From: Planctomycetota bacterium
Lineage (GTDB): Bacteria > Planctomycetota > UBA8108 > UBA1146
DNA length: 64,000 nucleotides
Direction of reading: 5' to 3'
Assembly (NCBI GenBank): GCA_036125855.1
Contig: JAYZTT010000017.1
Location: 21,323-85,322 of the forward strand
Made by a program: the position numbers and the translations under genes. Below the pieces are notes generated by a model, which worked only from the letters and a program-made list of their open reading frames with translations, made no database searches and was not told where the DNA came from. This document shows positions 1 through 64,000 of the stretch, one piece after another (position 1 is the stretch's first letter; each line of letters begins with the position of its first letter).

Positions 1-496
1 AAAGATCGGGAAGATCACCAAAGATGTTCTGATAGCGTCGCTTCAGATCGGGTTGATGGCGGATGAATCGGATCGCCTGCAGGCGATCTCCCGCCATCTC
101 CTGAGCGGACTCGATGGGAGCCAGCGCCTGCATCCATAACGAATCCCAGCGACCGTCCCACCCCCACCAGCGCTGTCTCGCCACATCCCACAGCATCGGA
201 GTATCCCGGGGAATACCCGAGGCTCCCCTCGGATGCTGTTTTCCATCGACGAATCCGCGGGCGGGATCATGGCAGGTCGCACAAGAAGTCTCGCCCGCTC
301 CCGACAGGCCTTTTTCAAAGAACAGCAGTTGCCCGAGGCTCGCAGCATCGACGTTGTCGGCATACTGATTGGTGCGATCCGCCGGGACCGAATCGTCCCA
401 GGCCAGCGACAGGGCGCGCCTGAGATACGGCTGGGGGATCAGCGGATCCTCCACAGAAGCACCGACGATGGCGATCCACAGCACTCCTGAGATCAT
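1..496 (-). CDS. Di-haem cytochrome c peroxidase/MauG-family protein, N-terminal part (gene continues beyond window start)
   Basis: Absent from the ORF track because there is no stop in the window. My translation of the minus strand from ATG 496-494 gives MISGVLWIAIVGASVEDPL...LGQLLFFEKGLSGAGETSCATCHDPARGFVDGK...RDTPMLWDVARQRWWGWDGRWDSLWMQALAPIESAQEMAGD. This shows a signal/TM segment, a CxxCH haem site and the WDGR..EM block typical of bacterial CCP. ATGA overlap with the upstream gene. Confidence 0.75.
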   Translation of the reverse strand, partial: MISGVLWIAIVGASVEDPLIPQPYLRRALSLAWDDSVPADRTNQYADNVDAASLGQLLFFEKGLSGAGETSCATCHDPARGFVDGKQHPRGASGIPRDTPMLWDVARQRWWGWDGRWDSLWMQALAPIESAQEMAGDRLQAIRFIRHQPDLKRRYQNIFGDLPDL

Positions 497-966
497 GGCA
501 CATCCACCCAGGCACGGGCCCGTTCCAGATGAGGTCCTTCCTTCACATCGAGAGTAATCAACCAGCGTCCACTCATGTGAAAACGAACTCCTTCGGCACG
601 AAAACCGCTACTGGCGATCCGCGAGGTCTCCACCGGAACCGCCAATCCATGACCATGATGGGGCATTCCCCCATCAAAATGAACTTCCGCCGCGGTCGAA
701 ATCGGCTCGCCGGCGCGAGACACGATCCCCTCGACGGTGATCTCCTGGTTGAGCGGTGGTTGATCGGGAATCTTCAGGGCAATCAGATAGGTCCCATCGG
801 CGCTTCGCATCTGCAACCAGCCCTCACCGGTCGGCAGGACCACGGGAGGAGTCGTCTGACACCCCACCATCATCAACATCGCCAATCCGATCAGCAGCGA
901 GATCACGACTCCGATGATGATGATCCAGCCGGGCCCATCGGATTGATCATTCATCGTATCCATCAT
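493..966 (-). CDS. Membrane-anchored FixH/YtkA-like domain protein with MPHHGHG motif (hypothetical)
   Basis: 157-aa ORF. N-terminal TM helix (GWIIIIGVVISLLIGLAMLMMV) followed by a beta-rich domain containing HFDGGMPHHGHG. Family assignment is tentative. ATGA overlaps with both neighbours (963-966 and 493-496). Confidence 0.6.
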   Translation of the reverse strand: MMDTMNDQSDGPGWIIIIGVVISLLIGLAMLMMVGCQTTPPVVLPTGEGWLQMRSADGTYLIALKIPDQPPLNQEITVEGIVSRAGEPISTAAEVHFDGGMPHHGHGLAVPVETSRIASSGFRAEGVRFHMSGRWLITLDVKEGPHLERARAWVDVP

Positions 967-2861
967 CGATCTCCTTGCTGTCCCGGCGCGACGTATCCGG
1001 GCATGTAGGGCGGGCTTCCGAAGTGCCGGATCGAGGTCACAACGGTTCCATCGTCAGCATCCGTGGTCACAACCACACCCCGGTGATTTCCATGATCGAG
1101 CACCCAGACCGAACCGTCCTCGGCAATCTGTACCGAGCGGGGCCGATACAGCTGCTTCTCGCCGGTTCCTGGCCCCTCCAGTACCAGCTGGGACTCGCCG
1201 CCACCGGCGGGAATCCTCAGCAGAGCATGGCGCCCCGCATCGGTGACCCAGATGGAGCCATCCGGATGTCGAGCCACCCCGACAGGAATCAGTGCCGCTG
1301 ATTCCACCACCGTCGGTGGACCTCCCTCTGGCAGGAACCGGAACAGCTGGCCCTGCCTGGCATCGGCAACCAGGATTCCATCGTCGTCGGCAGCGATGGC
1401 GGTCGCTTGCTCCAGCAGTCCGCGGGCCGCCAAGATGCCCCGGGGACGGAATCTTTCATCGAACAGCAGGATGCGTTGGTTGGCATCATCGGCAACTGCG
1501 ATGGTTCCATCCTTCATGCACGCCACGGCACCGGGTCTCGGCGCAAAGTCAGCGTTCCAGCCAGCGGTTTCCGCCGCCAGTGCCGCCAGATCGACGGTCC
1601 TCACCAGCGCGATCAACCACGCTTCCCGACGCAGCGGAGCGCGCTGGTTGCGGCGAATCTCGAACATCTGCAGCCGTCGGTTTCCCCGGTCGGATACCAC
1701 GATCCGGGGAAATACCCGATCGGGAAGGAAATCGAGCCCGGCGGGAGTTCGAAACTGCGTGGGCAAGCTGCCATTGGCACCCACCTCGTCGAGCACAAAC
1801 GGCGTCCGCGGTTGCAGTGCCATTACCGCAACTCGTTCTGAATCAGGTTCTGATACCGCGACGAGCAATTGCTCGCCCTCCACCGCCCAGTGCTCGCCAT
1901 AGTGAGAGACCAGATCAACGCGCTGCCACATCTCGGCCGGTTCAATCTCAACTTCTGGATCGCGGACACCGAACAGTTGCACCCGTCGTTCGCTCGGTTC
2001 GGTAACGGCACAGACCAGCGCATCTTCATCGAGGGCAATCGTCTCCGGATAATGAAGTCTGCCCTTCGCCTCCCGAGGGATCAATGCGTGAATCCCCCAT
2101 GAATGCATGCTGATGCCATGACTCCCGAACACCTGGATTCGATGATTGTCGCGGTCGGTCACCAGCAATACCCGATCGGAAAAGCTGGCCAGTCCCATCG
2201 GTGAAGCCAGCAACCCCGGCGCCGCTCCATGGTCTCCGATACCCTGTGCAACTTCGACCGACTCCAGATCTGGATCGAGCGTGAGCAATCGATGATAACC
2301 TCGATCACTGACCCAGATCCGCTCTCCGACGCAGCAAACTCCACGTGGTTCGACGAAACCGTTCCAGCTCCGTTGGTGATGGCCATCGAGATCGAGCAGG
2401 TGAACCTGTCGACGCAACAGATCCGTTACCAGGAAACCCTCGCCCCCGGGAGCAAAAGCGATGGCTCCCGGTTGCCAGGGAGCCGGTGGACCGGGCAACA
2501 ATCGAACCAGTCTTCCGGAACGATCGATCTCACCCAGAACGCCACTGTCATCGACCACCACAAAATGACCTCGACGCAGCGGCAAGATTCCGCGCGGACG
2601 GGAAAAGCGATCGGGTAACGAAACGGCATCTGCACTTTTTCTGCCAGCGACATCGATTTGAAGGAATTGAGCGGGTCTCTCGGTGACCAGAGCGAAGCCA
2701 CCCCCCGGGGTGGTACAAATCGCCGTGGGAACCGCAGGCTCACAGGAGAAGGTGCCCAGAGAATGGCCCAGGGATAGAACCCCGGAGAGATCCTCAGTGC
2801 CGGGAGATGTCGCCACAACTGCGGGATTCAGCCACAGAATCAGGACCAGAAGTGAAGTCAT
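963..2861 (-). CDS. Secreted NHL-repeat beta-propeller protein
   Basis: 632-aa ORF with an N-terminal signal (MTSLLVLILWLNPAVVATSP) and repeated NHL-type blades (DRDNHRIQVF, DRGNRRLQMFE, DANQRILLFD, DHGNHRGVVV, DAGRHALLRI). Confidence 0.8.
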   Translation of the reverse strand: MTSLLVLILWLNPAVVATSPGTEDLSGVLSLGHSLGTFSCEPAVPTAICTTPGGGFALVTERPAQFLQIDVAGRKSADAVSLPDRFSRPRGILPLRRGHFVVVDDSGVLGEIDRSGRLVRLLPGPPAPWQPGAIAFAPGGEGFLVTDLLRRQVHLLDLDGHHQRSWNGFVEPRGVCCVGERIWVSDRGYHRLLTLDPDLESVEVAQGIGDHGAAPGLLASPMGLASFSDRVLLVTDRDNHRIQVFGSHGISMHSWGIHALIPREAKGRLHYPETIALDEDALVCAVTEPSERRVQLFGVRDPEVEIEPAEMWQRVDLVSHYGEHWAVEGEQLLVAVSEPDSERVAVMALQPRTPFVLDEVGANGSLPTQFRTPAGLDFLPDRVFPRIVVSDRGNRRLQMFEIRRNQRAPLRREAWLIALVRTVDLAALAAETAGWNADFAPRPGAVACMKDGTIAVADDANQRILLFDERFRPRGILAARGLLEQATAIAADDDGILVADARQGQLFRFLPEGGPPTVVESAALIPVGVARHPDGSIWVTDAGRHALLRIPAGGGESQLVLEGPGTGEKQLYRPRSVQIAEDGSVWVLDHGNHRGVVVTTDADDGTVVTSIRHFGSPPYMPGYVAPGQQGDR

Positions 2862-2967
2862 CCATTTCCTCCTGTCGCTAGCATCGCGATCTCCGGGGCC
2901 AACAGCAACCGTGGTCTCGCCCAGTTCCTGTCGGGGGCCTATCCTGATCGCTGAAAAGGGGTACGCA

Positions 2968-3417
2968 ATGGAATCACCGGATGGCTCCAGGGGACTCTGC
3001 TGGCGCAGCGATCGCTGGATCCCCTGGTCCGAGATCGAGATCTCTCAACAGACGCGGGGAGGCCCCGGCGGGCAACACGCCAATCGGTCCGCCACCGCCA
3101 TCGATCTCCGCTGGTCGCCGGTCCAATCGGGTGCTTTTGAACAGGCAGAGCAACAACGTCTGATCCGTGCCCTCTCCTCGCGTATCGATGGCGAAGGCAA
3201 AATCAGAATCCTGGCCAGCGATGAACGTTCTGCTGCCCGCAATCGTGAACTGGCCCTCAAAAGATTGAGCTTGTTGATCTCCGATGCGCTGCGCCCGAGA
3301 AGAGTGCGACGTCCGACCCGGCCGACCCGCTCCAGTCGTGAAAAAAGAATCCAGCAAAAAAAGAATCGGTCTCAACTCAAGAAGAATCGCCGCAAACCCG
3401 GAACCGATGACCACTGA
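2968..3417 (+). CDS. arfB: Alternative ribosome-rescue factor ArfB (peptidyl-tRNA hydrolase, GGQ domain)
   Basis: IEISQQTRGGPGGQHANRSATAIDLRW (GGQ motif) and the basic tail RRPTRPTRSSREKRIQQKKNRSQLKKNRRK match ArfB/YaeJ. The ORF is open from 2683; ATG 2968 was chosen as the start (149 aa, the usual size). Confidence 0.85.
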   Translation: MESPDGSRGLCWRSDRWIPWSEIEISQQTRGGPGGQHANRSATAIDLRWSPVQSGAFEQAEQQRLIRALSSRIDGEGKIRILASDERSAARNRELALKRLSLLISDALRPRRVRRPTRPTRSSREKRIQQKKNRSQLKKNRRKPGTDDH

Positions 3418-3463
3418 GACGGGAAGTCGGAGTGTGACCGGCCAGCTTGCCGCTGAAGGCTTC

Positions 3464-3495
3464 AAAAAAAAGGCTCCGAGGAACACCTCGGAGCC
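3464..3495 (-). terminator. Intrinsic terminator downstream of tRNA-His
   Basis: Perfect 10-bp stem GGCTCCGAGG/CCTCGGAGCC with a 4-nt loop (3472-3495), flanked by A8 on the plus strand, which is U8 after the hairpin on the minus strand. It could also stop arfB read-through. Confidence 0.7.
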
Positions 3496-3506
3496 CTGAA
3501 ATATCA

Positions 3507-3584
3507 TGGGGTGGGAGGAGGGACTCGAACCCTCGACCTCCAATACCACAAACTGGCGCTCTAACCGACTGAGCTACACCCACC
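3507..3584 (-). tRNA. tRNA-His (anticodon GTG) with encoded G-1 and CCA
   Basis: Manual cloverleaf of the reverse complement: G(-1) GTGGGTG TA GCTC-AGTCGGTTA-GAGC G CCAGT-TTGTGGT-ATTGG AGGTC GAGGG-TTCGAGT-CCCTC CTCCCAC C CCA. G-1:C73 is the His identity element. Confidence 0.9.
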
Positions 3585-3649
3585 ACTGAGTCACCACGCT
3601 CTCCCCTCGAAAGGAGAGAACCCGATGGTGGAGAAGGGTGGCTCGGGTG

Positions 3650-4399
3650 TCAAGGAGACCGGGGAATCCCTTGCCAACAGATTTGCAACAGACAGCCGCT
3701 TTCGCCGGTCGCATCCAGACTGGCCGTCATCTGAAAGCTCAAATATTGATGATTCCGTGGCAACATCGCATCCCAGCACAGGGAAGCTCTCACGCCTCCC
3801 TCGGTCGAGTCGCCCCCGGGTCCGCCGAAATTCAAATCGGGCCAGGCGATCAATTCATGGCGGGTCTGGAACCGATTGTGACGCCAGATCGACTCCAGTG
3901 GCCGATCCGAGAGCGCCGGTGCCGGAGGTAACAGTGGCGCATCGAGCAGCGGATCGACCAGGCACAGGTCAAATCCACCCAGCGGCAGCGGCAGCAATAG
4001 TGGCTGGTTTGGCCCCCCATGTGGATCGTCCTGTTGCCAGCAAACTCCCTTGAAATAGCCTCGTTTGCCCAGATCCAGGTCCATCTGGAGTTGCCGGCGA
4101 ATCAGGTTGCGAGAGGTTTCAAAGATCAGCGAATCGCGGATCGGAGGTTGCCACAACGACACCGTGGCGATCGGGTTGGAGCCAAACAGGTCGGGGTGTC
4201 GATCACCGATCAGCGGCTCGGCAACTGTCAGAGACAGCTCTGAAAACGCCGTTGTCAGCTGTTGGAGATGCGACGTGGAGAGCTCGGCACTATTTTCCGC
4301 CGGCAACCCTGACGGCTCATCACCGCCGGTCATCGGACCCTGCAACAGACTGGAAAACAGCACCATCACCACCAGGGAAGCAGTCAAGACCGGCCTCAT
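3650..4399 (-). CDS. Hypothetical secreted protein
   Basis: 249-aa ORF with an N-terminal signal-like segment (MRPVLTASLVVMVLFSSLLQG). No motif I recognise. Confidence 0.55.
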   Translation of the reverse strand: MRPVLTASLVVMVLFSSLLQGPMTGGDEPSGLPAENSAELSTSHLQQLTTAFSELSLTVAEPLIGDRHPDLFGSNPIATVSLWQPPIRDSLIFETSRNLIRRQLQMDLDLGKRGYFKGVCWQQDDPHGGPNQPLLLPLPLGGFDLCLVDPLLDAPLLPPAPALSDRPLESIWRHNRFQTRHELIAWPDLNFGGPGGDSTEGGVRASLCWDAMLPRNHQYLSFQMTASLDATGESGCLLQICWQGIPRSP

Positions 4400-4481
4400 C
4401 TCGGGAATTCCGGATCAGGCCAGAAGAAGGAAAGGATTCGTCCTCTCGATGGTATCGCTTATCGAGCAAAGGTGAAGTCGG

Positions 4482-5090
4482 CTATCGACCGCGGCTGGCG
4501 AGTCGAACCAGATCCTCGGCACTGGTTTCGTCAGGGTATTCAGCAACCGTTTTCCTGACTCGATCCTGTGCATCGGAGAGCTGGAATCCGAGAACCTGCA
4601 GAGCTCGCACGGCATCGGCGGGAGCCCCTTCCGGAACTCCAACCGTCGCAGGAGATCCAGCCCTCGACGCCAGATCTTCCTTTTCCAGGGCACCACGCAG
4701 ATCGAGAACGATGCGCTGGGCGGTCTTTCGACCGATCCCTTTGACCTTCTCCAGCTCCTCGGTACGTCCTTCGAGAACCGCTTCTCGGAGACGTTCCTGG
4801 TCCACCTCGGACAGCAGGGCTATGGCACTGGCGGGGCCCACTCCCGAAACCTGGCAGATCTGTTCGAAGAAATCCCGTTCTTCCGGCCGGGAAAAACCGA
4901 ACAGGACCATCTGTTCCTCGCGAATTCGATGGGAAATGAAGATACGCGCACGAGAACCGACGCGAAGTTTCTCGAGAGTACCTGCTGGCGCTCGCAGCCG
5001 GTGCCCTACTCCGGATACCTCCAGCACAACAGACTGTGCGGTGATTCGGACCACTTCTCCCGAAAGATATTCGTACAAATCAAACCTCAC
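4482..5090 (-). CDS. ruvA: Holliday junction branch-migration complex subunit RuvA
   Basis: YEYLSGEV..LEVSGVGHRL..LFGFSRPEERDFFEQICQVSGVGPASAIALLS..LEKVKGIGRKTAQRIVLDLRG is collinear with RuvA (OB fold, two HhH, domain III). GTG start overlaps the stop of the upstream gene by 1 nt. Confidence 0.9.
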   Translation of the reverse strand: MRFDLYEYLSGEVVRITAQSVVLEVSGVGHRLRAPAGTLEKLRVGSRARIFISHRIREEQMVLFGFSRPEERDFFEQICQVSGVGPASAIALLSEVDQERLREAVLEGRTEELEKVKGIGRKTAQRIVLDLRGALEKEDLASRAGSPATVGVPEGAPADAVRALQVLGFQLSDAQDRVRKTVAEYPDETSAEDLVRLASRGR

Positions 5091-6358
5091 TAGCCACTAG
5101 AGAGATTCAATCCTCGCTCGTTGAGTTTTTTCTTCACCTCATTGAGGGAGGTGACGCCAAAATTCTTCTGGCTCACCAGTTCAAGTTCATTGCGCTGCAG
5201 CAGATCAGCGATCGTCTCGATCTCGAGCCGATCCATGCACCTCTGACTCCTGCTGGAAAGTTCCAGGATACTGACCGGTTCTCCAAGCAAGGAAGCGGCT
5301 TCTCCATTGACTGTCAGGAGTCTGGTGTCGTCACTGCGGACTCCTTCTCCCAGTCGAAGGTTCTTCTGATTGAGGATCTTCCGGATCTCCTGGAGACTCG
5401 TTTCTCCAAAGTTCTTGTAGGAGAGCAACTCTGCCTCGGACTTGCTGACCAGATCTCCAAGGGTAAAAATTCCCATCTTCTGGAGACAGTTCCGGGACCG
5501 TACCGACAGTTCGAATTCGGTGACCGGAATCTGCAAGACCTGCTGTTTGCGGATATCCTCTTTCTCTTTATCGCGATCGTAGTACATCGACTGAGAAGCC
5601 TCTGCATCGCGCAGGTACAGTTTTGCCCGGCGGTGATTCGGATTGGAGAGCAGAACCATTCGATAACAGGTGATTGCTTCCTCGAACCGATCCGCGTCCT
5701 CGTAGAGGACCCCGAGATTGACCATCGCATGTGCATACAGAGGAGCGGTTCTCTGACACATCCTGTACGCTTCGATGGCTTTCTCTTCATCTCCGTAGAG
5801 GGAGTGCATGTAACCGAGCCGGAACTGGTATCGGGTCTCTTCCGGATTCCCCTCTGCAGCGTCACTGTAGCAAACCAGAGCTTCCTCATACTCTCCCTCA
5901 TGCTGATGCAACAATCCGCGCAGATAACGAATTCTCGGGTGATCCTGTGGAGCAGAGATGTCACTGAAAATCTCACGTGCTCTTTCCACCTCCCCCTCGA
6001 GAATCAATGCTTCGCAGTAGAGCATCCCCACGCGTGGTTCATTCGATCCGTGATTCCATCCTGGATCGAGCACCTTGAGTGCTTGCTCTGAATTCCCCTC
6101 TTCAAGGAGCAATTTACCGAGCAGGTGCATACACAGAGGATTGCTCTGGCAACGAGCCAGGACATCTCTCGCATCGACTCTACGACCGAGCAGGTCGAGA
6201 ACCACTCCCCGGCGAAAATCATCCTCGATGGAATCGAGAAGCTCTTCCAGTTCGTCGATCCCATCCCGGCGAGAGGTCACCCCTTGCCGCGCTTCATGAT
6301 AGAAATCAACACTCGTCTGAGTCTCGAGAATGAGTTCTCGTAGAGAAGACTGGTTCAT
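5090..6358 (-). CDS. TPR-repeat protein with two C-terminal RNA polymerase alpha-subunit CTD-like (HhH) domains
   Basis: TPR-like helical repeats (e.g. AIEAYRMCQRTAPLYAHAMVNLGVLYEDADRFEEAITCYRMVLLSNPNH). These are followed by two alpha-CTD-like units: IPVTEFELSVRSRNCLQKMGIFTLGDLVSKSEAELLSYKNFGETSLQEIRKIL and ILELSSRSQRCMDRLEIETIADLLQRNELELVSQKNFGVTSLNEVKKKL. The ORF is open to 6475; ATG 6358 (MNQSSLREL) is preferred. Confidence 0.8.
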   Translation of the reverse strand: MNQSSLRELILETQTSVDFYHEARQGVTSRRDGIDELEELLDSIEDDFRRGVVLDLLGRRVDARDVLARCQSNPLCMHLLGKLLLEEGNSEQALKVLDPGWNHGSNEPRVGMLYCEALILEGEVERAREIFSDISAPQDHPRIRYLRGLLHQHEGEYEEALVCYSDAAEGNPEETRYQFRLGYMHSLYGDEEKAIEAYRMCQRTAPLYAHAMVNLGVLYEDADRFEEAITCYRMVLLSNPNHRRAKLYLRDAEASQSMYYDRDKEKEDIRKQQVLQIPVTEFELSVRSRNCLQKMGIFTLGDLVSKSEAELLSYKNFGETSLQEIRKILNQKNLRLGEGVRSDDTRLLTVNGEAASLLGEPVSILELSSRSQRCMDRLEIETIADLLQRNELELVSQKNFGVTSLNEVKKKLNERGLNLSSG

Positions 6359-6693
6359 AGAACTATTGGAACTCAAGGATGCCCCCTCGATGTCGAATTG
6401 ATGAAAACTACTAAGGATGACCGACCAAACTGCAGCGAAACCACACCCCACCGACTTTCCTCGGAAAAACTGCAAAAATCGGCGGAAGTTGACGTAGGAT
6501 CATAAGTAACGCTAAACGCCGCGTCAACGCGAACAAGCCGCCCAGAACCCCATCGCTTTCCTTGCCTGCCTCCCCGGTTGCATAGAATATGGCATCTGGG
6601 CCGTCACCGATACCGCTAGTGGCCCACAGGAGATCGTCAAAGTGGCCTCACAACCCCTTGCCGTGGCACAACCTCGGTAGATTTGGAAGATCG

Positions 6694-8970
6694 ATGGCCG
6701 AGGGATTGAATCCCGCCCAGCACGCTGCCGTGACCCATCAGAGGGGTCCACTGGCGGTGATCGCCGGCCCAGGCAGCGGCAAGACGCGGGTGATGACCCA
6801 CCGGATTGCCCACCTCATCAGTTGCGGTGTGACCCCATCCTCGATCCTTGCCATCACCTTCACCAACAAGGCCGCCGACGAGATGCTACGCCGTACTCTG
6901 CATCTGATGGGCGAGGGATCCTCTGCTGGAATTCCCAGATCAGGATTTCTGGGGCCATCATCTCTCGATCTGGATGATGACACACCCGTGCTGCGCACCT
7001 TTCATTCCTTCTGCGCCAGGTTGCTGCGGCGATACATCCACAGAATCGAACCGTATAGCAGTCGCTTCTCCATCTACGATTCTGCTGACCAGTTGCAACT
7101 GGTCACGGAAGTGCAGAAGAATCTCCAGCTAGATCGAACATCTTTTCCACCGAGAGCAACTATTTCCAGAATCAGTCACTGGAAAAATCAGATGACCTCT
7201 CCCGAAGAGGCGGCAGAAGAAACTGCTACTTTCCGCGATCGAGAACTGGCACGAATTTATTTTCGTTATCAAGAGTTACTCGAAGAACGGGATGCTGCTG
7301 ACTTTGATGATCTCTTGCTGTTGCTGGTCAGATTGCTCAGAGAGCACCCTGACGTGCTGGAGAATTTAAGATCTCGTTTTCAGTTCGTGATGATCGATGA
7401 GTTCCAGGACACCAACCGTCCCCAGTACTTGATTGCAAAACTGCTGGCCGAAGAGCACCAAAACCTGTGTATCACCGGCGATCCAGACCAATCGATCTAC
7501 TCCTGGCGAGGCGCAAGTAGCGACAACTTCTTGCGCTTTCGTGAGGATTTTCCTGAACACTCCGTCATCACCCTGGATCAGAACTACCGGTCAACACCTC
7601 AGATCCTGGAGGTTGCATCTCGTCTCTCCGGAAATGAATTCGGAGAACGAAAGCTATTCACGGAGAACCCGGATGGCGATGATGTTCAGGTTCAGCAGGT
7701 CCGCGACGAGCGAAAGGAAGCGGCTCGAATCGCCGACCACATCGAGGGCTGGAAATCTGACGGGGTCTCCTCCTCGGAAATCGCCGTCCTGTATCGCGTC
7801 AATGCACTCTCCCGGACACTGGAAGAGGAATTCGTTCGACGCCGGATCCTCTATTCCGTCATCGGTGGGATGTCCTTCTATGAACGAAAAGAAGTGAAAG
7901 ACATCCTCGCCTATCTCCGCGCCGCAAGGTCAACCAAGGATGACGTCGCCCTGCAACGGATCTTCAATGTCCCGGCCCGAGGAATCGGCAAGGTGAGTAT
8001 TGAACGATTCATCGATGCCGCCAGAGATGCCGGGCGCACTCTGGGAGAACATCTGCGATCCGATGAGGCTCTCGATGCTCTTCGCGGGAAAGCTCGAAAG
8101 GGTGTTGAGCAGCTTCGAGAAGTTCTCTCCGTCATTTCCCGCAATTCAGAAAACTCTCTGACAAAACAGGTGGAGACTGCCATCGAAGCCAGCGGCTATC
8201 TGTCTCACCTTGAGAGGTCAGAACCGGAATCGTGGCAAGAGCGTGAACGGAATCTGGAAGAACTGGTTGCTGCCGCCTCGGAAACGGAAGAAATCCTCAG
8301 AAATGTTTCCCTCCGTGCTGTCGAGGACGATCCTGAATTCGAAGAATTTGACTCGCTGTCGCTTTTTCTCGAGAGAATTGCTCTCGTCACCGATGCGGAG
8401 ATGAAATCGAACGAGGATGGCCAGGTATCCTTGATGACCCTGCACAGCGCAAAGGGGCTCGAGTACGACAAGGTTGCCATCATTGGTGTCGAGGAATCGC
8501 TGATTCCCCACTCTCGCCACGGTGAGCGTGAAGGGATCGAAGAGGAGCGTAGACTACTGTTCGTCGGCGTCACACGGGCACGCAAGCAACTGATCATGAC
8601 CCATGCATCGTGGCGAAGACGTTTTCACGAGCGGGAACCGAGACTTCCCTCCTCATTTCTGGCAGAACTGGAAGGAACCTCCATATCCTTCGAACGCGGC
8701 GAAACCAGCGGCTTTTCGACAGGAGGGTGGGAACGGGACCCGCATGAATTCGCGACAGATCCGGGCCACACGGAAGATGACGGGATTCACCCGGGTGCCT
8801 GGATCCGCCACGAAATCCTCGGAAAAGGAGTCATTTTGAGTGCCCAGGGTCATGGTGCTTCGAAGAGAATCTCGGTTCGATTTGAACGAGGTGGAGAAAA
8901 ACAACTGGTAGTCGCCTATGCTCCCCTGACACCAATCTCACCTCCAGACGAAGAATGGGAATCCTGTTGA
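6694..8970 (+). CDS. ATP-dependent DNA helicase, UvrD/PcrA/Rep family (SF1A)
   Basis: LNPAQHAAV..AGPGSGKTRV (Walker A), MIDEFQDTN, GDPDQSIYSWRGA, QNYRS, VTRARKQL and a C-terminal Tudor-like tail. The ORF is open from 6589; ATG 6694 (MAEGLNPAQ) is preferred. Confidence 0.9.
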   Translation: MAEGLNPAQHAAVTHQRGPLAVIAGPGSGKTRVMTHRIAHLISCGVTPSSILAITFTNKAADEMLRRTLHLMGEGSSAGIPRSGFLGPSSLDLDDDTPVLRTFHSFCARLLRRYIHRIEPYSSRFSIYDSADQLQLVTEVQKNLQLDRTSFPPRATISRISHWKNQMTSPEEAAEETATFRDRELARIYFRYQELLEERDAADFDDLLLLLVRLLREHPDVLENLRSRFQFVMIDEFQDTNRPQYLIAKLLAEEHQNLCITGDPDQSIYSWRGASSDNFLRFREDFPEHSVITLDQNYRSTPQILEVASRLSGNEFGERKLFTENPDGDDVQVQQVRDERKEAARIADHIEGWKSDGVSSSEIAVLYRVNALSRTLEEEFVRRRILYSVIGGMSFYERKEVKDILAYLRAARSTKDDVALQRIFNVPARGIGKVSIERFIDAARDAGRTLGEHLRSDEALDALRGKARKGVEQLREVLSVISRNSENSLTKQVETAIEASGYLSHLERSEPESWQERERNLEELVAAASETEEILRNVSLRAVEDDPEFEEFDSLSLFLERIALVTDAEMKSNEDGQVSLMTLHSAKGLEYDKVAIIGVEESLIPHSRHGEREGIEEERRLLFVGVTRARKQLIMTHASWRRRFHEREPRLPSSFLAELEGTSISFERGETSGFSTGGWERDPHEFATDPGHTEDDGIHPGAWIRHEILGKGVILSAQGHGASKRISVRFERGGEKQLVVAYAPLTPISPPDEEWESC

Positions 8971-10706
8971 TCCGTTACCGTGCTCCCCGGCGCATCATCT
9001 CCAGCGCCATCACCAGCTTCTGGTTACTGCTGTTTGTGCTGCTGGGACAGCCCAGCAGCTACGGTCACGAATTAGCAGCCGGAGTCGGTACTCAAAGCAC
9101 CTTCACCATCCGAGATGGACAGGTAACGATGCTCTTCAACCTGGGCTGGAGTGTTCCGGCAGGGTTCCCGGTATTGCAAAGCCTTGATCACAATGGAGAT
9201 GACCGGGTCGAGGAAGATGAGTGGCGACCTTACCTCAAGTCGCGCATCGAATCGTTGCTCACCCAGGTGCAGTTGCATATCAACGGACACCCCATCTCGC
9301 TCGAGTTGGTTCTCATCGAAGAGGAAGGATTGCAGGGTTCGGTCCGTACTCGCCCATTCGATGCGTATTACACCCTTCGTGGTCAGCTCCCTGCTTCGTT
9401 CTCGGAGACAAACCCATGGGGCAATGGCTGGTGGCTGCACTGGCAGGACAACACCTTCCTCAACGAGACCTCGAGCCAGTTCACCTGGATTCCGTTATCC
9501 GATCACGATCCCGGCATGTCTTTCCTCATTCTTCGACCGGAACCGGCAGCGATCGAAGATCAAGGTGCGTTCTTTCGTACCCCCGGACGCGAATCCACCG
9601 TCTATTTCTACAAGGGGACCAGCACCTTTGATCCCTTCGAATCGGATCCGCCGACGGTCTCCGACCTGATCAAGGTGGCCAGTTCCGGGGATCAGACCAC
9701 GGCGCCGACCGATGCTGACCTCTCCCAGAGTGCCGGTGGCGATGTGATTCCGCGCCGTCCGACCAACACCAACACCGATCAGCAACAGGCGCCCGAACAC
9801 AGTGAAGAGGAGGAGATCGGTGAAATCGTGACCACTCTGCTGGAGGGGAAAGCGCCGCTGTGGGAACTGCTGCTGGCGTTGCTGCTGGCGATCCTCTACG
9901 GCGCCGGCCACGCCCTCGGACCGGGCCATGGCAAGACGATGGTGGCAGCCTATCTGGTCGGAACCCGCGGGCGAATTCGCGACGCGGTGATCCTCGGCCT
10001 GGTGGTCACCTTCGCCCATACCGCCAGCATCTTCCTGCTCGGCTTGCTACTACTTGCCCTGATCGAGGCGAGTTCCGACAAGGCGTCCTCGGCAACCTAT
10101 CAGAACTGGCTCACCACCATCTTCAGTTTTGGCTCGGGATTTCTGCTGTTGCTGTTCGGACTGTTCCTGGCTCGCCGCCGCTGGAGAAATGCTCGCGGCT
10201 CCACCCACACTCACGGCCATGATCACAGTCATGCCGATTCCCACGATCATTCCCACGACCACTCTCATGGTCACTCTCATGATGGCCATCCGCACGACCA
10301 CTCGCATGTTCCGGCAAACTGGGGACAGGACGGGGAAGTCCGTTTCCGTGATCTCGTCACTCTCGGTTTCAGTGGCGGAATCGTCCCCTGCCCTGCGGGC
10401 TTCACCATCATGCTGGTCGCCGCCCATTTCCAGGCGCTGCTGCTGGGACTGGTCATTCTCGGATTCTTCAGCCTCGGCCTCGGCTTGATGCTGATCGGAA
10501 TCGGCTGCGTCCTGGTTGTCGGCAGGGAAGGACTTCTCGATCGCGCAGGATCCACCTTGCAGACACGATTCTTGCGCTACGCACCGGTGTTTTCAGCACT
10601 GCTGGTCAGCGCAGTCGGTTTCTGGTTCTGTTATGACAGCGTGATCCAGGGTCAGGATTCGATCGTTCAGATGTTGAGAGTACTGGCCGACCGGCTCGAC
10701 GGCTGA
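8955..10706 (+). CDS. RcnA/NicO-family nickel/cobalt transporter fused to a ~300-aa N-terminal extracytoplasmic domain
   Basis: The C-terminal half is collinear with RcnA: GHALGPGHGKTMVAAY, a His-rich loop (HTHGHDHSHADSHDHSHDHSHGHSHDGHPHDHSH), and GGIVPCPAG. The N-terminal half has a signal/TM segment and then a domain of unknown family. Confidence 0.75.
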   Translation: MGILLIRYRAPRRIISSAITSFWLLLFVLLGQPSSYGHELAAGVGTQSTFTIRDGQVTMLFNLGWSVPAGFPVLQSLDHNGDDRVEEDEWRPYLKSRIESLLTQVQLHINGHPISLELVLIEEEGLQGSVRTRPFDAYYTLRGQLPASFSETNPWGNGWWLHWQDNTFLNETSSQFTWIPLSDHDPGMSFLILRPEPAAIEDQGAFFRTPGRESTVYFYKGTSTFDPFESDPPTVSDLIKVASSGDQTTAPTDADLSQSAGGDVIPRRPTNTNTDQQQAPEHSEEEEIGEIVTTLLEGKAPLWELLLALLLAILYGAGHALGPGHGKTMVAAYLVGTRGRIRDAVILGLVVTFAHTASIFLLGLLLLALIEASSDKASSATYQNWLTTIFSFGSGFLLLLFGLFLARRRWRNARGSTHTHGHDHSHADSHDHSHDHSHGHSHDGHPHDHSHVPANWGQDGEVRFRDLVTLGFSGGIVPCPAGFTIMLVAAHFQALLLGLVILGFFSLGLGLMLIGIGCVLVVGREGLLDRAGSTLQTRFLRYAPVFSALLVSAVGFWFCYDSVIQGQDSIVQMLRVLADRLDG

Positions 10707-10726
10707 TCCACCTCTCCCTGCCGCCT

Positions 10727-12151
10727 TCACAGGCCGAGCGCCTCGAACATCGCGCGGGCCTTGTGAGTCAATTCGGCCCGTTCCGAGCTCGGCTCCGAAT
10801 CCCAGGTGACTGCGCCACCGAAGGGAATCAGGGCCCTCCCGTCCTTCACCAGAGCGGTTCGGATGGCGATACTGAGTTCCAGATCACCGTCGGGTGCGAT
10901 CCAGCCGACGGAACCGGTGTATACCGAACGAGGCCACGGCTCCAGCCGACGAATTTGTTCCATGGCAGCGATCTTGGGAGCACCGGTGATGGAACCTCCC
11001 GGGAAGGTGGCTCGCAAGATCTCTCCAGGGCCAGGATCCCCCCGCAATCTTCCCTCGACGGTGGCCACGGTATGGAAGACGGAAGCGTACTCTTCTACCT
11101 CTGCGGCACATTTGACCGCGACAGATCCGGTCTGACAGATTCTTCCCAGATCGTTCCGTTCCAGATCGACGATCATCGCCAGCTCTGCACGCTCCTTCTC
11201 ATCCTCGAGTAGCCGACGGGAACTCTCTCGATCAAGCTTTGCATCGCCGTGGCGCGGAACCGTTCCCTTGATCGGGCGAGTCACGATGTGCTCACCACGT
11301 CTTCTCAAGAACTGCTCCGGTGAGGCGGAAACGATCGAGACCGGGTCTCCCTGGATCAACGCACCATAGGGAACCGGCTGGGCTGTCCGCCACAGCCGAT
11401 GCAGATCCGGTGCTGACGGAATCCCCTCGACCAGCAGTCCCCGGGCCATGTTCACCTCGTAGACCTCACCGACACCGATCTGTTTTCGAATCTCTTCGAC
11501 CGCTCCCAGATATTCCTGGTCCGACAGAGAAGCCGCTTCAATCCGCACCGGGGCGCGCCTCCGCTGCTCTCGACGGTCACCCGATAGCCACCATCGTCTT
11601 TGCTGCCAGCCGGCCCTACCGCGATGCAGGAACCAGCCCTTGCGCTGGTTCGCATCGATGGCAACCACCTCGTCGTACAGTCGCCAGTACATCTCGGGAA
11701 TGCCCTCAAGAAAACCAGTGATCGGATCCTGCGATCGATCAACGACCGAGAGTCCCAGAAACCGATCGGCAGCCTCGTATCCGATCCAGCCGACCGCACC
11801 TCCTGTGAAGGGGATCTCCGCGGCACCGGCCCTGAACTCCTCTCGAGATGACTCGATGCTCCAGCGTTGCCACCACATCTCCAGAGCGGTCAGCGGATCC
11901 TGGTCGCCACCGCAGAGAGTTCCTGAAGCATCGGTTGCGCTCCAGCGGTCCCGAGTCGCCTCGAAGGAACAGAGTGGATCGACAGCGCAAAAATGCCAGC
12001 CACCACACCCGGCAACGTCTAGCCCGCTCTCGAACAGGAAGCCCTCCCGGTGACTTCGCATCGCATCGAGAATCGAATTCAGATCGATCGGGTCCAGTTC
12101 TTCCCTTTGAAGTGGTGAAAGAAATGGATTGAGCATCTCAGAACTGGTCAT
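10727..12151 (-). CDS. pabB: Chorismate-utilising enzyme, aminodeoxychorismate synthase component I-like (PabB/TrpE family)
   Basis: GEVYEVNMA, RPIKGT, LLEDEKERAELAMIVDLERNDLGRI, PGGSITGAPKIAAME..RSVYTGSVGW, IAIRTAL. The ORF is open to 12208; ATG 12151 (MTSSEML) is preferred. PabB versus TrpE cannot be settled by eye. Confidence 0.75.
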   Translation of the reverse strand: MTSSEMLNPFLSPLQREELDPIDLNSILDAMRSHREGFLFESGLDVAGCGGWHFCAVDPLCSFEATRDRWSATDASGTLCGGDQDPLTALEMWWQRWSIESSREEFRAGAAEIPFTGGAVGWIGYEAADRFLGLSVVDRSQDPITGFLEGIPEMYWRLYDEVVAIDANQRKGWFLHRGRAGWQQRRWWLSGDRREQRRRAPVRIEAASLSDQEYLGAVEEIRKQIGVGEVYEVNMARGLLVEGIPSAPDLHRLWRTAQPVPYGALIQGDPVSIVSASPEQFLRRRGEHIVTRPIKGTVPRHGDAKLDRESSRRLLEDEKERAELAMIVDLERNDLGRICQTGSVAVKCAAEVEEYASVFHTVATVEGRLRGDPGPGEILRATFPGGSITGAPKIAAMEQIRRLEPWPRSVYTGSVGWIAPDGDLELSIAIRTALVKDGRALIPFGGAVTWDSEPSSERAELTHKARAMFEALGL

Positions 12152-12419
12152 GACGGAAATCTCCTCCAGAACCGGCTCAGTAATGCCGAAGATGAGATCG
12201 GGAAGCAAGTCGCTGCCCGGGGAGAAACGATGGGGAGAGTGGTCATGGATGTCTCGATGGGTGCCCTCTTTGTCTTCAACAACTGCTGGTCTTCCAGGAT
12301 CTTTCTGGCCCGTGAGGTGGAAGTGAAGGACGCGCCGACCCTGAATTCATGGGAAATTTCTGCGCCCCTTCCGCGACATGAGAATTTGCACACGATTTGT
12401 ACAGAAGGATGGGGCCCCG

Positions 12420-12671
12420 ATGAACAGTGATGCCCTCAATTTATCCCCCAGAGAACGCTCCTTGATGGTCGTGAGCCGCAAAGAGGAGCACTGCATCCTG
12501 TACGATGCGACCGATCTCCCGTCGCTTCTGGAGCAATTGCTGACGATGGGATCAGAGGCACCAGAGACGCTGGAGGAAGCAGCTCACCGCGATGAAGAAA
12601 CCCTCAGCCAGGAGCACTTCCGGGCGGTCGCGCGCGAGTTGTTGAGTCGAATTCACTCCAACTTCCGATAG
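12420..12671 (+). CDS. Hypothetical small acidic protein
   Basis: 83 aa from ATG 12420, with AAGGA upstream. Codon usage is plausible; no recognisable motif. Confidence 0.4.
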   Translation: MNSDALNLSPRERSLMVVSRKEEHCILYDATDLPSLLEQLLTMGSEAPETLEEAAHRDEETLSQEHFRAVARELLSRIHSNFR

Positions 12672-12850
12672 TGCTAGACAATTCCGGAAGTTTTCCACAA
12701 TTCGATCCCCCGCTTGCACTCTTTTACCCATCTCCATCAGCAAGAAATTTCTGCTCTATTTCAAATCATCTTCACATTTTTTTCGGCCTTCGTAGGATCT
12801 AGTTCATTAGGGGGCGCCGTCCCGCTATCAGGAAAGTGGGTGCAGACAAA

Positions 12851-13756
12851 ATGGATTCGTTCCTCCAGCACCTGAAAACTGAACGTAATCTGAGCCCGGA
12901 AACTTTACGTGCATACCGTAAGGATCTGGAACAGCTGAGGGATTTCTTTGAAACCAAGGATCTGGCCCTCATCGCCAATTCGAGCACCGAAAAAGTACGT
13001 CGCTGGCTCGCCCACTTTGCCGAGCTGGGATATTCACGAAGTACGGTCGCAAGAAAGCTCGCCTCGGTTCGAGGATTCTTCCGATTCCTGCAACGTGAGG
13101 GACGTATCGAGGGCCGCTGTGCGTTTCTCGAACTGAGTACCCCTCGGGTTCCGAGATCTCTGCCCCATTTCCTCACCGTGCAGGAAGTGATGCGTCTACT
13201 CGACCAGCCAGAAACCAACACCTATCGCGGTCTCAGGGATCTGGCGATTCTCGAGATTCTGTACAGTACCGGTCTTCGCGTCAGTGAACTGGTCGCTTTG
13301 AACTGGGAAAACATCGACGAAAAGAGTCGTCTCGTCAGAGCATTTGGCAAGGGCCGCAAGGAACGTCTGGTTCCCATCGGGGAACATGCGCTGACGGCAC
13401 TGTTTGCCTACAAGGATGAGATCCCGGCACGCTGGCTGCCGCTCGAACCTTCTTCTCCTGTTCTCCTCAATCGATTTGGTGACCGCATCTCGGACCGTTC
13501 CATCCGCAAGATTTTTGACCGCTACATCCACAAGGCGGGCCTCGATGCCAAGACCAGTCCCCATACTCTGCGACACTCCTACGCAACCCACATGCTCGAT
13601 AGCGGCGCCAATCTGCGGGAAGTCCAGGAACTGCTGGGGCACAAGCATCTGGCCACCACCCAGGTGTACACCCATCTGAGTAGTGAACGATTGTCCCAAA
13701 CCTACCAGGAGTCGCATCCGCATAGTCGACTGCCGGAGACGGAAACCACCTCGTAG
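12851..13756 (+). CDS. xerC: Tyrosine recombinase XerC/XerD family
   Basis: N-terminal SAM-like domain (MDSFLQHLKTERNLSPETLRAYRKDLEQL). Catalytic region RDLAILEILYSTGLRVSEL .. HTLRHSYATHML .. LGHKHLATTQVYTHL. An alternative GTG start lies at 12836. Confidence 0.85.
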   Translation: MDSFLQHLKTERNLSPETLRAYRKDLEQLRDFFETKDLALIANSSTEKVRRWLAHFAELGYSRSTVARKLASVRGFFRFLQREGRIEGRCAFLELSTPRVPRSLPHFLTVQEVMRLLDQPETNTYRGLRDLAILEILYSTGLRVSELVALNWENIDEKSRLVRAFGKGRKERLVPIGEHALTALFAYKDEIPARWLPLEPSSPVLLNRFGDRISDRSIRKIFDRYIHKAGLDAKTSPHTLRHSYATHMLDSGANLREVQELLGHKHLATTQVYTHLSSERLSQTYQESHPHSRLPETETTS

Positions 13757-13857
13757 GCCCGTACAGCGGTGAAATCATCCAGGATCTGCAGCGGACGATT
13801 GCCGCATCCCGGCGATATCGCTATCCTTCCCCACCGGTACCGGACAGCCGGTTCCTT

Positions 13858-13933
13858 GCTGGCGTAGCTCAGCTGGTAGAGCACAGCTTTCGTAAAGCTG
13901 AGGTCACGGGTTCGACTCCCGTCGCCAGCTCCA
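13858..13933 (+). tRNA. tRNA-Thr (anticodon CGT) with encoded CCA
   Basis: Manual cloverleaf: GCTGGCG TA GCTC-AGCTGGTA-GAGC A CAGCT-TTCGTAA-AGCTG AGGTC ACGGG-TTCGACT-CCCGT CGCCAGC T CCA. Confidence 0.9.
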
Positions 13934-13943
13934 TCTGACCATT

Positions 13944-13975
13944 CTGGCCCCGCTGACCTGAGGTAGCGGGGCCAG
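13944..13975 (+). terminator. Stem-loop just downstream of tRNA-Thr (terminator-like, no U-tract)
   Basis: 11-bp perfect stem CTGGCCCCGCT/AGCGGGGCCAG with a 10-nt loop. Confidence 0.4.
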
Positions 13976-14235
13976 TAGCCCTTCTGCGAGATCGAAATCT
14001 CCCCCATTCGCGACCCTTGAGATCGATATCAATGGCTTCCAGCCCCCCTCAAACCCCACTCGCAACATCAACTCCGCGGGACTACAATCGAGGTAGCCCC
14101 GCCCCATGACATTCTGAGATCTACACGATGAGGCTCATGAGCCGCCCTTGTCGGTCGATTTTCTGTCAAGGGTCGGTAGGTTGGGCAACGATCAGATTTA
14201 ACTTCATGTCCCGCAAGACACTGAAAGGGGACTTC

Positions 14236-16641
14236 ATGTCTCGTAATCCAAATGGACTGGTGCCGCAATTCCTGCTGCTGGGTTTGACGGTCCTGTGCAT
14301 CTCGACCAGCCCGGTTCTTGCTCAATGCGATCCCGGTGGTGGTATGGGAGGAAATGGAGCCGACGTGATCGTGGGCGAGTTGACCGGTACCCAGAGCTAT
14401 GGAAATTCCGGTGGCTATTACGCCTTTTCGGTCGGTACCACTTCCTGCAACATCGGCACCGAGGAACTGCTCTGGATCGCCAGCACCAATGAACATCCGG
14501 TGATCGGTCAGAACATGTTCCGTCTCAAAGATGGAACCTTCGAGCAGATCGGAATGAGCTGGCTAAAGCACGGCTTCACTGCTTTGCAGGGAAACACTTG
14601 CGGCTGTGGCTGCGTTTCTTCCGGAACCGGATCCCGACTGGGAGTCGGATGCTCGGATCCCTATGGCGCCGGTCTCAACGGAAGTCAGGGAAGCCTTGGC
14701 TCTCGTTCTGAAGTCACCGATCCTGCTCACGGAATCTTCATCTATCCCCAGGTGATGGATCCCAGCAACCTGGATCTGACCTATCGCCGCTTGCGGGTTC
14801 ACGGCAACGATCTGAATCCCACTCTCAACAGTGGTGCCACCTACTTCGTCGAGGGCCATTACATCACCCCAGACGACGCAGCAGCAGGCAATCATCACAA
14901 CAACACCAGCTATCGCCAGATCACCGTCTCCGCCAGCACCAGTAACCACTCCATCGCCTTCACCGGATCCACCCAACGCCAGCAGCCAGGGATCCAGGCG
15001 TGGCAGGACAACGATCCGAGCGTGACCCTGGTCGACATCGATGACGGAAACGATGGGCTGCTGATTCTTGGCTACAAGGTCACCCAGCAAACGGCAAACC
15101 TGTGGCAATACGAATATGCCCTCTACAACATGGATTCGACCCGTTCGGTGCGCAGTTTCTCGCTGCCATTGCTCGGTGTTGTCGCCAGTGACATCGGTTT
15201 CCACGATGTCGAATACCACAGTACCGAAGTCTATGACGGCACCGACTGGGCGGTTTCGACTGCCGGCGGAGAAATCAGCTGGAGCACTTCGACCTTCGCT
15301 CAGAACAGCAATGCCAACGCTCTGCGCTGGGGAACGATGTACAACTTCCGCTTCGTCACCACTTCTGCGCCGACCAATGCCAACGCAACCCTCGGTCTGT
15401 TCACAACGGGAGGTTCCGTACTGGTACCGATCTTGGCACCGATGGTCGGCAATCTCGACTGCAACAACAACGGGATTCCCGATGCCGATGAAATCGCCAA
15501 CGGAGCTTCCGATTGTGATTCGAATGGCCTGCTCGATGAATGTCAGGACGACTGCGATAACGACGGTGTGGCGGACGCCTGCGAACTGATCAACGGAGCG
15601 CTCGACTGCGACGGAGATTTCATACCTGACACCTGTCAGATCTCCAGTGGTGCTGCCGACTGTGATTTCGATGGAGTTCTCGACAGCTGTGAAATCAGTC
15701 AGGGCACCGAGACCGACTGCGACCTCAACGGCACCATCGATAGCTGTCAAATCGCCGCCAATCCAGATAGCGATTGTGACAACAATGGTGTGCTCGATTC
15801 TTGCGAAGCGGCGGGGATCTTCTCCTTCGTTGACAACGTCGTGCCACCGGCTCCCATCTCCAGTTCCGATCCCCCGGTGGTGAGAACCATCAACGTCGAC
15901 CAGATCGGACTCGTTGATGACGTCGATGTCCTGATCGAGCTGAACCACACCTGGATCGGCGATCTCACCATCTCCCTGGTCAATCCCTCGGGAACCAACG
16001 TTGCGCTTCACAGCCAATCAGGTGGAGATGCCGACGACATCAATACCGTTTACGACGATGACGGTGGTGCCGGCACCACTTCCCCCGCCTCACCACTCTC
16101 TGGCTTCGATGGCCAGAATGCGCTGGGGAACTGGACCTTGACGGTCGCCGACACCGTCGGTGGAGATTCCGGTGTACTGAACGTCTGGGGACTCGACATC
16201 GCCATCGCCGGCGCTGGCCTCCCCGATTGCAATAACAATGGAATTCATGACGGTTGCGAGCTTTCTGCAGCCAACGACTGCAACAACAATGGCGTTCTCG
16301 ACGAGTGTGACATCTCATCGGGCACCAGCACCGATACCAATAACGATGGCATTCCAGACGAGTGCGGTGGAGTCACCTACGTTACTGGTGATACCAACGC
16401 TGACGGCAGCCATGACATCAGTGACGCGGTGAATATCCTCACCTACCTGTTTGGAGGCGGACAGATCACATGCCTCGCTTCCCTCAACAACAACGGGGAC
16501 AACTCTGTGGATATCTCCGACGTGGTATACCTGCTCGTGTACCTGTTTGACGGTGGAGCCAATCCGGCCGCACCCTTCCCGGCCTGTGGTCTGGGCGGTG
16601 CCTCTGGACTCAGCTGCGACTCCTTCAACTCCTGCCCCTGA
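14236..16641 (+). CDS. Large secreted protein: conserved Cys-containing N-domain, DCDxNGxxDxC calcium-binding-like repeats, proprotein-convertase P-domain, dockerin-like C-terminal module
   Basis: Signal peptide MSRNPNGLVPQFLLLGLTVLCISTSPVLAQ. About 10 repeats of DC(D/N)xNGxxDxC (15451-15815). P-domain VDDVDVLIELNHTWIGDLTISLVNPSGTNVALHS...GNWTLTVADTVGGDSGVLNVWGLDI (about 15880-16205). Tail GDTNADGSHDISDAVNILTYLFGGG... The ORF is open from 14128; other candidate starts are 14206 and 14236. Confidence 0.8.
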   Translation: MSRNPNGLVPQFLLLGLTVLCISTSPVLAQCDPGGGMGGNGADVIVGELTGTQSYGNSGGYYAFSVGTTSCNIGTEELLWIASTNEHPVIGQNMFRLKDGTFEQIGMSWLKHGFTALQGNTCGCGCVSSGTGSRLGVGCSDPYGAGLNGSQGSLGSRSEVTDPAHGIFIYPQVMDPSNLDLTYRRLRVHGNDLNPTLNSGATYFVEGHYITPDDAAAGNHHNNTSYRQITVSASTSNHSIAFTGSTQRQQPGIQAWQDNDPSVTLVDIDDGNDGLLILGYKVTQQTANLWQYEYALYNMDSTRSVRSFSLPLLGVVASDIGFHDVEYHSTEVYDGTDWAVSTAGGEISWSTSTFAQNSNANALRWGTMYNFRFVTTSAPTNANATLGLFTTGGSVLVPILAPMVGNLDCNNNGIPDADEIANGASDCDSNGLLDECQDDCDNDGVADACELINGALDCDGDFIPDTCQISSGAADCDFDGVLDSCEISQGTETDCDLNGTIDSCQIAANPDSDCDNNGVLDSCEAAGIFSFVDNVVPPAPISSSDPPVVRTINVDQIGLVDDVDVLIELNHTWIGDLTISLVNPSGTNVALHSQSGGDADDINTVYDDDGGAGTTSPASPLSGFDGQNALGNWTLTVADTVGGDSGVLNVWGLDIAIAGAGLPDCNNNGIHDGCELSAANDCNNNGVLDECDISSGTSTDTNNDGIPDECGGVTYVTGDTNADGSHDISDAVNILTYLFGGGQITCLASLNNNGDNSVDISDVVYLLVYLFDGGANPAAPFPACGLGGASGLSCDSFNSCP

Positions 16642-16661
16642 CGTGGGACACAGGGAATTTG

Positions 16662-16702
16662 ACGGCCCCTTCCGGAGAATCCGGACGGGGCCGTTTCTAT
16701 TT
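16662..16702 (+). terminator. Intrinsic terminator after the 14236-16641 gene
   Basis: ACGGCCCC-T-TCCGGA-GAA-TCCGGA-C-GGGGCCGT extended hairpin followed by TTTCTATTT. Confidence 0.55.
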
Positions 16703-16809
16703 CGACCACCGGATAGACTTCTCGCCCCTTGTATCCACCGCGCGGCAATTGAAGATAGCTGCGTTGTCCGATCCATCGATGCAGTTCTCTCCAGCTCTCA
16801 GGAGGTGTC

Positions 16810-17367
16810 ATGAAGTCCCTGTTCCATCTTCTCGGTACGGTTGCCGACGGCCCGGCGAAAATTTTGATCCTCACGGTGCCGCTGTTGTTCGTACTGGGAA
16901 CCAGCAACTTGCCATCGGTCGATCGTGACGACAAAAGCGAGACGGCAAAGCCGAAGATCGAGGACTTCGCCTGGCTTGCCGGGGAGTGGCGCGGTGAGGG
17001 CTTCGGCGGCACCTGTGAAGAGATCTGGAGCCATCCGCTTGCCGGTACCATGGTCGGGACCTTTCGCCTGGTGAAAGACGATGCAGTGGTCTTCTACGAG
17101 ATCATGGTGCTCGGTCCCGACAAGGAGGGGTTCGCCCTGAAGGTGAAACACTTCTCCCAGGAATTTGTGGCCTGGGAGGACAAGGAAACTGCGGTGCGAT
17201 TCCCCTTTCAGTCGGTAAAAAATGGTGATGCCCGCTTTTCCGGTTTGACCCTGGCCCGCCAAAAGAATCAGCTGGAGATCAAAGTCAGAATGCGAGAAAG
17301 CGACGGTTCGACCCACTGGGAGCCTATTCAGCTGAAACGTCATACTCCGTCTCGGTCCAGGAACTAG
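16810..17367 (+). CDS. Hypothetical protein, DUF6265-like (tentative)
   Basis: 185-aa ORF with strong SD (AGGAGG). N-terminal hydrophobic segment, then FAWLAGEWRGEG...EEIW...GTMVGTFR...FYEIMVL, a pattern I associate with DUF6265. Family call is from memory only. Confidence 0.55.
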   Translation: MKSLFHLLGTVADGPAKILILTVPLLFVLGTSNLPSVDRDDKSETAKPKIEDFAWLAGEWRGEGFGGTCEEIWSHPLAGTMVGTFRLVKDDAVVFYEIMVLGPDKEGFALKVKHFSQEFVAWEDKETAVRFPFQSVKNGDARFSGLTLARQKNQLEIKVRMRESDGSTHWEPIQLKRHTPSRSRN

Positions 17368-17493
17368 TCGTTTCGACGGTTCCAGCACGCATCAGCGGAT
17401 CGCCTGCTCCCTTGTATCTCTTGCAGTGCAGGGGAAAATGGTTGTTGGCCCTGGCATATCTATTCTGCTCTCGCCAACCCTTCAGGAGGTGTC

Positions 17494-19887
17494 ATGAAGG
17501 TTCTGAAGCAACTCCTCTGCGCGCTCGTCATCGCGATGATCCACGTCACGTTGTTCGCCCAGAATCCCGTGATCCTGCACAGCGTCGCCAGCCCGTTTGA
17601 CGATCACCACTACCTGTTACTCGATGCCAGTAGCTGGACCGAGGCGGAAGCGCAAGCCAACGCCTGGGGTGCCAATCTGGTCGCGGTCGGGGATCAAGCA
17701 GAGATGGATTTCATTCACGACAACTTCAGCGCCTTTCAGGGTACCGGTCGGCGACTGTGGCTGGGACTCAACGACATCGCCATCGAGGGTGTATTCGAGT
17801 GGAGTAACGGAGAAACGCTCACCTACACCGACTGGAACGCTGGCGAACCCAATAACTCCGGCAATGAGGATATGGTCCATACCCTCGAGAACCCGCCATA
17901 TCTGTGGAATGACATCAATGAGGGAACCAATCCTGTCAACACCTATGGCATCGTCGAGCTGGAAACGTGTGGATATACGGGACCCGATGCGATCATCTCA
18001 AACTCGGTCGGCCCCGACATCGTTCTGGAGTTCACCAACAACGGGCCCTACACCGACACCTTCGACATCTGGCGCGATGGTCAGTTCTATCAGAGTATCA
18101 CCGACCCGGCAGCGACCAGCTGGACCGACACCAACGTCTGTCAGGGTCGCTATGAGTACATCATCGTTGTCTCGGATGGCGCCTGCTTCACCTTCACCGA
18201 GTCCATCGATGTATTCCATGGCTTCGATCTCTATGCCAGCACTGACCCGCCGCTACCGATCCCCAATAACGATCCGATCGGAGTGACCTCCGTCGTCAGC
18301 ATCACCGACAACTACATCATCCAGGATGTCGATGTGGAAGTGCACATCTTCCACACATGGACACGGGAAGTGGGCATCGATATCTTTCACCCCTCGACCA
18401 CCCTCGTCACTCTCAAGCAGTATGTGGCCGGCTCCCCCAGTGATGTGAATCACATTCATACCGTCTTCGACGACCAGGGGATTCCGTTCGATGAGGATCA
18501 GATCCCGCTCGATATTCACATGCAACCGCAGGGGCCCGGGACACTCTTTGACTTCGCCGGCCTACCCATCGATGGCGACTGGAGATTGACCGTCACCGAC
18601 AACGATGGTGCCGAGACGGGACAGCTGGAAAACTGGTCAATTCATCATCTGGATGGGCCACCATGCCAGCTGACTCCCCCGAGTTCGTTCAGCTCCTCCA
18701 GTAACGGTCCCGAGGTGACTCTGACCTGGGATCTCAACGGGAACTTCTACACCGACATCGAGGTACTGAGAAACGGTCAACTGGTCGAAACCATCGACGG
18801 CAGCGACCAGCAGTGGAGCGAGGTGGTCCAGGGCGGACCCGCTTATTACAGCTATCAATTGCGCTGTCTGGACAACTCCATAACACCTTGCTGTGTCATC
18901 GACAGCGCTACCGTGGGCGCACTTGTGAATGCAGTCGATGTGGTCTGGGCAGCCGAGGGTAGCGGAGGCAATATCGACTCCGCCACCGCCATCGCCGATG
19001 CTCTGGTCCTCAATGGGCTCAATCCGGCGGTGATGCCCGAGATTCTCTCCTGCAATTGCCTGCTCTCTTCGCCCGATTTACAGCGGGTGTGGGTCGCCTC
19101 GGGGACCTACCCTGATTACCACTGCATGACCACTGCAGAGGGAACGCTCCTGGCCGAACTCATCGCCAACGGAATCGATGTCTATGTCGAGGGTGGTGAT
19201 GTCTGGGGATTCTGTCCTCAGACTCCCTTCGCCGACTGGGATGGCATCGGAGATGGAGTCGTCGACGGTGATGATACCCTGCTCGACCTGATTGGACTCT
19301 CCTACGACATCCTCGACCTGACCGGAATGGATGCCGCCTACAACCAGGATCAAGTCGGCAGCGATTGGACCGATCGCCTGGTTGCTGCCGATCCCTTGAC
19401 ACCGGATCAGGCCGGCATCAGCAGTGGCGCCATCTGGCAACAATCGGGAATCGGCTACAGCACCGGCAACTTCTACGCGACCGACGATCCCTATGGTGAG
19501 GTACTGACACAGTCGTGGGAATTTGGTGGTTACAGCGCGGAACAGGGCGTGCTGATGGGGATTTACCTGGAAGCGATCGGGGCCACCGGTGGTCCGCCGC
19601 AGGAGATCTTCCGTCGTGGCGATGTCAACTCTGACACGGGAGTCAATATCGCCGATGCGGTGCGACTGCTGAACGGGCTTTTCGTTCCCGGTTCGCCTCA
19701 ACCGGAGTGCTATGATAGTGCCGACGTCAATGACGACGGTTCGAGCAACGTGGCGGATGCTGTCTACCTGCTCGGTGCACTGTTCATCCCGGGCTCACCG
19801 AATCCTCCGCCACCGGGCCTTCAGAACTGCGGGCCCGATCCGACCGATGACAACCTCGATTGCGCAAAGTACGAGGTATGTTCCTAG
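17494..19887 (+). CDS. Secreted C-type lectin domain protein with proprotein-convertase P-domain and dockerin-like C-terminal module
   Basis: Signal MKVLKQLLCALVIAMIHVTLFAQ. CTLD: SWTEAEAQANAWGANLVAV..RRLWLGLND..EGVFEWSNGE..YTDWNAGEPNN..EDMV..WNDI (about 17600-17965). P-domain IIQDVDVEVHIFHTWTREVGIDIFHPS...GDWRLTVTDNDGAETGQLENWSI (about 18250-18650). Tail RGDVNSDTGVNIADAVRLLNGLF... Confidence 0.85.
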   Translation: MKVLKQLLCALVIAMIHVTLFAQNPVILHSVASPFDDHHYLLLDASSWTEAEAQANAWGANLVAVGDQAEMDFIHDNFSAFQGTGRRLWLGLNDIAIEGVFEWSNGETLTYTDWNAGEPNNSGNEDMVHTLENPPYLWNDINEGTNPVNTYGIVELETCGYTGPDAIISNSVGPDIVLEFTNNGPYTDTFDIWRDGQFYQSITDPAATSWTDTNVCQGRYEYIIVVSDGACFTFTESIDVFHGFDLYASTDPPLPIPNNDPIGVTSVVSITDNYIIQDVDVEVHIFHTWTREVGIDIFHPSTTLVTLKQYVAGSPSDVNHIHTVFDDQGIPFDEDQIPLDIHMQPQGPGTLFDFAGLPIDGDWRLTVTDNDGAETGQLENWSIHHLDGPPCQLTPPSSFSSSSNGPEVTLTWDLNGNFYTDIEVLRNGQLVETIDGSDQQWSEVVQGGPAYYSYQLRCLDNSITPCCVIDSATVGALVNAVDVVWAAEGSGGNIDSATAIADALVLNGLNPAVMPEILSCNCLLSSPDLQRVWVASGTYPDYHCMTTAEGTLLAELIANGIDVYVEGGDVWGFCPQTPFADWDGIGDGVVDGDDTLLDLIGLSYDILDLTGMDAAYNQDQVGSDWTDRLVAADPLTPDQAGISSGAIWQQSGIGYSTGNFYATDDPYGEVLTQSWEFGGYSAEQGVLMGIYLEAIGATGGPPQEIFRRGDVNSDTGVNIADAVRLLNGLFVPGSPQPECYDSADVNDDGSSNVADAVYLLGALFIPGSPNPPPPGLQNCGPDPTDDNLDCAKYEVCS

Positions 19888-19902
19888 AGAGAAGAGTTTC
19901 TG

Positions 19903-21471
19903 ATGCTGCACGGGTACAACCTCAAGCGGATCCTGTTTGTGTCACTTCTACTGCTGTGCTGCGGAAGCAGTGGTGCCATCGCACAGGTGATCCTTCATAC
20001 CGACGACCAGGCATCCTCCGGTAGCAATACGGCTCATAACATGGTGCGCAATGGCAACGGTGAACTGTACGTGCTGTCACTGGAACGGACCCCCAATGGT
20101 GAGACACCCCTGATCGTGCAGCAGTCCACCGATGGAGGTTCCACCTGGACCACCCTGCCCCAGAACCTCAATGATGCCGACAGCGGACTCCTCGGCCCCG
20201 ATCCAGCGAGTCACTGCTCGATGGCCATCGACGATCAGGGAATCCTCCACGTGCTCTGGGGACGTTACACCTACCCATCCTATTTCCGTCAGTTCTACCG
20301 TCGCTACGATCCGGTCACCGGTTTTCGCTCCGACATCGTCGAGATCAGCACCGTGACCGGTGCCCCCCTCAACTCCCGAACATCAGCGATGGACATCCTC
20401 ATCGATGGTAACAACACGGTGTGGATTGCCGGCCACCACCCATCGAGCTGGGTCGACCATCTGCTGCGGAGCGATCAGCCCTATGCAGCGGATGATGCGT
20501 TCACCGATCTGGGTCCGATCAGTCCCGCCAATAGTGCTCAGAACTCCAGACTGGCTGTCGATACCGGCGGCAGGATCCACTGCACCTTCTACCGCAACGT
20601 CGGAGAAGGACAGTACGAACACCGGATCTATGACCCCCCGAGCGGAGCCTGGCAGCTCGACACCTTCGTTCTGGGCAACACCGACGGCACCAACGATTTT
20701 TTCGGCTGGGTCTCGGCGGACGGTCTGGGATCGGTTCACTGTGCCTACGTCGTCGATGCTTTCTCCTCATCGCCACTGTGGAGTTTCCGTTACCGGAGCT
20801 GGGATGAGATCAATGGCTGGAGCGATGAGACGATTCTGTTTGAAGCGACCACCGCTCAATTCACCAACATCGCCAGTTACAAGATCTTCAACATCGGCTG
20901 TGACGAGAGCAACGGCACCGTGTATGCCGTCTACCGCGATCTTTCAGCCGAAGGCGAACTGGTGCTGGCAGAAAAGACCCCGACTTCACCCGACTTCATC
21001 ATTTCACAGCAGTTGCAGCCAACAAATCTCGGAGAGCACGCATACACCTATCCGACGCTTCGTGGCACCCTCTACCCATCTTTCAACAACACCAGCCATG
21101 GCATTGACCTCACCTACCAGTGGCGCGAGTTCCCTGGCTCTCCCCCCTACTCACTGGTTTATCACGACGCATCGGTCGGCTCGGTGATTCGATTCATCCG
21201 TGGGGATACCAACCAGGACGGAAGTTACAACGTCGCCGACATCGTATTCGGTCTCAACTCGCTATTCGTACCGGGAGGTGTCAGCCCCGCCTGTATCGAG
21301 AGTTGCGACATCAATGACGACGAATCCTTCAACATCGCCGACATGGTGTTTGGATTGAATTCGCTGTTTGTGCCCGGATCTCCAGCGCCTACGGCACCGT
21401 ATCCCGCTTGTGGTCAGGATCCCATCGGTGGCACTCTCGATTGCCCCGCCAGCAGTCCCGCCTGCCCCTAG
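19903..21471 (+). CDS. Secreted BNR/Asp-box (sialidase-like beta-propeller) protein with dockerin-like C-terminal module
   Basis: Signal MLHGYNLKRILFVSLLLLCCGSSGAIAQ. Asp-box QSTDGGSTWT. Tail RGDTNQDGSYNVADIVFGLNSLFVPGG...INDDESFNIADMVFGLNSLFVPGS... Confidence 0.8.
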   Translation: MLHGYNLKRILFVSLLLLCCGSSGAIAQVILHTDDQASSGSNTAHNMVRNGNGELYVLSLERTPNGETPLIVQQSTDGGSTWTTLPQNLNDADSGLLGPDPASHCSMAIDDQGILHVLWGRYTYPSYFRQFYRRYDPVTGFRSDIVEISTVTGAPLNSRTSAMDILIDGNNTVWIAGHHPSSWVDHLLRSDQPYAADDAFTDLGPISPANSAQNSRLAVDTGGRIHCTFYRNVGEGQYEHRIYDPPSGAWQLDTFVLGNTDGTNDFFGWVSADGLGSVHCAYVVDAFSSSPLWSFRYRSWDEINGWSDETILFEATTAQFTNIASYKIFNIGCDESNGTVYAVYRDLSAEGELVLAEKTPTSPDFIISQQLQPTNLGEHAYTYPTLRGTLYPSFNNTSHGIDLTYQWREFPGSPPYSLVYHDASVGSVIRFIRGDTNQDGSYNVADIVFGLNSLFVPGGVSPACIESCDINDDESFNIADMVFGLNSLFVPGSPAPTAPYPACGQDPIGGTLDCPASSPACP

Positions 21472-21480
21472 GCAGCACCA

Positions 21481-22395
21481 TCACTGATCGGCGTGCAAGC
21501 CAAGGGCTCGCTTGAGCCCGGCGATGTTCTTGTAGTCGTCCCAGTAGCGATAGAGCACCCGGTGATTCGGGTCGATGATGACCAGATCACCCGGCCAGGC
21601 TGCATCATAGTCATCGACGATCTTGACCTGTCGGCGACCATCGATCTTGACCCGGATGAATCCATCAACCAGCTTTTTAATCTCCTCGTCTTCTGTCAGC
21701 AGCTTGTGAATTCTCTCGGTCTGGGTACACCCCTCCGCTTCGATGAACAGTAATCGATTGCCCCAGGTCCATTGTGATTCATCGAGGCCCTTGTCAAAGT
21801 CGAGCCAGTGAATCGGAGGTGGTGGTGGATCGATCCCGGCTTTTCTGAGCAGATCATCAAGCCATTGACGATCGAAACCTGATTTGGAGCGCTTCCTCGG
21901 AAGAATGCCCTGCCATAGCACCTTGCCCTGGGAATCGAGGAAGAACGCCGAAGGATAATAAATCACTCCATGACGCTCCTGATTGGCAGTGCCATCGACC
22001 AGAAGTGGAAACGTAACTTTGTTCTTATCGACGAGTTTCTGAGCGGGTTTTGAATTTTTTGAGGAGTGAGAAAAGATGGTAAGGATCGAAAGATATTCGG
22101 GACCCAGTTCTCGATGCCACCTGACCAGGCTTGGCAATGCGGGAGCGCAAGACTCTCAACCAGGGATCGTATAGACGATCAGTTGCGGTTTTCCTCGCAA
22201 GCTCGCCAGTCGAAGATTCTGGTGGCTGTTGATCCAGCGACCGCCCTCCTCGACTACCAACTCCGGCAACTCCTTTCCAAGGTGTGAAACGCGAAAGGTC
22301 TCGCGATTCTGCTCCTGAGCAGATAGCTGCTCCGGAATCAGCGTCGAGGAGAGGGAAAGGGCGGCCACCAGAATCCAAGAAGTTGGCATCACCAT
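21481..22395 (-). CDS. Periplasmic TlpA/redoxin-like thiol:disulfide oxidoreductase, candidate selenoprotein (in-frame UGA at 22158-22156), plus a second thioredoxin-like C-terminal domain
   Basis: Track ORFs 22156..22494 and 21481..22137 are in the same frame, separated only by TGA plus six sense codons. Joined: signal MVMPTSWILVAALSLSSTLIPEQLSAQ, then LRGKPQLIVYTIPG-[UGA]-ESCAPALPSLVRWHRELGPEYLSILTIF...KVTFPLLVDG...YYPSAFFLDSQGKVLWQG. This is the TlpA/ResA pattern, with UGA where the first Cys of WCxxC sits. AAGGAGG lies 6 nt before ATG 22395. If UGA is a true stop, this is a pseudogene or two ORFs. Confidence 0.6.
22116..22135 (-). promoter_or_regulatory. Candidate bacterial SECIS hairpin
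   Basis: mRNA GCC(AA)GCCU-GGUC-AGGUGGC: 7 bp with a 2-nt bulge and apical loop GGUC. The stem starts 20 nt and the loop 29 nt after the UGA. The spacing and G-first loop are compatible with described bSECIS constraints. Confidence 0.45.
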
Positions 22396-22452
22396 CGTTC
22401 CCTCCTTGCCCAGTGGACGAACTGGGCAGTCCTGTTGTTCCTGAAATCGGCC

Positions 22453-22487
22453 AAAAAAAGTGGCCCTGAGGAAAACCCCAGGGCCAC
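22453..22487 (-). terminator. Intrinsic terminator after the MFS transporter gene
   Basis: 9-bp stem GTGGCCCTG/CAGGGCCAC (22460-22468/22479-22487), followed on the minus strand by U7 (A-run 22453-22459 on plus). Confidence 0.75.
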
Positions 22488-22511
22488 TCCTCACTCGTTT
22501 CCGGATCTCAT

Positions 22512-23882
22512 TTAAAAACTATTTTGTACTTCTTTCGGCTCGTTTCCCACCACGTTACTGGAATTGCCGACCGCAGAGGCTCCGACATTTCCATATTCTT
22601 TGTGGAGCTTGAAGAACACCAGAGCCAGCGGAATCGCCAGAGCGGCGACCCAGCGGAACGCCATCTTGTTGGCGTATGCGGCTACCACATCGACCCCTGC
22701 TCCCGGATTCGCGACAGTGAATGCAGCGGTGTAATAATCCACCACCCAGCCAATCGCCGGGGCTGACACATAACCCACCACCAGCATGCCGGCTCCACCC
22801 ATCAGGCAAAGTCCCATCGCTCCACTGTTCGGAATTCGTTCCGAGACAAACCCGAGCATTGTGGGCCAGAAGAAGCATACACCGACGTAGAACACGGTGG
22901 CGGTCAAGAAGATGGAACTGAAGTTTTCGGCGTAGGTCATGGCAAACAAACCGACTCCACCGAGCACCGCAGAACCGAACAGCAATCCGGTTGGCGAAAA
23001 GCGATGAACAAATCCGCCTGCGAAGTAACGCAGGATCGCCATCAGGCCACTGCCGTAGACCAGTACCAGAATTCCTGCGCCGGTCGTGGTGGTTCCTGCT
23101 CCCATGGCGCTCTGGAATTGCGGTTCCATGATCACGCCCATCCAGCGGTTTGGCCCCAGTTCCAGTGTGGCGGTCAGGCCCATGCAACAAAGCATCAGGA
23201 TGAACAGCGGTGATGTGACGGCTGACTTCACTTCTTCATCGGAAACATTCGACTGGACCCGTTCGGTTTGTGGAATCTCCTGACCGAGGAACAGGTAGCC
23301 GTAGATCAGCGTAGGAATCAGCACCAGAGCCATCTTGGCCTGGAGTACCGAGAGACCAAACAGACTCCACTCACCACCCGCAGCAGTAACCGCTGCAGCC
23401 TGGTTGGAGATCCAGAATCCGAACAAGGCCCCGACGATGATGCCGACCGGCCAGAAGACATGAAACTGATTCAGCTTGGTGGTCTTGTTATTGGAGTACA
23501 GGGTAGCCACCAGCGGATTACATCCCGCCTCAACACATCCGTTTCCGATGGCGATGACGGAAGCACCTGCCATCAGCTGACCGAAGCCCTCGGCATACAT
23601 CATCAAAATCACACCAACGATGTGGCAAACAAACGCCATCTTCACGGAGACCGCAATGCCGATCTTTTCGATGACCGGTCCCAGCAAGATGATGGCAACC
23701 GCAAAGCCACCGAGAGCCGCGCCGCCGACCCAACCGGATTGGAGCTTGTCGAGACCGAACAACGATTCGAAATCACCCATCGACGATGTGATCACCCCGA
23801 ATGCGCACGAGGTCGCAATCAGCGCCATGCAACTGGCCCAGAACAGCCGAGCCTTCCGTTCCTCATCGAGCACTTGAGTCAT
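22512..23882 (-). CDS. MFS transporter (FucP/GluP-like sugar:H+ symporter family)
   Basis: 12-TM-type hydrophobic profile. GNGCVEAGCNPLVATLYSNNKTTKLNQFHVFWPVG resembles the FucP/GluP signature region. The ORF is open to 23993; ATG 23882 (MTQVLDEERK) is preferred. Confidence 0.8.
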   Translation of the reverse strand: MTQVLDEERKARLFWASCMALIATSCAFGVITSSMGDFESLFGLDKLQSGWVGGAALGGFAVAIILLGPVIEKIGIAVSVKMAFVCHIVGVILMMYAEGFGQLMAGASVIAIGNGCVEAGCNPLVATLYSNNKTTKLNQFHVFWPVGIIVGALFGFWISNQAAAVTAAGGEWSLFGLSVLQAKMALVLIPTLIYGYLFLGQEIPQTERVQSNVSDEEVKSAVTSPLFILMLCCMGLTATLELGPNRWMGVIMEPQFQSAMGAGTTTTGAGILVLVYGSGLMAILRYFAGGFVHRFSPTGLLFGSAVLGGVGLFAMTYAENFSSIFLTATVFYVGVCFFWPTMLGFVSERIPNSGAMGLCLMGGAGMLVVGYVSAPAIGWVVDYYTAAFTVANPGAGVDVVAAYANKMAFRWVAALAIPLALVFFKLHKEYGNVGASAVGNSSNVVGNEPKEVQNSF

Positions 23883-24117
23883 GAATGTCCCCCTTTTTCC
23901 CCTGGTTGTCCGCGGCGCAGAGCCCTCTGGCCGCGGCGATAGTGGGACAAAATATCGCCTATCTGTCAATCGTGGAGTTCTACCTGGAATCAAAAAATAA
24001 CAAACGGAATGTGTTTGTAATCTATTTTGTTAATACTTACAATCCGTGCGGGTCGGGAATTATTCCTGGCGAGGGAATGCCTGGCCCTATCAACAGAGTT
24101 CTTCATCTCTATCTTCC

Positions 24118-24145
24118 CGCGCACGGCTGAAACCAGCCGTGCGCG
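24118..24145 (-). terminator. Perfect 12-bp hairpin immediately after the glycosyltransferase stop (terminator-like, no clear U-tract)
   Basis: CGCGCACGGCTG-AAAC-CAGCCGTGCGCG. Confidence 0.4.
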
Positions 24146-24147
24146 CT

Positions 24148-25155
24148 CTATTTACCCCTCAATTCAGCCAGCAAACCGCGCCAGGCGGTGGTTTCTGCCT
24201 CGACGGTGTGGTTACCCCTCAACCGTTTTGACCGGCTCTGTAACTGCTTTCGGAAGCCAGCGTCCTCGACCCAGCGCAAGATCTGCTCGGCCAGTTGTCG
24301 GCCATCGCCGCGGCGGAACTGGCCCGGATATTGGTCGCCCAGTAATCCAAGATTTCCGGGCGCATCGCTGGCCAGGATCGGAATTCCCGCCACCAGAGCC
24401 TCACTGATGACGTTGGCGCCCCCCTCCTCCCGGGAGGGATGAACCAAAAGATGAGAAGTTCCCAGATATCGGCGCAGCCGCGCCCGGGGCACCGTCCCGA
24501 GCCAGCGCCAGCGGGGCTCGCGCGCTGCGGTGGCTTCGGCTCGACGTTGCCACTGCCTCGACAGCGCTCCCCCCAGATGCACGATCTCAACGGTTCGACC
24601 ATCGGCCAGCGGATCCGGCAGGTACTTCAGAGCTTCGACCGGCAACAGCGGATCCTTGACCTCACGGAGAAAACCGATGACGAGCAATCTCAATTTCGAC
24701 CCGATCGGATCGCGCCCACCGGGCAGCGGCCTGGCCGATTGAGGAATGAAATGCACACCGTGCGGTTGCGAACCCAGCAATTCAGCTGGCAAGAAGAGAT
24801 CGGCCTGCTGGTGCAAAGCGACCCAGCGATCAGAAGCCTTCAGGCTCTCGATCACTCGTCGCCGCGCCGCTCCACCTGCTGGCAATTGCTGATGCAGATC
24901 GGTACCGCTCAGCACCAGGATGATCTCGGCGGCCGGATCACGTCGCTTCCACTGAAGAATCGCTGAATGGCTATGTCCGGCATGAAGAGCAATCAGCAGA
25001 TCCCCGGAGGGCATCGGTTTGACACCCTCATCGCGGACTCTGTGCAGGAGAACACGATGTCCCAGTTTTCGAAAAATCGCTGCCCAGCGTTTCACCGTCG
25101 AGAAATTGCCCGCCTCGATATCCGGCGGACTGGGATCAGTGACAACGATCCTCAC
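24148..25155 (-). CDS. GT-B fold glycosyltransferase (GT1/GT4-like)
   Basis: C-terminal donor-binding motif LLVHPSREEGGANVISEALVAGIPILASDAPGNLGLLGD (the E-x7-E region of retaining GT4-type enzymes). The start codon abuts the lpxA stop. Confidence 0.75.
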   Translation of the reverse strand: MRIVVTDPSPPDIEAGNFSTVKRWAAIFRKLGHRVLLHRVRDEGVKPMPSGDLLIALHAGHSHSAILQWKRRDPAAEIILVLSGTDLHQQLPAGGAARRRVIESLKASDRWVALHQQADLFLPAELLGSQPHGVHFIPQSARPLPGGRDPIGSKLRLLVIGFLREVKDPLLPVEALKYLPDPLADGRTVEIVHLGGALSRQWQRRAEATAAREPRWRWLGTVPRARLRRYLGTSHLLVHPSREEGGANVISEALVAGIPILASDAPGNLGLLGDQYPGQFRRGDGRQLAEQILRWVEDAGFRKQLQSRSKRLRGNHTVEAETTAWRGLLAELRGK

Positions 25156-25959
25156 CTAGACGCTGGCCGTCCTGGGATCCACTGCCACACCACTCCCCGA
25201 AGCGATTCCTCGGGCACTGTCATCGATGAACCTGGCGATCTCGCGCACTTCATCGACCTGACTCTGCTCCAGTAACTGGGCCGCTTCCGGAATGGTTCTA
25301 CCGCTGCGGTAGAGAATCCGATGGGCATCTTGCACGCTTCGTCGCAGATCTGGTTCGAATCCGGCCCGGCGAAGCCCTACCACGTTCACTCCGCGGATCG
25401 TCGCCCGATCCCCGGTCGATAACATGAAGGGAGGGATATCCTGTACCGCCACCGCCGCGCCACCGAGCATCACCAGCCGTCCGACACGGCAAAACTGGTG
25501 CACCAGGGTGTTGGCCGACAGAAAAGCGCCCATTCCCACCTCAGCATGCCCCGCCAGCGAACAATGATTTGCCATCATCACTCCATCGGCGACCTGGCAG
25601 TCGTGAGCGACATGGGCCCCCACCATCAGCAAGCAGTCATTGCCGATCCGGGTGTCAGCTCCGGGCTTGGAAGCACGGTGGACCGACACGTACTCACGGA
25701 GGACGGTACGTTCACCGATCACCACACGGCTCGGTTCTCTGGCCCAGGTCACATCCTGGGGATCGTGGCCGACAACCGCATGCATGTGAATTTCGGAGTC
25801 ACTCCCCACCTCGGTACCGGGACCGACGTAGGCGTGGCCAAATACCTTGCAACCTGAATGGAGATGAGCTCCCGCCTCGATGATGGCGAATGGCCCCACC
25901 GTCACATCGGGAGCCAGGTTTGCATCGGAGTGAATTATTGCTGTCTTGTGGATCGGCAT
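25156..25959 (-). CDS. lpxA: Acyl-ACP--UDP-N-acetylglucosamine O-acyltransferase
   Basis: MPIHKTAIIHSDANLAPDVTVGPFAIIEAGAHL..., left-handed beta-helix hexapeptide repeats, then the helical C-domain IRGVNVVGLRRAGF..AHRILYRSG typical of LpxA. Confidence 0.9.
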   Translation of the reverse strand: MPIHKTAIIHSDANLAPDVTVGPFAIIEAGAHLHSGCKVFGHAYVGPGTEVGSDSEIHMHAVVGHDPQDVTWAREPSRVVIGERTVLREYVSVHRASKPGADTRIGNDCLLMVGAHVAHDCQVADGVMMANHCSLAGHAEVGMGAFLSANTLVHQFCRVGRLVMLGGAAVAVQDIPPFMLSTGDRATIRGVNVVGLRRAGFEPDLRRSVQDAHRILYRSGRTIPEAAQLLEQSQVDEVREIARFIDDSARGIASGSGVAVDPRTASV

Positions 25960-26026
25960 CTGTCCTCCTGCCCGACCGGCACCCCGTTACAGGTTACATC
26001 GAGGAAGTGAGGAGGAAAGAAGTGCT

Positions 26027-26971
26027 TCAGCGTTCCACAGGAGCGGGGGTTTTGTTCGCTCTCTGCTCGGTCTTGACACGCAATTCATCGGGGATCTTTT
26101 GAAAATCCTCCCACAGCCACTGCCAGCCGGTACGGATCCGCAGTAGATATTCTTCGCTGGAGAGGGGATCAAGACCACTATCACGATCGAGCAGGTCACG
26201 AAGAGCCAGATCTGCGATGTGGTAAACCTTCAACTCGCCCTTGACCAGCTCTGGAAAGCCGGGATATGTCCCTTCGAGGCTCACGTCACGTTCATCACGC
26301 AGAGCTTCAAGAAGATGAGGAACTGCCCGGGCGCCGAACTGAACCAACTCATCCTGGATCTGATTATAAAAGCGGCCATCGAGAGGATCGGTCAGAGCAT
26401 CCAGCAAGCCGCGCACTTCAGGATCACCGAGGATTTCTCCCCTCAGCAGATTCTCGGCAACGATCGTCGCCGACCTCCTCCGGATATCGCGTTGCGCCAG
26501 TTCCATCTGGGTACGACCGTTCATCAGCGGCTCGGGGAATGAGAGGTCCTGAACCACTTCCCCCCCGGAAGACTTCGAAATCAGATGACCGGCAAACTTC
26601 CCGTGATACTGGTGCTCCAGATGCTGCTCCTGGCCCTGGAAATCAAAAGTCAGATCCTGGAAATAATCACAGGTCATGGTGCCTTCGATGACGTAGTCCG
26701 CCTGGTCCCTGTTCACCAGCTGAAAACCATGCATGCTGAGAGATCTTTGCAGGAGCAACTGGGTGATATTGAAATCGGTGGCAGCTCCATCGAGCATCTC
26801 GTTGACCTCGACGTGGGCCGTCCCTCGCATCAGCGCCTGGACCTGATTGGTGGGTGCTGGCTCCTTCGGAGCATCGCAGGCAGACAGGGTCACCAACCAG
26901 CTCAGAATCACCAAACAACTGACCAGAGACATCACCTCTGCTGCTGGCCTGTTCCATCTCATCGTCATCAT
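26027..26971 (-). CDS. Hypothetical lipoprotein with HEAT-like C-terminal helices
   Basis: Lipobox-like LVTLSAC after a hydrophobic leader. AVPHLLEALRDERD is HEAT-like. The start could be 26971 or the internal MSLVSCLV (26932). Confidence 0.55.
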   Translation of the reverse strand: MMTMRWNRPAAEVMSLVSCLVILSWLVTLSACDAPKEPAPTNQVQALMRGTAHVEVNEMLDGAATDFNITQLLLQRSLSMHGFQLVNRDQADYVIEGTMTCDYFQDLTFDFQGQEQHLEHQYHGKFAGHLISKSSGGEVVQDLSFPEPLMNGRTQMELAQRDIRRRSATIVAENLLRGEILGDPEVRGLLDALTDPLDGRFYNQIQDELVQFGARAVPHLLEALRDERDVSLEGTYPGFPELVKGELKVYHIADLALRDLLDRDSGLDPLSSEEYLLRIRTGWQWLWEDFQKIPDELRVKTEQRANKTPAPVER

Positions 26972-27068
26972 GGAGATCTCCGTGTCACGAGTACTGGTAC
27001 TTGCCCCGGAAAAACGTCAGACTGCCAGGGCCTGGACTCAGACACCAAGATACACTCTCTGGAGGTCG

Positions 27069-27893
27069 ATGACTCGCGGAACCATCCCCTTTATCAAGGC
27101 ACACGGTGCTGGCAACGACTTCATCGTACTCGATGAGCAACAGAGCCCGATCCCTGAGGATCTTTGCCAGCTCGCCCCCGGACTCTGTTGTCGGCGAACC
27201 GGTGTCGGGGCTGACGGAATCCTGGTGATTCGCCGCGCCAACCCGATCCCGGCGATGGAATGCTGGAACTCTGACGGAAGCCGGGCCGAGGCGTGTGGCA
27301 ACGGACTTCGGGTGATTTCTCTCATCCTATCCGACGGGCAGGAGGGAGATTCAACCATCGACACCGATGCCGGACGGGTGCGGGTTCAGCAGCAATCGAT
27401 CGATGGGCAGTTTGCCGCCGAAGCAGACCTCGGCCTGGCACAGGTCGACAGTCCCCGCAGTTTTTCAGTGGCGGACACGACACTCGAGGCGATTCCGGTC
27501 AACATCGGCAATCCCCACCTTGTCGTTCTCATCGATCCGGACGCAACAACCGATCCGGTGCGAAGATTCGGGCCAACTCTGGAATATTCCGTAGCCACCC
27601 GGGCAAACGTCGGATTCGTACGCATCGAGGCAAGAGACCGGCTGGTTCTTCGCGTCTGGGAACGAGGCTGCGGAGAAACTCTCGCCTGCGGCACCGGCGC
27701 GGCAGCAGCTTTCGCGGCTCTTCAGCAACGAGGAGTCATCGCCGAGACGGTACTGGTCCAGATGCCGGGAGGCTTCCTGCGTGTTCGGGCTGGTGAGCAG
27801 GGAGATCTTCATGTCCAGGGGCCCGCGCGCATCTCTTTTGCGGGTCAGTTGAAGTTGCCGGAAGAGAACTCGACCTTGAACAGCTCGTCCTAA
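27069..27893 (+). CDS. dapF: Diaminopimelate epimerase
   Basis: FIKAHGAGNDFIVLDE, SRAEACGNGLRV, NIGNPHLVVL, GETLACGTGAAAA (both catalytic Cys motifs). GGAGG precedes ATG 27069; the ORF is open from 26847. Confidence 0.9.
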   Translation: MTRGTIPFIKAHGAGNDFIVLDEQQSPIPEDLCQLAPGLCCRRTGVGADGILVIRRANPIPAMECWNSDGSRAEACGNGLRVISLILSDGQEGDSTIDTDAGRVRVQQQSIDGQFAAEADLGLAQVDSPRSFSVADTTLEAIPVNIGNPHLVVLIDPDATTDPVRRFGPTLEYSVATRANVGFVRIEARDRLVLRVWERGCGETLACGTGAAAAFAALQQRGVIAETVLVQMPGGFLRVRAGEQGDLHVQGPARISFAGQLKLPEENSTLNSSS

Positions 27894-28981
27894 TCGATCT
27901 CGACACCCTGACCCGAGACGATCTCACCGATGATCTGGGCCTGTTCTCCGACACTGCCGAGGTGAGTCACCACCGCATCGGCTTGCTCGGACGCAACGAC
28001 CACAACCATGCCGATCCCCTGATTGAAAACCCGATCCATCTCCGAGGTTGCCACCTGACCTCGCTGTTCGATCAACGAAAAGATCGGCGGTCGTGACCAG
28101 TTCTCCCGCAGCAACTGCGCGCCCATTCCCGACGGCAACACTCGTGGAATGTTTTCGATGAGACCGCCACCGGTGATGTGGGAGATGGCATGAATCCCGC
28201 CGCTAAATTGCTCCAGCAGCGACAGGATCGGTTTGACATAGATGCGGGTCGGTTCGAGGAGTATCTGGCCGAGAGTCGCACCCAGTCCACCCGGATCCTG
28301 GTCGAGAGATAGAGCATCTTCCCCCTCGAGTAACGCCTTCCTGACCAGCGAAAATCCATTGGAGTGAACCCCACTGGAGGAGATTCCGATCACCGCATCT
28401 CCGAGGTTGACCTTCGAGCCATCGACGATGGCCCCTCGTTCCACGACTCCGACCGAGAATCCAGCCAGATCAAACTCGTCGGCACTGTAAAACCCAGGCA
28501 TCTCGGCGGTCTCACCGCCCAGCAGTGCACAGCCACTCTGCCGGCAACCTTCAGCAATCCCCTCCACCACCACTGCAATCGCTTCCGGTTCGATCTTTCC
28601 GGTCGCTACGTAGTCGAGGAAGAAGAGCGGCCGGGCTCCTCCCACTACCAGGTCGTTGACACACATCGCCACCAGATCGATGCCGACGGTACCGAACTCT
28701 CCGGTAGCAAATGCGATTTTCAGTTTGGTTCCGACCCCATCGGTTGCCCCGACCAGAATCGGATCGCGAACTTCAGAACCAAACAGAGATCCATCTCCAT
28801 CGAGCAATCGAAAGAAACCGCCGAAGGCCCCATGGGATCCACTCAGCACCCGTTCGTCCTGGGTCGAGACCACGGCTTCACGGATCCGTTGAACCACGGC
28901 ATTCCCTGCGTCGATGTCCACTCCTGCGTCTCGATATGTCAGGCCCTCTTCGGCTGGCTTGACCGGTATCTCATCCACCAT
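27890..28981 (-). CDS. purM: Phosphoribosylformylglycinamidine cyclo-ligase (AIR synthetase)
   Basis: LTYRDAGVDIDAGN..GAFGGFF..LVGATDGVGTKL..DLVAMCVNDL..FFLDY..GGETAEMPG..GISSSGVHSNGFSL. The ORF is open to 29023; ATG 28981 (MVDEIPV) is preferred. The stop overlaps the dapF stop (convergent). Confidence 0.9.
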   Translation of the reverse strand: MVDEIPVKPAEEGLTYRDAGVDIDAGNAVVQRIREAVVSTQDERVLSGSHGAFGGFFRLLDGDGSLFGSEVRDPILVGATDGVGTKLKIAFATGEFGTVGIDLVAMCVNDLVVGGARPLFFLDYVATGKIEPEAIAVVVEGIAEGCRQSGCALLGGETAEMPGFYSADEFDLAGFSVGVVERGAIVDGSKVNLGDAVIGISSSGVHSNGFSLVRKALLEGEDALSLDQDPGGLGATLGQILLEPTRIYVKPILSLLEQFSGGIHAISHITGGGLIENIPRVLPSGMGAQLLRENWSRPPIFSLIEQRGQVATSEMDRVFNQGIGMVVVVASEQADAVVTHLGSVGEQAQIIGEIVSGQGVEID

Positions 28982-29552
28982 GAGCGGCTTCCTCTCTCTG
29001 AACTTCCCACAGCCATTTCTCATCCAGATCGAATCGCTTCAGGCGACGTCGACTCCGGCGAGCGCGAGAATCATCCCCGAGACAGCGTGAAACCTGCCAG
29101 TCGAGAAACAGTAGATCAATATCTCGATCATCATTTACCAGACCACTATCGAGAGCGGCACGCGCTCTCAGCATTCGACCGCGCAGATAGCATCGCTGAG
29201 CATCGTCGAGAGCTCGTTCAACCCTTCGCCGGATCACACGTCGACGTGTCGGTGAGGTGATCCGGTAGGTCCACAGGGCACTGACCAGGGTGCTGACCAC
29301 TCCAAGCGCTGCTCCCGTCAGCTGAGTCTGTTCTCGATCCGGTCCGGCCCAGACGGTCGATCCGGCGACAAGCAAAACCCAACCGGTTCCGCCGAGAAAG
29401 AACAGCGCCAGACCCCTCTGGACTCTCCCCAGCAGGATCGGGCCGAGCCCGGGAATCACCGATAAGATCAAGAGAATTGCCCGCAATGCTCGCTCCTCCT
29501 GCATCCCTACCGTTATCGACCAGCCATCTGCTCCGCCAGTGTATCGTGCCAC
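28971..29552 (-). CDS. Hypothetical membrane protein (two or three TM helices, Arg-rich C-terminal half)
   Basis: ILLILSVIPGLGPILLG, LALFFLGGTGWVLLVAG, GAALGVVSTLVSALW. The start may instead be ATG 29504 (MQEERAL). Confidence 0.5.
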   Translation of the reverse strand: MARYTGGADGWSITVGMQEERALRAILLILSVIPGLGPILLGRVQRGLALFFLGGTGWVLLVAGSTVWAGPDREQTQLTGAALGVVSTLVSALWTYRITSPTRRRVIRRRVERALDDAQRCYLRGRMLRARAALDSGLVNDDRDIDLLFLDWQVSRCLGDDSRARRSRRRLKRFDLDEKWLWEVQREEAAHGG

Positions 29553-29615
29553 GGGGCACGAGGGGAGTGGTACGGATCGCTTGCCTGCCAGCGTTCAAGC
29601 AGACAATCTGTTGTC

Positions 29616-30713
29616 ATGAACCGAGCCGATTCCCCTACCCCCGATCCCGGCACCCTGCGAACCCTCGACGCAGCATTCAATCGGCTCATCGAGGCGATGA
29701 GGGTGATCGAAGATCAACTGCGATTCCGCCACCATCGTGAGGTCATCTGCCGCCGTTGGCAATCTCTTCGTCGCCAGACCGGCCAACTTCGTGGCAAGGT
29801 GGAAGAGTCGCTGGGGCCCCTGGCCTGTCATCGAGATGTCGCAGGAGATCGGTTGAGGAACGCCCCCGGCGCTGAAGACCATCAAAACCACACGGCGCTG
29901 ATGGCTGCCAATACCTCTCGAGCGCGTGAAGCCAGTCGATCAGTCGAAGAAACGATGCGCCTGCTCTTGCCGCAGCAATCAGCTGCTGCCCAGGTGATCC
30001 GCTATGACATCTATCAACTTGAGGCCATCACAACCGCCCTTGAGTTGAGAGGACCCCGGCTCGAAGGTCGAGATCTTTATGTACTGGTGACCGAAAGTCT
30101 GTGCCACGGCAACCTCCTCGATACAACCATCGCAGCCATCGAGGGCGGTGCCCGGATCGTTCAGCTCAGAGAGAAGGAGCAGCCCCCGTCGAAAGTTCTC
30201 GAAATTGCCCGACAGTTGCGGGAGATCACCGAACAGCGAAATGCCCTGCTCATCATCAACGACTCCATCGAGATCGCTCATCTGAGCGGAGCCGATGGGG
30301 TGCATCTGGGTCAAGAAGATATTGCACCTCATGAAGCCCGTCGGCTACTCGGCCCCGATGCGATCATCGGCCTGTCGACCCATCGACCCGAGCAAGCCGC
30401 GGCAGCCGCCGCTCAGGGGGCAGACTATATCGGGGTCGGGCCCATCTTTGAAACCGCCACCAAGCTCCACCGGGAGGCGGCCGGAACCGAGTACATCCGC
30501 CAGGCTCAGGAGGTCTGCGAATTGCCGGGCTTCGCCATCGGACATATCGATTCCGGAACCATCGATCAGGTAATCGCCGCGGGAGCGCAACGAATCGCGG
30601 TTTGCACCGGCATCATCAGCCAGCCCGATCCTGCTGCAGCAGCTCGATGGCTGGCGGACAGACTCACCCAGCAACGCTCCGTGGAGGTCCTCGATGACAC
30701 CCTCGGAAGCTGA
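29616..30713 (+). CDS. thiE: Thiamine-phosphate synthase with ~150-aa N-terminal extension
   Basis: LYVLVTE..AIEGGARIVQLREK..LIINDSIEIAHLSGADGVHLGQEDI..IGLSTH..GADYIGVGPIFET.TK matches ThiE. The N-terminal helical domain is of unknown role. Confidence 0.8.
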   Translation: MNRADSPTPDPGTLRTLDAAFNRLIEAMRVIEDQLRFRHHREVICRRWQSLRRQTGQLRGKVEESLGPLACHRDVAGDRLRNAPGAEDHQNHTALMAANTSRAREASRSVEETMRLLLPQQSAAAQVIRYDIYQLEAITTALELRGPRLEGRDLYVLVTESLCHGNLLDTTIAAIEGGARIVQLREKEQPPSKVLEIARQLREITEQRNALLIINDSIEIAHLSGADGVHLGQEDIAPHEARRLLGPDAIIGLSTHRPEQAAAAAAQGADYIGVGPIFETATKLHREAAGTEYIRQAQEVCELPGFAIGHIDSGTIDQVIAAGAQRIAVCTGIISQPDPAAAARWLADRLTQQRSVEVLDDTLGS

Positions 30714-31308
30714 GTCGTCCCCATCTTCCCCACTCAGGAGATTATATGATCTGGTGCTGGCAGAGGCGGAGACTAAACGCGGCCCCGCCGTGCTGGCGGT
30801 GGTTTCATTTACCGAGTCGAGTTTTTTTCCGATTCCACCGGACCCGTTACTGATCGCTCTCGGGATTGGATCTCCGCGGCGGGCGATTCCCCTGGCGCTA
30901 CTCACCACCGTCATGTCGGTACTGGGTGGGATTCTGGGTTACTTCATCGGAGCGTGGATGATGGAGAGCATCGGCAACTCGATCATCTCTTTCTTTCATG
31001 CCGAACAGCGCTTTGAACAGCTGGTTGTTCAATTCCACGGGATCGGATTCCTGGCGATTCTGACCGCTGCCGTCACCCCTCTCCCGTACAAGATCTTCAC
31101 CATCGCTGCGGGGTCTGCGGGCATACCGCTGCCGGTCTTCGTCACCGCCAGTCTGATCGGCAGAGGAGTGCGATTTCTCGCCCAGGGGATCCTGGTTCAC
31201 TTCTACGGGGCCAGGATCCAGCAATTCATCGATCGCTGGTTTGGACTCGTCACGATCCTGGCACTGGTACTGGGTGTGCTGGGCTTCCTGGCACTCGGTA
31301 GCTTCTGA
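30694..31308 (+). CDS. YqaA/DedA-superfamily membrane protein
   Basis: VSFTESSFFPIPPDPLLIAL motif plus 4-5 TM segments. Overlaps the thiE 3' end by 20 nt. Confidence 0.7.
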   Translation: MTPSEAESSPSSPLRRLYDLVLAEAETKRGPAVLAVVSFTESSFFPIPPDPLLIALGIGSPRRAIPLALLTTVMSVLGGILGYFIGAWMMESIGNSIISFFHAEQRFEQLVVQFHGIGFLAILTAAVTPLPYKIFTIAAGSAGIPLPVFVTASLIGRGVRFLAQGILVHFYGARIQQFIDRWFGLVTILALVLGVLGFLALGSF

Positions 31309-31345
31309 ATCGTCGCGTGGATCTACCCGAACCTGCCCGCCAGCC

Positions 31346-32902
31346 TCACTGACCGAGCGCATCGATCAATTGTTGCCGCATCACCTGGGCTGCCTCATCT
31401 GCTTCCCCGAGGATTTGAACCACGAGAGGTGCACCCACCTGAGCTCGAGCCCCTGCCTCTTTTTGCCACGCATCGCCATGCTCTGCAGCGACGATGACGC
31501 GAAGCCCCGGCCCGGGGTGTTGCTTGTCCGGTTGTGGAGGATCAGGAAGTCCCTCCATCCCGAACCAGCCAGGGGCCGCTTCCAGCTGGGCGATTGCCAG
31601 CGGCCAATCACCATCTCCGATGGCTACCGATGCCAGCGCTTGAGCCCCTGCGCCACTGCCGGCGAGAACCACCTGATCCTTCTTCAAGTTCCTCTGTTCC
31701 AGCAGACGTTCACGTAATCGGTCAAGACCAAATGAGAGACAGGCGAGATCTTCATCCCGATGGTCTGAGGCGATCCAGGCACCTCCCTCGCCGGTCGAGT
31801 ACATCGGCTCGACCACCACCAGACAGGGAAGATCTCCCAGATCCTCACGCAGCCGTTTCAGCTCATCGGCGGGATCCTCATCTTCAGCTGGTAACCAGAT
31901 CAGTAATGGAGCGGGCCCTGCGCTACGGGCGGGAGCATCGATGACGTAACGAAGAGTCCTCGGCATGAACACGGCTAGGCTCCCCGAATGCAGTCCACGG
32001 GAGACCAATTCGGTGTGCACGATCCAGTCTGCACGGGGATCATCGGTATCAACCTTCACTTGATTCAGATCGAAGGAGGGAGAGATTTGAACCGTCACCA
32101 GATCGGTTTCTGGCCTGCGCAACAAAACCTGTCGAACTGCCCCATCGTGCTCGAGACTATGAAATCCTCCATTGATGTGGACGACGATGGAATCCGGGTA
32201 TCGTTCCAGCGCTCTGACCACCGACTCTCCCATGGTGTTATCCCAGAGGCTCTGCACCTTCTCGGTCCGTTGTTCCTTCGGAACGTTGGTAGCCACATGA
32301 CCGTGGCCCCGAACGGTTCGATCATATCTCTGCCAGTAGCGATCAGTGTTGGTCAGCAATTCACTGGCGATGGTCGCGCGGAGAGACTCATCGAGCGCGG
32401 CTAGTCCCCCGCCAAACGCGACCTTGCGCCATACCGACGAGGGAACATTGGCAGCAATTACCGGCACACCGTTTTGTTTCGCCCACTCCAGGACGGGACG
32501 ATATCCCGTCTCGTAATTATTCCAGGGATTCGACTGCTCGAGAAAGGTGTCTTCATCGATCACTCCGGCAAGATACTGATCCACCACCTCCTGGCAGTCC
32601 CGTCCGAACATCTCCAGGGAAACCACTACATCACGCCCTGCCGCATCGATCCCCTCCAGTACTGCCAGCTCTAGCCGGTGGGTCACGTCGTCGAGATGAG
32701 TTTCACCCAGAAATACCACCTCTCGCCTCGACAGATCCTGGATCATCCGATCCAACGACAGCAACTCACCTCCCCGCGAGGCATGAACCCGGACGTGACG
32801 GTCGATGGGGTGGCTGCCAGCACGACTTTCAAACAAACCCTGACAACCAGATATCGAGCTGAGCAGTGCCACAATCAGAACCAACCTTGAACTACGTTTC
32901 AT
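31346..32902 (-). CDS. ChaN/Tiki-like (haem-binding uptake, PF04187-like) lipoprotein with C-terminal alpha/beta domain
   Basis: Lipobox LLSSISGC. EVVFLGETHLDDVTHRLELAVLEGI..VSLEMF resembles ChaN-family N-domains. ATG 32902 forms an ATGA overlap with the gmhB stop; the ORF is open to 32923. Confidence 0.6.
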   Translation of the reverse strand: MKRSSRLVLIVALLSSISGCQGLFESRAGSHPIDRHVRVHASRGGELLSLDRMIQDLSRREVVFLGETHLDDVTHRLELAVLEGIDAAGRDVVVSLEMFGRDCQEVVDQYLAGVIDEDTFLEQSNPWNNYETGYRPVLEWAKQNGVPVIAANVPSSVWRKVAFGGGLAALDESLRATIASELLTNTDRYWQRYDRTVRGHGHVATNVPKEQRTEKVQSLWDNTMGESVVRALERYPDSIVVHINGGFHSLEHDGAVRQVLLRRPETDLVTVQISPSFDLNQVKVDTDDPRADWIVHTELVSRGLHSGSLAVFMPRTLRYVIDAPARSAGPAPLLIWLPAEDEDPADELKRLREDLGDLPCLVVVEPMYSTGEGGAWIASDHRDEDLACLSFGLDRLRERLLEQRNLKKDQVVLAGSGAGAQALASVAIGDGDWPLAIAQLEAAPGWFGMEGLPDPPQPDKQHPGPGLRVIVAAEHGDAWQKEAGARAQVGAPLVVQILGEADEAAQVMRQQLIDALGQ

Positions 32903-33444
32903 CGCGACCACTCCTCGATCCATGTTGCAGCTTGATTCAGATTCTCAACCCAGGCATCTGCCTGAACTCCAGCCGGAAGGGGTTCTTCTCCCCGACCGGT
33001 ACGAACTCGAATGCTCGTCATACCGAGGCGTTGTGCTGCCTCGATGTCACAAGCCGAATCTCCCACCATCAGAGACCGATCCAGGTCGATATCGTGCTCA
33101 CTGGCAGCGCGCAGGAACATTCCCGACCCGGGTTTGCGACAATCACAGCCGGCATCGGGGAGGTGAGGACAATATTCTACCGCCGCGACGGAAGCTCCCC
33201 ACCTGGCGCAATCATCGATCAACTTGTGGTGGATCGACTGCACCTGGTTCTCGCTGGTCCAGCCGCGCCCGATGGCCGATTGATTGGTCACCACGACGAT
33301 CGCCCGGCCCATCGCACCGAGCCGTCTCATCGCCTCGGCGGTGAACTCGTAGTATTGATACTCTTCCAGGGTACGAACCGAATCGAGCAGGAAGTGATTG
33401 ATCACACCGTCCCGATCGAGAAAGAGGCCCGGTACACCGCTCAA
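32899..33444 (-). CDS. gmhB: D-glycero-D-manno-heptose 1,7-bisphosphate phosphatase (HAD-IIIA)
   Basis: LFLDRDGVIN, VVVTNQSAIGRG, CPHLPDAGCDCRKPGSGMF (Zn-binding Cys cluster), MVGDSACDIEAAQ. Confidence 0.85.
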   Translation of the reverse strand: MSGVPGLFLDRDGVINHFLLDSVRTLEEYQYYEFTAEAMRRLGAMGRAIVVVTNQSAIGRGWTSENQVQSIHHKLIDDCARWGASVAAVEYCPHLPDAGCDCRKPGSGMFLRAASEHDIDLDRSLMVGDSACDIEAAQRLGMTSIRVRTGRGEEPLPAGVQADAWVENLNQAATWIEEWSR

Positions 33445-34112
33445 GTTGCCGATTGTCCCGTCGCTCGTTGCGACAGGATTCTGGCCACCGCAGCCTTGAA
33501 TCCGTGGATCATCATGTGGGTCATCACCATATGAGCATCCTGAGCCGGCTGCATCTCGTGGATTTCGACATGAAGCGGGAAATCAACCAGCTGACGCAAT
33601 CGTCCCCCGTCAAAGCCGGTCATCGCTGCTGTCTTGCAGCCGATTTGCTGCGCCCGTTCCATCGCGAGAATCAGGTTGGATGAATTGCCAGATCCGCTCA
33701 TCGTCAACACCAGATCCCCTGGCCGTGCCCACTGCTGCACCTGCTCCGTGAAGACCGCATCGAAATCGATGTCGTTGCCCAGCGCGGTGATGATGGAAGG
33801 ACTATCGTTGAGACTGAGAACCCGCAGCCGCCTCGGCTCGGAAAAAGGAATCGCGTAGGTTGCCAGATCCTCGGCCAGATGGGAGGCGGTGGCGGCACTC
33901 CCTCCATTGCCGAACACGATCAACTGGCGATCTGAGCACCAGGCCTCCAGCACCTGCTCGGTAAAGCGCGAGACCGACTCCACATCGATCTGCCCGAGAG
34001 CCTGCTGACTTCGGTCCAGATAATTTCCCAGTTCGGCCCGGAACCGCTCAGGATCCACGCCCTCGGCCTTCAAATCACGAGTTGACAAAGCACCTCCAAA
34101 CAGCGATTTCAC
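33441..34112 (-). CDS. gmhA: SIS-domain phosphoheptose isomerase-like protein
   Basis: LIVFGNGGSAATASHLAEDL, LSLNDS..ITALGND, LVLTMSGSGNSSN, AMTGFDGG. 4-nt overlap with gmhB. Confidence 0.8.
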   Translation of the reverse strand: MKSLFGGALSTRDLKAEGVDPERFRAELGNYLDRSQQALGQIDVESVSRFTEQVLEAWCSDRQLIVFGNGGSAATASHLAEDLATYAIPFSEPRRLRVLSLNDSPSIITALGNDIDFDAVFTEQVQQWARPGDLVLTMSGSGNSSNLILAMERAQQIGCKTAAMTGFDGGRLRQLVDFPLHVEIHEMQPAQDAHMVMTHMMIHGFKAAVARILSQRATGQSAT

Positions 34113-34254
34113 TCCGGAAAGGATACATCCTCCGAGCCTCCGCGACAGCCCGACAGACTCTTCAAGTTATCGAGTTCTGGGGTCTTCGCCGTCAGGAAAA
34201 TCGGGGTAGGATCTGCCTGACACGCTTCGCCAGCAGACAGGAAGGCCTTTACTG

Positions 34255-35286
34255 GTGCTCAGCCTCTCCACATCCCTGATCTCACTGCCTTCAGATCTCA
34301 GTTTTGAGGAACGGGTCCGGAGGATCCTTGACGGTGACATACCCGGGCTGGTGCTCGGTCAGGAGCTGGGTCGCAGGGAAATTCCGTCGTGGGTTCAAGA
34401 GGCAAGGGGGGCCGGGCACTCGATCACGGCCCTCGAGGTTCCCAGCAGCAATTCCGAAACCACAGGCTCCAGTAACCCATCCTCCTTTCCTGATCTGTTT
34501 GCCACCGATGAAAGTGAACGGCAGCTGGCAGCCGGATCGTGCCTGGAAGCGATCTCGTGCGCCCAGCAACACGAAATCAGCATCGTGATCGTATCCAACA
34601 GATCTTCCGAGAGCTGTCAGCAGAATCGACAGCAAAACATGGTGCTGGAACAATTCCAGGCTCGAAAGAACCGCATCTCCGGAGATCCAGAGGATCCAGA
34701 GAACGCCCGGTGGCTGCAAAAACTGCAGCAGCAACAACAATCGGAGCTCAACCAGCTGTGGCGGGCGAATGCACCCCATCCGAAGCGGCAGCAGCAGAAA
34801 CAGGATGCGTTACTTCGCACCCTCGATGCGGTACTGGAGGAAGCTACTCGCCGGCAGGTCAGGATCGGACTGCGGGAAACTGCTGATCTTGAAGGACTGC
34901 CGCACAGGAGTGACTACCAGCAGATTGCTCGGGAATTCGAGGGTGCGCCGCTCGGTCTTGTCGCCGATCCGGCCGCCGCCCTGGCCCTGTCTCGACTGAC
35001 CGGCAAGGAAAGCTCAGATCCTGTCCCGGACCCACAGCAACTCATCGGAGTGGTGCTCCGAGATTGTCTCGGGGCTCGAACCGATCAGGTCGTGGGAACA
35101 GGGGATCTCGATCTTGAACTTGAGTTTGGCCAGCTGGCCGCTGATTTACTTCGAATCCTCGAAGCTCCTGGCGAAACCGGGGCCGATGAGATCCAGCTGC
35201 TTGGACAATTCTGTCGCGACCGGGGAATCGATGGAGATCCGCCACCGGAACCGGGGGAACCTTTTCCCATCATCGGAGCGAAATAA
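34255..35286 (+). CDS. Hypothetical protein with Gln-rich central insert
   Basis: 343-aa ORF. QKLQQQQQSELNQL..KRQQQKQD low-complexity stretch. No family recognised. Confidence 0.5.
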   Translation: MLSLSTSLISLPSDLSFEERVRRILDGDIPGLVLGQELGRREIPSWVQEARGAGHSITALEVPSSNSETTGSSNPSSFPDLFATDESERQLAAGSCLEAISCAQQHEISIVIVSNRSSESCQQNRQQNMVLEQFQARKNRISGDPEDPENARWLQKLQQQQQSELNQLWRANAPHPKRQQQKQDALLRTLDAVLEEATRRQVRIGLRETADLEGLPHRSDYQQIAREFEGAPLGLVADPAAALALSRLTGKESSDPVPDPQQLIGVVLRDCLGARTDQVVGTGDLDLELEFGQLAADLLRILEAPGETGADEIQLLGQFCRDRGIDGDPPPEPGEPFPIIGAK

Positions 35287-35578
35287 AAATTACCAGAAAT
35301 TTACAAAGCGTCTGGCCACAGACTGGAACAGCCTGACAAGAAAAAAAAGAGACCCAACCCAGAAGGGGGAAATTAGGGGAATGTTCCGGGCCGGGTCTTC
35401 AGGAACTTGTCAGGACTCGTAAAGCAGGGAGAAACGGTACTTCGGAATGAGTTCCGCGCCGTGCGCGTGGCCTCCGACACCGGCTGAAGACATTGAATTC
35501 CGATCTCGGAATCAGAGGTCCCCTGCAATTCCTGCCTCACGAGGTTCAAGGTGTGGATTGTCCACAGGTAGTCCACGT

Positions 35579-35618
35579 TCGTCCAGTCCAAAAACGCCCT
35601 TCTGGACGAGATTTTTTT
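35579..35618 (+). terminator. Intrinsic terminator inside the 34255/35718 intergenic region
   Basis: 8-bp stem TCGTCCAG/CTGGACGA (35579-35586/35602-35609), 15-nt loop, then GA + T7 (35612-35618). Confidence 0.6.
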
Positions 35619-35717
35619 GCCTCTCCGGGCCCCGGATTGGCCCCACCTATTCTGCGCAAAACCCTGTTAAATAAACACCTATGACCTATCCTAGGGGGCT
35701 GATCCCAATTCTAGCCG

Positions 35718-36947
35718 GTGAGAGGATTCGCTTTGCCGATATCAAAAGCCCTGAGTGATTCCCTCTCGCGCTCGTCCTGGATCCGCAAGATGTTCGAGGA
35801 GGGGAACCGCCTCAAGAGCATCCATGGTGAGGACGAGGTCTTCGATTTCACCCTGGGCAATCCCCATCTTGCTCCTCCACAGCAACTGATTGATCGCCTG
35901 CGCGAATTGACCAATGGACCCCAGGAAGAGATTCATCGCTACATGCCAAATGCGGGCTGGCCCGAGGTACGCGAAAAAATTGCGGACGATTTGAAGCGCC
36001 GCAACCCGTTGCCCTGGTCTGGATCCCATATCGTGATGACGGTAGGAGCCGGTGGAGCCCTGAATATTCTCCTCAAAACACTTCTGAATCCCGGTGACGA
36101 GGTCATCATCCTCAGCCCCTACTTTGTCGAATACATCTTCTACATTCAAAATCATGGTGGAATCGTCGTCGATTGCCCGACCAATGAGAACTTTTGCCCG
36201 GAGCCAGAGGCCCTGTTGTCGAAGATCACCAACCGAACCCGAGCGGTGATCATCAACAGCCCCAATAATCCCACTGGCCGCGTCTACAACGAAGTCGAAT
36301 TGACGCAGTTCAGTGAAGGTTTGAGAGAAGCCTCCAGTCGAATTGGCCACCCGATCTATCTGATCTCGGACGAACCATACCGCAAAATCACCTACGGCAA
36401 CGTGGTCTGTCCAGAGATCGTCAACTTTTATGACGATACGGTCGTTATCACTTCTCATTCGAAAGACCTTGGCCTCGCCGGAGATCGCATTGGATACCTG
36501 GCGGTCTCTCCCAAAGCCGCAGATTGCCCTGATATCGTTGCCGGTTGCACCTTTTCCAATCGCACTCTGGGGTTCGTCAACGCTCCCAGCATCCTTCAAC
36601 TGGCCATCGCAGATTGCCAGGAGGTGACCGTCGACTGCGAGGAATACGCAAGAAACCTGCAAGTACTGAGTGCTCAGCTGGAGCAGCTAGGATTCGACTT
36701 CATCCAACCTGGCGGCGCCTTTTTCCTGTTCCCCACCGCTCCCGGAAATGACGATGTCGAGTTCGTCCAAACAGCCATGGAGGAGAAGATTCTGGTCGTC
36801 CCCGGTAGCGGATTCGGCAGAGCAGGACACTTCAGACTTTCCTTCGCGATACCAGAAGAGCTGGTGACAAAATCTCTGCCGGCCTGGGAACGGCTTGCAG
36901 AACGATGTCCAACACTGGGACGAGACGAGGAGAGGACCCTCGATTGA
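35718..36947 (+). CDS. Pyridoxal-phosphate-dependent aminotransferase, class I/II (AspC-like)
   Basis: SWIRKMFEEG..VFDFTLGNP..YMPNAG..LSPYFVEY..INSPNNPTG..SDEPY..SHSKDLGLAGDRIGY (PLP-Lys)..RLSF. GTG 35718 or TTG 35733 as start. Confidence 0.85.
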   Translation: MRGFALPISKALSDSLSRSSWIRKMFEEGNRLKSIHGEDEVFDFTLGNPHLAPPQQLIDRLRELTNGPQEEIHRYMPNAGWPEVREKIADDLKRRNPLPWSGSHIVMTVGAGGALNILLKTLLNPGDEVIILSPYFVEYIFYIQNHGGIVVDCPTNENFCPEPEALLSKITNRTRAVIINSPNNPTGRVYNEVELTQFSEGLREASSRIGHPIYLISDEPYRKITYGNVVCPEIVNFYDDTVVITSHSKDLGLAGDRIGYLAVSPKAADCPDIVAGCTFSNRTLGFVNAPSILQLAIADCQEVTVDCEEYARNLQVLSAQLEQLGFDFIQPGGAFFLFPTAPGNDDVEFVQTAMEEKILVVPGSGFGRAGHFRLSFAIPEELVTKSLPAWERLAERCPTLGRDEERTLD

Positions 36948-38245
36948 GCATCCTCTGGACGCCAGCAACTGAGGTTGACGGAAAAGCCCAGCTCGAGCAT
37001 CTACAGGAAATCCTCTCCCAGCCTCACGGATTTTTGCAGTGCTTCTCCGATGAAGCCACCCTGCAGGCAGTCGAGCAGATCGCCAGCACCATTCCTGCCG
37101 AGGACTCGATCCTGCTGCTGGGGATCGGTGGTTCAGCTCTGGGCGCTCAGGCTCTGGCGGCTGCCCTGGCTCCCGACTCCTCGGACCGCCTGAAGGTTCT
37201 CGACAACATCGATGTGGATACGGTAGAGCGAGTTCTTTCACACCTTGACCTGAGTCATACGACTGTCCTGGTGATCTCCAAATCGGGAGCCACCGCAGAG
37301 ACATCTGCACAGCTGCTCAGGATCATGTCGGCTCTGGAATCGGCGGGGGTCGATCCAGACCAGAAGATCGTCGCCATCACCGATCGGGAAAAGGGAGTGC
37401 TACGGCAGCTCGCCACAGAACGAAACTGGCGTTCTCTCGAAGTGCCCTCCGCTGTCGGCGGAAGATTCTCGGTGTTGACCGCGGTCGGCCTGCTCCCGGC
37501 AAAATTGATCGGTATCGACATCCGGGAACTGACCGGGGGTGCCGCCAGGTGCCTGGCAGATCTTGGCCAGGCCGGTGAGGATCATGGCCTGGTGCAATGG
37601 GCCAGTCACTGGGCCCAGCTCTCTTCGAGTCACCGGACGGTGGTGCTGTTCCCCTACCGCGATCGATTACGCACCTTTGGCGACTGGTTCGCCCAGCTGT
37701 GGGCGGAAAGCCTTGGAAAGCGCACCGATCTGACAGGAAATGAGGTCTGGACCGGTTCCACCCCGCTGGTCGCCCGCGGAGTGACCGATCAACATTCTCT
37801 GGTTCAACTGTTCGCGGAGGGCCCTGACGACAAGCAGTATGTATTCCTGGATGCCCCGGTTCAGGCCGCCGATCCGCTGATCTCACCGACCCTGGCAGAT
37901 CTCCATCCTGATCTCAATTACCTGGCACGAAAGAGTCTCGACCAGCTGCGCTGCGCTGAGTGGGAAGGAACCATTGCGGCACTTCGTTCGACCGGAAGAC
38001 CCGTTTCCACCCTGCAACTGGAACAACTGGACGAAGCACACCTGGGAGCCTTGATTCTGCTGTGGCAAGTGATGACGTTACTGGCAGCAAAGGTCCTGGC
38101 AGTGAATCCTTTTGATCAACCCGGTGTCGAAGCAGGCAAAGCAGTCGCTTTTGCCAAGATGGGTCGGGAAGACTGGCAGCAACAAGCAGCGGAGATCATC
38201 TCGGGAGCTTACGCACCTGGTGTCGCTCCCCCGATCGACTGCTAG
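36944..38245 (+). CDS. pgi: Glucose-6-phosphate isomerase (short bacterial/archaeal type)
   Basis: LLLGIGGSALGAQAL, VISKSGATAET, GGRFSVLTAVGL, FDQPGVE. TTG 36944 (GGAGAGG upstream, TTGA overlap with the aminotransferase stop) is preferred over ATG 36905, which would overlap by 43 nt. Confidence 0.8.
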   Translation: MSILWTPATEVDGKAQLEHLQEILSQPHGFLQCFSDEATLQAVEQIASTIPAEDSILLLGIGGSALGAQALAAALAPDSSDRLKVLDNIDVDTVERVLSHLDLSHTTVLVISKSGATAETSAQLLRIMSALESAGVDPDQKIVAITDREKGVLRQLATERNWRSLEVPSAVGGRFSVLTAVGLLPAKLIGIDIRELTGGAARCLADLGQAGEDHGLVQWASHWAQLSSSHRTVVLFPYRDRLRTFGDWFAQLWAESLGKRTDLTGNEVWTGSTPLVARGVTDQHSLVQLFAEGPDDKQYVFLDAPVQAADPLISPTLADLHPDLNYLARKSLDQLRCAEWEGTIAALRSTGRPVSTLQLEQLDEAHLGALILLWQVMTLLAAKVLAVNPFDQPGVEAGKAVAFAKMGREDWQQQAAEIISGAYAPGVAPPIDC

Positions 38246-38247
38246 AG

Positions 38248-38733
38248 TTAACTCTTCTCGGTACTCTTGCGGGCTACCAATCGAATCCGGGCATTCCATT
38301 CATCAGCAGATATCACACCCTTTTGAATCAAAAGTTCGATCAGCGACTGCTGGAGCGACGCAATTTCCTTCGTACCCGTGGTCCTGGTTTTTTTGCGGGT
38401 CACTGGAGCAGGAGTAGACTTGCTCTTCGGACTCACCACCCTGGATCGTTCCGCCTTACCAGACTTCTTGCGCTTCGGGTCGATATCAAAGGAAACCTCG
38501 CCGGTGAAGAACTCCACAGGAAGGGAAAACCGCTCTGCGATGCGCCTTACCAGTGCACCGCTTGGATGGCATTGACCATCGAGGACATCCTGAATCGTTT
38601 CGGGGAGTACCCCGACGCCCTTGGCAAGCCCGGGTACCGTTTCATGATGAGCATCGATGAGGAAACGGATCTTGCGAACCACTTCCTTCGATTCCGAGGT
38701 CAGTTCTTCGACAGTCTTGTCTGGCTTGGCCAT
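38248..38733 (-). CDS. Hypothetical HTH (XRE-like) DNA-binding protein with Lys-rich linker
   Basis: LAKGVGVLPETIQDVLDGQCHPSGALVRRIAERFSLPVEFF resembles a Cro/C1-type HTH. The central KRKKSGK...TRKKTRTTG stretch is basic. Confidence 0.55.
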   Translation of the reverse strand: MAKPDKTVEELTSESKEVVRKIRFLIDAHHETVPGLAKGVGVLPETIQDVLDGQCHPSGALVRRIAERFSLPVEFFTGEVSFDIDPKRKKSGKAERSRVVSPKSKSTPAPVTRKKTRTTGTKEIASLQQSLIELLIQKGVISADEWNARIRLVARKSTEKS

Positions 38734-38811
38734 CTATCCTCCTGGGGGGTTTCACCTGAGCAGCATCCATCTGCTCTATCGGATCCCGGGAGGCTTCTCT
38801 GAAGCTAATTA

Positions 38812-41397
38812 TTACCGATTTACCAGGAGCAGCAGGGCGTTGAGAAAAAGGTCGGCAGTACCACGCCAGAAGGACCTGAATAGCGGATCTCCAGCAAAGA
38901 GAACCACCGTACCGCGGCCGACACTCTCCTCGACCAACCACACTCCTCCCGCCAGGTTTTTCTGGTTCTGGTCCGAGATGAAGCCACTCACCACTGGATT
39001 CTCTTCGGCAAGAACTCCCACATCTCCGGGATTTCCTACCAGTTCGAAGATCCGGGTACTTGCGATGAAGCCATAGACTCTCGAAGGCTGACCGAATGCA
39101 ATCGGATGGTCTGGATCGAGCTCGACCGACACGATGTTGCCCGGCACCTGGTCCAATCGTCTCTCTTCCCGGAGATCTGCTCGGGTCCGCCTTTTCTTCT
39201 CTGTCTCCTTCTCGGGTGGATTCTTTCTCACCCTGTGCGAAACAAGATCGAGACCCCCATCTCCACACTGAAAGGCACTACTACCGAGAGCCAGCAGCAC
39301 TCCCCCACCTCGTACCCAGTCACGTAGTTGTTCTTTTTGAGGATTGCCCCAGGCGGAGCCACGAAATCCGGAGGGAATCACCAGCACATCAAAACGATCC
39401 AGCGATCCACTCAGGTCAGATCTGGAAACAGTGGTCGAGACGACGCCCAGGTCTTGCTCCAGAAAACTCCACACTGCTCCATAGGATGTACTCGATACCG
39501 AATCCGGTCCCAGCACGGCGATCCTTGCCGGTGCCAGTTCAGGGAAGGAACCGGAACCAAGATCAGGTCCTTCATCGGTCCAGCCGCTCGATACTCCACG
39601 GAAGACGGTGCCGGTCTCCCGGGCAACCCTCAGGACCGTCTCGTGAGTTTGTTCCGAGGAGATCCTCACCACCAGCGTGCCCGCTGGATAATCATGACCC
39701 TGTAACTGGATCTTCTCCGTCACCAGATCAACGGTCTCTCCTGCAGCCTGCAACGCTCGTAGTGCTCGTGCAGATGGCACACCCTCCCACGGATGGAGGT
39801 AGGCAACGCCTCCTTGCTCCTCGATCCGACCGGTCGGTAGCTCCAGATCACCAACGGGGATGAGAATCCCATCGACAGGATTGGCGGCAAGATAAGTGTC
39901 CACACCAAATGCCATCGGTAGAGACCAGGCGGCCACGTCATAAAAATACGCCTCCTCCGCCTTCGCTTCTGGTTCCAGCAGGGTGCGCGCCAACCGTCCC
40001 TGAGGTTGATCGAGCGGAACGATCACGGTGCCGGGAGGAAGCTTGAGTATTTCCATCTTCCTTCCATCGTGATGCTTCAATCCATCAACCACGATCTCAT
40101 CCATCGTCTGTACCAGCTCGATTCCCTGGGCACGTAGCAACTTCAAGAGGGAGAGACGACGATCACCGCCTCCTGGCGGAATGATGAACTGACTGATGTC
40201 TCCAGAGCGCCCCGCGAAAATGGCACCTTCACGGAAAGCATGGAAATCTTTCTGAAGTCGAATCTTGTTTCTTGCAGCACAATCAACCGTTGCCAGGCCT
40301 GCTACGTGATGATGATGGAGGCGATCTTTCAGGGTCAAGAAAGTGCCGTTTCGCTTGCGATAGATCAGACCCGCCCTACCTCCACCGGCCTGTTCGTAGG
40401 TCATTCCGATCGAACCGTTGAGAGTTGGCCAGGAGTCACCGTAAGCGGGATAGAACAGGTCGAAATGCTGGCCCGTGTAATACCGCCAGCCAAACCGATC
40501 AAATGCCCCTGCATTGGCCAGGCCAAACACCTCACTCCAATCGACACGATCTTGCGGAATGTTGGGATTGATCGGCTTCTCGGGAGGAAAGAAAAAGTAG
40601 GTGGACTCCGCAGACATCTCATGAAAATCAACATGAACCAGCGGTTGCCACAACAGGTAGTGCTCGATCCGAGCTCTGGTTTCCGGTTGGCTTTGCCAAG
40701 CCCAGTCTCGATTCAGATCGAACAGGTAATGGTTGCTTCTGCCGGAGGGGGAAGGGGGATGGTGTTCTGCCGCAGCAGGATCGGCATTGGGTGGCTGTGC
40801 CATCACCTGGTGGTACCACTGAAGATATCTCTCGCGCCCGTCTGGATTGAGCAAGGGATCGATGATGACGAGGCAATTTTCGCGAATCTGACGGATCCTC
40901 TCATCGGAACCATCGGCCAGTTGATGAATCGTGGCCAGCGCTGCCTCGGTACCGGAGGACTCATCGCCGTGCACGTTGTAGGAGAGCCAGACCACCGCTG
41001 GCAGGTCCTTCAGCAACCGGTCGATATCGAGCTGTTCTCGTTCCTGAAGACGTCGGGGATCGGCAAGTAATTGCTGAGCGGTACGGATCTCCTCGAGCCG
41101 GGCGATATTTGACTCCGTTGAGATCATCAAGAGCACCAGTTCTCGTCCCTCAGCACTGCGCCCATATTCCTGGATCTGGACCCTCGATGACAGTTTCGCG
41201 ACTTCCCGGCAGTAGGCCATCACCTCATGGTGAGGAGTGAATCGATCACCCAGCTCAGTTCCATACCATGCTCCCGGAGAAGGGATCTTCCCCTCAAAAG
41301 TGTCGCTATCACTGTAGGGAAAAGCTGGCTCACTTGCTGATAGGGGCAAGAGCCCGGTGAGTAGTGCGCACAAGACAATCAGTAATAGCTTCGGCAT
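38812..41397 (-). CDS. M14-family zinc carboxypeptidase-like protein with large C-terminal extension
   Basis: VVWLSYNVHGDESSGTEAAL (HxxE zinc site), DPLLNPDGRERY, FDLNRDW, VDFHE. AGGAGG precedes ATG 41397 (MPKLLLIVLCALL signal); the ORF is open to 41454. Confidence 0.85.
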   Translation of the reverse strand: MPKLLLIVLCALLTGLLPLSASEPAFPYSDSDTFEGKIPSPGAWYGTELGDRFTPHHEVMAYCREVAKLSSRVQIQEYGRSAEGRELVLLMISTESNIARLEEIRTAQQLLADPRRLQEREQLDIDRLLKDLPAVVWLSYNVHGDESSGTEAALATIHQLADGSDERIRQIRENCLVIIDPLLNPDGRERYLQWYHQVMAQPPNADPAAAEHHPPSPSGRSNHYLFDLNRDWAWQSQPETRARIEHYLLWQPLVHVDFHEMSAESTYFFFPPEKPINPNIPQDRVDWSEVFGLANAGAFDRFGWRYYTGQHFDLFYPAYGDSWPTLNGSIGMTYEQAGGGRAGLIYRKRNGTFLTLKDRLHHHHVAGLATVDCAARNKIRLQKDFHAFREGAIFAGRSGDISQFIIPPGGGDRRLSLLKLLRAQGIELVQTMDEIVVDGLKHHDGRKMEILKLPPGTVIVPLDQPQGRLARTLLEPEAKAEEAYFYDVAAWSLPMAFGVDTYLAANPVDGILIPVGDLELPTGRIEEQGGVAYLHPWEGVPSARALRALQAAGETVDLVTEKIQLQGHDYPAGTLVVRISSEQTHETVLRVARETGTVFRGVSSGWTDEGPDLGSGSFPELAPARIAVLGPDSVSSTSYGAVWSFLEQDLGVVSTTVSRSDLSGSLDRFDVLVIPSGFRGSAWGNPQKEQLRDWVRGGGVLLALGSSAFQCGDGGLDLVSHRVRKNPPEKETEKKRRTRADLREERRLDQVPGNIVSVELDPDHPIAFGQPSRVYGFIASTRIFELVGNPGDVGVLAEENPVVSGFISDQNQKNLAGGVWLVEESVGRGTVVLFAGDPLFRSFWRGTADLFLNALLLLVNR

Positions 41398-41519
41398 CAA
41401 ACCTCCTGGATCATCTGTCCCTGAGCAGTCATGGTGGTCTTCGATCAGTGACATTCTGCCTCCACAACGATCCCCAGGCTAGATCTCCCTGGGACAGGTT
41501 AGATAAGGGAACCGAGTTG

Positions 41520-42881
41520 ATGCAATCAAAGACTCAGGGAGAACTGGTACCGATCCTCTCCCTGGCAGCTCCCATCGTCATCACCCAGCTCGGGACCATG
41601 ATGATGGGATTGGTAGATATGTGGATGGTGGGTCGGGTCGGAACCTCTGCACTCGCTGCAGTTGCCCTCGGCGATACCTGGGCCTTCGGTACCTTGATAC
41701 TGGGCCAGGGGCTGATTCAAGGGATGGATCCCCTGGTCACCCAGGCGCACGGCGCAAAGGATCCAAAGGCACTGGGAAGGTCTCTTCAGAGGGGGCTCGT
41801 GCTGGCGATGCTGCTGGCTCCTGTTCTGACCATCAGCTGGCAGGTAGCCGAGCCGATCCTGGTAAATCTGGGCCAGAATCCAGATCTCTGCTCGGTAGCG
41901 GAGGTCTACATCCAGGCGCAGCTATTCAGCATCCCTGCTCTGCTCGGATTCCTGGTCCTTCGCCAGTATCTGCAAGGGAGAGGATTCGTCAAACCGGCTT
42001 TATGGACCGTCTTCATCGCGAACTTTTTCAACGTCCTGTTCAATGAACTGTTCATCTTCGGTGGATACGGTATCCCCGCAATGGGAGTCGAGGGTGCGGG
42101 CTACGCTACCGGTGCCAGTCGCTGGTTGATGCTCTTGCTACTGATCATCTTCATGATGCGAGGAAAACACCTCAAAGACGGCTGGGTTCCCTGGAGCCTG
42201 CGCAGTTTTTCACTTCGAGCGATGGGAGCCTTGATCCTGCTTGGACTTCCCATTGCGATTCATTTCGGAGTTGAGGTCTGGACTTTTCAAGCCGCTACCT
42301 TGATGGCCGGAATGATCGGTGAAATCGAACTGGCAGCTCATATCGTGGTGCTCAAAATCATCTCCTTCACTTTCATGTTTCCATGGGGCATCAGCGGAGC
42401 AGCAACGACCAGGGTTGGGAACTTGCTCGGCGAAGGCGATGTCCCTCAGGCGCGAATCGCTGCAAAAACATCCATCGGCCTCGGAGCAGTGGTGATGACG
42501 CTGGCAGGGATCATGATCCTGACCCTGGGCGAGAAGTTGCCTGCCATCTTCACCTCCGATGTCGCGGTGCTCGCCAGTGCAGTGGCTCTCCTGCCAATGG
42601 CTGCTGGATTTCAGATATTTGACGGGATCCAGGCGGTGTCGGCAGGAGTACTTCGTGGTGCAGGAAAAACGGTTCCCGCAGCCGCGATCGGCATCATCGG
42701 TTTTCCAATGCTGACTCTTCCCCTGGCTTACCATTTGACCTTCGAAAGTGAATGGGGATTGCCGGGAATCTGGTGGGCTTACCTGATCGGCCTGGTGGTC
42801 ACCGCGGTGCTACTGTCGGGGTGGTTCCTGTTGACATCGAAGAACTGGAAACCGATGCAAAGAAGGATCGGTGGCGATTGA
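41520..42881 (+). CDS. MATE-family efflux transporter
   Basis: LSLAAPIVITQLGTMMMGLVDMWMVGRVG..ALAAVALG, a 12-TM profile, and two-fold internal repeat character. ATG 41520 is preferred. Confidence 0.85.
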   Translation: MQSKTQGELVPILSLAAPIVITQLGTMMMGLVDMWMVGRVGTSALAAVALGDTWAFGTLILGQGLIQGMDPLVTQAHGAKDPKALGRSLQRGLVLAMLLAPVLTISWQVAEPILVNLGQNPDLCSVAEVYIQAQLFSIPALLGFLVLRQYLQGRGFVKPALWTVFIANFFNVLFNELFIFGGYGIPAMGVEGAGYATGASRWLMLLLLIIFMMRGKHLKDGWVPWSLRSFSLRAMGALILLGLPIAIHFGVEVWTFQAATLMAGMIGEIELAAHIVVLKIISFTFMFPWGISGAATTRVGNLLGEGDVPQARIAAKTSIGLGAVVMTLAGIMILTLGEKLPAIFTSDVAVLASAVALLPMAAGFQIFDGIQAVSAGVLRGAGKTVPAAAIGIIGFPMLTLPLAYHLTFESEWGLPGIWWAYLIGLVVTAVLLSGWFLLTSKNWKPMQRRIGGD

Positions 42882-42900
42882 CGCACTTGATGGAGTTCGT

Positions 42901-43938
42901 CTAGCTACCACTGGCCAGTAGATAGTGATATCCACCCCGGGCCGACTGGACCGTCAGAATCACTCCCTGCGGTTTCTTCTCGAGCCGAACCTGAAGTCCC
43001 GAAATCGCGGCTCCCACCTCACCCAGTGGCAACAGAACCTCTGCCCCGTCCACCCCATCGAGAGTGGCCAGCTTGGTATCGAGGGCTGCACGCTGCTGTA
43101 GAGCTCGATCGATCCTCTTGCGCAAGGTTTCCTCTTCACCCGGTTCTGAAACTGCCCCGCCCTCGATGCGCCTGAGTCTCATCTGAGATCTCCTCAGGGA
43201 TCGTAGCAATTCTTCCCGGGCAGCCGCCGTTCTCTCGCGGGACGGATCCTCCAGTCGCAACTGCGGTTGCTCATCGGACTCGGAGGTGAACACCAGACGC
43301 CGCAACGGCTCATCCCCTTTCCGATTTTCGATCACTCCGAGAACGCAATATACCGGCACCGAGAACTGGTCAGGAAATTGATAGGTGTTCAGGACCCAGT
43401 GTTCCAGCTCCTGTCTTTCCAGTGGCACCGGAATGCCGGTACAGGAGAGAAGCAAAACCCCCCATCTCAACTGGAAAAGGAGTTGGCTCTCCTTCCCCTG
43501 CTCGACGGTGGCCAGGGTGGCGAGGATTCGCTCTCCCGGCCGGTCGAGGATTCCCCGCCTGACCGCAATTCTCATCGGGGGGCCACCCGCGAGGGACTGA
43601 ACCAGAAAGGACACATTCAGTCGTCGTCCCACTTCGATGGAGATGGAGTGTTTGCCGGGAGGAATCAGGGTGTTGTGCCAGATCACAGGTAATGGGGCCT
43701 TCAGGATCAAACCGCCAGGCAATTCGTAAACCCCTGCACGGGAGAGATCAGGTAGAGCCGGAACCACTGCAGGAGCATCGGGAAGTTGAACAGAAAACTC
43801 GATGTCACCGGTCGATGTTCTTGAGATCTGACCCGCGGGAGCAGCAGACCACTGCCCCGGTAACGAGTGCCCCATCAGTAAAGCGACGAGAAGTGCGCAG
43901 CAGTTGAATGCCTCGGAGATGCGAAAAACCCGAATCAT
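42901..43938 (-). CDS. Hypothetical secreted protein with Arg/Glu-rich helical C-terminal part
   Basis: Signal-like MIRVFRISEAFNCCALLVALLMGHSLPGQ. No recognised family. The ORF is open to 44058. Confidence 0.5.
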   Translation of the reverse strand: MIRVFRISEAFNCCALLVALLMGHSLPGQWSAAPAGQISRTSTGDIEFSVQLPDAPAVVPALPDLSRAGVYELPGGLILKAPLPVIWHNTLIPPGKHSISIEVGRRLNVSFLVQSLAGGPPMRIAVRRGILDRPGERILATLATVEQGKESQLLFQLRWGVLLLSCTGIPVPLERQELEHWVLNTYQFPDQFSVPVYCVLGVIENRKGDEPLRRLVFTSESDEQPQLRLEDPSRERTAAAREELLRSLRRSQMRLRRIEGGAVSEPGEEETLRKRIDRALQQRAALDTKLATLDGVDGAEVLLPLGEVGAAISGLQVRLEKKPQGVILTVQSARGGYHYLLASGS

Positions 43939-43996
43939 CCTGTTCCTGAGGAAGAGGATGATTCGGGCCCAATGCAGCCTGGAAGAACGAACTGTC

Positions 43997-44728
43997 CTAG
44001 AAACTGTAATCAATACCGACATAGGCGCCGAGGCCACCATAATCCACTTCTCCGGCAATATCTCCGTCAGAATTAAGATCGATGATCAGATCATGACTGG
44101 CAATGTCGTACTGTGCCTCTGCGATGAAGGTCAGGGAATCCCCGGCCAGATCCCAGCGTATAGAAGCACTGGGACTGAACAAAAACATCAACTGGTCAGT
44201 AACCTCGACAAAGGTACCTGGCGAGCCGGCTTCCACCGCATCCAGAAACCCCTGGTTGAGGCTGTTCTTGGAATAGAGACCACCGACACCGAATCCGTAA
44301 CGGAAATATGGCAAGCTACCGTCCTGAGAAATCGGTACGTCCCAATCAAAGTTGATGGTGAATGATCGACGATCAGAACGAGACAGGGACTGTTCTCCTA
44401 TGTCCCGAATGGCATCCGGACTGGAAAGAGCACCGGGACCGGAATATGGCGCACCCTCGACATCTTCGATGGAGGTAATTTCAAATCCATAGTGCATTCC
44501 ATATTCGTACTCGTAACTCATTCGAACGCCGACACCACTTCCACCACTGAAGTGACTGCTCTTGGGAGAGAAGGAAGCGACCTTGAACTCGGTGTGAAGC
44601 TTGTCCTCAAACAGCATCGCTTCACGTTCATTGTATCCAGGAACTGCACAACCACTTACCACGACCAGCGTGATCCAAACAGCCGCCATGGCGCAGTAAA
44701 CCGGGCGGACTCGATGGTGCTGCTGCAT
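43997..44728 (-). CDS. Putative outer-membrane beta-barrel lipoprotein
   Basis: AAGGAGA SD before ATG 44728. Leader with LVVVSGC lipobox. Alternating beta-strand pattern and terminal ...YVGIDYSF (aromatic C-terminus typical of OMPs). Confidence 0.6.
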   Translation of the reverse strand: MQQHHRVRPVYCAMAAVWITLVVVSGCAVPGYNEREAMLFEDKLHTEFKVASFSPKSSHFSGGSGVGVRMSYEYEYGMHYGFEITSIEDVEGAPYSGPGALSSPDAIRDIGEQSLSRSDRRSFTINFDWDVPISQDGSLPYFRYGFGVGGLYSKNSLNQGFLDAVEAGSPGTFVEVTDQLMFLFSPSASIRWDLAGDSLTFIAEAQYDIASHDLIIDLNSDGDIAGEVDYGGLGAYVGIDYSF

Positions 44729-45014
44729 CTTTGATCTCCTTTTTTTCGCTGTCAGGATCCTGCGGACTTGCGACAAGGTGGGCACTGAGCTACCACCTCC
44801 GGGACCGCTGAAACCAGACACCCCAGCTCCCCGACGATATCCCACGGGCTCTGTGGGCGACCCCATTCCTGGGATCAAAGAGGACCGGCAAACCCATGTC
44901 TCCGGACCCTCTCGGGGAAGCCGGAAGGTACCCGCTCTTCCCGCAGTGATGCAAGGGTGCCATCGGTGTTGATTCCGGGATCAAAGAAAAATCGACGAAT
45001 CGGCGCAACATCCA

Positions 45015-46655
45015 TCAAGACCGGTTGGGCCCATTATCTCCGCGGCTACGAGAAGGTTTTCGTCGCCTGCGACGGCGACGGCGCCGGGTAGAGCCCGAGT
45101 CGTCGACTCCGTTGTGCTCCTGAGCCGCCCCGGAACGGCCTTCTTCGGCTTGCTTTCGGTGATTTTGGCCCGATTTCCGGCGCGGGCGTCGACCTCGAGT
45201 TTGCCGTTCGGGAGACTCGGGAACCGGTAGCTTGCGCGCCTCCTCCAGCATCTCCTGGCGCCCCTGCCCCGGTCCCAGCAGCACGTAAAGGACCACCATC
45301 GAATCCAACAACCATGGCTGAGACTTGAGATTCTGGCTCCACTCCCCCTCTTGAACCGCATCGGCCACCGCACAGAGCCCACCGAGAGCTGCCCACAGGC
45401 GCTCCTCGTCACGGCGATAGACCTTCAACTGGCGCAGAACTTCCGCCAGATCCTGGCGGAATACCCCCGATATCTTGTTCCGGTTCCGTTCACCGCTCTC
45501 GACCAGGCGCTCGTAACGAGCAATCAGCAGCGGAGAAACCAGTGCGGCGATCCCGAGAGCCTGCGGAATCCGGTGTCCGGCGTTGACCTGTTCATCGAGC
45601 CTGGCGAGGCAGTCGTGCCACTGACTGGTGGTTTCTGGCTGCTCCAGTACTTTCACCAGGGCGGGGATCAGCAACTGGAGAAATTGCTCCTGATGAAGAG
45701 CCTCGAAGAACTTCTTGCCGTATCCCGAGTGAAGATCCTTGTACAGTTCTTCCAGTAATCGAGCCGGGTTCGCCCTCAAGATCAGTTCCCGTGACTGTTC
45801 GAGCGCATCGCCAGTCTCTTGATCGAGTTGAAAACCGATCCGGACCCCATGCCGAATCGCTCGAAACATGCGAATCGGATCTTCCCGGAAGGAGAAATGA
45901 GGGTCTCCGATCATCCGGATCTTCGAGGCTCTCAGATCCTCCACTCCGCCAACGTAGTCGATGACGGAAAAGGTGGAGACGTCATAGAACAGGCCATTGA
46001 TGGTCAAATCTCTCCGATGCGCATCCTCCTCGGCAGAGCCGTAGACATTATCACGTCGAATCATCTCCCCATCTCGCACCACCGCATCGGCCCGGCCAGA
46101 AGATCGAAAGGTGGCCACTTCGATGATTTTTCCCCCGGCGTAATGCAGATGGGCAAGGCGGAATCGTCGACCGATGATGCGGCAGTTTCGGAACAGGCGT
46201 TTCACCTTCCGGGGAGTGGCATCGGTGGCGATATCGAAATCTTTCGGCTGCCGTGAGATCATCAGATCCCGGACCGCTCCGCCCACCAGGTAGGCGATAT
46301 GCCCGTGATCGATCAGCCGATAGAGCGCATTGAGCGCATCCCTGTCGATATTCTTTCTCGAGACAGAATGTTCCTTGCGCTCCAGAATCAGCGAATCGCA
46401 AGCTCGACTCTTCGGGCGGATGGGATCTTCAGGGGTTGCCGGTGGAGGTTGCGGGGGACGCGCAGTATCTCGCGAAAAAATACCGGCAAGAAAATCATCG
46501 CCGCGATCTCTGGCAGGTAACGATGAATCCGAAGTTCGATCTTCTGGGGAATCCTGCGGCAACTGGGATCCGTTCTGTAGCGAAACGACGAAGAAACTCC
46601 GAGTTCCGGCCGGCCCGAGTCCCCTGCGATACGGCAACGATGGCCACCGGATCAC
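45015..46655 (-). CDS. pcnB: Poly(A) polymerase I / tRNA nucleotidyltransferase family protein with Arg-rich C-terminal tail
   Basis: SRKNIDRDALNALYRLIDHGHIAYLVGGAVRDLMISRQPKDFDIATDATPRKVKRLFRNCRIIGRRFRLAHLHY is collinear with E. coli PcnB. The tail is RRRRRRRRRKPSRSRG. The true start is uncertain (see finding). Confidence 0.8.
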   Translation of the reverse strand: MIRWPSLPYRRGLGPAGTRSFFVVSLQNGSQLPQDSPEDRTSDSSLPARDRGDDFLAGIFSRDTARPPQPPPATPEDPIRPKSRACDSLILERKEHSVSRKNIDRDALNALYRLIDHGHIAYLVGGAVRDLMISRQPKDFDIATDATPRKVKRLFRNCRIIGRRFRLAHLHYAGGKIIEVATFRSSGRADAVVRDGEMIRRDNVYGSAEEDAHRRDLTINGLFYDVSTFSVIDYVGGVEDLRASKIRMIGDPHFSFREDPIRMFRAIRHGVRIGFQLDQETGDALEQSRELILRANPARLLEELYKDLHSGYGKKFFEALHQEQFLQLLIPALVKVLEQPETTSQWHDCLARLDEQVNAGHRIPQALGIAALVSPLLIARYERLVESGERNRNKISGVFRQDLAEVLRQLKVYRRDEERLWAALGGLCAVADAVQEGEWSQNLKSQPWLLDSMVVLYVLLGPGQGRQEMLEEARKLPVPESPERQTRGRRPRRKSGQNHRKQAEEGRSGAAQEHNGVDDSGSTRRRRRRRRRKPSRSRGDNGPNRS

Positions 46656-46937
46656 CGGGAGATCGCTGCAGGATACCGTACCGACTCCGGGGGGTCACCC
46701 GATCCTCCTCGGGTTCCCCGTTGATCGATGGCTGGCTTCCTGGCCATCTTGCGGAGCCGTCAACCGTCTTGCCAGGAGATGGAATCCGCGCAGAAAGCAG
46801 CAGCAGGAAAGCAACGAGGGAAGCCGGGAGGAGCCGCCTCCAGTCAAAAAACCTGGAGAGGCTCCTCCCGTTCAGGGGCATCGCATCAGCAAAAACCGAT
46901 CTGGAAAACTGGCAGACCTCATCGATTCACAACGGAA

Positions 46938-47639
46938 TCAATCAGGCCCGGCGGAATCGGACCAGCGGGGGTAGCGGCGTACGACCCCCACCACCACTCC
47001 TCGAACCTCCAGTTGATCGACGATGATCGGCTCGAGAGCTTCATTGGCTGGCTGCAGACGGAACACATCCTGGCCATCGCGCTTGTCACGGAACAACTTC
47101 TTGAGAGTGGCCTCTTCCATCTCTTCTCCATCGACGATGGCGACAACCAGCTCTCCATCATCGGCCTGCTCTCTTCGCTCGACGATCACCAGATCTCCGT
47201 CGTGGATTCCATCATCGATCATCGAAGTGCCACGCACTCGCAAGGCGTAGTGGTCCTTGCCCATCGGGAGCAAATCGGCAAGATCGACCTGTTCGGGTGC
47301 TTCCACCGCTTCGATCGGCTCGCCCGCAGCAATCCGCCCGAGCACCGAAACGGGTAAACGATCCTGGCCATCGTCTCGCAGCGGATCCGGTACCGGGTCG
47401 TCGAGAAACTGTGGATCCACAATCTCGATGGAGCGAGCCAGATGCGGCGTTCTCTGGATGGCACCCTTCGACTCCAGATGGCGGACATGTTCATGAATCG
47501 TAACCTTGCCAACCTGGAAGTTGGTTGCGATCTCATCCATCGTGGGAGAGATGTGGCGCTCGCGACGATATTCCTGCAGGAATTCCATGATCGCTAGTTG
47601 CCGATCTGTGTAGAACAAGTTGTCCCTCGCCTCCATCAA
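46938..47639 (-). CDS. lexA: LexA repressor (S24 peptidase)
   Basis: Winged-helix N-domain (LTDRQLAIMEFL..PTMDEIATNF..VTIHEHVRHLESKGAI), cleavage site GRIAAGEP, catalytic Ser (RVRGTSMIDDGI) and Lys (EATLKKL). Confidence 0.9.
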   Translation of the reverse strand: MMEARDNLFYTDRQLAIMEFLQEYRRERHISPTMDEIATNFQVGKVTIHEHVRHLESKGAIQRTPHLARSIEIVDPQFLDDPVPDPLRDDGQDRLPVSVLGRIAAGEPIEAVEAPEQVDLADLLPMGKDHYALRVRGTSMIDDGIHDGDLVIVERREQADDGELVVAIVDGEEMEEATLKKLFRDKRDGQDVFRLQPANEALEPIIVDQLEVRGVVVGVVRRYPRWSDSAGPD

Positions 47640-47646
47640 TTTCGAA

Positions 47647-48084
47647 TCAGATGGCGCTGATCACCAGAGCCAGTACCACCACAAAACCGGCCGCCGCCAG
47701 CACCTGTTCCCAGGGATTTAGCTGCTCAGGATTTTCGTCGGCAGCCGGCTGGCAAATCACCGCAGCCAGTCCCTGCTGAAAAGTCATGGCAACTCCATCG
47801 CGCCTCGCCCGGAATCTCTCGACCGCTTGCCAGGCTTGCTGCGCCACACGCCAGCGCGCGACCGGCTCCGTCGGCTGATTCGGATCGAGCCGCTGGCTTC
47901 CGATCGGCTCTCGACCTGCCGTATCCAGCAGTTCCTGGCAATTCTCTGATCGTGCCGAGAAACGCTGACAGGAGGCTCTACCGGGGAAATTCTTGCGACC
48001 CGGGCCGGCCGCTGGTCGAGCCGGATTGGTTCCCGGTTGGAGGGGAAAGATCTCTAGCTGTTGACTGTTCTTCTGAGACTTCAT
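47647..48084 (-). CDS. Hypothetical tail-anchored membrane protein, first gene of the lexA operon
   Basis: 145 aa from ATG 48084 (GAGG 8 nt upstream). Only one hydrophobic segment, at the extreme C-terminus (VLAAAGFVVVLALVISAI-stop). The stop is 7 nt before the lexA start. The ORF is open to 48177. Confidence 0.45.
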   Translation of the reverse strand: MKSQKNSQQLEIFPLQPGTNPARPAAGPGRKNFPGRASCQRFSARSENCQELLDTAGREPIGSQRLDPNQPTEPVARWRVAQQAWQAVERFRARRDGVAMTFQQGLAAVICQPAADENPEQLNPWEQVLAAAGFVVVLALVISAI

Positions 48085-48238
48085 CGGTCGACCTCGTTTC
48101 CCTTCTGGCGAAACAGCACCGTCTTCGATTCCGCACCTGGCTACCGCACTGACAATCGCTGCCTCTGCCCGTATCATGTCCAGTGCTTTCGGCTTCTGGA
48201 CTTGCTGGTCGCGAACCGGCTCGTCGCCATGTTAGGGG

Positions 48239-48265
48239 AATGTTCGCCGAACAAAACCCGAACAT
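48239..48265. promoter_or_regulatory. Cluster of CGAACA/TGTTCG repeats: candidate LexA operator
   Basis: AATGTTCGCCGAACAAAACCCGAACAT contains direct CCGAACA x2 (11-nt period), an inverted copy TGTTCGC, and outer 7-nt inverted arms ATGTTCG/CGAACAT. A further GCGAACC lies at 48211. The cluster sits in the divergent promoter region upstream of the lexA operon. Confidence 0.35.
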
Positions 48266-48329
48266 CAAGGGAATCCGAGAGGTCGGAATTTCAAGTCTAA
48301 CCTACTTGTAGATAAGGGCTTAAGAGCAA

Positions 48330-49298
48330 ATGGACGAGCGAAACTCGAAAAAAAGTTTGGGTTCTGTTCGGGTTCGAGCGCTGATCCTGGCCCTGGTGCT
48401 GACGGTCGCCGGCACCAGTTTGCTGACGGCCGCTGACCGCGATCGTCCTGGCACCGCTGATTTCCTCTCTTTCGACCGAACCGGGCCCGCCAGCGCCGTG
48501 TTGCAGACCTCCGTCACCCGCTACCGCCACCCCCACAGCGGCCAGGTGGTGAGCCTGGTGGGAGCGGTTCATATCGGTGAGCCGAGCTACTACCAGGCGA
48601 TCCAGGCGGAACTCGATCAGCATGACCTGGCGCTGTACGAACTGGTCGGAGGCCCGGCACCGGGCTCGCCGGAGGCGGCCGAGCAAGATCCCCCCGATTC
48701 GTCCGATTTTGCCTCTCGACTGGGGTTCATCCAGGTCCTCCAGCAGGAGATGCAGTCGATGCTGCAACTCGACCATCAGATGAACTGCATCGACTACACC
48801 CGGCACAACCTGCGTCATGCGGATCTCAACGCTCGAGACTTCCAGATAGCCCTCGCCGAGCACGGGCTCTTCAACATCGATCCGGTAGCTCTCTTCACCG
48901 GGATCGGCCCGGCGATGCTGGAGGGGTTCGGGCTGCAAGCAGCACTCGCGTCGCAGGATGAAAACTCCGTGAATCGTATCCGATGGATGATGGGCAAAAT
49001 GATGGCAAACTCGGTGTCTCAGATGGCGATTCTCGGAGTCGACGACATCGAAAAACCAGAAGATCTGATCCTCGGCATCCGGAACGATCAGGCCTGGAAG
49101 GTCCTTCAGAAGTCGATCCCCGAAGGGTGGCGTCGAATCGCCATCTTTTACGGCGCCGCACACTTGCCTGATCTGCGTCGAAGACTGCTCCAGGACGGTT
49201 GGATGTTCGAACAGATCGAGTGGATCCCCGCCTGGAGGATTCCGGTCGAAGACCCGGCTGCAGAACAGATATCGATCGCGCGTGAGGCGCGGCTTTGA
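48330..49298 (+). CDS. TraB/GumN-family-like secreted protein (tentative)
   Basis: Signal (VRVRALILALVLTVAGTSLLTA). VVSLVGAVHIGEPSYYQAIQAELDQHDLALYELV resembles the TraB/GumN N-terminal motif. The longer antisense ORF 48297..49361 was rejected. Confidence 0.55.
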   Translation: MDERNSKKSLGSVRVRALILALVLTVAGTSLLTAADRDRPGTADFLSFDRTGPASAVLQTSVTRYRHPHSGQVVSLVGAVHIGEPSYYQAIQAELDQHDLALYELVGGPAPGSPEAAEQDPPDSSDFASRLGFIQVLQQEMQSMLQLDHQMNCIDYTRHNLRHADLNARDFQIALAEHGLFNIDPVALFTGIGPAMLEGFGLQAALASQDENSVNRIRWMMGKMMANSVSQMAILGVDDIEKPEDLILGIRNDQAWKVLQKSIPEGWRRIAIFYGAAHLPDLRRRLLQDGWMFEQIEWIPAWRIPVEDPAAEQISIAREARL

Positions 49299-49308
49299 TG
49301 GAGGTTTC

Positions 49309-50568
49309 TTGAAATCCAATCGCAGGGTTACCGTCGCCGGCGGCGCCATCACACCGTTCATCGGTAAGTTTCATCCGGACTTCATCTGGAAAAAACATCC
49401 AGACTTCGGAACCAGGGAAAATCCGACCCTCGAACAGTTGCTGCATCAGGTGTCGACCGATGCGTGTCGCGATGTGGGTATCGACCCAGCGGTGGTTGAT
49501 CGCGGTTATGTCGGCAACTTCGTCGGAGAACTGTTCTGCCACCAGGGGCATCTCGGTGCCCTGGCTGCCGCCGCCGATCCAGGCTTTCTCCATACCCCCT
49601 TCACACGGGTCGAGGGAGCCTGCGCCTCGGGAGGACTCGCCATCGCCGCCGGCTTCGATGCCATTCAGGCCGGAGCCGATGTCGTTCTGGTTGCCGGTGT
49701 CGAGGTCCAGACAACATACAACGCCAAAGATGGTGCAGATTTCCTGGCGCGTGCTTCACACTATGCGTCCGAAAGATCCATCGATCCCTTCACCTTTCCC
49801 GCGATGTTTGCCCGCAGAACCCAGGCCTACTGTGAGAAGTACGGCATCACACCGGCGGCCCTGGCCCCCATCATCGCCAAGGCATACTCCAACGCCAATC
49901 GGAATCCAAACGCCCACATGCGCTCCATCACCCTCACCGAGGAACAAGCCGCGCAAGCCTCCGACAAGAATCCCTGTTTCCTCGACAATGAAGCTCTCAA
50001 TCCCTGGCTTCGACTGAGTGATTGTTCCCAGGTCTCCGATGGTGGTTGTGCCGTGATCCTCTGTTCCGATGAGGGATTGCAGCGACTGGGCCAGGGCGCC
50101 CAGCGCTGCGTTGAACTCCGATCGTGCGCGGTTTCCTGTGGCCCGCTGGGTCAGGTTGCCGACTATACCGAGATGGATGTCTCCGCCGCTGCAGCACGTC
50201 GTGCGTACTCTGCCGTGGACTGGGATCCGGGTGATATTCAAATCGCCGAGGTCCACGACTGTTTCAGCATCTCGGAAGCTCTGATGTGTGAGGCTCTGGG
50301 ACTCTGTGGTGCCGGAGAAGGAACCCAGCTCGCTGCCGATGGAGCCACCTCTCTCGATGGAACCATCCCGGTCAATACCGGGGGAGGCCTGATGGCATTT
50401 GGCCATCCGGTCGGCGCCACCGGGGTCAAACAGGTCTATGAACTGTTCCGTCAGATGAATGGACTCTGTGGCGACTACCAGGTGAAGACGCCACCCAGCC
50501 GGGGAGTCTGTGCCAACATGGGCGGGGACGATCGAACAGCGGTAGTCACCCTGCTCGAGAAGAACTAG
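49309..50568 (+). CDS. Thiolase-family protein (SCP-x/acetyl-CoA acetyltransferase-like)
   Basis: VTVAGGAITPFIGKF, RVEGACASGGLAI (active-site Cys), VHDCFS, NTGGGLMAFGHPVGATG. TTG 49309 with GGAGG 5 nt upstream is preferred; GTG 49282 is the alternative. Confidence 0.85.
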   Translation: MKSNRRVTVAGGAITPFIGKFHPDFIWKKHPDFGTRENPTLEQLLHQVSTDACRDVGIDPAVVDRGYVGNFVGELFCHQGHLGALAAAADPGFLHTPFTRVEGACASGGLAIAAGFDAIQAGADVVLVAGVEVQTTYNAKDGADFLARASHYASERSIDPFTFPAMFARRTQAYCEKYGITPAALAPIIAKAYSNANRNPNAHMRSITLTEEQAAQASDKNPCFLDNEALNPWLRLSDCSQVSDGGCAVILCSDEGLQRLGQGAQRCVELRSCAVSCGPLGQVADYTEMDVSAAAARRAYSAVDWDPGDIQIAEVHDCFSISEALMCEALGLCGAGEGTQLAADGATSLDGTIPVNTGGGLMAFGHPVGATGVKQVYELFRQMNGLCGDYQVKTPPSRGVCANMGGDDRTAVVTLLEKN

Positions 50569-50577
50569 GAAATCCCC

Positions 50578-51246
50578 TTGGATAATCCAGAGAATCCTCC
50601 ACCTCTTGATGTTCCTGCGGCGATCGGCGCTCGCCGGTCGACCAAGGATTTCAAACCGGACGAGATCGATCCCGAGCTGCTCTCCAGGATCCTTCAGCTG
50701 ACCACCGAGGCTCCCTCCTCCTGGAATCTCCAACCGTGGCGCATCGTCGTGATCGATGACGCCACGACCAGAGAAAAGCTGCACAAGGCTTGCTTTCAAC
50801 AGAGACAGATCCTGGAGGCGCCGGTAACCCTGGTCTTTGCCGTCGATGTCGATGCCTGGCAACAGGATATGGCCCCCATTATCGACCAGGCTCAATCGCT
50901 CAACGCCTGGCCCTCCGCCTACTGCGACATCGCTCGTCAGGCAATTCCTGGTGGACAGAATGCTCTGTCCGGGATGGGCCGCCTCAGAGAATACGCCATC
51001 AAGGATGCCATGATCGCTGCCACACACTGCGTCCTGGCTGCCACCTCTTTCGGCCTGCAAACCACCTACATGAATGGTTGGCAGGAAGAGGCGGTCAAGG
51101 AAGTGATCGGTGCCGCAGGGCGCGACGAGATCGCCATCGCGGTACTGGTTGTGCTGGGTCATTCTGACCAGGTACTGCCTCACCCCGGTCGTGTGGACCA
51201 GGCCAGTACCGTGTTTCGAACCCGACTCCCGGAACCAGAGAACTAG
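50578..51246 (+). CDS. Nitroreductase-family protein
   Basis: IGARRSTKDFKPDEI..LTTEAPSSWNLQPWRIVVI is the typical nitroreductase N-terminal FMN-binding pattern. Confidence 0.8.
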   Translation: MDNPENPPPLDVPAAIGARRSTKDFKPDEIDPELLSRILQLTTEAPSSWNLQPWRIVVIDDATTREKLHKACFQQRQILEAPVTLVFAVDVDAWQQDMAPIIDQAQSLNAWPSAYCDIARQAIPGGQNALSGMGRLREYAIKDAMIAATHCVLAATSFGLQTTYMNGWQEEAVKEVIGAAGRDEIAIAVLVVLGHSDQVLPHPGRVDQASTVFRTRLPEPEN

Positions 51247-52361
51247 CGAGAACCGCCATCGGGTCGAACCGCCGCCTCGCTCGATTCAAATTGAGATCCG
51301 AATTCGGCCACCTCGACTCGCCGGGAGAAGACCAGCGAGGCGATTCGATCCCGATCGGTGGCTGACAGGCCAACAAACCGAGCGCCGATCCCATCTTCGG
51401 GAATCTCCATCGCACTCAGATCCCCCACCACTCTGGCAGTCACCTCTCGGGTCCCCAGCGACGGGATTCCACTGATGATCAACAGATCGCCCGGCTCGAC
51501 CGATGCCTCGGAAGTGAATCCAAGACCTCCGGTACCCAGATCGATGAGAGAAGCAACATGAAGCAACTCGTCAGCTTCATCCCGATGAATCCGTTCACCG
51601 AGAGGAAGATGCAAGAAACGAATCGAACCCTCGATGGGAACACGTACCGATTGACGACGTTGCTCGATGCGAACCTTTTGCGGTGTCTCGAGGAAGAAAA
51701 ACCAATCGCCGAGATCTCGTTTCTCCTGAAGTCTGGTCTCAAACAGGAAACAACCACAGTCTGGACGATAGAAGGAGACCTGCAGATCCTCTCCCACCTG
51801 CCACGGACAGGCTTCCACGTTCGGTTCCGAACTCTCGATCACACGAACGGCAAGACTTTGCGCATCGCGATGAATCATGACGGTGCGATAGGTCAATCGG
51901 TCCGAACCATGAATCAACAATTCTTCATCCTCGGTCGGAAGTGAAAGCCCCTGGGAGATTTCTCCGGAGACTTCCCAGCCTCTACGAATCCGGATTCGAT
52001 CAAGGGCGCGCCGTGCCCCCAGCTCTCGAATCAGATCGGGATCCCTCGAGAGGGTTTTCTCCAGAGCGTCCTCGAAAGCAATCCGGGAATTGAGGAGGCG
52101 CGCCATGTTGGGTTCCTCACAGTTGGCGAGCAGGTTCAGGAGTAGATCCGCCTCTTCTCCATCGACTCCCTGTGCCATCAGGTCGTCTCTCATCGCCGGA
52201 TCATCTTTGGCATGACGTACCTTCTTGCGCACGGATCTTCGGGAGTTTCCGGTACGAATTACCAGCCACCAGCGGCGAAGAGCGCGATTGGCGACGATCA
52301 GTACCAGTGAAAACAGCAGCAACCCCAGCGCCACCGACAGATTCAACATTTCTGGTCCCAT
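51243..52361 (-). CDS. PilZ-domain protein with N-terminal TM anchor (YcgR-like architecture)
   Basis: TM segment LSVALGLLLFSLVLIVA. RRQSVRVPIEGSIRF ... DLGTGGLGF is the RxxxR / DxSxxG-type PilZ c-di-GMP motif (approximate). Confidence 0.65.
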   Translation of the reverse strand: MGPEMLNLSVALGLLLFSLVLIVANRALRRWWLVIRTGNSRRSVRKKVRHAKDDPAMRDDLMAQGVDGEEADLLLNLLANCEEPNMARLLNSRIAFEDALEKTLSRDPDLIRELGARRALDRIRIRRGWEVSGEISQGLSLPTEDEELLIHGSDRLTYRTVMIHRDAQSLAVRVIESSEPNVEACPWQVGEDLQVSFYRPDCGCFLFETRLQEKRDLGDWFFFLETPQKVRIEQRRQSVRVPIEGSIRFLHLPLGERIHRDEADELLHVASLIDLGTGGLGFTSEASVEPGDLLIISGIPSLGTREVTARVVGDLSAMEIPEDGIGARFVGLSATDRDRIASLVFSRRVEVAEFGSQFESSEAAVRPDGGSR

Positions 52362-52498
52362 TGGCGATCCCCATCATTTCTCCGGCACGGAACATTCCCT
52401 CACCCCCATCGGCATTCAGGGCAGCAAACTTGAATTCTTTTCAATTCAGGGGAGATCAGCCTACGAGCGGCAGGATCCGGCAGGGAAGGATCGCGAAT

Positions 52499-54997
52499 CT
52501 AGCGACCGGCGATGATGTAGGAGCCCCGGTTCTGAGCGGCAAGATTCTCAAGAAATGGGGAATTGAATCCCAGCGCAATGGTGTGAATCGTCACCTGGCT
52601 CTCCTGATTGAGACGCAGGATCTCTTCGAGAATCCGACCGGTATCGACGAAGGTCCCCATGCTCGGCGCGCCGTCGGAGAGAAAGAAGATGGTATCGACC
52701 TCACCGGCCTGAAGCACCTCCGCCAGGGAATCATAGATGTTGGTGCCCCCACCCGGCTGGAGACCTCGTACAAATTTCTTGGCATTGTTCACCGACTTTG
52801 GAGTCAGCTTGACCGGTTTGGGATTCAGATTGACCGGCTTGTTATCGAATCGAACCAGGTTGAAGAAGGTCCCCGGTCGGAGTTTTTCGATGGCGTTGAC
52901 CAGTTCGCTCTTGGCCAGATCGAGACGACGCATCGTCTCGTTTCCTCCTCCTTCTTTCGGCACCGTCACTTCCTGCCCCATGCTTCCGGAACAATCGACG
53001 ATGAACGCAATCCGCCGGCTCACGATCTCGACGCCAAAATAAGATGGAGTACGAGCCGCCTTCGGATCGGCTTTCCGGACAAATGTATGACCGCCCTTGC
53101 GCTCCTGTTCCTTGCGAGCGACTTCGACCGGGTCGTATCGATCCCGTTCCCGCTCCCAGTACTTCTGCCAGTCGACCACGTCGGGACCCAGGTCCACACC
53201 GGTAGCGGCGATCAATCGTTCGACAACCTGGGGAAGCAGAGCGCCGTCCTCCCGTTCCATCGCGACCAGCAAGGCATCGACGATTCTCACATCGTGCTCT
53301 CCTGCCAGGGATCGCAGCGCCGCCGATCGGACCTGCCAGGCGGGATCGGACAGAGCCTCGATGCGTCGCACGAGGCTGGCCTCACCCCCGACCCGCGCCA
53401 GAGCCGTGATGACCAGCGTCCGAAGGGGAACATCTCGTCGATTTCCCAGTGCCAGCAACATATCGAGGGCCTCGGTCGGATCGAGACGACACAGCGCCCG
53501 AACCGCTTCCCGCTGGAATTCCACATCCCTCTGCAACTTCCGCGAGGCCTTGGCAATCTCAGCAACGGCACGATCGGACCCCAGAATCGCGAGCGCGCGG
53601 ATGGCAGCTCTTCTCAATTGCCGCGAGGGATGTCTCAGCAGGCCCGACAGGGTTGGCTCCGCGGCAATGTACCTGGCTCTACCCAGAGCATCGGCAACCG
53701 CGATACGCGCCAACAAGCGGGCACGATCCTGATCGAGAACCTTGTCATGCAACCAGTCAAGAGCAGCCCCATCTCGGAACGATCTCAACGCCCTGAGAAT
53801 GCGGTCGTAACTACGACGACGAACCTGAGGAAGCGTCTCGGCTGAATCACCTTCAGGAACAACTTCGACAAGCATCCGTGCGGCATCCTTGTTGCCGATC
53901 CTGCCGAGCAAATCGATGACCGCAAAGGAGATCTGCTGATTCGGACCCTTGATCCACCGCTCCAGCGATTTCAATTTGACCTTTTCGAGGTGACGCGGCT
54001 TCATCGCATCGATCACCTGGCGGCGACCAGCGGCGGTCAGAGAGGAAAGCTTGGAGATGATATCCCGTGCCACTCCCGCCCCACCGACCTTGAGCAGTGG
54101 AACCGCCGCCAGCGCCTGGATCTCCTTGGTCGGATCTTCCAGCAGGCGGCGCAGGAACATCTCGGATTCTCGACAACGACAGTCGCCGGCTTCCGCCAGC
54201 ACCGACTCCAGCGACTTGATGCCCTTGGCTCGATCCGCGTAGGGAAGGGCACGCCACTCCTTGAGGACTTGATCCCAGTCCTTGACCACCTGACGCATTC
54301 GTTCGCGCGGTGGCCGCAGGGTAAAGAGTCGTTCCCTGGCACGCTTGGCCGGCTTCTTGGCAGAGTACTGTGCGATGAGGCGGTTCCAGGTCGATCGCGC
54401 CTGCTCGTAGAGCCCTTGCTCCCGCTGGCAGTACCCGGTGTCGTAGAGACATTCAGGGACCAGGGAGTGCTTCGGATACAGTCGAGTGACCTGCTCAAAG
54501 CGCTGCTGCGCCTCTTGCCACTCCAGCGTCTCCTGCAGACAGTGCCCCAGTCCATGCAGGGCCAGCGCTGTCGCATCGGTTCCACGATCCTGGTCGAGGT
54601 AGGCCTGATAACCCTCTCGAGCCGGTCTGGTTCGCCCCAGCAGCCGCTGACACTCGGAGCGATATGCCAGAGCCTCATGAGCACTGATGGTGTCGGGCCA
54701 CTGACGCCGGATCTCCTCGAGTTGATCCTCCAGTTCGATCAATCGCTCGCTTCTTGCATCTCGGGTCCTCGGCAAGGAACCGAGCGATTTGATGACCTTC
54801 TCCAGAGCATCGTGAGCTTCCTTCTCCGGCCCCTCCAGCTGCTCTTCATCTGGCTCGTCAGCATCCTCTTCATCATCGATCCCATCGAAGTACGCCAGTA
54901 ACGATGGCGGGGAACTGAAACACACCGCAGTGGCTGCTGGCAGCAGTAACAAGATGATGAACCACCACGAAAGCGAACTGGATGTCCTGCAATTCAT
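52499..54997 (-). CDS. Secreted TPR / HEAT-repeat protein with C-terminal von Willebrand factor A domain
   Basis: Signal MNCRTSSSLSWWFIILLLLPAATAV. TPR-like and HEAT-like (LSDPAWQVRSAALRSL, LRHPSRQLRRAAIRAL) repeats. VWA MIDAS motif IAFIVDCSGSM ... IFFLSDGAP. Confidence 0.8.
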   Translation of the reverse strand: MNCRTSSSLSWWFIILLLLPAATAVCFSSPPSLLAYFDGIDDEEDADEPDEEQLEGPEKEAHDALEKVIKSLGSLPRTRDARSERLIELEDQLEEIRRQWPDTISAHEALAYRSECQRLLGRTRPAREGYQAYLDQDRGTDATALALHGLGHCLQETLEWQEAQQRFEQVTRLYPKHSLVPECLYDTGYCQREQGLYEQARSTWNRLIAQYSAKKPAKRARERLFTLRPPRERMRQVVKDWDQVLKEWRALPYADRAKGIKSLESVLAEAGDCRCRESEMFLRRLLEDPTKEIQALAAVPLLKVGGAGVARDIISKLSSLTAAGRRQVIDAMKPRHLEKVKLKSLERWIKGPNQQISFAVIDLLGRIGNKDAARMLVEVVPEGDSAETLPQVRRRSYDRILRALRSFRDGAALDWLHDKVLDQDRARLLARIAVADALGRARYIAAEPTLSGLLRHPSRQLRRAAIRALAILGSDRAVAEIAKASRKLQRDVEFQREAVRALCRLDPTEALDMLLALGNRRDVPLRTLVITALARVGGEASLVRRIEALSDPAWQVRSAALRSLAGEHDVRIVDALLVAMEREDGALLPQVVERLIAATGVDLGPDVVDWQKYWERERDRYDPVEVARKEQERKGGHTFVRKADPKAARTPSYFGVEIVSRRIAFIVDCSGSMGQEVTVPKEGGGNETMRRLDLAKSELVNAIEKLRPGTFFNLVRFDNKPVNLNPKPVKLTPKSVNNAKKFVRGLQPGGGTNIYDSLAEVLQAGEVDTIFFLSDGAPSMGTFVDTGRILEEILRLNQESQVTIHTIALGFNSPFLENLAAQNRGSYIIAGR

Positions 54998-55042
54998 GTC
55001 GGCTCCTTCACGATCGATGATCCATAAAACTATTTCAGGATT

Positions 55043-55504
55043 CTATCCTGCTGAAGGGATCTGCGCGAGGATGCGAGAGATCGCGATAATTGCGATGACC
55101 AGCAGGGATGAAACACCCAGCCAGGTACCACCATTTTGTCGGATCTTCTCCAGCGCTTCCGATCGCCCGACCATCGCAGAGGAGATAAAAAAGACGCCCA
55201 ACGCGAGCAAGAATTTGATGCCGAATAGCATGTGATAGCTGGCACCGGCAGCACCCGTTTCCTTCTGCAGGGTCGCCTTGTCGAGACCGACAGCCATCAA
55301 CTGGTAGATCCCGGTCGCCAGCAACACAACAATCCCGATCCGCAGCCAGGGAGACCAACGGCTGCGAATCGACTCTCGCACCTCAGCAGAACCTGGCTCC
55401 GAACTGACGGCCGGATGCACAGCTCGCCACTGGAATAGCGCGGCTCCCGCGATGAAGAAGGCAAAGACGACATGAACCAGGGTACTGATCTCGGGTCCTG
55501 ACAA
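55043..55504 (-). CDS. Hypothetical 4-TM membrane protein
   Basis: Four hydrophobic helices (VHVVFAFFIAGAALF, LRIGIVVLLATGIYQLMAV, LFGIKFLLALGVFFISSAMV, WLGVSSLLVIAIIAISRIL). Confidence 0.6.
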   Translation of the reverse strand: MSGPEISTLVHVVFAFFIAGAALFQWRAVHPAVSSEPGSAEVRESIRSRWSPWLRIGIVVLLATGIYQLMAVGLDKATLQKETGAAGASYHMLFGIKFLLALGVFFISSAMVGRSEALEKIRQNGGTWLGVSSLLVIAIIAISRILAQIPSAG

Positions 55505-55600
55505 TTGTAGCTCCCATCTGAGTCTCGGTTGCTCTACTCGCCACCGCGGCTCATCATGGCCTGATCGCTGGAGATTTCCACCGTAGACCTAGGAGGTCCT

Positions 55601-56275
55601 TTGCCCCCATCGCCAGGAGACACCATGGACCCACAAGAATTCGCTGACATCCTCGCAAAATCCCGGGCCAGTGCCATCTTGCGTACTCCCCACGGAAACC
55701 GTGCTCAGGAGGCGATGCGGTCAGCGATCCGAGGTGGTTTTCAGGTCTGCGAGTTCACCCTGACCATCCCCGATGCCCTCGACCACATCCGCGCCATCTG
55801 CGAGGAATTTCCACAGGTCGTGGTCGGGGCCGGTACGGTGCTGACCGCCGATGATGCCGAGAAAGCGGTGGCAGCGGGGGCCCGGTTCCTGGTTTCGCCG
55901 GTGGTCGATCCCGAGGTGATCGAAATCGCGAGAGAACTGAACGTGGCCAGCATTCCCGGCTGCGCCACCCCGACCGAGATGCTGGCAGCGCACAGGGCGG
56001 GAGCAACGCTGGTGAAACTGTTCCCGGGCCCGGCGGGCGGACCGGCCTGGGTCAAGGCGGTACTGGGTCCACTCCCCTTCCTGAAAATCGTTCCCACCAG
56101 CGGAGTAGACCTTCACAATGCTGCGGATTTCCTGGCGGCAGGGGCCCACGCCATCGGTTTCGTCGCTCCCCTGTTCGTCCCCGAGGATGTGGAGGCTCGA
56201 CGATGGGACCGCATCGAACAACGAGCACAACAATTAGTGGCCGCGTGTCAATTGAATGCGGTAGAGCGAAGTTGA
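55601..56275 (+). CDS. eda: 2-dehydro-3-deoxyphosphogluconate / 4-hydroxy-2-oxoglutarate aldolase
   Basis: ILRTP..EFTLTIPDAL..VVVGAGTVLTADDAEKAVAAGARFLVSP..IPGCATPTE..GATLVKLFPG (Schiff-base Lys)..IVPTSGV. The start may be ATG 55625. Confidence 0.85.
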   Translation: MPPSPGDTMDPQEFADILAKSRASAILRTPHGNRAQEAMRSAIRGGFQVCEFTLTIPDALDHIRAICEEFPQVVVGAGTVLTADDAEKAVAAGARFLVSPVVDPEVIEIARELNVASIPGCATPTEMLAAHRAGATLVKLFPGPAGGPAWVKAVLGPLPFLKIVPTSGVDLHNAADFLAAGAHAIGFVAPLFVPEDVEARRWDRIEQRAQQLVAACQLNAVERS

Positions 56276-56312
56276 TTGTGCTTCGCCGTGATCGCGCAAC
56301 GAAGCCAACGAA

Positions 56313-57047
56313 ATGGCTGAGGAGAAACAGATGACCTATCTCGGCAAGGAAACCACCTTCCAGTGGCTGGGACATTCCACCTTTCTGGTCGGCACTCCTT
56401 CAGGCCGCTCGGTACTGATCGATCCGTGGCTCGATAATCCAGCGTTCCCGGAACCGGTTGGCGAACCGGAACAGGTCGATCTCATCCTGCTGACCCACGG
56501 CCACTGGGATCACTTCAACAGCGTCATACCCCAGGCAAAAAAACACGACTGCAAGGTCGTTTGTAACGTCGAGCTGGCCCACTGGTTGCGGAAAGAGGGA
56601 CTGAACGACGAACAGGTCATCGAGATGAACAAGGGCGGCACCATCGAGGTCTGTGGTTTGCAGGTCACGATGACTGACGCCCGGCACTCCTCGGGGGTCC
56701 TCATCGACGACGAATATCGATACGGCGGCGAACCGGCTGGATTCGTGGTCGAGACCGAGAACGAGTTCCGTTTCTACTACGCCGGGGATACCTGTGTTTT
56801 CGGGGATATGGCGCTGATCGCAGAGCTCTACTCTCCGACCCTGGCGCTGCTGCCCATCGGTGATCTCTACACGATGGGTCCGCGAGAGGCGGCCAAGGCA
56901 GCCCATCTGCTCGGAGTCGAGATGGTCATACCGATGCACTTTGGCACCTTCCCGGCGCTGCACGGCAATCCACAGCAGTTACGCGAGGCGATCGGCAACT
57001 TGCCGATCCAGGTCATCGACATCGAACCGGGACAGACCGTCGAGTGA
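56313..57047 (+). CDS. Metallo-beta-lactamase-fold hydrolase (UPF0173-like)
   Basis: FQWLGHSTFLV..VLIDPWL..LILLTHGHWDH..YYAGDT..IPMHFGTF. Confidence 0.8.
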   Translation: MAEEKQMTYLGKETTFQWLGHSTFLVGTPSGRSVLIDPWLDNPAFPEPVGEPEQVDLILLTHGHWDHFNSVIPQAKKHDCKVVCNVELAHWLRKEGLNDEQVIEMNKGGTIEVCGLQVTMTDARHSSGVLIDDEYRYGGEPAGFVVETENEFRFYYAGDTCVFGDMALIAELYSPTLALLPIGDLYTMGPREAAKAAHLLGVEMVIPMHFGTFPALHGNPQQLREAIGNLPIQVIDIEPGQTVE

Positions 57048-58036
57048 TGGGAGATCCGTACGATCCTGTACCGATCCGATCACTGTTGATCCTGACCAAT
57101 CCTGGATCGAGACAGGCCCGGAAGGTCAGGCAGCAACTCGAATCGTTGCTCGCTGACCACCATGACCGGCTTGAAATCCACTGGAAAGATGTCTTCTCCC
57201 CGTCGCAGTTCGACCAGCAGGTGGACCGTGTGCTGCTCGTCGGCGGCGACGGCACCATCAATCTGGGATTGAGCTGGCTCAAGAGCGCGGGAATCGTGGC
57301 TCCGGTAGCCTTGATCCCAGCAGGAACCGGTAACAACCTGGCACGAGGGATGGGAATCCCGGTCGCGGTGGAACGATCCATCGAACTCGCTCTGGGCACC
57401 TCGACCACGCACCGGATCGACGGCGTCGATCTGAAATACGATGGAGAAAGTGCCGGAATGATGCTGCAGGTCGCAGCCGCCGGAATGCCTGCCCATGTTG
57501 CCGGTCGTTTTGATCGACTTCGACATCTACCGGTGATCTGCCATCCGATTCGCTGGAGCGGAGACTGGATCTATCGACTGCTGGCCCTTCTCACCATCGC
57601 AGGTCAGCAGAATCGAGAGTTCGACTGGCAACTGGAACTCGATGGAGAACTGCTCGAAGTCCAGGGGGCTGCCCTGTTCTTCGGTAATGAAGGGACCATC
57701 GGCGGAGGTTTCACTCCCTGCCCCGAGGCTCGAATCGACGACGGGTTACTGGACGTATGCCTGCTCCCGACCTTGCCCTTCGGAGAGACCCTTCGGCTCT
57801 TCAAGCAGGTCTCGGCGGGAACTCATCTGGAGGAAAATGATGCGGTGATCTACCGGCAATGTCGGACGGTTCGATTCAGACAGGTCGAGGGACCTTTTCT
57901 GGTCGATGGCGATATTCGTGGAAACCCGCAACGGATCGAACTCGAATGCTCACCCGGGGCGGTCGAACTGGTACTGCCAGAGGGTGCAGATATCCGGCCG
58001 TCACAGCAAGCAACCGGCGAAACGGAGCTCAATTGA
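57044..58036 (+). CDS. Diacylglycerol/lipid kinase family protein (YegS/LCB5-like)
   Basis: LLVGGDGTINLGL, IPAGTGNNLARGMGIP and a C-terminal beta-sandwich region. ATGA-type overlap with the preceding gene. Confidence 0.8.
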   Translation: MMGDPYDPVPIRSLLILTNPGSRQARKVRQQLESLLADHHDRLEIHWKDVFSPSQFDQQVDRVLLVGGDGTINLGLSWLKSAGIVAPVALIPAGTGNNLARGMGIPVAVERSIELALGTSTTHRIDGVDLKYDGESAGMMLQVAAAGMPAHVAGRFDRLRHLPVICHPIRWSGDWIYRLLALLTIAGQQNREFDWQLELDGELLEVQGAALFFGNEGTIGGGFTPCPEARIDDGLLDVCLLPTLPFGETLRLFKQVSAGTHLEENDAVIYRQCRTVRFRQVEGPFLVDGDIRGNPQRIELECSPGAVELVLPEGADIRPSQQATGETELN

Positions 58037-59169
58037 AACCTCATCTGCTGCTGTCCTCACTGGCCCTCACCCTGGTGATCCTGGTGGCGGGCTGTTCTCG
58101 CCAGGTCGAGGTCCCCATCGAAAAAGCTCTGTGGATCACTCGCTGGGATTACCTGACCCAGGAGCAGGTCCGCACCTGCATCACCAACGCTGCCGAGGGG
58201 GGCTTCGATACGGTGTTGTTCCAGGTGCGGGGCAATGGCACGGTATTTTATCGGTCAGCTCTGGAACCCTGGGCGGAGGAATACGATCACCAGGATCCGG
58301 GGTTCGATCCCCTCGCCGTCGCCTGCCAGGAAGCCGAGCGGGTCGGGATCTCGATTCATGCCTGGATCAACGCCGTGCCTGGATGGAGGGGAGAGCAAGA
58401 ACCCCCGGCTACCTCGCCACCGCACCACTGGCATGCCCGTCCGGAGTGGTTCCTGTACGATTCCGATGGAGCAAGACAACCGCTTCAACCGGACTACTAC
58501 GTCGCCTTGAATCCGTGCCTGCCGGAGGTCCGTCACCATGTCTCGAACATCTGTGCTGAACTGGTTGAGAATTATCCCATCGATGGAATACACCTCGATT
58601 ACATCCGATTCCTCGAATCAGGGGTTCACACCGATTACCCCCGGGATGCAACAAGCTTGCAGCTGTTTCGCGAACAGAGTGGATGTGACACCCCGGAATC
58701 AAACCCCGAAGCGTGGGAGAAGTGGCGCCGCGACCAGGTTACAGAGCTGGTCAAGGAAATCCGAATCGCGGTGCGAAAAGCGGATCGAGAAGCGCTGCTG
58801 ACCGCCGCGGTCTACCGAACTCCCCAGATCGCCTACCACCGGGTCCGCCAGGACTGGCCCCGGTGGCTCCGGCTCGGTCTCATCGATGCCGTCTTTCCGA
58901 TGCAGTACGACCGAGAAATCGACCGTTTTGAACAGCGAGTCGCCGAATGCCTCCGGGAAGCCAGTGGCTATCCGGTACTGATGGGCATCGGTACCTATCT
59001 CCACGAAGATCCGCGGGTTACCCGTCGCCAGGCACAGCTGGCACGGCGCCTCGGCTGCCAGGGCGTCAGCCACTTCGCCTACTCCTCCTTCTGGCCAGCA
59101 GGAGCTGCCGGGTCCTCTGACGATCAGATTCGGCAAGCCAGAAGGGACCAACTCCTGCCGATCCAGTGA
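58033..59169 (+). CDS. Glycoside-hydrolase-like family 10 (GHL10/DUF187, YngK-like) lipoprotein
   Basis: ALWITRWDY..GFDTVLFQVRGNGTVFYRS..EPWAEEY..GISIHAWINAVP..GIHLDYIRF. TTG 58033 gives a lipoprotein leader (LKPHLLLSSLALTLVILVAGC) and a TTGA overlap with the upstream stop. The track start 57859 would overlap by 178 nt. Confidence 0.75.
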   Translation: MKPHLLLSSLALTLVILVAGCSRQVEVPIEKALWITRWDYLTQEQVRTCITNAAEGGFDTVLFQVRGNGTVFYRSALEPWAEEYDHQDPGFDPLAVACQEAERVGISIHAWINAVPGWRGEQEPPATSPPHHWHARPEWFLYDSDGARQPLQPDYYVALNPCLPEVRHHVSNICAELVENYPIDGIHLDYIRFLESGVHTDYPRDATSLQLFREQSGCDTPESNPEAWEKWRRDQVTELVKEIRIAVRKADREALLTAAVYRTPQIAYHRVRQDWPRWLRLGLIDAVFPMQYDREIDRFEQRVAECLREASGYPVLMGIGTYLHEDPRVTRRQAQLARRLGCQGVSHFAYSSFWPAGAAGSSDDQIRQARRDQLLPIQ

Positions 59170-59356
59170 TGCGCAACTATCCATGATGAAACGAATTAGG
59201 GAATCATCCAGGAAGCCAGCGAGGTTTTGCCAGGAATCGTCCGAAAATCGACCTGCTGGAACTCAGGTAACGACACTTCCGTTTGTAGGGTGTACAATCT
59301 TACTTCTCATCTGGTCCCCCGGGACCGTACTCATGATTCCCCCCTGAACAGGGGGA

Positions 59357-59373
59357 GGAACCGGAACGGTTCC
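59357..59373. promoter_or_regulatory. Perfect inverted repeat GGAACCG-GAA-CGGTTCC in the leader of the Cys-rich lipoprotein gene
   Basis: 7-bp arms with a 3-nt spacer, ending 19 nt before ATG 59393. A second IR, GGTCCC-CC-GGGACC, is at 59313-59326. Confidence 0.3.
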
Positions 59374-59392
59374 CTCTGAAAGGTAGAATACG

Positions 59393-59590
59393 ATGCGGAA
59401 AACTTTACTCGCACTCGTCGTTGTTGCTGGTCTGGCCACTGCAGGTTGTATCTTCGCCCCACAAGGTGGTGGTGCCAAGGAAACCAGCGACTCCGATTGT
59501 GCCGCAGCCTGTGCAACCTCTTGCAGCGCCGCCAAAGCCGCCAAGAGTTGTGGTGATGACTGCACCAAGCCCTGCTGCCCAGCAGAGTAA
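59393..59590 (+). CDS. Small Cys-rich putative lipoprotein (65 aa precursor)
   Basis: MRKTLLALVVVAGLATAGC leader (lipobox-like). Mature part: CIFAPQGGGAKETSDSDCAAACATSCSAAKAAKSCGDDCTKPCCPAE, with 8 Cys. Followed by a very strong terminator. Confidence 0.6.
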   Translation: MRKTLLALVVVAGLATAGCIFAPQGGGAKETSDSDCAAACATSCSAAKAAKSCGDDCTKPCCPAE

Positions 59591-59628
59591 TTCACTGATT
59601 CTTTAATATTTTCAGTGAGAAGGTAATA

Positions 59629-59663
59629 CGGTGTGAGGTCTTTGACCTCACACCGTTTTTTTT
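59629..59663 (+). terminator. Strong intrinsic terminator
   Basis: 12-bp perfect stem CGGTGTGAGGTC/GACCTCACACCG, 3-nt loop, then T8 (59656-59663). Confidence 0.85.
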
Positions 59664-59695
59664 ATCACATTCAAATGAGGACCGTCACGCACCGT

Positions 59696-60901
59696 CTATT
59701 TGAGGGACTCTGGCTTCGCGGATGAGGCCCCCTGTCGATTGCCCACCGGAGCCTCGCTCAATGCTTTGGCCAGGATGGAAGCGCTCCAGGCGGTGCCATA
59801 GATTCGATGATAGGAAAAAAACGAATAGTCCCACATCGATCCATCGGGCTCCTGGGTCTCGATGATTTTGTTCACCAGCTGTGGCCACCACTGCAGTCTC
59901 AGCTCTCTGGGTAACTGTTCGATGAGCCCTGCCGCGTAGTAATGACCGTAGAAGAAGAAGTATCCGCTATTGGCATAGTAGGCTTCATGGGGAAAAGGCC
60001 GACCACGAGAAAGTGAGATGAACTTGTGATGGCGCATCAGCTGTTCCAGACCCACCACCATCTGCTGGTAGGTGACTTCCCCCGCATCGCCGCACAGACG
60101 CAAAGCCAGATTTCCGACCTGGATCCGACACAGCGAACCCTTGATCTGATTGATTCCGGTCAAGCCTCTGGTGCTGGGAATTACCGATACATTGTAATCG
60201 AAGGCCCCATTGGGAAGGCGGCAACGACGCAGGGCACGCAAGCCCCGCTGCTGCATCTTGTCGGGCACCTCCAGGCCAACCCGTTCACACTGCTGGTAAA
60301 TCAACAGCAGCGAGGCGGTAACGAAGGAGGTTCCCCAGGTCGGGCGTCGGGTATAAGGCGGATCATCGTAGTAGGCCCACCCCCCGTCGGGACTCTGGTA
60401 CCACTCCAGGGTATCGATCAGATCTTCACCGAGGGATCGAAGCCGAGCTCGTCGCTCGGCGCCAAAACGAGCCGGATCCTCTGCCAGGGCCCGGCCCACC
60501 GCCTCCAGCGCATAGACGTAAGCCCATAAATTATCGGTATCCCAGTTGGCGATGCGTTTGCGACGACCATTCTTGCAGATGTGATCGAGACCCCGTTCCA
60601 GCGCATCTTCAGCACCTTCCGGTATCTGATCCCCAAGATCCATCAAGGTGATACAGGTGATGGCGGTGGTGGCCACCTGCCAGGAATAATGCTGACCCGG
60701 AATCGACCAGCCCCAGTCATCGGAACCGATGGGGCCTCGCCAGTGCCCGAACGCACCATCGGGCTCCTGATGCGAGAGGAGATAGGTGACCGTCTTTTCG
60801 AGCGCTGCATGAGCTTGCTGGCGCCAATCGTTGCTCGATTCCTGGGCCTCACTGAACCCGGGCACGATACAGAGCATCGTCACCAGGATGATCGATGGCA
60901 T
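59696..60901 (-). CDS. Secreted prenyltransferase/squalene-oxidase-repeat (terpenoid cyclase-like alpha/alpha toroid) protein
   Basis: Signal MPSIILVTMLCIVPGFSEAQ. Repeats of the type HQEPDGAFGHW, YQSPDGGWAYY, RLPNGAFDYN, TQEPDGSMWDY. Confidence 0.75.
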   Translation of the reverse strand: MPSIILVTMLCIVPGFSEAQESSNDWRQQAHAALEKTVTYLLSHQEPDGAFGHWRGPIGSDDWGWSIPGQHYSWQVATTAITCITLMDLGDQIPEGAEDALERGLDHICKNGRRKRIANWDTDNLWAYVYALEAVGRALAEDPARFGAERRARLRSLGEDLIDTLEWYQSPDGGWAYYDDPPYTRRPTWGTSFVTASLLLIYQQCERVGLEVPDKMQQRGLRALRRCRLPNGAFDYNVSVIPSTRGLTGINQIKGSLCRIQVGNLALRLCGDAGEVTYQQMVVGLEQLMRHHKFISLSRGRPFPHEAYYANSGYFFFYGHYYAAGLIEQLPRELRLQWWPQLVNKIIETQEPDGSMWDYSFFSYHRIYGTAWSASILAKALSEAPVGNRQGASSAKPESLK

Positions 60902-61719
60902 CAGAAAACTCTCCAGGCCACTGGAGTCGCTGGGGAACGGTCTCCGGTCAGCTCGCGAAGATCGTGACGCTGCTCTTCCAGGTCCTCGCGCATCTTATCG
61001 AGCTCTCGGTCGCGCTCTCCTTGCTCCAGTTCGGACCTCAACTCGGCGATGGTGGACTCCAGCTCGCCTCGCTCCAGATCTCTTCGTGCTTCGGCGACGG
61101 CTCTTTGCAGATCCCGCTCCTTGGTGGGGATCTCTATCTCCATCGAGTGCCGATGATCGCGACGCTGCTGATCCAGAGCCTTTTTAGCCCTCTCAAGACC
61201 TCTCCTGCCTCGTTCCAGAACCAGTTCATCGGTCCCATCTTCCAGTTCCGAACCCTCGTACAGGATGGTGAGTTGCTCCAACTCAGCCTTGGCATCGAGA
61301 AAGCTACTCTCGGCAAAAGCGAGGCCTCGCTGGGCACCATGGGCCATTTCAGGTCGACCAAACTGATGAAATAGCTCCAGATCGCGCTCGGCATCGGATA
61401 GCGCCCTTTCGCCCTCTCGGTGGCGATGCTCCCTCGCCTCTTCGGCGAGCTCTCTCTCCATTTCAGCGATCTCCATCCGGGTCTCAGCTTGCTCGACCTT
61501 GCGTTCCAGTTCCGAGATCTTTTCTCGCATCTCGGCTATTTCTGAGTCCTTGCCGTCCTTCCCCGAATCATCCGAATCAGATTCTTTCCCATCCGTTTCA
61601 GAGCGGAGATCGACATGGAGAGAACCGGTCTCTTCGTCGAGCCGGGTCGCATCGGACTGCACGACAATGCAGCCACAGGATAGAAACAACATCAGAAGTG
61701 TAATAATAGCGCGATTCAT
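60901..61719 (-). CDS. Coiled-coil Glu/Arg-rich lipoprotein (hypothetical)
   Basis: GGGAGG SD before ATG 61719. Leader MNRAIITLLMLFLSCGC. The rest is heptad-like E/R/L-rich sequence. 1-nt TGATG overlap with the downstream gene. The ORF is open to 61782. Confidence 0.6.
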   Translation of the reverse strand: MNRAIITLLMLFLSCGCIVVQSDATRLDEETGSLHVDLRSETDGKESDSDDSGKDGKDSEIAEMREKISELERKVEQAETRMEIAEMERELAEEAREHRHREGERALSDAERDLELFHQFGRPEMAHGAQRGLAFAESSFLDAKAELEQLTILYEGSELEDGTDELVLERGRRGLERAKKALDQQRRDHRHSMEIEIPTKERDLQRAVAEARRDLERGELESTIAELRSELEQGERDRELDKMREDLEEQRHDLRELTGDRSPATPVAWRVF

Positions 61720-61821
61720 ATGGCCTCCCTCAGCCCGTTCCAGCGGTTTCAAGTAGTTTCGCGCATCCTCACCGCGAGGCAAGGTATGACAAGGGGATCG
61801 AATCGATCTGAAGGAATGGAA

Positions 61822-62199
61822 TCAGGATGGGGAGGACTGGCCGGGAAGGGCAACCTCAACCCGATCTTCAACGATTCTCACCGCATGGCACACCAGATCA
61901 TCGGTGGTCGGGCCATCGAGTACGGCTCCATTGCTGGAATCGAAGCAAGCTCCATGAAGTGGGCATTCCACCTGGCCATCCTCGACTGTCGCCCCCACCA
62001 TCGAGGAGCCGATGTGCGGACAGCGGTCATCAAAGACGGTGATTCTGACTCCCTGCCGAACCACCATCAGTTCCTTACCTGCTGCAGCGGTGAAATAGGG
62101 TTCTTCTTCATCGACGTCTTTAACGCTACATACCGGATGCCAGATCAGCCCCTCCGGAGCCGGATAGCTCCCGGGAAGATCGGGAGTTTCATTTGGCAT
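61822..62199 (-). CDS. Rieske [2Fe-2S] domain protein (ferredoxin-type)
   Basis: CPHIGSSM ... CPLHGACF (CxH...CxxH cluster ligands). Confidence 0.8.
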   Translation of the reverse strand: MPNETPDLPGSYPAPEGLIWHPVCSVKDVDEEEPYFTAAAGKELMVVRQGVRITVFDDRCPHIGSSMVGATVEDGQVECPLHGACFDSSNGAVLDGPTTDDLVCHAVRIVEDRVEVALPGQSSPS

Positions 62200-62782
62200 A
62201 ATAGGGGTTCTCGCCAGCGGTATGATCGGTGGAATCGTGGATATTTCGAATCCTCGGGAACTTCTGACGGATCAAGGTTTCGACCCCCTGCCGCAACGTC
62301 ATCGCTGCCATCCCACAGCCCTGACAGCCGCCACCCATGTGGATGAAGATGTCGTCCTCCTTGACATCGACCACCTCGATAAATCCACCGTGAGCAGCCA
62401 CCATCGGATTGAGATCATCGTTGAGAATGTTCTGGATTTCGACAAATAGTTGCTTCTCCGACTCATTCATCTCGCGAGTGCGCTGACTGTGAACTCGATC
62501 CAGATCTTCATAATGATCGCGGATCATATCGGTAGCCGCTTCAGTTATCGGTTCCCAGGACGAACCGTCCACCGGCTTCAGAAGGGTCACCAGCCGATCC
62601 TGCATCAAAACTGCCTCGAGTCCGTCGATCTCGATCAGTTTCCTGCCCAGAGGGCTCTCTTTTGCATCCTCCGGGGTCGAGTAATACTCCGGTGTCGTGG
62701 CAACAACCCGATTCAGTTGAATCACGCAGGTATCTGAATCGGACTCGTATGGTTTCACATCGATTTGCAATTGATCGGTCAT
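62189..62782 (-). CDS. NFU-type Fe-S cluster scaffold (Nfu_N-like domain + NifU C-terminal domain)
   Basis: C-terminal VAAHGGFIEVVDVKEDDIFIHMGGGCQGCGMAAMTLRQGVE (CxxC NifU_C motif). The ~90-aa N-terminal domain resembles the Nfu/NifU N-terminal domain. Confidence 0.8.
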   Translation of the reverse strand: MTDQLQIDVKPYESDSDTCVIQLNRVVATTPEYYSTPEDAKESPLGRKLIEIDGLEAVLMQDRLVTLLKPVDGSSWEPITEAATDMIRDHYEDLDRVHSQRTREMNESEKQLFVEIQNILNDDLNPMVAAHGGFIEVVDVKEDDIFIHMGGGCQGCGMAAMTLRQGVETLIRQKFPRIRNIHDSTDHTAGENPYYAK

Positions 62783-63005
62783 GGATGATCCTTCCAGGTC
62801 CGATGATGCCGCCTGATCCGGCTCGCCGCCACCACTCCCGGAAGATATCTGGCTTGTTTCTCAGTCGATGCCACGGATCCCTGGCCGCGACATCCACAAC
62901 AAAACTGTCTAACTGGATAACCACCCAAGAGGATCGGGAAAAATACAAAGTAATCCGCGACTCCCGAATGTAATCTGGATAGAGAAAGCCACAGAGGGAG
63001 TAGCC

Positions 63006-63767
63006 ATGTCGATGGAATCAGAAAGCGCAGAAGAGATATTCGATGACAGCTCTGATAACTGGGTCCGAGATGAACCGAAACTGTTATCGGACTGGACCGC
63101 CAGGCCCTTCCTTCTGAACTGGTGCTCTCCTACTGCAGGAAAGAGAATCCTCGATCTTGGCTGCGGGGAGGGATATTTCACCCGACAGCTCGCTCGAGAT
63201 CATCCGATAGAGGTGTACGGGATCGATATCAGTTCCAGCATGATCAAACTGGCCGACATGAAGGAAGAACAGGAGTCCCTCGGCATCCAGTATTCGGTGG
63301 GGTGTGCGAGTGAATTCAAGGTAAGTACCGGCTCCCGTTTCGACCTGATCACCGCCGTCTTCGTCTACAACTACCTGACCATCGAGCAGATGATGAAATC
63401 GATGGCTCTCGTCTATCAGAACCTCGCTGAAGGAGGGCAGTTCATCTTCTCTCTGCCCCACCCGGTCCATCCGTTCCTCGCATCGGACGATGCGCGCTTC
63501 CACTTCAATCGCTCTGGTGGCTGGTTCTCCGGCAAGGACAACATCTTTGATGGCACCATCGCATTGAAGGATGGGGATACTGTCCCCGTGAGATGTATAC
63601 ATAAAATTTTCGAGGACATTTTCAATGCACTTCGCGAGGCGGGTTTCCGAAAATTTCCGGAACTCAAGGAGCTGACCGTGACCGAGGATATAATCCTACA
63701 GGATCCCGAGTTCTTCGGACCTCTACGTGACCAGCCGTTACACATCGCCATTCGAGTCGAAAGGTGA
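63006..63767 (+). CDS. Class I SAM-dependent methyltransferase
   Basis: Motif I ILDLGCGEGYFTRQLA, post-I GIDISSSMI, motif II/III region DLITAVFVYNYL ... LAEGGQFIFS. Confidence 0.8.
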   Translation: MSMESESAEEIFDDSSDNWVRDEPKLLSDWTARPFLLNWCSPTAGKRILDLGCGEGYFTRQLARDHPIEVYGIDISSSMIKLADMKEEQESLGIQYSVGCASEFKVSTGSRFDLITAVFVYNYLTIEQMMKSMALVYQNLAEGGQFIFSLPHPVHPFLASDDARFHFNRSGGWFSGKDNIFDGTIALKDGDTVPVRCIHKIFEDIFNALREAGFRKFPELKELTVTEDIILQDPEFFGPLRDQPLHIAIRVER

Positions 63768-64000
63768 CCAGATGAACCTCCAACGATCACCATGGATCGC
63801 TTCTGAATTGATGCAGAGACCAGAGCATCGGATGGGTTTTGTCGATGGCATCGGTGACGAGATCAACGACTGGATCCAGCGTTGTCCCGAGGTGGTCGAG
63901 GACGATGTCTCGATGGATGATGTAGCCGGGATGAAATGCCTGACGGAGCTTGCTTCCCGGGTAAGAGTCGAGCTCACCTCGGGAAGCGGTGTCGCCCGGG

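Follow-up and report, generated by a model that had tools for sequence, protein, structure and literature searches.

A dockerin-like tail shared by diverse secreted proteins of a marine planctomycete points to a probable large cohesin-dockerin surface-assembly system

The type I dockerins of cellulosomes, such as those of C. thermocellum, C. cellulolyticum and A. cellulolyticus (PDB 1ohz, 2vn5, 4dh2 and 5nrk), dock in a calcium-dependent manner and are built from a duplicated 22-residue F-hand in a three-helix fold. They are usually found at the C terminus of secreted proteins, and the genomes that encode them also carry many cohesins. The termini of such dockerins can touch in an intramolecular clasp, which stabilizes the Ca-bound fold (Slutzki et al. 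2013, PMC3821032). A cohesin/dockerin system has also been proposed for freshwater Nemodlikiaceae, under the name of the "planctosome" hypothesis (Andrei et al. 2019, ISME J, PMC6461901). As set out in the planctosome description of that paper, the model comprises a few proteins of one family, with LTD-mediated anchoring proposed, the anchor combining an LTD, P-domains, TSP and a cohesin.

We analyzed a 64-kb window, the whole stretch of 64,000 nucleotides, from the genome of a marine planctomycete (a metagenome-assembled genome of 2.8 Mb, 79% complete). An initial annotation had claimed that three adjacent genes encode secreted proteins with one C-terminal module in common. All three open reading frames are present and share a terminal module of 86 to 92 aa, and the tail coordinates and translations quoted for them agree exactly with our re-translation. 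The features of the locus, with positions numbered from the start of the window, are as follows.

14236-16641 (alternative start 14128), forward strand: gene A, an open reading frame encoding, in order, a signal peptide, a Cys-rich N-domain, about 10 DC[DN]xNG repeats, a P-domain, further repeats and, last, the dockerin tail
About 15913-16197, forward strand: P-domain of gene A (Pfam P_proprotein, E=5e-16)
16381-16638, forward strand: tail A, with two F-hand repeats and a linker Cys; its extension (16549-16638) holds three Cys and ends in SCP before the stop codon
17494-19887, forward strand: gene B, an open reading frame encoding a signal peptide, a C-type lectin, a P-domain, an intervening region and the dockerin tail
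About 17629-17916, forward strand: C-type lectin domain of gene B (Pfam Lectin_C, E=1.6e-8)
About 18322-18645, forward strand: P-domain of gene B (Pfam P_proprotein, E=3.3e-9)
19609-19884, forward strand: tail B, with the dockerin core at 19609-19785 and the Pro/Cys extension at 19786-19884
19903-21471, forward strand: gene C, an open reading frame encoding a signal peptide, a probable BNR/Asp-box beta-propeller passenger and the dockerin tail
21193-21468, forward strand: tail C, modeled with AlphaFold, with helix 1 at aa 14-25 and helix 3 at aa 48-59
21292-21294, forward strand: linker Cys of the modeled tail C (aa 34)
21370-21468, forward strand: extension of the modeled tail C (aa 60-92)

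The passengers assigned in the initial annotation stood for the most part. The P-domains of A and B and the lectin of B were recovered by Pfam, and the repeats of A, of the pattern DC[DN]xNG..D..C, read off the translation as thrombospondin-type-3-like; the propeller of C was matched only weakly (BNR_4, E=0.03) and has a single clear Asp-box, STDGGSTW. Residues 1-555 of A, including the Cys-rich N-domain, had no match in the Pfam search. Orthologues of gene C, with a tail identity of 78-86%, are annotated as "hypothetical protein" in public records.

Sequence and modeled fold identify the shared tail as a dockerin of divergent, type-I-like form (residues 1-60), to which a Pro-rich extension of about 30 aa is added. 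The alignment of the three tails has 28 invariant columns, with an identity of 40-45%, and an HMM built on them scores them at 131-158 bits (tail A at 131). Their resemblance is well above chance. An HMM built from 100 tails finds 162 modules in 158 open reading frames of the whole genome, whereas the reversed-sequence control yielded no module and a top score of only 10 bits; the proteome scan suggested at the outset thus gave a count of carriers. The motif DxNxDGxx[ND]IAD occurs twice per tail, which corresponds to a duplicated F-hand of about 22 residues with Ca2+ ligands at positions 1, 3, 5, 9 and 12 and a helix after each. Column statistics over 147 C-terminal tails place Asp at position 12 of both repeats in all 147, where D16 and D50 are invariant Ca-ligand positions, and D5, N7, D9, D39, N41 and D43 are each kept in at least 133. 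Modeling of the tail, also suggested initially, led to the same assignment: the AlphaFold model of tail C (pLDDT 94.3, pTM 0.85) has the three-helix dockerin fold over residues 1-60, and its best 30 Foldseek matches in the PDB are all dockerins (rmsd 1.6-2.4 Å over 55-61 aligned columns, target-normalized TM 0.51-0.82). The solved dockerins matched are 56-73 residues long, and none of the best 30 matches covers the extension. Pfam Dockerin_1 (PF00404, gathering cut-off 22.9 bits), which spans tail residues 2-55 only, scores tail B above the cut-off (28-34 bits) and tails C (13-17 bits) and A (12.7 bits) below it, and Pfam picks up the dockerin in 7 of 80 sampled carriers at E≤1e-4. As in cellulosomal type I dockerins, the repeats are nearly symmetrical, compatible with dual binding.

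A linker Cys and the extension of about 30 aa with one or three further Cys distinguish the planctomycete tail from the solved dockerins matched; matches from the Clostridia phylum end at profile positions 54-70 and lack these features. The extension, with the consensus GGxxPPAPfPxCGxDPTxDxLxCx5CP over about 30 residues, is present in 152 of the 162 modules. The four Cys are indeed an addition to the dockerin, as had been suspected, and their conservation reaches well beyond genes A, B and C, with all four kept in 118/147 C-terminal tails of this genome. Loss of C73 goes together with loss of the last Cys, both in this genome (p=7.6e-12) and across 312 unrelated metagenomic modules (p=4e-60), which include a 2-Cys class (n=181) and a 4-Cys class (n=105). 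This pattern of co-loss implies two putative disulfides, one joining the Cys of the linker to the middle Cys of the extension (C34-C84) and the other joining C73 to the last Cys. The former would tie the extension to the inter-repeat linker and the latter would close the extension on itself, and together these staples may act like a covalent form of the clasp of cellulosomal dockerins. What likens the tail to clasped dockerins is a conserved N-terminal aromatic residue (F1, present in 133/147 tails) and a Pro-rich C-terminal segment. However, the known clasps rely on noncovalent stacking and hydrogen bonds of 1-2 residues (PMC3821032), whereas the tail offers a 30-residue segment with predicted covalent stapling through one or two disulfides. 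The planctosome description in PMC6461901 makes no mention of a Cys/Pro extension on the dockerin.

The carriers span about 12.9% of the genome length, and an N-terminal hydrophobic segment is present in 142/152 carriers compared to 37% of other long open reading frames. Their passengers are diverse and include peptidases (S8 and M4 among them), nucleases, phosphatases, lectins, FG-GAP proteins and haem peroxidases. A P-domain was found in 4 of 80 sampled carriers, and LTD is also represented among carriers. In contrast to cellulosomes, no cellulases or other glycoside hydrolases are among the families listed for the 80 sampled carriers, and the host is a marine planctomycete.

The absence of a cohesin-like partner from the window, pointed out initially, was borne out, as none was found within the 64 kb; elsewhere in the genome, an iterated HMM detected 78 cohesin-like modules in 52 proteins. 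These modules, beta-sandwiches of about 150 aa, belong to the cohesins in sequence and fold. The best nine PDB matches of their profile are to cellulosomal cohesins only (E=2e-5 to 0.014), and the best 43 Foldseek matches of a Coh-Doc didomain model (pLDDT 93.5) consist entirely of cohesins (types I, II and III). About 46 of the 52 proteins also bear the tail, with one to three cohesins each, and three of them are Doc-Coh-Doc; in 46 proteins the cohesin precedes its own dockerin by 4-15 aa. Such a cohesin could be a structural neighbor of the dockerin, like an X-module, or bind it in cis, instead of being a partner in trans. Four complete cohesin proteins are without the tail and have the computed architectures 5xPKD+12xHYR+Coh (the HYR and cohesin lipoprotein of 1622 aa), 15xHe_PIG+Coh, 3xHe_PIG+Coh and 2xHe_PIG+Coh. 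All four have lipoboxes (TAGC, LSGC, MAGC and VSGC, read from the N termini), three of which were recovered by an automated scan that also flagged 3/152 carriers and 44/1464 background open reading frames. These PKD/HYR or He_PIG lipoproteins with a distal cohesin are likely cell-anchored scaffoldins.

Tail and cohesin co-occur across the Planctomycetota class of the host and are nearly absent elsewhere. The tail is present in 16/16 genomes of the class and in 9/285 other genomes, and the cohesin in 16/16 and 2/285, respectively, a phylogenetic profile of the kind that the initial annotation had suggested. Genomes of the class, whose named members are UBA1146 and P01_B01_bin.70, contain from about 130 to more than 400 dockerin candidates each, along with dozens of cohesins, or roughly 6% of their genes.

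The intact Ca ligands, the dockerin-only PDB matches, the 78 cohesin-fold modules and the class-wide co-occurrence favor the cohesin-dockerin-like interpretation over the sorting domain that had been offered beside it. We estimate a probability of roughly 70% that the tails belong to a planctosome-type cohesin-dockerin system of very large size that assembles proteins at the cell surface, with predicted Coh-Doc binding, and do not act as a sorting signal. Could the dockerin fold serve a purpose independent of cohesins? The tail might be a Ca2+-dependent binder of envelope glycans or polymers, or a stabilizing or solubility tag, with the cohesin-like beta-sandwiches as Ig-like spacers. Most of these modules stand immediately before a tail on one polypeptide, an unusual arrangement for a classic enzyme-borne dockerin, only two of the seven matches of Pfam Cohesin (PF00963) in the genome exceed the cut-off, and many non-cellulosomal dockerins elsewhere are without a demonstrated cohesin partner (Peer et al. 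2009, cited in PMC6461901). However, we consider this explanation unlikely, given that tail and cohesin co-occur exactly at the class level, that the tail-less cohesins tip lipoprotein stalks, a sensible place for an acceptor and not for a spacer, and that the fold and PDB profile matches are specific to cohesins. Even less probable, in our judgment, is an extracellular protein lattice or matrix resembling an S-layer or fibre, built by cis binding or head-to-tail polymerization of Coh-Doc units, in which enzymes would be embedded instead of displayed on a scaffold. It would account for the dockerins on most cohesin proteins, for small secreted proteins made of Coh-Doc or Doc-Coh-Doc alone and for metagenomic poly-dockerin proteins with up to seven tandem modules, but not readily for the approximately 110 cohesin-free carriers with enzymatic or lectin passengers or for lipoprotein scaffoldins that point to cell anchoring. 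A lattice of this kind overlaps with the cohesin-dockerin surface-assembly system and does not exclude it.

A role of the tail as a C-terminal signal for secretion or sorting, recognized by a dedicated machine that removes it or swaps it for an anchor as with the CTD of the T9SS or PEP-CTERM, appears very improbable. The tail does resemble the T9SS CTD of Bacteroidota in marking the C termini of very diverse secreted and surface proteins throughout the proteome, at a comparable share of it: it lies no more than 12 aa from the stop codon in 148/162 cases and on about 6% of genes, typical for sorting tags, and some passenger domains are common to both systems, such as GBD_T9SS_assoc, otherwise tied to T9SS cargo and found on 5/80 sampled carriers. 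However, cellulosomal dockerins are as a rule C-terminal too, and the complete planctomycete module is N-terminal (just after the signal peptide) or internal in 14/162 cases in this genome and internal in 194/312 in the metagenomic set. The T9SS CTD folds as a beta-sandwich, whereas the tail is modeled as an alpha-helical Ca-binding dockerin of unrelated fold, ends in C-x5-C-P and has neither a hydrophobic helix nor a basic tail. No NCBIfam sorting-signal model, including those of the T9SS, matched the tail at E≤1; the sole NCBIfam match is weak (E=0.11) and falls on the end of a cellobiosidase model that bears the dockerin.

Judged by its description, the planctosome is a close parallel to the proposed cohesin-dockerin surface-assembly system. 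Both are cohesin/dockerin sets of Planctomycetota without a link to cellulose and with passengers that lean to peptidases, and domains of the planctosome recur here, namely, P-domains (A and B), thrombospondin-3-like repeats (A), a lamin-tail domain and HYR combined with a cohesin. They differ in scale, with about 158 dockerin carriers and 78 cohesins in a 2.8-Mb genome here and the system being a hallmark of a whole class, and in the anchors, which appear to be lipoproteins with PKD/HYR or He_PIG stalks in place of the LTD anchor. A further difference is that the M14 carboxypeptidase encoded in the window is without the tail.

Planctomycetota are regarded as a diderm phylum. We hypothesize that the tail-bearing proteins are exported via ordinary Sec signal peptides and that, outside the cytoplasm, their tails dock onto cohesin modules in a Ca2+-dependent manner. 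Lipoprotein stalks with a distal cohesin would act as scaffoldins anchored to the cell, and proteins with both cohesin and tail would serve as adaptors. The outcome would be a hierarchical, surface-tethered secretome of peptidases, nucleases, phosphatases, lectins, FG-GAP adhesin-like proteins and haem peroxidases. In this way, a large part of the secretome is probably kept at the cell surface, which fits a marine organism that needs to stop its exoenzymes from diffusing off. For the class as a whole, we see slightly better than even odds that these marine Planctomycetota run one of the largest known cohesin-dockerin interactomes, in a diderm and non-cellulolytic host, with a previously undescribed disulfide-stapled dockerin subtype, lipoprotein-anchored stalk scaffoldins and most of the secretome tethered. 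If true, the system would be a general means of surface display and not a polysaccharide-degrading machine.

Genes A, B and C run in one direction, and each encodes a Sec-type signal peptide at the N-terminus and a shared module, here called the tail, at the C-terminus:

Gene A, 14236-16641 (+): ORF call; P-domain; repeated DC[DN]xNG...C motif in the translation; tail at the C-terminus
Gene B, 17494-19887 (+): ORF call; C-type lectin and P-domain (Pfam); tail at the C-terminus
Gene C, 19903-21471 (+): ORF call; weak BNR match (Pfam); tail at the C-terminus

The central observation of the initial annotation, that three adjacent secreted proteins end in one common module, stands: the ORFs are present and the tails, 86 to 92 aa long, are as quoted, with 28 invariant columns in a three-way alignment. 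Its statement that the passengers differ holds as well, and for the propeller that it assigned to C the Pfam match is the weak BNR one. Only tail B gave a Dockerin_1 match above the Pfam threshold, and an NCBIfam search of the tails returned no useful model. A small secreted DUF6265 protein without the tail is encoded between genes A and B (16810-17367 (+); E=3e-33). Elsewhere in the window, a 461-aa protein (5090-6475 (-)) combines TPR repeats with two RNA_pol_A_CTD copies (E=1e-38), an unusual architecture.

The tail is a dockerin variant. The first part of its consensus reads F-x-R-G-D-x-N-x-D-G-x-h-[ND]-I-A-D-A-I-x-x-L-x-x-L-F-x-G-G-x3-4-C-x-D-A-x-D-x-N-D-D-G-x-h-[DN]-I-A-D-A-[IV]-x-x-L-x-x-L-F-x, with the Ca ligands retained in both F-hand loops, and is followed by an extension, G-G-x-x-P-P-x-P-x-P-x-C-G-x-D-P-T-x-D-x-L-x-C-x5-C-P-stop. 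An AlphaFold2 model of tail C, computed with the alignment of our 100-tail profile (A2), has a pLDDT of 94.3 and helices at residues 14-25, 35-38 and 48-59, and the top 30 Foldseek matches to this model in the PDB are dockerins only (55-61 columns aligned, rmsd 1.6-2.4 A). Residues 60-92 (tail C numbering) are modeled confidently (pLDDT 81-91) and are without counterpart in solved dockerins in the same search. Because profile matches in a Clostridia phylum control of 251 genomes are confined to positions 1 to ~54-70, we conclude that canonical dockerins lack the extension. The initial annotation had offered two readings of the tail, a cohesin-dockerin-like module and a C-terminal sorting domain. 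The dockerin fold and the cohesins encoded in the genome favor the former; the sorting-signal reading is rejected, since the module also occurs at N-terminal and internal positions and has no hallmark of any known sorting tag.

The four cysteines of the tail are conserved well beyond A, B and C: counted by HMM column, all four are present in 118 of the 147 C-terminal tails of this genome. Incomplete tails lose C73 and the last Cys jointly (p=7.6e-12) and keep C84 and C34, the latter in the inter-repeat linker. An independent set of 312 full modules, taken from the best 150 of 47,154 metagenomic cluster representatives, falls cleanly into two groups, 2-Cys (C34+C84; n=181) and 4-Cys (n=105; p=4e-60). 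Columns 6 and 38 form a third, optional Cys pair that also co-varies (p=2e-20). The losses of C73 and the last Cys predict two disulfides, C34-C84 and C73-C(last), of which the former would staple the extension onto the inter-repeat linker. Such a staple would develop, in covalent form, the "intramolecular clasp" described for dockerins (PMC3821032). By analogy with type II dockerins, which mark scaffoldins, we considered the 2-Cys variant as a mark of cohesin-bearing adaptors; the association is weak (odds ratio ~2.5, p=0.04), and the idea was dropped. Three neighboring ORFs of ~900 aa in another family of the phylum (L189, L194 and L197 on G229:C78) end in a Cys-free extended tail (...PPPAPFPSEGIDPTPDGLGYVRPR-stop); hence, the Pro-rich GxDPTPDxL extension is conserved even without disulfides.

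Convergent with gene C is a thioredoxin/redoxin-like gene (21481-22494 (-)), a thiol-disulfide oxidoreductase adjoining secreted proteins predicted to be rich in disulfides. It is seemingly split over two frames: in ORF 21481-22137 an AhpC-TSA/Redoxin domain is represented by its C-terminal half alone, with a weak Thioredoxin_7 match, and ORF 22156-22494 holds the N-terminal piece, with a signal peptide. A frameshift, a misassembly or a pseudogene could each account for the split.

The tail tags proteins across the whole proteome and is not local to the window, which spans C17:21323-85322. Six-frame ORFs of the source genome (2.81 Mb, 29 contigs, 79% complete) were searched with an HMM of the three tails, a check proposed in the initial annotation, and then with the 100-tail profile, which recovered 162 modules in 158 ORFs; a reversed-sequence control gave zero tail matches, with a top score of 10 bits. 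The extension is included in 152 of the 162 modules, and 148 finish no more than 12 residues before the stop codon. Carriers make up ~12.9% of the genome length and, assuming one gene per 1.05 kb, an estimated ~6% of genes, and an N-terminal hydrophobic segment is present in 142 of 152 carriers versus 37% of other long ORFs. Eighty carriers drawn at random have very diverse passengers, including FG-GAP/VCBS, P-domains, S8 and M4 peptidases, endonuclease I, phosphoesterases, di-haem peroxidases, lectins, a lamin-tail domain, penicillin amidase and FGE-sulfatase; the families listed for this sample include no glycoside hydrolase. PF23759 (GBD_T9SS_assoc), a galactose-binding-like domain that takes its name from an association with T9SS cargo, is on 5 of these 80 proteins.

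Which partner could such a tag have? Pfam Cohesin matches seven places in the genome, two of them above the cut-off. Three proteins of ~400 aa are built Doc-X-Doc, and iterating an HMM of X over the genome gave 78 modules in 52 proteins. A profile of 16 X modules matched cellulosomal cohesins only (top 9) in the PDB, and an AlphaFold2 model of a Coh-Doc didomain (pLDDT 93.5) had cohesins for all of its top 43 Foldseek matches. The initial annotation saw no cohesin-like partner in the window, and indeed none of the 78 modules lies there; the genome, however, is rich in them. The nearest are encoded by seven genes at C17:142741-159087, ~57 kb past the window end on the same contig, whose products have two or three cohesins and all end in the tail. 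Comparable multi-cohesin clusters are present at C25:52-64 kb and C8:65-71 kb.

The tail is also found on 46 of the 52 cohesin proteins, usually 4-15 residues past the last cohesin. Two of the six proteins without it are cut by contig ends, and in the rest a cohesin is the last domain: 5xPKD+12xHYR+Coh (1622 aa), 15xHe_PIG+Coh (1991 aa), 3xHe_PIG+Coh and 2xHe_PIG+Coh. All four have a lipoprotein signal peptide (TAGC, LSGC, MAGC and VSGC) when the N-termini are read directly; an automated lipobox scan recovered three of the four, whereas it flagged only 3 of the 152 carriers and, among background ORFs, 44 of 1464. This is how scaffoldins that serve as anchors (lipid anchor, then stalk, then distal cohesin), their adaptors (Coh(n)-Doc or Doc-Coh-Doc) and their cargo (passenger-Doc) would be expected to look. 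In a tree of the cohesin modules there are several deep clades; modules sort by the place that they occupy in multi-cohesin proteins, and cohesins of the lipoproteins are spread over different clades, which hints at more than one specificity. These sequences are most economically read as a cohesin-dockerin system of very large size for assembly at the cell surface, in which binding is predicted. Poly-dockerin proteins occur in metagenomes (global matches P0001, P0003, P0007, P0010 and P0012), some with as many as 7 extended modules in tandem (874 aa) and others with 8-9 core-only repeats.

By UvrD, the source organism adjoins "Planctomycetes bacterium UBA1146" (81% identity), which NCBI taxonomy lists as unclassified Planctomycetota. 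One class member has 66% GC, which fits the Saltatorellus/OM190/UBA1135 clade only loosely, and the literature consulted on that clade makes no mention of dockerin or cohesin. Among 301 evenly drawn Planctomycetota genomes, the tail is present in 16 of 16 members of this class, all of which reach the scoring cap (125-433 first-look candidates apiece), and in only 9 of 285 others, with 1-6 matches, in several cases on contigs of just 2-4 kb. At least 135 tails are confirmed in UBA1146 and at least 150, from 438 candidates, in P01_B01_bin.70 (6.2 Mb), against none in ten genomes from other lineages. The cohesin profile has the same distribution (16/16 class genomes versus 2/285 others), so that tail and candidate partner co-occur across genomes, a further check that the initial annotation had proposed. 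A global search for the tail at E<=1e-10 yielded 26,172 cluster representatives.

Cohesin-dockerin assembly is textbook knowledge for anaerobic, Gram-positive cellulose degraders; elsewhere, to our knowledge, its modules have mostly been annotated as curiosities, and no system has been worked out. Among known cellulosome producers, Ruminococcus flavefaciens FD-1 and Pseudobacteroides cellulosolvens are the richest in dockerins, with ~210-225, a number that the larger genomes of the class may exceed. In a survey of cellulosome-displaying genomes, Limihaloglobus sulfuriphilus is the sole organism of the PVC superphylum mentioned (PMC11557425). Our system is consistent with the "planctosome" hypothesis, put forward for freshwater Nemodlikiaceae, and takes it much further; P-domain, TSP3-like repeats, HYR and LTD are accessory domains common to both, and M14 peptidases are proposed as cargo in Nemodlikiaceae (PMC6461901). 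The window encodes an M14 zinc carboxypeptidase of 880 aa (38812-41454 (-)) that has no dockerin tail.

In summary, a marine planctomycete class devotes ~13% of genome length to dockerin-tagged proteins and has matching cohesins and recognizable anchors, adaptors and cargo. The work also exposes an annotation gap, as current Pfam thresholds overlook ~90% of the tail modules and public orthologues, where named, are called "hypothetical protein." If the predicted binding is true, the planctosome idea would gain a concrete parts list, a new disulfide-stapled dockerin subtype would be defined, and the stapled module could serve protein engineering as a robust, oxidation-tolerant affinity pair. Binding would also account for the retention of exoenzymes in dilute seawater and would bear on the turnover of particles and polymers in the ocean.

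Follow-up and report, generated by a model that had tools for sequence, protein, structure and literature searches.

A very probable selenocysteine-containing TlpA-like oxidoreductase of marine Planctomycetota, encoded by a gene divided at an in-frame UGA

The minus-strand region 21481..22395 of the window, the 64-kb stretch of Planctomycetota DNA analysed here, is very probably a single marine Planctomycetota gene, and its predicted product is an exported, two-domain thiol-disulfide oxidoreductase in which selenocysteine (Sec) would be the active-site nucleophile. In public records, the window gene and all of its orthologues are represented by fragments of 217-223 amino acids that lack the active site, under names such as "hypothetical" (MEC9476870.1), "redoxin domain" and "TlpA family protein disulfide reductase".

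Gene structure

Two minus-strand open reading frames, 22156..22494 and 21481..22137, had been proposed in an earlier note to belong to one reading frame, and both the coordinates and the codons, read directly from the sequence, agree with this. The gap between them consists of the TGA at 22158-22156 and six sense codons (GAG TCT TGC GCT CCC GCA), after which the TTG at 22137 begins the second. When the two are read through, the residues surrounding the Sec are IVYTIPG-U-ESCAPALPSLVR. The probable start is the ATG at 22395-22393, and the strong Shine-Dalgarno sequence attributed to the gene is present ahead of it. The gene also has its own upstream terminator, as previously suggested; this hairpin, at 22487-22453 on the minus strand, follows an MFS-transporter gene and separates it from the selenoprotein gene. 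The layout of the coding sequence, with its single internal TGA, is also found in orthologues. Features and coordinates are collected in Table 1.

Table 1. Features of the candidate selenoprotein gene and its surroundings (window coordinates)
Feature	Position	Strand	Basis or remark
Complete candidate selenoprotein CDS	21481..22395	-	304 codons plus TGA stop; single internal UGA (read as Sec)
Shine-Dalgarno sequence AAGGAGG	22401..22407	-	5 nt upstream of ATG 22395; read from sequence
Intrinsic terminator of upstream MFS-transporter gene	22453..22487	-	GC-rich hairpin plus U7; -31.8 kcal/mol, z -4.96
Predicted signal peptide, ~aa 1-26, MVMPTSWILVAALSLSSTLIPEQLSAQ	22318..22395	-	inferred from hydrophobic h-region
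TlpA/ResA-like (AhpC-TSA/Redoxin) thioredoxin-fold domain, ~aa 57-175	21871..22227	-	PF00578
UGA codon 80, first position of U-E-S-C redox motif	22156..22158	-	conserved TGA and Cys alignment
TGC codon 83, resolving Cys of UxxC	22147..22149	-	invariant column in alignments
Putative SECIS hairpin, UGCC-AA-GCCU-GGUC-AGGU-GGCA	22115..22136	-	RNAalifold, pair counts, frozen codons
Hairpin lower stem UGCC/GGCA, upper stem GCCU/AGGU	within 22115..22136	-	
Hairpin 2-nt 5' bulge	22131-22132	-	
Hairpin GGUC tetraloop	22123-22126	-	begins 29 nt after UGA
cis-Pro, CCT codon 148 (YYPSAF)	21952..21954	-	invariant in orthologues and Cys homologues
Pro-rich interdomain linker GIDPPPPPIH	21808..21837	-	P190-P192 and P194 conserved
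C-terminal Thioredoxin_7-like domain, monothiol G-C-T-Q-T	21484..21807	-	PF13899, 3.7e-4, weak
Cys223 codon	21727-21729	-	C223 and Q225 invariant
True stop of the gene, TGA	21481..21483	-	no SECIS-like hairpin 3'

Conservation of the UGA codon

The comparison set consists of 18 other orthologues from marine Planctomycetota metagenome-assembled genomes (MAGs) and metagenomes, drawn from at least six MAG species and many metagenomes and sharing 47-86% amino acid identity with the window protein. Codon 80 is TGA in every one of the 19 distinct sequences (the window and the 18 others). Apart from this codon the frames are intact, with no further stops or frameshifts, and no orthologue ends at the TGA or shows signs of decay. 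The earlier suspicion that the placement of the TGA exceeds chance is thus upheld by a codon common to the whole set, and sequencing error at this position is excluded because independent assemblies carry the same TGA.

Public records and gene callers give a 218-aa fragment only (e.g. MEC9476870.1), which could be taken to favour a pseudogene, that is, a TlpA-like gene killed by a stop in its active site, with a 218-aa frame that is either non-functional or expressed from the TTG. However, the TGA is shared by 19 divergent sequences free of other lesions, the RNA hairpin beyond it is conserved, and the thioredoxin fold would be split in such a product, with its first strands and active site lost. 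The 5' part of the gene is also constrained (dN/dS 0.10-0.50), and over the gene as a whole dN/dS is 0.05-0.5, at dS of 0.5-2.5, upstream and downstream of the TGA alike; both halves of the gene are under purifying selection. The pseudogene reading, to which a negligible probability is assigned, is effectively refuted by these comparative data.

The identity of the residue expected at codon 80 is suggested by relatives that use Cys. With Sec masked as X, the column corresponds to the first Cys of CxxC in all 11 Cys homologues aligned, exactly at the TGA, which confirms the initial placement of the UGA at the nucleophilic first-Cys position of a U-E-S-C motif. Neither the second Cys nor the cis-Pro varies in this alignment (A5), where the U/C column, C57 and P122, in query numbering, show little or no variation.

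A genome-wide or context-independent reassignment of UGA, to Trp or Gly for example, or leaky termination would also allow the codon to be read, with neither SECIS nor Sec. Such a model is hardly credible: the homologues have Cys at the aligned residue, not Trp or Gly, and TGA is the stop of 19 of the 31 family-supported genes in the window, the selenoprotein gene included, making it the commonest true stop. The recoding is therefore local. Moreover, codon 80 is the sole in-frame TGA of the window that lies in a plausible frame and is followed, at a SECIS-like distance, by a GGUC hairpin. No second selenoprotein gene was detectable in the 64-kb window, and a scan of 261 kb for an in-frame TGA, a GGU-loop hairpin and a redox motif returned only this selenoprotein family, plus a few out-of-frame chance matches.

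The putative SECIS element

A hairpin with a G-first loop 29 nt past the UGA had been reported with its core at 22135-22116, and this position is correct, the loop lying at 22126-22123. RNAalifold recovers the same eight pairs of the bulged hairpin. Published distances between UGA and apical loop are 16-37 nt (PMC10778597), a range that includes the 29-nt spacing, and the loop contains G residues.

Conservation of the hairpin in orthologues, which the earlier note had left to be checked, exceeds what the protein would need. Each of the S-L-V-R codons (+9..+12) is a single codon in all 19 sequences; gene-wide, single-codon columns number 8 of the 60 comparable, and four of these eight are the consecutive S-L-V-R codons. 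The hairpin cells are paired in 91% of cases, as against 24-61% in slid controls. The covariation score was matched by just one of 500 shuffles, and compensatory changes from C-G to U-A and from G-C to C-G (pairs 31-38 and 24-43) are found in distant relatives. Because most stem positions are invariant, this covariation rests on few distant sequences. Thermodynamically the hairpin is unremarkable (z +1.6 for 76 nt and -1.3 for 28 nt), as is the validated fdhF mini-SECIS (z -0.7), and since this genuine element fails as well, the thermodynamic test is uninformative. No Rfam family matches the hairpin region, whether gathering thresholds or E<=10 are applied.

The SECIS of Escherichia coli fdhF, verified in 5,413 records, reads GG-U-UGCA-GGUC-UGCA-CC. 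Both elements have a GGUC tetraloop, a 4-bp upper stem, a bulge in the 5' strand and a G/C lower stem, and both lie inside the open reading frame directly 3' of the UGA. They differ in the distance from the UGA to the loop (29 nt here, 18 nt in fdhF) and in the bulge, which is 2 nt (NA) here as opposed to a single U in fdhF; the stem sequences are unrelated. Taken together, the fdhF-like layout, the conservation and the covariation support identification of the hairpin as a putative SelB-binding bacterial SECIS. Given the match of loop and upper stem to the fdhF element, E. coli might be able to produce the selenoprotein from this gene.

In Sec-form relatives that are more distant (L024, L026/27, L028 and L029), TGA again occupies the first redox-motif position; the motif is UxxC in all but L026/27, where it is UxxU. 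In every case, a GG-containing apical loop begins exactly 29 nt after the UGA. The hairpin is encoded within the L-P-S-L-V-R-W codons at the start of helix alpha-1, which explains the freezing of those codons. The same overlap accounts for LV[R/K]W as a peptide mark of Sec forms in the family at large: this peptide, or a compatible MVKW start, is found in 35 of the 37 family representatives that are truncated at the N-terminus, versus two of the 17 Cys forms listed for the family (Fisher p 2e-9). P0033, which has LIKW, was considered as a Sec-form exception and rejected, since it proved to be a Cys form whose start had been called wrongly.

Sec-decoding machinery

Neither the 64-kb window nor ~200 kb of related loci contains selA, selB, selD or tRNA-Sec (selC). 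A protein with AIRS and AIRS_C domains, encoded at 27893-29023 on the minus strand, was examined as a possible SelD and rejected; it is PurM (TIGR00878, 418 bits, cutoff 236). Recoding systems in which a SelB-dependent tRNA is charged with Cys exist, and the finding that no selenium-specific machinery is seen in the 64-kb window would fit SECIS-directed insertion of Cys, either by such a tRNA or in a lineage without SelA and SelD, the product then being an ordinary CxxC protein. This is nevertheless very improbable, as the combination of a Sec/Cys pattern, a UxxC nucleophile and an fdhF-like SECIS is the usual signature of a true selenoprotein. In addition, hundreds of Prx-like UxxC selenoproteins occur alongside abundant SelD in marine metagenomes (PMC2398784), and some Planctomycetes are documented to have full selA/B/C/D together with split-annotated thioredoxin-fold selenoprotein candidates (PMC4807772, tables S8 and S9).

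In the preferred model, Sec would be inserted at codon 80. The in-frame UGA would be decoded and not read as a stop, and the mRNA 20-43 nt past it would fold into the hairpin, which in turn would recruit SelB with Sec-tRNA(Sec) to the ribosome.

Protein domains and proposed function

The N-terminus is hydrophobic in every orthologue, and orthologue signal peptides have canonical n, h and c regions (e.g. MEYRRRFAMAALIFSLFSSSEVAGQ and MKKLLSALVVAVLFINPISGQ); the n-region of the window protein has no basic residue. The predicted signal peptide would direct secretion of the product.

The first domain had been described as a TlpA/ResA/AhpC-TSA fold with a cis-Pro, and this description stands: the Pfam AhpC-TSA model PF00578 matches at 5.7e-8 (33.2 bits, cutoff 26), PF08534 lies slightly under its cutoff (23.9 bits, cutoff 26.6), and the cis-Pro is invariant. 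The nearest PDB entries are the extracytoplasmic thioredoxins StoA, DipZ and ResA, with a best E-value of 1e-5. By analogy with TlpA, ResA and StoA, the U-E-S-C motif may cycle between selenolate/thiol and selenenylsulfide, and it would reduce disulfides or sulfenic acids of periplasmic substrates; a membrane reductase of the CcdA/DsbD type would recharge the protein. The proposed function, export and electron donor are based on homology only, and the direction of the reaction, as a reductase, and its substrates are likewise conjectural.

It is also conceivable, if rather unlikely, that the protein is a true selenoprotein that acts as a peroxidase, or as a repair partner for sulfenic acids or methionine sulfoxide, instead of as a TlpA-type reductase. 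AhpC-TSA is the top Pfam match, and the nearest PDB chains include the surface thioredoxins 4evm and 4hqs, pneumococcal proteins that serve methionine sulfoxide reductase. However, UxxC is located at the thioredoxin position and does not correspond to the peroxiredoxin PxxxTxxC/U, and the homologues found are TlpA/ResA/StoA/DsbE-like, which favours the TlpA-type reductase.

The C-terminal region was originally taken for a second, degenerate thioredoxin-like domain. It is probably a Thioredoxin_7-like domain, and less degenerate than first implied, because the Cys and Gln of C-x-Q-[ST] are invariant. On the window protein the PF13899 (Thioredoxin_7) match is weak (21 bits, cutoff 27). A match to this model is precomputed for the orthologue P0001, and the distant homologues retrieved in a profile search with the C-terminal region are bona fide Thioredoxin_7 domains. 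An AlphaFold model of the C-terminal fragment is unusable (pLDDT 47.7). With its CxxT motif and no resolving Cys, this domain probably serves to bind or tether substrate, or else to form a mixed disulfide.

Relationship to known families

In the ocean, no kind of selenoprotein is commoner than UxxC proteins with a thioredoxin fold, and the protein described here is very probably a genuine selenoprotein of this well-known marine bacterial kind. Prx-like thiol:disulfide oxidoreductase selenoproteins are defined by pfam00578 together with UxxC or UxxU (PMC9312934). With PF00578 and UxxC, the window protein belongs, by this definition, to the operational class of Zhang and Gladyshev (reference sequence WP_010940744.1). 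The Prx-like proteins ("Prx-like 1" of the GOS and Sargasso Sea selenoproteomes) likewise have a PF00578 thioredoxin fold with Sec first in UxxC. The class includes UxxU, as in the distant relative L026, and, like the family here, it is well represented in marine metagenomes and has numerous Cys homologues. Fusions of Prx-like selenoproteins to additional Cys-containing domains are on record (PMC2398784, PMC9312934); relative to the Prx-like class, the present lineage adds the C-terminal Thioredoxin_7-like CxxT domain and the Pro-rich linker.

TlpA, ResA, StoA and DipZ-C (cd02966) are the nearest NCBIfam and PDB matches, and share with the window protein a [W/G]-C-x-x-C site at the N-terminus of helix alpha-1, the cis-Pro and the domain length; the signal peptide predicted for the window protein would be a further common feature. 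In contrast to these proteins, it has Sec for the nucleophilic Cys, PG-U-ESC in place of W-C-x-P-C, and an additional C-terminal domain. No NCBIfam model matches at its cutoff (24-33 bits versus 170-300). The top match is NF041054, a ResA-like WAxxUGC selenoprotein family that similarly combines a TlpA/ResA-like fold with Sec. Membership was rejected, the score being 32.8 bits where 300 is required; the Sec motifs are also distinct, UGC (i.e. UxC) there and U-E-S-C, within YTIPG-U-ESC, here, and the protein is therefore not of the NF041054 family. A peroxiredoxin selenoprotein (TxxU) was rejected as well, since I-P-G precedes the U and there is no T or S three residues ahead; the peroxidatic motif of peroxiredoxins is PxxxTxxU/C (PMC13188914).

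Implications

Current understanding of selenoproteins is unchanged by this gene. What is corrected is a systematic annotation error, in which fragments lacking an active site stand in place of the full gene.

All loci of this two-domain lineage with a named organism are from marine Planctomycetota MAGs, and their synteny is conserved. In every case the gene is oriented convergently to a block encoding large secreted lectin, P-domain and dockerin proteins, and given this constant arrangement the selenoprotein could be the dedicated redox partner of those proteins. It may be, although the odds are judged somewhat less than even, that the gene encodes an uncatalogued, lineage-specific two-domain periplasmic selenoprotein (UxxC plus CxxT) serving as redox partner of the adjoining secreted proteins, and that it is the tip of a larger set of TlpA-like selenoproteins. 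If so, this set would comprise at least ~35 clusters at 50% identity, and its SECIS would be hard-wired into the LV[R/K]W of helix alpha-1, 29 nt from the UGA, throughout. LV[R/K]W would then provide a peptide and DNA signature with which mis-split genes could be rescued, among them members that have UxxU or whose domain 2 carries a second Sec. The gene is in addition a case of RNA-protein co-constraint: where Sec is used, LV[R/K]W is fixed by the putative SECIS, and in Cys forms this constraint is relaxed. For the uncultured marine Planctomycetota lineage itself, the gain is a comparatively validated selenoprotein and, by implication, the decoding of Sec.

Gene structure and protein architecture

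The two minus-strand open reading frames (see table) share one frame and are separated only by a TGA and six sense codons. When read through, the window gene comprises 304 codons, encodes ...LRGKPQLIVYTIPG-U-ESCAPALPSLVRWHRELG..., where U is Sec, and ends at another TGA. The earlier note had described this arrangement as a candidate UxxC selenoprotein of TlpA/redoxin-like type, mis-split and preceded by its own terminator. All the positions and sequence details that it gives hold on re-reading of the window, a terminator hairpin does separate the gene from its upstream neighbor, and with Sec written as Cys the product exceeds the Pfam gathering score for AhpC-TSA (33.2 versus 26 bits, residues 57-160). 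The Redoxin score is slightly under its gathering score, and there is a weak Thioredoxin_7 match at residues 201-253.

Features of the window and DNA-level assignment of family representatives
Feature	Position or test	Strand	Remark
Upstream ORF	22156..22494	minus	
Downstream ORF	21481..22137	minus	
In-frame TGA (U80)	22158-22156	minus	
Stop TGA	21483-21481	minus	
Plausible start, ATG	22395	minus	5 nt after AAGGAGG (22407-22401)
Strong intrinsic terminator	22487-22453	minus	between upstream MFS-transporter gene and window gene; -31.8 kcal/mol, z -5.0
PurM (TIGR00878)	27890-29023	minus	
ThiD2/TMP-TENI fusion	29616-30713	plus	
Block of large secreted proteins	14128-16641, 17494-19887, 19903-21471	plus	P_proprotein, Lectin_C, Dockerin_1
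461-aa protein	5090-6475	minus	TPR repeats, PF03118
P0001-P0003	DNA-level test		Sec form
P0004	DNA-level test		Sec form
P0015	DNA-level test		Sec form (U-E-T-U)
P0026	DNA-level test		Sec form
P0029 (LDRW)	DNA-level test		Sec form, loop UGGACC
P0033 (LIKW)	DNA-level test		Cys form, start mis-called

An inferred signal peptide precedes a TlpA/ResA-like domain that contains U80-E-S-C83 and cis-Pro148; a conserved proline-rich linker and a second domain follow. This second domain, previously called degenerate and thioredoxin-like, has Thioredoxin_7 domains as distant homologues, and its motif is G-C-T-Q-T, so that a resolving Cys is absent, but Cys223 and Gln225 are invariant. The same two-domain order is found in a Cys/Cys protein, P0024 (WCSGC ... 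WCGWC). In four orthologous loci (L017, L018, L019 and L021; for example, L017 about 2640-2720), the stretch from signal peptide to domain contains a variable-copy tandem repeat, PAQVSA or APVSA, with unequal copy numbers in otherwise near-identical contigs.

Conservation of the TGA

A protein search returned only three clusters, all of 217-218 aa and all the same C-terminal fragment; in every one of their contigs, a 77-aa ORF is followed after 18 nt by the fragment in the same frame, and the homologous codon is TGA. One GTDB species-genome scan and one JGI metagenome scan provided 16 more loci, and the named orthologue loci all come from MAGs of marine Planctomycetota (among them NAT2 and UBA1146). 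Among the 19 distinct gene sequences, which include the window and are otherwise 47-86% identical to its protein, all 19 retain the codon 80 TGA and none has a further stop or frameshift. Nei-Gojobori dN/dS is 0.10-0.50 over the 48 codons before the TGA and 0.05-0.34 after it, with dS of 0.5-2.5 on both sides, so this frame is translated and under selection in both halves. The intact TGA-containing frames and these ratios exclude decay to a pseudogene, and a sequencing error at the TGA is excluded as well. Use of TGA as a sense codon genome-wide is ruled out: it is the stop of 19 of the 31 window genes with Pfam or NCBIfam family support, the window gene included, so recoding at U80 must be local to this gene.

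A profile HMM built from the C-terminal fragment and searched exhaustively against 1.84 billion representatives matched 230 proteins at E<=1e-3. The full-length matches (~160-220 aa) are TlpA-like, with a signal peptide and ...F-G-F-x-x-C-x-x-C-x-x-x-x-P-x-L-x-x-W.... With Sec masked as X, each of the 11 Cys forms (homologues with Cys there) places the leading Cys of its CxxC at this position, giving a Sec/Cys pair, and the second Cys and the cis-Pro (YYPSAF) are invariant. The nearest solved structures are extracytoplasmic thioredoxins (4evm, 4hqs, StoA 3erw, DipZ and ResA), all distant (E 1e-5 to 6e-3); WCSIC aligns to PG-C-ESC of the window protein.

The hairpin downstream of the UGA

All orthologues contain ...UUGCC-NA-GCCU-GGUC-AGGU-GGCA... 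3' of the UGA; the N, the wobble position of a Pro codon, varies and lies in the bulge. Codons +9 to +12 (Ser AGC, Leu CUG, Val GUC, Arg AGG), although 4- to 6-fold degenerate, are each a single codon in 19 of 19 sequences. Of the 60 columns in the gene that have an invariant residue and at least 4-fold degeneracy, only 8 are single-codon, and four of the 8 are these consecutive codons; at other sites, conserved degenerate codons depart from the window codon in 39-61% of cases. RNAalifold predicts exactly this bulged hairpin from 15 distinct sequences, 91% of cells pair versus 24-61% with partners slid, and only 1 of 500 shuffles reached the covariation score. Informative stem variation comes from distant family members: in loci L026 and L028, CUG/AGG becomes UUG/AAG (a compensatory C-G to U-A change), the lower stem of L028 has a compensatory G-C to C-G change, and the outermost pair may be U-A, U-G or G-C. 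In all Sec forms examined (the window group, L024/25, L026/27, L028 and L029), the distance from the UGA to the start of the loop is exactly 29 nt, within the published 16-37 nt (PMC10778597); the loop is GGUC except in L029, where UGGACC keeps the GG. The earlier suggestion of a SECIS-compatible hairpin is supported by codon invariance, predicted structure, compensatory pairs and spacing.

In isolation the hairpin folds weakly (-8.4 kcal/mol, z -1.3), and its 76-nt context folds worse than shuffles (z +1.6). This is not counted against the element, because the functional E. coli fdhF mini-SECIS is weaker still in the same test (-4.2, z -0.7). The fdhF SECIS (TGACACGGCCCATCGGTTGCAGGTCTGCACC...; in fdhF at >=99% identity in 5,413 records, with 5,426 E. 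coli genomes checked) has the upper part GG-U-UGCA-GGUC-UGCA-CC; its tetraloop, the length of its upper stem (4 bp) and the strand that bears its bulge are the same as in the hairpin. No Rfam family matches the hairpin.

A peptide signature of mis-split relatives

Of the representatives, 37 are truncated at the N-terminus and start no more than a few residues from ...HLV[R/K]W.... The LV[R/K]W motif occurs in 32 of these, and three more start at MVKW, consistent with it; only 2 of 17 Cys forms have it (Fisher p 2e-9). It seems, therefore, that the SECIS RNA dictates this peptide: the loop would derive from xxG-GUC, and the stem from CUG/AGG or UUG/AAG. A broad set of putative TlpA-like selenoproteins, routinely split by gene callers, includes the product of the window gene.

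Several relatives are unusual. P0093 (JGI 3300071358; FLNCAACKEMAPHLVRWHRQYG) is a Cys form that retains HLVRW, otherwise a mark of Sec forms, and may be a recent Sec-to-Cys conversion with SECIS remnants. A single-domain relative (L026:2803-3330 and L027:273-800; NCBI GCA_973514475.1, CCXVIG010000030.1) has U-E-T-U, with two TGAs three codons apart and a single hairpin, CCCACUU-GGUC-AAGUGGG, at 29 nt from the first UGA and 20 nt from the second; the two may share one SECIS. The distant two-domain member L028:2779-3701 (ENA ERZ28496113 ctg22352) has two in-frame TGAs, one giving U-P-P-C in the TlpA-like domain and another where CxxC lies in the Thioredoxin_7-like domain (FYKDWPR-U-PTC); a hairpin unlike the first (AAGAGC-AGUUC-GCUCUU) follows this second TGA. 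The gene probably encodes two Sec residues and carries two dissimilar SECIS elements.

Sec-decoding machinery and genome neighborhood

No tRNA-Sec, selA, selB or selD was found in the 64-kb window or the fetched loci, and no second selenoprotein gene in the 261 kb scanned. The only SelD candidate, the sole AIRS-family protein there, is PurM, which adjoins a ThiD2/TMP-TENI fusion and could be mistaken for SelD in a quick scan. Full selA/B/C/D sets are known from four Planctomycetes (PMC4807772), a precedent for Sec decoding at the phylum level. In one of the four, selenoprotein candidates with split annotation are listed: "thiol-disulfide isomerase-like thioredoxin", peroxiredoxin and AhpC/TSA (PMC4807772, main text, tables S8 and S9).

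The selenoprotein gene is convergent with genes for a 512-523-aa protein of unknown function and ~790-aa proteins with Lectin_C, P_proprotein and Dockerin domains, an arrangement conserved in L001, L006 and L024, the loci with long enough contigs. A functional link to these secreted proteins is speculation. The corresponding block in the window includes a 522-aa protein without a family match, whose C-terminus has a duplicated ...D(I/T)N(Q/D)D(G/E)S(Y/F)N(V/I)AD(I/M)VFGLNSLFVPG... motif. Elsewhere in the window, a 461-aa protein has TPR repeats joined to a pair of RNA polymerase alpha-subunit C-terminal domains (1.3e-38, two stretches) and lacks the alpha N-terminal domain, an unusual architecture.

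Relationship to known families and proposed function

The window protein fits the operational definition of the Prx-like thiol:disulfide oxidoreductase selenoproteins, which combine pfam00578 and a UxxC or UxxU motif (PMC9312934, PMC13188914). The GOS study counted 225 "Prx-like 1" UxxC selenoproteins and also recorded Prx-like selenoproteins fused to additional Cys-containing domains (PMC2398784). Other assignments fail: the score against the curated WAxxUGC ResA-like selenoprotein is 32.8 bits versus a cutoff of 300, NCBIfam cutoffs for ResA, StoA and DsbE are not reached, and it is not a peroxiredoxin because the TxxU motif is absent. By homology, the most likely role of the protein is to reduce disulfides or sulfenates in the periplasm. 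U-E-S-C would cycle through a selenenylsulfide and be recharged by a CcdA/DsbD-type protein, with donor, substrates and direction of electron flow all inferred.

As anticipated, public records hold only fragments: the 218-aa piece from the window is MEC9476870.1 ("hypothetical protein", Planctomycetota bacterium), and orthologue fragments, all 218 aa, appear as "redoxin domain-containing" or "TlpA family protein disulfide reductase". The conserved TGA, selection on both sides of it, the Sec/Cys pair and the hairpin support the original selenoprotein interpretation, and the window gene very probably encodes a SECIS-dependent selenoprotein. It represents a subfamily of a well-known kind and would not surprise specialists; its value lies in annotation and in providing a clean example of SECIS/protein co-constraint.
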